Positions 1 through 64,000 of a stretch of 64,000 nt of DNA are shown piece after piece. Under the pieces are notes generated by a model. The model worked only from the letters and a program-made list of their open reading frames with translations, was not told the origin of the DNA and did no database searches. This stretch comes from Schmidtea polychroa (lineage: Eukaryota). Within the stretch, counting starts at the first letter, position 1. Every line of letters begins with the position of its first letter. A program made the translations under genes and the position numbers. Location: contig CM097885.1 in NCBI GenBank assembly GCA_044892525.1, forward strand, positions 6,760,001 to 6,824,000, in the 5' to 3' direction.

Positions 1-357
1 ACTGATCGTATGCAAAAAGACATTTCATTATTTATCTCCTTCGTCTTTGATCTTTGTCAACTAATTTTTCTTCATCTTTTTGTACACTAACGATCAGTAT
101 TGGATAATGATTAAATTTAATTTTTATTAAAGATCATCCTAAAAAATTCTAGTTTCTTGGTATCAGCATAAATGACTATTAAACAACTAAAGAAGCCTTT
201 TACTGCCAAATATGTATTAATTGAAAAAAACATTTTATTAATAATAAAAAACATTAATTTAATTATAATAATAATAATAAAATTAATAATAATAATAATT
301 GAATTGAAACGATAGTTTGAAGACTATAAATCAGTAATATATCGATGTTTGTTGATA

Positions 358-392
358 CTCACAAATTTTCGGCACTGCCTTTTTCAAGTGAA
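358..392 (-). ncRNA. Minimal type I hammerhead ribozyme, U3-A8 core variant, in the 3' pLTR of a Penelope-like element
   Basis: Minus strand reads TTCAC-TTGAAAA-A-GGC AGT GCC-GAAA-ATT-T-GTGAG: stem I TTCAC/GTGAG, core UUGAAAA (C3-G8 pair replaced by U3-A8), stem II GGC/GCC, GAAA, palindromic AATT stem III. Lies downstream of the PLE GIY-YIG region in sense orientation. Confidence 0.65.
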
Positions 393-1129
393 TTTGATCA
401 TCATTACAACAAATATTCATTGTTGGGGGATAATAAATTTATTTCGTATTTTATAATAAATTTATTGGTTTAATTATATACTATTTATATTTTATTTTAA
501 TTACCCAAAAAATATATTTCCTATTTTTTAAATTCTGTAATTTAATTATATTTTTATTTTTTTAATAAAATAAGACGTTTTTTATATTTTAAATATTTTT
601 TTAATTTTAAATTTTAAATCTAATTAAATATTAATTTAAGTATTAATTTAGTTGAATGTTGATGGAAGGTTTAAGTCTTTTGATATAAAGTGTATTATCG
701 GCTAATCTTTGCAATGAGTTTCTGAACGCATCCTGTAACATTTTGCATTTTGTTTCGTGTAAGAGTGGTGCTGATTTGTGCACTTTTTCCAGTGTTCATG
801 ATAGTTGCTGGTTTTGCTGTTGACGTGTTTGTTGAGTCTTGTTCTAAGTGTTTCGCCTATGTACGATGCGTTACATTTTGTGCAAGTAATTTGGTAAACG
901 ATGTTCTTTGAGAAGCAGAAACATTTGGTGGAGGATTGGCATATACCAACGGTGGGCAAATGCGGCTCTTCGTTGAGTAAACTGCGGCTCATTGATAATT
1001 GAATTTTTGATAATTGAATTTGAAAATTGAATTCGATTTTTTTATTTTGAAATTTTTTCAACTGAATTTTTAAAAAAAAATTTTTTGTTGCAATTGTATT
1101 TTCATAAATGTTAAAAATTAACGAAACAT

Positions 1130-1225
1130 TGTACAGCATTCAGTTTAGCTCTCGACGAGTCTACTGACATTCAGGATGTTCCACAATTAGCCGTTTTTGT
1201 CCGCTTTGTATCTTCTGACGTTTAA
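1130..1225 (+). mobile_element. hAT (Charlie/Buster-type) transposase fragment inside the PLE
   Basis: Translates CTAFSLALDESTDIQDVPQLAVFVRFVSSD, the first catalytic-Asp motif of Charlie/SPIN-like transposases. Confidence 0.8.
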
Positions 1226-3090
1226 GTCTTTTTTAATCAAATTAATGAAATAAAAAAAAATATGTAGTTCACTATGGTGGCCATATACAATCTCGATGAA
1301 ATAGGTCTGATGATAGAGATTTTTGAGACTTACGAAGCTGTGATTTCAAAGGTGCATCAGTTATAAAAATTGGGCGAATATGAACTGGCAACACCATATT
1401 GCGAATGTTAGATCTGATTGTGTTACATGTCCTATTGTTTAAAAAAGGGAAGTGTAGGTATATTACTCGCTTATTGACATGTTCATTTTTTGTATTATGC
1501 CTATTAGAGTTATATTTACTCAAGAAGTATTTTTCTACGAACTCCTTTGGGTATCCATTTTGTAAAAACCGTGTTTTAAAGTTTTCTAGGGTTTCTTGTG
1601 TTTTCGTTTTGTCCGAACAGTTCCGTATTGCTCTTTTTCTTTCTTCTAATAATAGAGCGATTTTTCGTTGGAGTGGAACGTTACTTTCCCAAGGAAGAAT
1701 GTGCCCACTGTGTAGACTTTTAGTGAATAAATCTGTCTTGAATGTGAGCGTGTTTGGACCTTCAGAAGGACTTATCATGGTATCTAAGAAAGCAATCTTG
1801 CCTTCTGGGTCAGGTAGCTTCAGAGTGAATTGTACATTAGTGTTAGTGAAGTTTGCATGTGTCAAGATTATAATGAGAGGTACCGTGGAGACTATGAAAA
1901 TATCATCAATGTATCTTGCCACGTTAGGATTTTATCTCCAAAAAATGATCTAATATTTGTTTTTATATGATGCATGTAGAAATGGCTAAAATCGGCGAAA
2001 GTTTGTTACCCATAGCTAGACCATGAAAGTTGTTCAACGGTTTTCCTTTAATTATTACAGTATCTGAGTTTATGGCTAGTTTGACAATTTCTATGAAATC
2101 TTGTTCAGATAAGTCTGCAAAAACAGTTTCTAGTTTGAAGGTTTCGAAGAAGGAAGCTGCAACTGTGAAGACGTTGTTCTCTCCAGTGAGACCGATGGAT
2201 CCGTAAAGATTAGAGACATCAAGAGATCCCCAAAAGTATTGTTGCTCTAGTGATGTTGAAAGAGATAGTTTTGTAATTTCTGCAACAAATTGGATTGTGT
2301 TTTTAAGATGACAGGGGATAAAATTTAGTAGATTTTTAAACATCGATATATTACTGATTTAGTCTTCAAACTCTCTTTTCAATTCAATGGATAAAATAAT
2401 CAGTGGTGAAATTGGAAGAAATAAAAATTCTTCTAATAATAATAATAATAATTGTCAGTTAATTCTAAACTCATATTAATGATATTTTTTTAATAATATT
2501 TATTTCAATAAAAAAATTTTCCTAGATTTAATTCCAAAATTATCGAACAGCTGTGATTCAAATTCAAGCATTAAAATTCAGCAAACTATTTTCAAAATTA
2601 ATTTTTTATCAAATTGTTACATATTTTAATCTATAATAAATTGTTTTTTCATCTTTATCAGTTACACTTAAAATACTAATTTTAATATTCGATTACTTAT
2701 TAAAAATTTCTAATTAACCAAAACCTCATTTTGTGTTGCTTCCGTTTGTTTAGCATATATGCCACTTAATTTTCAGTTTGCGTTTAAATTGTTTTACATT
2801 GCGTTGAATTTTTGTATTTTTTCATTATTTTATAATTCTCAGTAATTTTAATGAAATATCGAAAGTATGATATTGTGAAAGAATTAAATTAAAAATATGA
2901 GAATGGAATCTAAATATTATTTCACATGAAAAATAAATGAAAAATAGCGCTTCAATTTGATGCGTTTCAGGTTGCATAGCAATTTGGCAAAACCAATTAT
3001 GGACACAAAGTGAGAGTGTATTTCCGAAATTGGATCAACTAAAAAATTGCCCCCTTAAATTAAAATGTAACTAAACACATTAATCTAAAC

Positions 3091-3241
3091 TGTAAGGAGT
3101 TAGTAAACCTCTATATAAAATTCTTATGGTTAAATGGTAGAAGTGAGATCAATTAGTAGAAATAATTATTTCTGTTAAATTGATCTCACTCCTACCATTT
3201 AACCATAAGAATTTTATATAGAGGTTTACTAACTCCTTACA
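3091..3241. repeat. ~151-bp near-perfect palindrome with TGT...ACA ends
   Basis: tgtaaggagttagtaaacctctatataaaattcttatggttaaatggtag... is mirrored by ...ctaccatttaaccataagaattttatatagaggtttactaactccttaca, centred on aataattatt. Confidence 0.95.
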
Positions 3242-3857
3242 TCCCCCTTTCTTTAACCAAACAATTTTAAAACTTCATTAAAATCCTTTTTAAGAATATT
3301 TTCTATAAACATCCACTCTCCTAAATACAATGACAATTTTTTTTAAATCCCCTTCATAGATTTAATTCTACTTTTTTGTTTTGCCCAGTAACTTTCAATG
3401 GCTTGTGTATACGTTCCAATTTCATAGTTAATAAACTGTGTTTTATGTTTTACTGTTGATATTTAGATATCCTTTCCATTCATCAAACCATACAATAGAT
3501 CCAGGCAAACACATTCTGTTAATTATTGGAAACGTGGTCTTTTTAGATATATCTGGTACAATACACATATATCCTTTACTAGAAATATAACTTGTATCAA
3601 CCATACCAAAAACCCATATTTCATCACTGTTGAACCTTCCTCGATGATTTTTAGATTTGTGTCTAAACATGAATTCATCTATTTGTACAATAATACCTTC
3701 ACCACAGTTTTTTTTTTCAAAATTAAACAAATAATGCAATTATTGATCTTAAAAGATCAAAAAATTTAATTATTGTTTTAATTAATTTAATTAATTAATC
3801 CGTCATTTCTCGACATTTTTTATTAGAGTGATTAGAAAACCAGCCCCACAGTATTAA

Positions 3858-4087
3858 CCCTTTCTAAGGCAAAGGAAACTAAAAGTGATGTAAAACTTAA
3901 AGTTTATTAATAATAATTATATAGTTACACACATCTATGGTTTCAAATACTATAAATTTGTTCTCTTGTGGCTCAATATATGTCAGTAGTTGTACCACAA
4001 GTAAAAATGATTACCGATAGCGTTACACTTAGATATTTTTATTAGTTTAAAATGGTGTACAGTATATTGCCACCACCTTAGAAAGGG
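3858..4087. mobile_element. piggyBac-type MITE (230 bp)
   Basis: TIR CCCTTTCTAAGG / CCTTAGAAAGGG flanked on both sides by TTAA (3854-3857, 4088-4091). Confidence 0.85.
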
Positions 4088-4165
4088 TTAACAAACAAGT
4101 TTTAAGGTCTAAATCAAATTGTGTTACACAAGAACTTGATCTAACAGATTTTGTAGTTATAAATT

Positions 4166-5191
4166 TGTTGGGTTTTCAATTACTTTAAGTCGGTTCCCTC
4201 TGACACCTCGTGTCCTTTAAATCAAAACAATAACGACCCAACGTATATTGAAATAATAAAATTTTCAATCTTTTCTCACCACTTTACAATTAATAATCAA
4301 AGTTACGTTTGACCGATTCTCCGCTCGGCATTGATGCTTTGCAAATAGATAATATTCACCTTTTATTCCGTTAGACTCTCTTGACCCACGTTTTCCTCTG
4401 TTTCTGTTTGATTTGATTCTTTTTCACCTTTTCGTATTCCTATTCTATTTCTTCTTTACCCTAATCTCCTTAATTCGTTTTACCTATTCTTAACTCGGTT
4501 TCTTCTAACCCTAGCTGAGGCAAAATGCCGATTTTCTCTGATTTCCCCTTTCCTTATATACTCCTTGAAATCGGGATGACAAATGGTTATTGCCGAGCCA
4601 ATCTTTCACTTGACATTTGCTTCCACATATTTGCTTCGGCTGTCACCCATAATGGTCCAACAAACAAAGATAATTAATGGCCCGTCCGGTCTTTCTGCAT
4701 GCATTATCTTCTCCTTGCTCTCTTCCAATTAATCATTGTGTCAAGTTAATGGGCCCAAATCTTCCTTCTGTTTGCTTTTCTTCTTGTTTACCCAGCTCGG
4801 GTTTCCCATGAGCTCGGGTTTTCCATTAGCCAATTAATTAATTAATTAACGTTTTCTGTTTTCATGCATTTGAATGTTTTTTTACCCTTCCTAACCATTT
4901 TCTGATAAATCCCTAAACATCATCTTGTTGACCATTAGCTACTCTATATCTGTCCTGTTTTCCCCATTCGATTTCGATGATTTTACCATTTATTGATTTT
5001 TCTCGGATTTCCGGATTCTTGCCTTTCGTAATTGCTTTTGGCATTTCCTAATACTGCTTCCATCGTACTTTCCTTTACTATCGATTCTGTGCATGATCAC
5101 GCTTTTATTTGTCTTTTTTCTTCACTTACTTTTTATTTAAATTATTAATCTAAATTTCATTTAAATTTATTTTAATTTACGGACCTCAACA
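4166..5191 (-). mobile_element. Solo LTR-like sequence
   Basis: TGTTG...CAACA termini; ends resemble, in reverse orientation, the copies at 18759-19363 and ~13300-14021. No clean TSD. Confidence 0.55.
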
Positions 5192-5295
5192 GTTTAAACA
5201 AAAAGATTTATTTGATAAATTTGTGAGGTATAAAATCAGTTAATTTTTAGTTGATCCCCGAATTTTAATATTTGACAAAATTAAATTTTTAATTT

Positions 5296-12910
<7,615 letters not shown>

Positions 12911-13299
12911 TTTTTGAACAGTTTAATGCATCAATCGTATACGTTTTGTCAATTATAGAAATGTTATAGAACACTAAACGCATCATTGATCATTAACTAC
13001 TGTCAATTTGTCAGAATCTGAGTTAACTAATTAGAAATCATTCTCAAACTGTTGAGCTTATCAAAATAATAATAGTAAATTGATGTCAATTTATTTGATT
13101 GTGAAATAATAGGAGGGGGGGTTGGTGGAGCTATTTCTAAATACTATTTGTAAGAAAATTCATTGGAATGCCTCTACTGTCATTTACTCTTTTCATTCTA
13201 AGTGGAACGTGATGATATTGAAAAATTGTGCATAGGTCAACATAGTTCAAAGCCATTTAAAAACCCCTCCTGAAAAACTTTGAGTGTAAACCTCTTACC

Positions 13300-14021
13300 T
13301 TAACGATTCGGATAAGATAATGGGGAAGGTCATAGAGATGATGATTCATCGAAATATGTTCAGAAAGAGCCGAAATGCAAGAAAACATACAAAACAGAAA
13401 ATTGCCAATTAATTAATTAATTAAGGAAAATTGAGCTAAGTAAACAGAAAGAAAAGTAAACAAAGTCGATGTTGGAAAACAATTATGATTGATGGGAAAC
13501 GGAAAATTAGATTATCAAGTGGGAGACGCACGATGTGACAAATAATTATTTCCTTCAACGTTGATAAAATGAAAAAAGCGGCGAGTTAAAGATTGTCAAA
13601 TAGAAATGACTTAGTTAAAATCAATAATTAATCTATACAATTATTTTAACTATATAAATAAACTAAAACTTAGAAACAATCGGCATTTTGTCTCAAGCAT
13701 GGACGAAAATTTTGACAGTAGAATTAAAGGGAAGATTAAAATAAGAATAAAGAATTTGTGGAACAGGAAAGAAAAGGATCAAGATAAGCAAAGGGAATAA
13801 AGAAAAGAGGTGATTATTATTGTAGAAAGTGCAAAACTAAAGTTGTCATAGCGATACCTATCGGATAGTCGTAATTGACTTTTAAAGATTTGTAATTTGT
13901 AGATTGCACTATCAAAATTTGAATACAATATACGTTTGGTATTGTTCGACATATGGTTTTCAAAAGAACACATGGAGTCGAAGACACCGACTAAAATATT
14001 TACTTAATTGAAAACCCAACA
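13300..14021 (+). mobile_element. LTR-like remnant, same family as 4166-5191 and 18759-19363
   Basis: Ends accgact...aattgaaaacccaaca like the other copies; left boundary approximate. Confidence 0.45.
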
Positions 14022-14689
14022 AATAAATAATATAATTTTAAAAATCAAATCAAAATTCAAGCTTCCTAATAAAAATAATACGCTAATAAACCTGTAACAA
14101 TATACATATATACTAACAATTAAAAATACAAAATTATGTATAATCTAGTAACAATGACCAAGCAATCTTCAAAGTCAGTATCAGTATTACCATTAGACGA
14201 GCCATTTCCAATTTGAATCTGATCCAAGCAAAGCATTTCTACGTCGCATTAAGTTCTGATATTTTCTACACCAATGTGCAATTAATTCAAATTTTTGTGC
14301 TCATTTTTCATTTACGGATGTCAATAGAATCAAATAAATGTAATATCCATACCAATAATTCTAACTAAAAGCTACTAATAAGTTTGTTAGTATGCATTGA
14401 GTAGTGTATACAATTTTATTCTTATAGCAGATTGAATTTGAAAATGGTGTAAACAGATCAACAAAGTATGTGCGATTATTATTGTTCCAATAATTTTTTG
14501 AATTATAAATTTTAAATAATTTATTTAAATTAAGTGATTGTAATGAGTATAATAAAAATTCACTTAATGATTATTTGAGTTTGATTAATAATTGTATATC
14601 TCTACAACTATGATTATCCAATGAATGATGCCGGAAAATTTGTTAGTGTGAATAATGATAGAATATATACTATAAATGAAAATAATTCA

Positions 14690-16110
14690 ATAATAAAATA
14701 GGATTCATTGGGGATAGACCTAGTATTGAAATTAGTATTTCTAATAATAATTACAAAATTTTACTCGATACTGGAGCAAAGATAAGGGCAATTCAACGAG
14801 ATTTATTAGAAAAGTGTCAGTTATCAGAATTAAGAAATAGCAGTATAAAAGTGTGCGAATAATAGCCAAATAAGAATAATAGGCGCAGTTACACTTAATA
14901 TCAAAATTACACAAATAATTCAGAGTAAGAATATTGAATTTCATATATTTATATTTATAACTTTCTCCTAAACAAATTGATGAAATGAACTTTTTAGAAT
15001 AATTTGGATTAAAAAGATAGTAAGAATTAAGAGAGTTCAAAGAATGAATATATAAATTTAATGGATAAAGGGATCAAATTTGAATGCAGTAATAAAAATA
15101 TAACCAATTTAGTTAAAAAATTCGATAAAATATTCATGAGACATAAATAGAGAAAATAATAATACCGAAAACAGATATTATAAAATATGAAATTATTACC
15201 TCAGGCAATCTAATAATTATAAATCTAAGGCCACAACCAGCCCATTTGATAGAAAAAAAAGATGATCAAATTAAAGAGTAAGTAAAAAGAAAAATTCGAC
15301 AAAATGTCAATTCTTAAAAAATGAATTTGGATTTATAGGACATATAATTAATAAAGATGGCATTAAAACTGATCCGGAAAAAGTACAATCAATAAAAATA
15401 GCTGATTTGTTAAAATGTATTAAAAAATTACAAAGTTCTTGGGGCTAGCAAAGTACTACCGAAGAATTATTCAAGACTACTCAAAACATGCCACTATATT
15501 AGAGAACTTGTGTGGAAGTAATTAAAATAAATTAATATGAACTGAAGAATGTGAGAACAATTTTCAACAGTTAAAGAATAAATTATGTTCAGCACAAGTT
15601 TTAGTATATCCAAATTTCAAAAAGCTGTTTATATTAGACACAGACGTTAGTTTTGATCGAATTGGGGCGATTCTCTTACAAATTTACGATAATAGCAATG
15701 AGAAATTTATCTCTTATGTATCACATTTTATGAGTAAACATGAACTTGGATATTGCATTACACGTAAAGAGTTATTGGCAATTTATTATTTTACCAAACT
15801 TTAAACATTATATATATGGAAGAAAATTCAAATTGAGAACAGACCATAACATTAATGTTAAAAAAACCTTTAACATCTCAATTTCAGATATGGATCAACT
15901 ACCTTAGCGACTTAGACATTGATATGCAATATAGGATAATGCCGATGCTATGTCAAAAAGTAAGTGTACATCATGCATTTATTGCTAAATGATTCACCCA
16001 AACCAAAAATTAGGAAAATTGAAAACAAAAATTATGGCTTTGATGACAGTTGATAGTGAAAATATTTGGAAAAAGAATGTGGAAGAAATTAAAGATATAA
16101 TTAAAAAATA
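14690..16110 (+). mobile_element. Degraded Ty3/Gypsy pol (protease, RT thumb, RNase H)
   Basis: KILLDTGA (protease), DGIKTDPEKVQSI, LGLAKYYRRII, FILDTDVSFDRIGAILLQ, HELGYCITRKELLAIYYF; many stops and frameshifts. Confidence 0.85.
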
Positions 16111-16744
16111 ACTGTATAATTTTCAATTTTTTTTCGCACAAAGTCAGACTTGGATTTACAATCTAATGAGTTTCACGTGGACAGCTCTATTTGAAAATAT
16201 CGAGGGCGAAGAATCCATCAAACTGTTCATCACAAGTGATATATAAGAGACTAAAATATTGTAAAATATTGTAAAATATAAATTTGTAATAATATGAAAA
16301 TTAATAATAATGAATAAAAATCTGTTTTCAGTTCCTTTAAATGTTCATTTATTCCCACTTCATGTTCAAAATAATTTTTGTTAAATAAGATAAATTAATC
16401 TAATTGAAACGAAAATAGGGAATTTTTACATGTTATCAATAATACTATTTCATATTCTGTTAGATAATTTTTACATATTCTTTAATATTTCATTATAAAA
16501 ATTTGTAAAAATTATATTTATTAAAAATATAGGCATTTTATGTTCAAATTTTATTTACATTGTACAAAGATTGAATTTTTTCTCAAATACAAAAATCTAC
16601 ATTATTCTTAAAAATCTCGATGTTTGTTTACAGATATTAAAATGCGTGATTGGTTTAAATTTAATAAACAATTTAAATTTATAAATTAAATTAAATTTTA
16701 TGACTTTATTTGTAAATTAGTAAGCACCAAATCACTAATATTAA

Positions 16745-56347
<39,603 letters not shown>

Positions 56348-56393
56348 GTTGGAATTAATTTTATTAAAATTACTAAAAATAAAATTCTTAAAT

Positions 56394-56456
<63 letters not shown>

Positions 56457-56613
56457 TTAAATTAAATAATTAATAAAAATTTTTTAAATTATTGAATTAA
56501 ATTTTAAATGTTAAAATTTTCAAAAAATAATATATTTTTTTATAAAATGAAAAAAAATTTTTATATATAATTAATAAATTTGTTTAAAATCCTTAATTTA
56601 CATAGTTATTATA

Positions 56614-56657
56614 TTCCACCTGATGATGACAGGAAAACTGTCGAAATTAATCGTGAA
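56614..56657 (+). ncRNA. Minimal type I hammerhead ribozyme, intact core
   Basis: TTCCAC-CTGATGA-T-GACAG GAAAA CTGTC-GAAA-TTAA-TC-GTGAA; stem I CAC/GTG, 5-bp stem II, palindromic ATTAAT stem III, AUC cleavage triplet. Confidence 0.85.
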
Positions 56658-57473
56658 AAGAATGTTTGATTGGCGTTATCTTATAATTAAATCATTGCCA
56701 TGTATGTTTAACTATTTATTTTATTTATTATTTATTATTATTTTATATTATTACTTATATTTATTATTAGTATTATTATTATTAGTTTTGTTATTATTTT
56801 ATTTATTATATATTATTATTATTTTTTATTATTGTTATTTATTATTTATTATTATTTCTTCTTATTATTATTTTTGTTATTATTTCATTTATTATATATT
56901 ATTATTATTATTATTGTTATTAATATTAAATAATATTATTTTATTTATTATATATTATTATTATTATTATTATTATTTATTAATATTTATTATTCTTATT
57001 AATAATTATTATTTTATTATTTATAATTATTGTAAGGTGTTTCAGCTGAAAATTAAATATTCTAAATATTTTGTTGAAATGTTTAAAATTAATGTAAATA
57101 GTAAATAATTAAATTGTTAAAATCATAAAATTTTAATATTAAGTAATTGTAAAATAGGAAAATGTTATATCTTTGACTTTAAGTTTATTAAATGAAAGCA
57201 ATTTAGTAGATGTTCTTGTAAGATCTAACATTACGACTACGTCTATATAGAATTTTCATAAAGAAATGAGTCCAAGGTGATATTCAATGAGGTGATGATG
57301 TAGAGAATATCGATAATTTGAAACATAATATTAATTCGTGCCTGGGTCCTCTGACAAATACGTCCGATAATTACAATTTTGTAAATATATTCGACGAACA
57401 ACGGAAATATATCACTATACAAACATTTTCTCATTACAGAAATTATTTAGATAATGATATGAATTTTGTATAT

Positions 57474-60400
57474 TAGGGTGGGTCGAATGTTAATAAATTT
57501 TGAGTTCAAGAAAGGAAACGTGGTTAAAAAGTTGTATTTTGGTATAGAAAAATCGAATCAAACCATTTTACTTAGATTTATGGACATTTACTGCTCCCAA
57601 CTTTTCTCCGAAAATGCAGTTCAACATAAGTGTGAAAACAATGTAATTTGGCTAGTGTCGGAATGTGTTTTGCGCCTTTGTCCATATTTAGATGTAGCTT
57701 TCTTAAGAGCTTATAAGTATATTATTTACTCTCTTGGGCTGAGATAGTATATTCTGTGTCCTCATCCCGCATTGAAATATATCCTGACAACGTCAGTGAT
57801 TAGGAAGGGCCAAATTTGAATTATCCTTTTCAAAGACAAAAATCAACTTTCGAAATTATTTTTATTAAAAACATCCAGCCAAAAGTTTAGAAATGTATTA
57901 GCGAGGGCATAAAAAGTAGTCACATGAAATCAGCTTTGCTTTGCACCTTGGGCAATTCCTTCCTTGATTTTTTACACAGTAGTACCATACCATGTCTGGA
58001 CTTGTGACCAAACACTTTGCAACTGGCAGAAGAAACATCTTTGATGGCTCTTTCAACGGCTTGAGAATGACAGGGAAATTGTTCTAATGTAATTTTCTTA
58101 TTCATCTTCAATTCATGATCCAATATATGAGATAAAAGAGGGGGAGGCGTCAAATTACATTTTGTCCAGTCAATCATGTCAACATATGATGTAGCAGACG
58201 ACTGAAGAAAGACAGTATTCTTGTCCATAGTGCGAATCACTTCGGAAGGGAGAAAATTTTGTCTTGCAGTTATGATTTTTTCTGTTGCAAACTTTCTGAT
58301 TTCTTCATCATCACCAACAGCAGCTAGGAGTATATTTTCTGGATGTGAGAAGTAATTGTTGTTCTGAATGACAGGAAAGATGATTTCTTGGTCTGATGGA
58401 TCCAAATCCTGCAGAAGTTGGAGCATATAAAAAATATTTCTTGCACCATCTTGGCATGACGAGTGAGTCTTTATATAAAACCATGACGGTCCATAGAAAT
58501 TGACAATAAATTTCACTATTCGCATGAGAGGTTCAGATGGAGCAGTTTCGGACATATATAGTCGCAGAATTCTATTAGCTTTCGTTAGCCAGCGACTGTG
58601 ATTCAAATTTCCTGGTTGTGCCATTTGTAGAAAAGGGACATCCTTGTTGTTGTGGTACCCTTTCTGGACTACCAAGCATACTCTGAGGAAATACAATTGA
58701 TCAGTGTTCAATTCTTTCTTGACATTTTCACTAATATCTACGACCTTTCCAGGAAGGGACATAAAGGCTACTACGGGCTTGTCTTTTGGATCAAAATCAA
58801 GAACGCTTTCTATTTCACCACATGACGTTTTTGGACCTTTTGTTTCTCCACCATCGACGACTGAAAAATACTTCCTGAATGGCAATTCATTTGCATGCAA
58901 CAAGCATATCAGCCATTGTAGAGGTCGCCCTAGGCTTTTTTCGAGTCTTCTGATTATTCCATTATTTTTTCCGGTGTTTGTATTGGTTCCATCGCACACA
59001 ATTGCTTGAAGGGTCAGTGAGGACTGCGTCCTAACGATGATTGACATGATTTCTTTGCCAATATCCACAGCTTTACTACTTTGAGGTACAACATGATCGA
59101 TATATGTATCCCCTGGAAAGGCGACAATCACATAATGCTCCTCTTTTAGGATCCTTCTATGAAGTAAGGTGGAATCTTGTTTCCCGTCGAAACCGAGGCA
59201 AATCAAGTTTTTCGCTTCTGCTGAATGCTGTTCAATTTCTCTCTCCCTCCAGTACTTTCTCTGACGCCGTAATTTTGCGGGATCGATGATTGTTTGAGAG
59301 GATAACAGTTCCATATCTTTCAGAAAAGCGTTTACTAGCAAACACGTGTCTCTGTTGCTCACACCACATCTGTCAACAGCTTTACTTAATCCAGGATAAT
59401 GTCTTCTATTTTGAAATTCATCACATTCTTCTACGCTTGACTCTGAGCTTTCTGTTGAATTGTCTAACTTATCTTTACTTTCATCACTAGCGGCTTCACT
59501 CTCCGTGTCACTTCTTGAGGTCGGATGTAGATCGTTAACTTCAGTGTCCATTATTTCATTTTTCATTTGTTTTCCTTTTCCTGTAGGGCTGCTTTTCGTT
59601 TGTTTTCTCTTCAATTTTGAGGTTTCCTGTCTGTCCGTATTTCCGATTTTCATGTTTCTGGTAGTTTGTTGGTCAATCCAGAACTCCCACTCTAAGGTAG
59701 GAATTTTCAAGGCCAATCGGCATGTACACTGACTTCTTCCACGAGCACCATCATTAAAACATTTGCAGCAACATATGTCAAACAATTTGGAAAACGAGCT
59801 TAACTTATCTTGAAATTTGGCAGATGACCTCTTGCATTCTGGATACTTCTCTAATTCACGCACTTTTGATATTAGTCGCTTGACACGAACCACAATACTA
59901 CTGAACTCAACAGTTGGGATACTTGCCTTCATATAAATTTCCTTCACCTTATTTGCGAGAAGAGTTGCTTGTTCGTTAAAGCCAGTATGAAATTGCGTAC
60001 ATTTCTCATTGTAACAGTAATCACGAAACACATCTTCACAAGTAGGTAATTGGTTTCTGGGTAGTTCACAAGTTTGACCAAACAGACAATGACGTGATTT
60101 ACTTCTTGTTTTGCGAAATTGCTTATTTCTCTGTCCCTTCATAACTGCTCTTCTGTACTCAGCTCTGGCAAAATAAAAGTGAATCATCAAGTTAACTTTT
60201 TTAATTAGGTCCAGCAAACTCTTGATATCCAATCGAAACAAATTAAATTATCTGAGTTTAGACTGACTAGTAGTATCCATGTGGATTATGTGTTGACTGT
60301 AGTGTGTGTGTGTTAGTATTGTTCAGAAGAAATTGTCTTTGTGAGTGCTTGTGTGAAGGTGCTTCCGTGAATTAACCTCTCTATACATGCACGCGTTAGC

Positions 60401-60643
60401 TTGGACTTGTGAATAGAGCATGTCAAAAATGGTCTTTCTGCAAGCGTGTGACTGCTTGCAGGATGAATTTACAATGGCACGTGTGCGAGCATTTTTACTG
60501 GGATAGTACTAATACATACAAACAAAAGTTGGGACCTGTAAACCCTTTTAAACAGCAGTCTTTTGCAGGGATATTTCATTTTCTAGCATAAGCACAACTT
60601 TTTAGGCATGTTTGGAGGGAAAAAAAATTTTCGACCCACCCTA
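57474..60643 (-). mobile_element. Apparently intact autonomous hAT-superfamily (hATm-type) transposon, 3170 bp
   Basis: Perfect 14-bp TIR TAGGGTGGGTCGAA / TTCGACCCACCCTA; perfect 8-bp TSD TTGTATAT (57466-57473, 60644-60651); single uninterrupted ORF. Confidence 0.92.
57920..60241 (-). CDS. DDE transposase, hATm-like (773 aa from the TTG; true ATG probably slightly downstream)
   Basis: LGFDGKQD (D1), VCDGTNTNTG (D2), ICLLHANEL (CxxH), SRWLT, PCHSQAVER (E); Cys-rich N-terminus. Subgroup name is from recall of similar proteins. Confidence 0.85.
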   Translation of the reverse strand: MFRLDIKSLLDLIKKVNLMIHFYFARAEYRRAVMKGQRNKQFRKTRSKSRHCLFGQTCELPRNQLPTCEDVFRDYCYNEKCTQFHTGFNEQATLLANKVKEIYMKASIPTVEFSSIVVRVKRLISKVRELEKYPECKRSSAKFQDKLSSFSKLFDICCCKCFNDGARGRSQCTCRLALKIPTLEWEFWIDQQTTRNMKIGNTDRQETSKLKRKQTKSSPTGKGKQMKNEIMDTEVNDLHPTSRSDTESEAASDESKDKLDNSTESSESSVEECDEFQNRRHYPGLSKAVDRCGVSNRDTCLLVNAFLKDMELLSSQTIIDPAKLRRQRKYWREREIEQHSAEAKNLICLGFDGKQDSTLLHRRILKEEHYVIVAFPGDTYIDHVVPQSSKAVDIGKEIMSIIVRTQSSLTLQAIVCDGTNTNTGKNNGIIRRLEKSLGRPLQWLICLLHANELPFRKYFSVVDGGETKGPKTSCGEIESVLDFDPKDKPVVAFMSLPGKVVDISENVKKELNTDQLYFLRVCLVVQKGYHNNKDVPFLQMAQPGNLNHSRWLTKANRILRLYMSETAPSEPLMRIVKFIVNFYGPSWFYIKTHSSCQDGARNIFYMLQLLQDLDPSDQEIIFPVIQNNNYFSHPENILLAAVGDDEEIRKFATEKIITARQNFLPSEVIRTMDKNTVFLQSSATSYVDMIDWTKCNLTPPPLLSHILDHELKMNKKITLEQFPCHSQAVERAIKDVSSASCKVFGHKSRHGMVLLCKKSRKELPKVQSKADFM

Positions 60644-61469
60644 TTGTATATTCCAATTTACTAATTGAACAAAAATAATATCAGCCAGATTTTCAATATT
60701 ATTTGAATTATATATAAAACCAAGTATCCTTCGCCAGATACAATCGGTTGATGGGATCCTTAACACTAAACGTACCATGAACAGTTGAAAACTTTTGAAT
60801 AGAAAATTAGCATACAATATTTTCGCTTTTTACACTTGACCTCATTACTTTGCTATTAGATATATACAATTAATTTTTATTTTATTTTGTTAATCATACC
60901 ATATTTACCACGACAAATCATTTAATCGAGATAAATATTTACTTCCTTATCAGGTGTTTGGATATGGAAATGCACATTCTACGTATTGTATCAGTTTGTG
61001 GCACATTTCTGAAAACCTGTTGCGATTTAAGCTCAATAAAAAATAGTTGTGAATTGAAATTTCAAGTTGGAAGTATTGTTTAAATGGAAAGAAAAGTCAA
61101 AAAACTAAACATTCTTGGTAGCTAGTTTTCTATTTTGTTTTGTTTTGTTTATTTTGATTATTTAACCACATCGACATCAATTTGGAGACCCCAGTATTTT
61201 CACACGGCCTTATTACGAATAAAAGTTGCAAGTCAAGTGAAGGTGATGTACATTGAATCGAATCCACGGCAAGGAAGAGCCAATTCACAGGCAATGTAGT
61301 TTCTCAAAGGGCTCTTCATTAAATTTGCACAATATTAGCAGGAATTGAATTTTTAGTAAATATTTCAATTAAAATATTTGTTATGTTTCAATGGGTGCCT
61401 TACAGCTAACTAGTTAAAGAAGATTTGAATTACGATTCACAATACTTTTCAAAGAAATTTAGAAGGCTT

Positions 61470-62140
61470 ATCAGGGAGGTGCCAGAGTATTTGGCACCTT
61501 AAGCGAACCTGTTGCACTGTATCTCCCGCACTCACGGTCACTAATTATTTAATTAATATTAACGTTCACAAAGAAATGCAGAATGATATGCTGTCGATTT
61601 TATACCATTCAGATTTTGTTTCTTGGAGCGTACCTTGCATTTCATTCTGTGATTCAAACTCTTATGATACTGTCATCTCCTCGTATTTATCCGCTTCCTT
61701 GTCCGCTTTCTTATGAGGTGTGCATAGATAGTTTAACCACGAGTCTCCTTGTTCTGATATATATTTTTCATTTTCAGTCCGTAGTTTACAACACTGTGCA
61801 CCAGACAATCGTTTTCTCTCTGCCATTGGGGATTGAAATAACAACGGAAATTTTTAAATATAACGTTCTACAAAAGTAAAACTAAGTATCTTAGTTAAAG
61901 TAATTAAGTAGCCAATCGACAAGAATCAAATTTTAATTTTTGCTGGCTTTATGATGATCAGGATCATTATCATGGATGTCATACTGCGTGATTTCATTTC
62001 CGTAAGTTGGGTCTTTCAATAATTGAATTAAATTTTGCAAGGAAGTTCCACTGTTTTTCCGCAATTTCTTCTTTTTCTCCTTTAATTTATCAGAACTACG
62101 CCTATACTTTATTCCTGCATCTTTGTCTCTACTAGTCATG
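61470..62140 (-). mobile_element. hAT/Tip100-type N-terminal fragments
   Basis: MAERKRLSGAQCCKLR basic leader resembling the ORF at 63536; CAGGG.GG TIR-like sequence at ~61472. Confidence 0.4.
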
Positions 62141-63056
62141 TTGCGAAATTATCTAAAAGTAATATTATAAAAAACAAACAAAAAAAAGTTAACTATTTAA
62201 AAAAGCTATTTAAAAAAGCAAGTTTCAACACAAAATTTGCTGTCAATTTTATCTTAGTAAGTAGTTAATGATAATAGATATATGATTAAATTTTTCTGGT
62301 TGGATATCAAACTTGGTGTATATTATTTAATAAGGAAATTAAATCGGCAGTTCAATCTGGTTTCGGTTTTATCCCTTCAACGAGATTTCAACAAAAATTT
62401 AATTTCAACTATTTTTAAAATTCCCATTTCGTTTCCACACGTGTGTAACAGCTGCAATTGCAATTGCAATTTTGTAACACTTAAAATTCACTATAAAGTT
62501 CACAAAATTCACTTAAATTATTTTAGGATCTAGAAAGTCATAAAAAACAATTTATTAAAATATTTAATTACTTATTTTTGAATTTTGGTTAATTTTGTAC
62601 ACTTGTTGCAGACATAAAATTTCTAAATTTTTCTAAAATTGTTCTGTGCCTTAAGAATTATATGGTTTCAAGATCTTTGAATATGATTTTAAAATCTTAT
62701 AAGATTCAGAGAATTTACTGTCTTTTACTTGCCTTAATGATTAGTCATTTATCTTGAAATTCTACAATAATTGTGAGGTTCTGTAAGCCTGTAATGCCTT
62801 TATATAGCATTTCTCAAGGCTTCATTCTTACTTTTGTTTGAATAAGTAATTAAGTAAAATGTTCGTCATTTCTTTTGCAAAATTTAACAAAGAAATAATT
62901 ATTAATAACTTTCATTCTTATAATATTTATATATATTAATTGAATAATATATCATAATCATGATTTGTTTACCTAATTATTATACGTAATCAGTTTGCAT
63001 AAAGTTTTTTAATTTGGTAGATTTATTTTAATCAAAAACACCATTTTTATTTCAAT

Positions 63057-64000
63057 CAGGGCTGGCCTTAGGCACAAGCAAAGCAGGCAGTTGCCTAGGG
63101 CGCCAAAATCTGGAACGCATTTTTGTGTTTTTCACTTTCTAAACCTTTTTTTCATTTAAGTCGTTGCATTTTCATTAATTTCGTATTAAAAACTGTTGCT
63201 TATAACTTATAATATTTCTAACAGGTCAATTTTACCTCAATCATGTGTTTATAATTAGATTCACTTTTCGTCTTTTTAATAGATAAAATGATTATCATTC
63301 AGAACAAAATAATATTATCATAATTAGTTATATCGACTAAATTTTGTTTCAAATTTAGTTATTTATAATTTATATTGATGACTAATGAGCGTTATTATTA
63401 AAATGATTTTGCAACAAAACGCAGACAGTATTGAAATAAGTTAACTATCCTTTAAAATCTGTAGTACTTTTAAATTTTAATCAGTTTCTTAGTTATATCT
63501 AATTGCTAAATATTTAAAAATAATCTCCAAACCCTATGAAACGTCAGAAGAACTCGGGTGCTCAATCTCGTCAGAAAAAGCGACAAGCAAAACTTAGTAT
63601 GAAAAAGCAAACAGGATGGCTTTCCAGATATTTTGAGAAAATCAATACTACTCCATCTGTTAATATCATTTCCCAGTCTGGCTAGTCATCAGCTAGCAAT
63701 TCAGAAACTACAACATTTAATGTTAATAATGAAGATGTTGCTCAAAATGAAACGGAAGTAGACCTTACTGTCACTGAAGATGAACTTATAAGTTCATTTG
63801 CCTCTGATTCCGATTTAAATGCATCTCTAAGTACAGAAAACAATAAAGAAGCAGCCGTGGAAGAAAATCGATTTGATTTTGACGATCCAGCCAATTGGCC
63901 AAATATAATAGATGATGCCACTCGAGTAGCATTTGTAAAGAAAGGCCCAGTAAGAATGACAGAGTATGATTTTCCTAAAAATGAAGCTCAGAACAATCGT
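63057..64000 (+). mobile_element. hAT/Tip100 (ZMYM1-like) element, 5' part, runs off the window
   Basis: Terminus CAGGGCTGGCCTTAGG. Frame from ATG 63536: MKRQKNSGAQSRQKK...DDPANWP...KGP...FPKN, with one in-frame TAG at 63683. Confidence 0.75.

Follow-up and report, generated by a model that had tools for sequence, protein, structure and literature searches.

A minimal type I hammerhead in a GRK2 intron of Schmidtea polychroa derives from a truncated Penelope-like element and is probably close to inert for its host gene

A complete minimal type I hammerhead motif can be read from the sense strand of a long GRK2 intron of Schmidtea polychroa, which raises the question of where such a ribozyme came from and whether it affects the gene that now carries it. 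An earlier note on this DNA had described a sense-strand hammerhead with every core nucleotide, a perfect stem II and a palindromic stem III about 270 nt into the intron, and all of this is borne out: the motif is present, the host gene is GRK2/3, and C3 is intron nucleotide 273. The window referred to here is the whole stretch of 64,000 nucleotides that was analysed (contig CM097885.1), and positions past its end are given as extended positions. The core spans 56617-56655, with a predicted cut at 56652/56653, and the parts of the motif, read from the sequence unless stated otherwise, are the following.

56611..56665, plus strand: whole minimal type I hammerhead including distal stem I (sequence, folding)
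56611-16 / 56660-65, plus strand: distal stem I, 6 further pairs beyond a 4-nt bulge (sequence, folding)
56617-19 / 56653-55, plus strand: stem I, CAC / GTG
56620-26, plus strand: hammerhead core CTGATGA
56627, plus strand: extra T (U in RNA) between A9 and G10.1, unmentioned in the earlier note
56628-32 / 56638-42, plus strand: stem II, GACAG / CTGTC, loop GAAAA, 5/5 pairs
56643-45, plus strand: GAA
56646-51, plus strand: stem III strand AUUAAU, with A15.1 at 56646, the palindrome TTAA at 56647-50 and T16.1 at 56651
56652, plus strand: C17, with the predicted cut at 56652/56653

The conserved positions C3-U-G-A-N-G-A9, G12-A-A14, A15.1-U16.1 and H17 are all present between 56620 and 56652, and helix II combines G10.1-C11.1 with the extra nucleotide between 9 and 10.1, its five pairs forming at a probability of about 1.0. 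A loose hammerhead pattern matched three times in the window against 0.37 expected, a number reached by 0 of 100 shuffles, and stem II is present in two of the three matches (49235 and 56620). The third, at 56134-56164 on the minus strand within an exon, has no stem II and was set aside, as was another minus-strand match at 63692. A covariance-type scan, which the earlier note had proposed, did not recover the motif: Rfam gave no hammerhead family in the window at E<=1, only five weak miRNA matches, a blank that we attribute to the minimal form and do not take as a sign of an absent hammerhead.

Folding gives a divided picture of the three stems. In the motif alone, RNAfold assigns pairing probabilities of 0.84 to stem I and 1.0 to stem II, and in 260-550 nt of context these are 0.6 and 1.0. 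The pairing probability of stem III in the monomer is 0.0, in agreement with the earlier expectation that this palindromic stem would need a dimer; in the minimum free energy structure the core and the stem III strand are paired with each other, and the active fold of the monomer lies 8.7 kcal/mol higher in a calculation that ignores hammerhead tertiary contacts. The computed stem III duplex of a homodimer, made of 6 A-U pairs, reaches −0.2 kcal/mol. A downstream TGGC...GCC hairpin, also reported before, is present as a weak TGGC...GCCA fold. Judged by sequence, the ribozyme is the minimal type I hammerhead of EN+ PLE pLTRs, showing every sequence feature of the class that could be checked.

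The assignment to a Penelope-like element (PLE) pLTR had been suggested in the earlier note, and it stands because the motif is collinear with PLE copies that bear an ORF. The same comparison changes the reading of its surroundings, where the following features can be placed.

56457..56720, plus strand: 5'-truncated PLE of which the final ~264 nt remain, with UTR/pLTR, hammerhead, start of the ORF and tail; L005/L071 match it at 95.4% over 263-264 nt, and it ends 3' at +101 from C3
56457..56625, plus strand: AT-rich PLE UTR (pLTR body), from the match to longer copies; 5' end of the copy at −160 to −163
56626..56720, plus strand: start of the PLE ORF (~32 codons), its ATG made of A9, the extra U and G10.1
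56688..56720, plus strand: PLE tail, a ~32-nt extension between the two 3'-end classes of the family (3' ends of 30 copies)
56395..56456, plus strand: (AAT)n microsatellite bordering the insertion on its 5' side (sequence; TRF 56395-56480)
56716..57031, plus strand: degenerate (TTA)n tract, 3' flank (TRF)

The 95.4% identity to L005/L071 spans 56457-56720 and stops there. Within it, 56626-56712 corresponds to codons 1-29 of the PLE ORF at 96.6% (compared with L073), so that the very interval described in the earlier note as having no PLE coding sequence nearby includes the start of that ORF (56626-56720), with further coding remnants at 48351-48960 (plus strand) and 51805-51981 (minus strand). 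The flank was likewise not merely AT-rich low-complexity DNA: 56457-56619 is PLE UTR (95.4% over 263 nt to L005), since it is collinear with ORF-bearing copies. In L003, L005, L012, L016, L019 and L024 the ORF stop lies ~195 nt upstream of the core, and the window copy begins ~35 nt past the position of the GIY-YIG stop codon of the longer copies. The predicted cut falls 26 nt past the A of the ORF's ATG. Identity of 95% to sibling copies points to a recent insertion, and we conclude that the motif is almost certainly the hammerhead of a young, 5'-truncated, 264-nt copy of a Penelope-like retrotransposon.

The family to which it belongs is large. In a search of 781 Mb of chromosome-scale contigs, the genome-wide copy search that had been called for, the exact 31-nt core was found 1,554 times (781 + 773), against 0 for a reversed-sequence control. 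A search of the same genome with 56590-56720 returned 1,121 candidates, and the 40 full-length matches listed among them are 97-100% identical over 129-131 nt. Directly upstream of the core and on the same strand, L003, L005, L017 and L073 carry frames for reverse transcriptase (RT; PF00078, E 1e-8) and GIY-YIG (PF01541, E 3e-4 to 2e-3, just under the Pfam gathering cut-off). A single ORF joining RT to a C-terminal GIY-YIG domain is seen at family level in L005/L071 and in L073, both with breaks; the window copy retains only its first ~32 codons. L073 is a near-complete pLTR-ORF-pLTR element with cores at 1533 and 4263, 2,730 nt apart, the second with one change; its ribozyme-internal ATG opens a 276-aa frame up to a frameshift, followed by the RT and GIY-YIG frames. 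Membership of the Penelope/Poseidon clade is likely; a CxxC-type motif was not seen by eye in the RT-EN linker of L005. L071 (2583-8924) is a long PLE copy, with a sense ribozyme and an inverted downstream copy, flanked on both sides by exons of a further protein kinase gene that looks PKA-like by eye; a sense copy in an intron is therefore not peculiar to GRK2.

The ends of the family were compared in an ordered set, which takes in the GRK2 locus and its duplicate, a group of four near-identical neighbours and two inverted pairs that each enter twice, once from either side. The set holds 30 copies (L041-L070), the first with an exact core in chromosome order. Their 5' ends scatter from −9 to about −1500; truncation within the UTR, as in the window copy, is found in 14 of 30, an inverted ribozyme-bearing copy upstream in 12 and an AAT/ATT run at the 3' end in 11. 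The 3' ends fall at +62 to +79 in 15 copies and at +99 to +108 in 11, with three earlier and one running into the ORF. Stem III is palindromic in all 30, as TTAA in 14 and TATA in 16, even though the search pattern left these bases free, so it alternates between two palindromes yet remains self-complementary, a pattern that suggests that dimer pairing is under selection in the element and not in the host. Most copies have a mismatch in distal stem I (21/30 with C); it is fully paired in 2/30, the GRK2 locus and its duplicate, and in 6/30 of a best-match set. Four copies, L062-L065 (G000:C1:8.75-9.04 Mb), have identical flanks and ends, and three are spaced by ~19.7 kb, which indicates that one insertion was multiplied by local tandem duplication.

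Much of this resembles what has been described for metazoan PLEs. The minimal hammerheads reported in PMC4209133 share the type I form, the short proximal helix I, the extra nucleotide 9/10.1, G10.1-C11.1 and the palindromic helix III, and they too occur mostly as single motifs in truncated PLEs, as opposite-strand pairs 100-700 bp apart or as two motifs that flank an RT ORF at a distance of ~3 kb from each other. Helix II has 5 bp here and 7-8 bp in the S. mansoni families of that paper; helix III has retained a palindromic insert of 4 nt, which the Drosophila, rotifer and shrimp variants described there also show. The present family does not figure in the passages of PMC4209133 that were consulted, whose supplements may list it, and no paper titled on it was found among the literature on Schmidtea or planarian Penelope hammerheads, where it may still have been published. 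The layout is shared with PAc, a Poseidon PLE of Anolis carolinensis (PMC11167929; Frangieh et al., 2024): the pLTR-ORF-pLTR arrangement of L073 and the start of the ORF inside the ribozyme are as described for PAc, and the PAc cut also lies 26 bp past the start codon. Counted from the start of the ORF, the two 3'-end classes of the present family fall at ~60-70 and ~93-102 nt, as against 111-118 for the PAc RT start (PMC11167929). This PLE family thus offers a clean case in which the extra U of the hammerhead doubles as a base of the start codon, as the PAc layout implies. The 5' truncation, adjacent inverted copies and optional 30-40-nt tail that are given as PLE features in PMC8557442 are all seen here.

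These comparisons suggest how the insertion may have arisen. Target-primed reverse transcription into an AAT/ATT-rich spot of the GRK2 intron is the likely route; it would have begun at the longer internal start and halted after ~264 nt, short of the endonuclease stop codon. The flanking (AAT)n and degenerate (TTA)n tracts would fit the ATT preference of the PAc endonuclease, and the TGGC...GCCA hairpin, which holds the shorter 3'-end class, may, by analogy with PAc, be the structure at which reverse transcription starts. The ribozyme would serve the RNA of the PLE itself, requiring a stem III dimer and/or the PLE protein, and in GRK2 pre-mRNA its cleavage would be too slow to compete with splicing.

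The GRK2 copy is accompanied by other PLE pieces in and around the gene.

48335..49330, plus strand: older related PLE copy in an upstream GRK2 intron (tblastn 43-64% aa, E 4e-43; blastn 68-72%)
L031:3590-4008 (extended 67590-68008), plus strand: second sense PLE end in the same intron as the ribozyme, ~76% identical, with GIY-YIG C-terminal codons and a broken ribozyme
51805-51981, minus strand: PLE ORF / GIY-YIG remnant (sequence comparison)
780-905, minus strand: GIY-YIG remnant (sequence comparison)
10207-10266, plus strand: 60-nt piece of PLE ORF start/tail without a ribozyme core (sequence comparison)

The likeness that the earlier note had seen to a copy at 49231 is real, this region being 72% identical over 98 nt to a family copy. 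The copy has UTR and a hammerhead core at 49235 with an AUAUAU stem III, A17 and a U-A pair in stem II where the window copy has C-G, and directly upstream of it lies ~630 nt of ORF remnant (48351-48960, plus strand, E 4e-43), which includes the GIY-YIG end. The PLE end at extended 67590-68008 lies 150 nt before the next GRK2 exon, and its core at extended 67922 has a changed C3 and one stem II mismatch. A dimer in cis with either copy was considered and rejected, since their palindromes differ from that of the window copy (computed stem III duplex +2.2 kcal/mol with either) and the core at extended 67922 is broken.

What this means for GRK2 depends on the intron and on the RNA that crosses it.

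55961..56347, plus strand: GRK2/3 exon, end of the AGC C-tail and first part of the PH domain (PDB phmmer, RNA contigs)
56348..64000, on to extended 68159, plus strand: GRK2 intron of 11,812 nt (5' GT at 56348; RNA contigs)
60954..61043, plus strand: minor alternative exon start (one X4 contig of 906 nt; placed after AG 60952-53)
L031:4160-4276, starting at extended 68160 after AG, plus strand: next GRK2 exon (loose contig ends from 56347)
From L031:5916, plus strand: last GRK2 exon (RNA contigs)

The best PDB matches of the exon at 55961-56347 are GRK3 and GRK2 (phmmer, E 2e-25), and Pfam PH matches it weakly at model positions 3-36. By eye, the downstream exons keep the frame and supply the remaining PH region and the C-terminus; these short exons gave no Pfam PH match. 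Compared with mammalian chains, the exon at 55961-56347 has a Ser/Gly/Asn-rich insert of ~25 residues, encoded between 56100 and 56200, that separates the C-tail helix from the PH domain. The intron has its donor at 56347/56348 and its 3' splice site 11.5 kb past the predicted cut.

Contigs of runs X1, X3 and X4, from two studies (X1 and X3 being one sample and X4 the second study), join 56347 to extended 68160 and span the ribozyme in 3/3 RNA-type runs. None of these runs is recorded as RNA; we treat them as such because their contigs also skip the preceding 50-nt GT..AG intron. In the DNA control X15 nothing matched at the locus, a kind of blank that can be false. The contigs show that spliced mRNA exists and give no RNA ends, levels or share of transcripts lost; X4 depth is 295.5 upstream against 229.8 + 7.4 downstream, a gap that carries no weight either way, since contig depth cannot rank the parts of one gene. 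At 56124 all three runs have a G in place of the A of the two assembly copies, so the animals that gave the RNA may be another strain or haplotype without the young insertion. The locus is also duplicated 276 kb downstream (window 35937 to extended 95556 recurs at G000:C1:7072001-7132000, with 99.7-99.97% identity across at least 60 kb), either as a recent segmental duplication or as an assembly duplicate, and reads can therefore not be assigned to one copy. A minor X4 splice joins 56347 to 60954 at a depth of 7.4 against 229.8 for the main junction; it, too, spans the ribozyme, and thus needs uncut RNA or splicing across the cut. Read in frame, the exon at 60954 extends the first PH part by 30 codons before a stop, giving either a PH-truncated product or a decay target, through splicing and not through the ribozyme.

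We put the probability that the ribozyme insertion has a negligible effect on GRK2, and is close to inert there, at roughly 0.88. The 1,554 identical cores mean that nothing marks out the GRK2 copy, and slow intronic ribozymes have been reported to have no effect on splicing (Fong et al., 2009, as cited in PMC10919898). Single S. mansoni minimal hammerheads are reported not to cleave, and dimers and trimers to cleave at a low level (Cervera and De la Pena, 2014; PMC4209133), while the PAc hammerhead is described as inactive without the PLE protein, with no RNA-seq ends at its site (PMC11167929). Some observations count against full inertness: in context, pairing of stems I and II is predicted, and distal stem I is fully paired, unlike in most copies. 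Over the 11.5 kb to the 3' splice site even a slow ribozyme has time to cut, and the abstract of a preprint on retrozymes (10.64898/2026.07.22.740005) states that these are excluded from introns, a hint that intronic hammerheads can be costly. The predicted stems I and II and the long way to the 3' splice site would favour a copy of the same PLE origin that, helped by the PLE protein or by a dimer in trans, cleaves a measurable share of nascent GRK2 RNA as an unselected and mildly harmful drain on the mRNA. The core is intact and on the sense strand, the 1,554 identical cores are possible partners, and the PAc hammerhead is reported to be protein-assisted (PMC11167929); the trans duplex, however, amounts to just 6 A-U pairs, the published dimers cleave poorly and all three RNA runs contain spliced mRNA, so that we consider this outcome unlikely. 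If such conditional cleavage were true, the mRNA output of the host would become linked to the activity of the transposon. A wider form of the idea, in which PLE-derived minimal hammerheads in sense introns, the GRK2 copy included, are latent switches that are silent alone and cleave when PLE protein or a family transcript that matches them is present, is distinctly improbable; were it true, bursts of transposon expression would lower the output of many host genes at once.

The earlier note had gone further, proposing a solo pLTR or retrozyme that could cut GRK2 pre-mRNA after the first PH exon in competition with splicing, and its co-option would make the ribozyme a regulator of the G-beta-gamma-binding PH domain. 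Position lends this some appeal, as the ribozyme lies on the sense strand between two PH-coding exons and two more sense family ends (49235 and extended 67922) lie in the gene, and CPEB3 is a precedent for regulation by an intronic ribozyme (PMC10919898). The likeness to the CPEB3 HDV-like ribozyme is one of position only, a self-cleaving type of motif on the sense strand of a long intron: the CPEB3 ribozyme is described as conserved across mammals, active as a monomer and affecting splicing (PMC10919898), whereas the motif here belongs to a recent transposon end, present in many copies, and has no monomer fold. At 95% identity to others, the GRK2 copy is young, and it resembles its 1,553 siblings; the copy at extended 67922 has lost C3 and one stem II pair, and the sole PH-truncating RNA seen is the minor splice to 60954. 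Nor does the source fit a retrozyme. Non-LTR retrozymes (10.64898/2026.07.22.740005; PMC7229834) are likewise described as short units related to PLE pLTRs with a small type I hammerhead, but as tandem non-coding units, and here a single truncated end of an ORF-bearing PLE includes the first ORF codons. TRF and a pattern scan of the window found no head-to-tail tandem array at the locus, the nearest other intact core is 7.4 kb away, and the scattered 5' ends define no unit length; the retrozyme was rejected on these grounds. Cutting in competition with splicing finds no support in RNA spliced across the motif in 3/3 runs, in a stem III absent from the monomer or in the differing palindromes of the other GRK2 copies, and co-option is highly improbable. 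The probability that the motif is merely a chance match in AT-rich DNA is close to nil: the Rfam blank and the one loose-pattern match in three that lacks stem II would speak for it, but it is refuted by the number of exact copies (1,554 against 0 in the control) and the fixed position within the PLE, and stems II (C-G against U-A at 49235) and III show paired changes.

On the preferred reading of a nearly inert PLE insertion, the GRK2 copy is one of more than 1,500 transposon ends and matters little by itself, while the 1,554 copies together provide material for a direct test of the host cost of minimal hammerheads.

Two other features of the window may be recorded. An imperfect hairpin of ~89 nt at 3122-3210, with weak miRNA-family scores far below gathering thresholds, is probably a repeat-derived inverted repeat. 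The intron that carries the ribozyme also holds, at 57469-60648, an apparent DNA transposon with nested terminal inverted repeats; its unbroken 775-aa frame on the minus strand (57923-60247) has no Pfam match and lies close to eukaryotic Atlas clusters (score 0.98).
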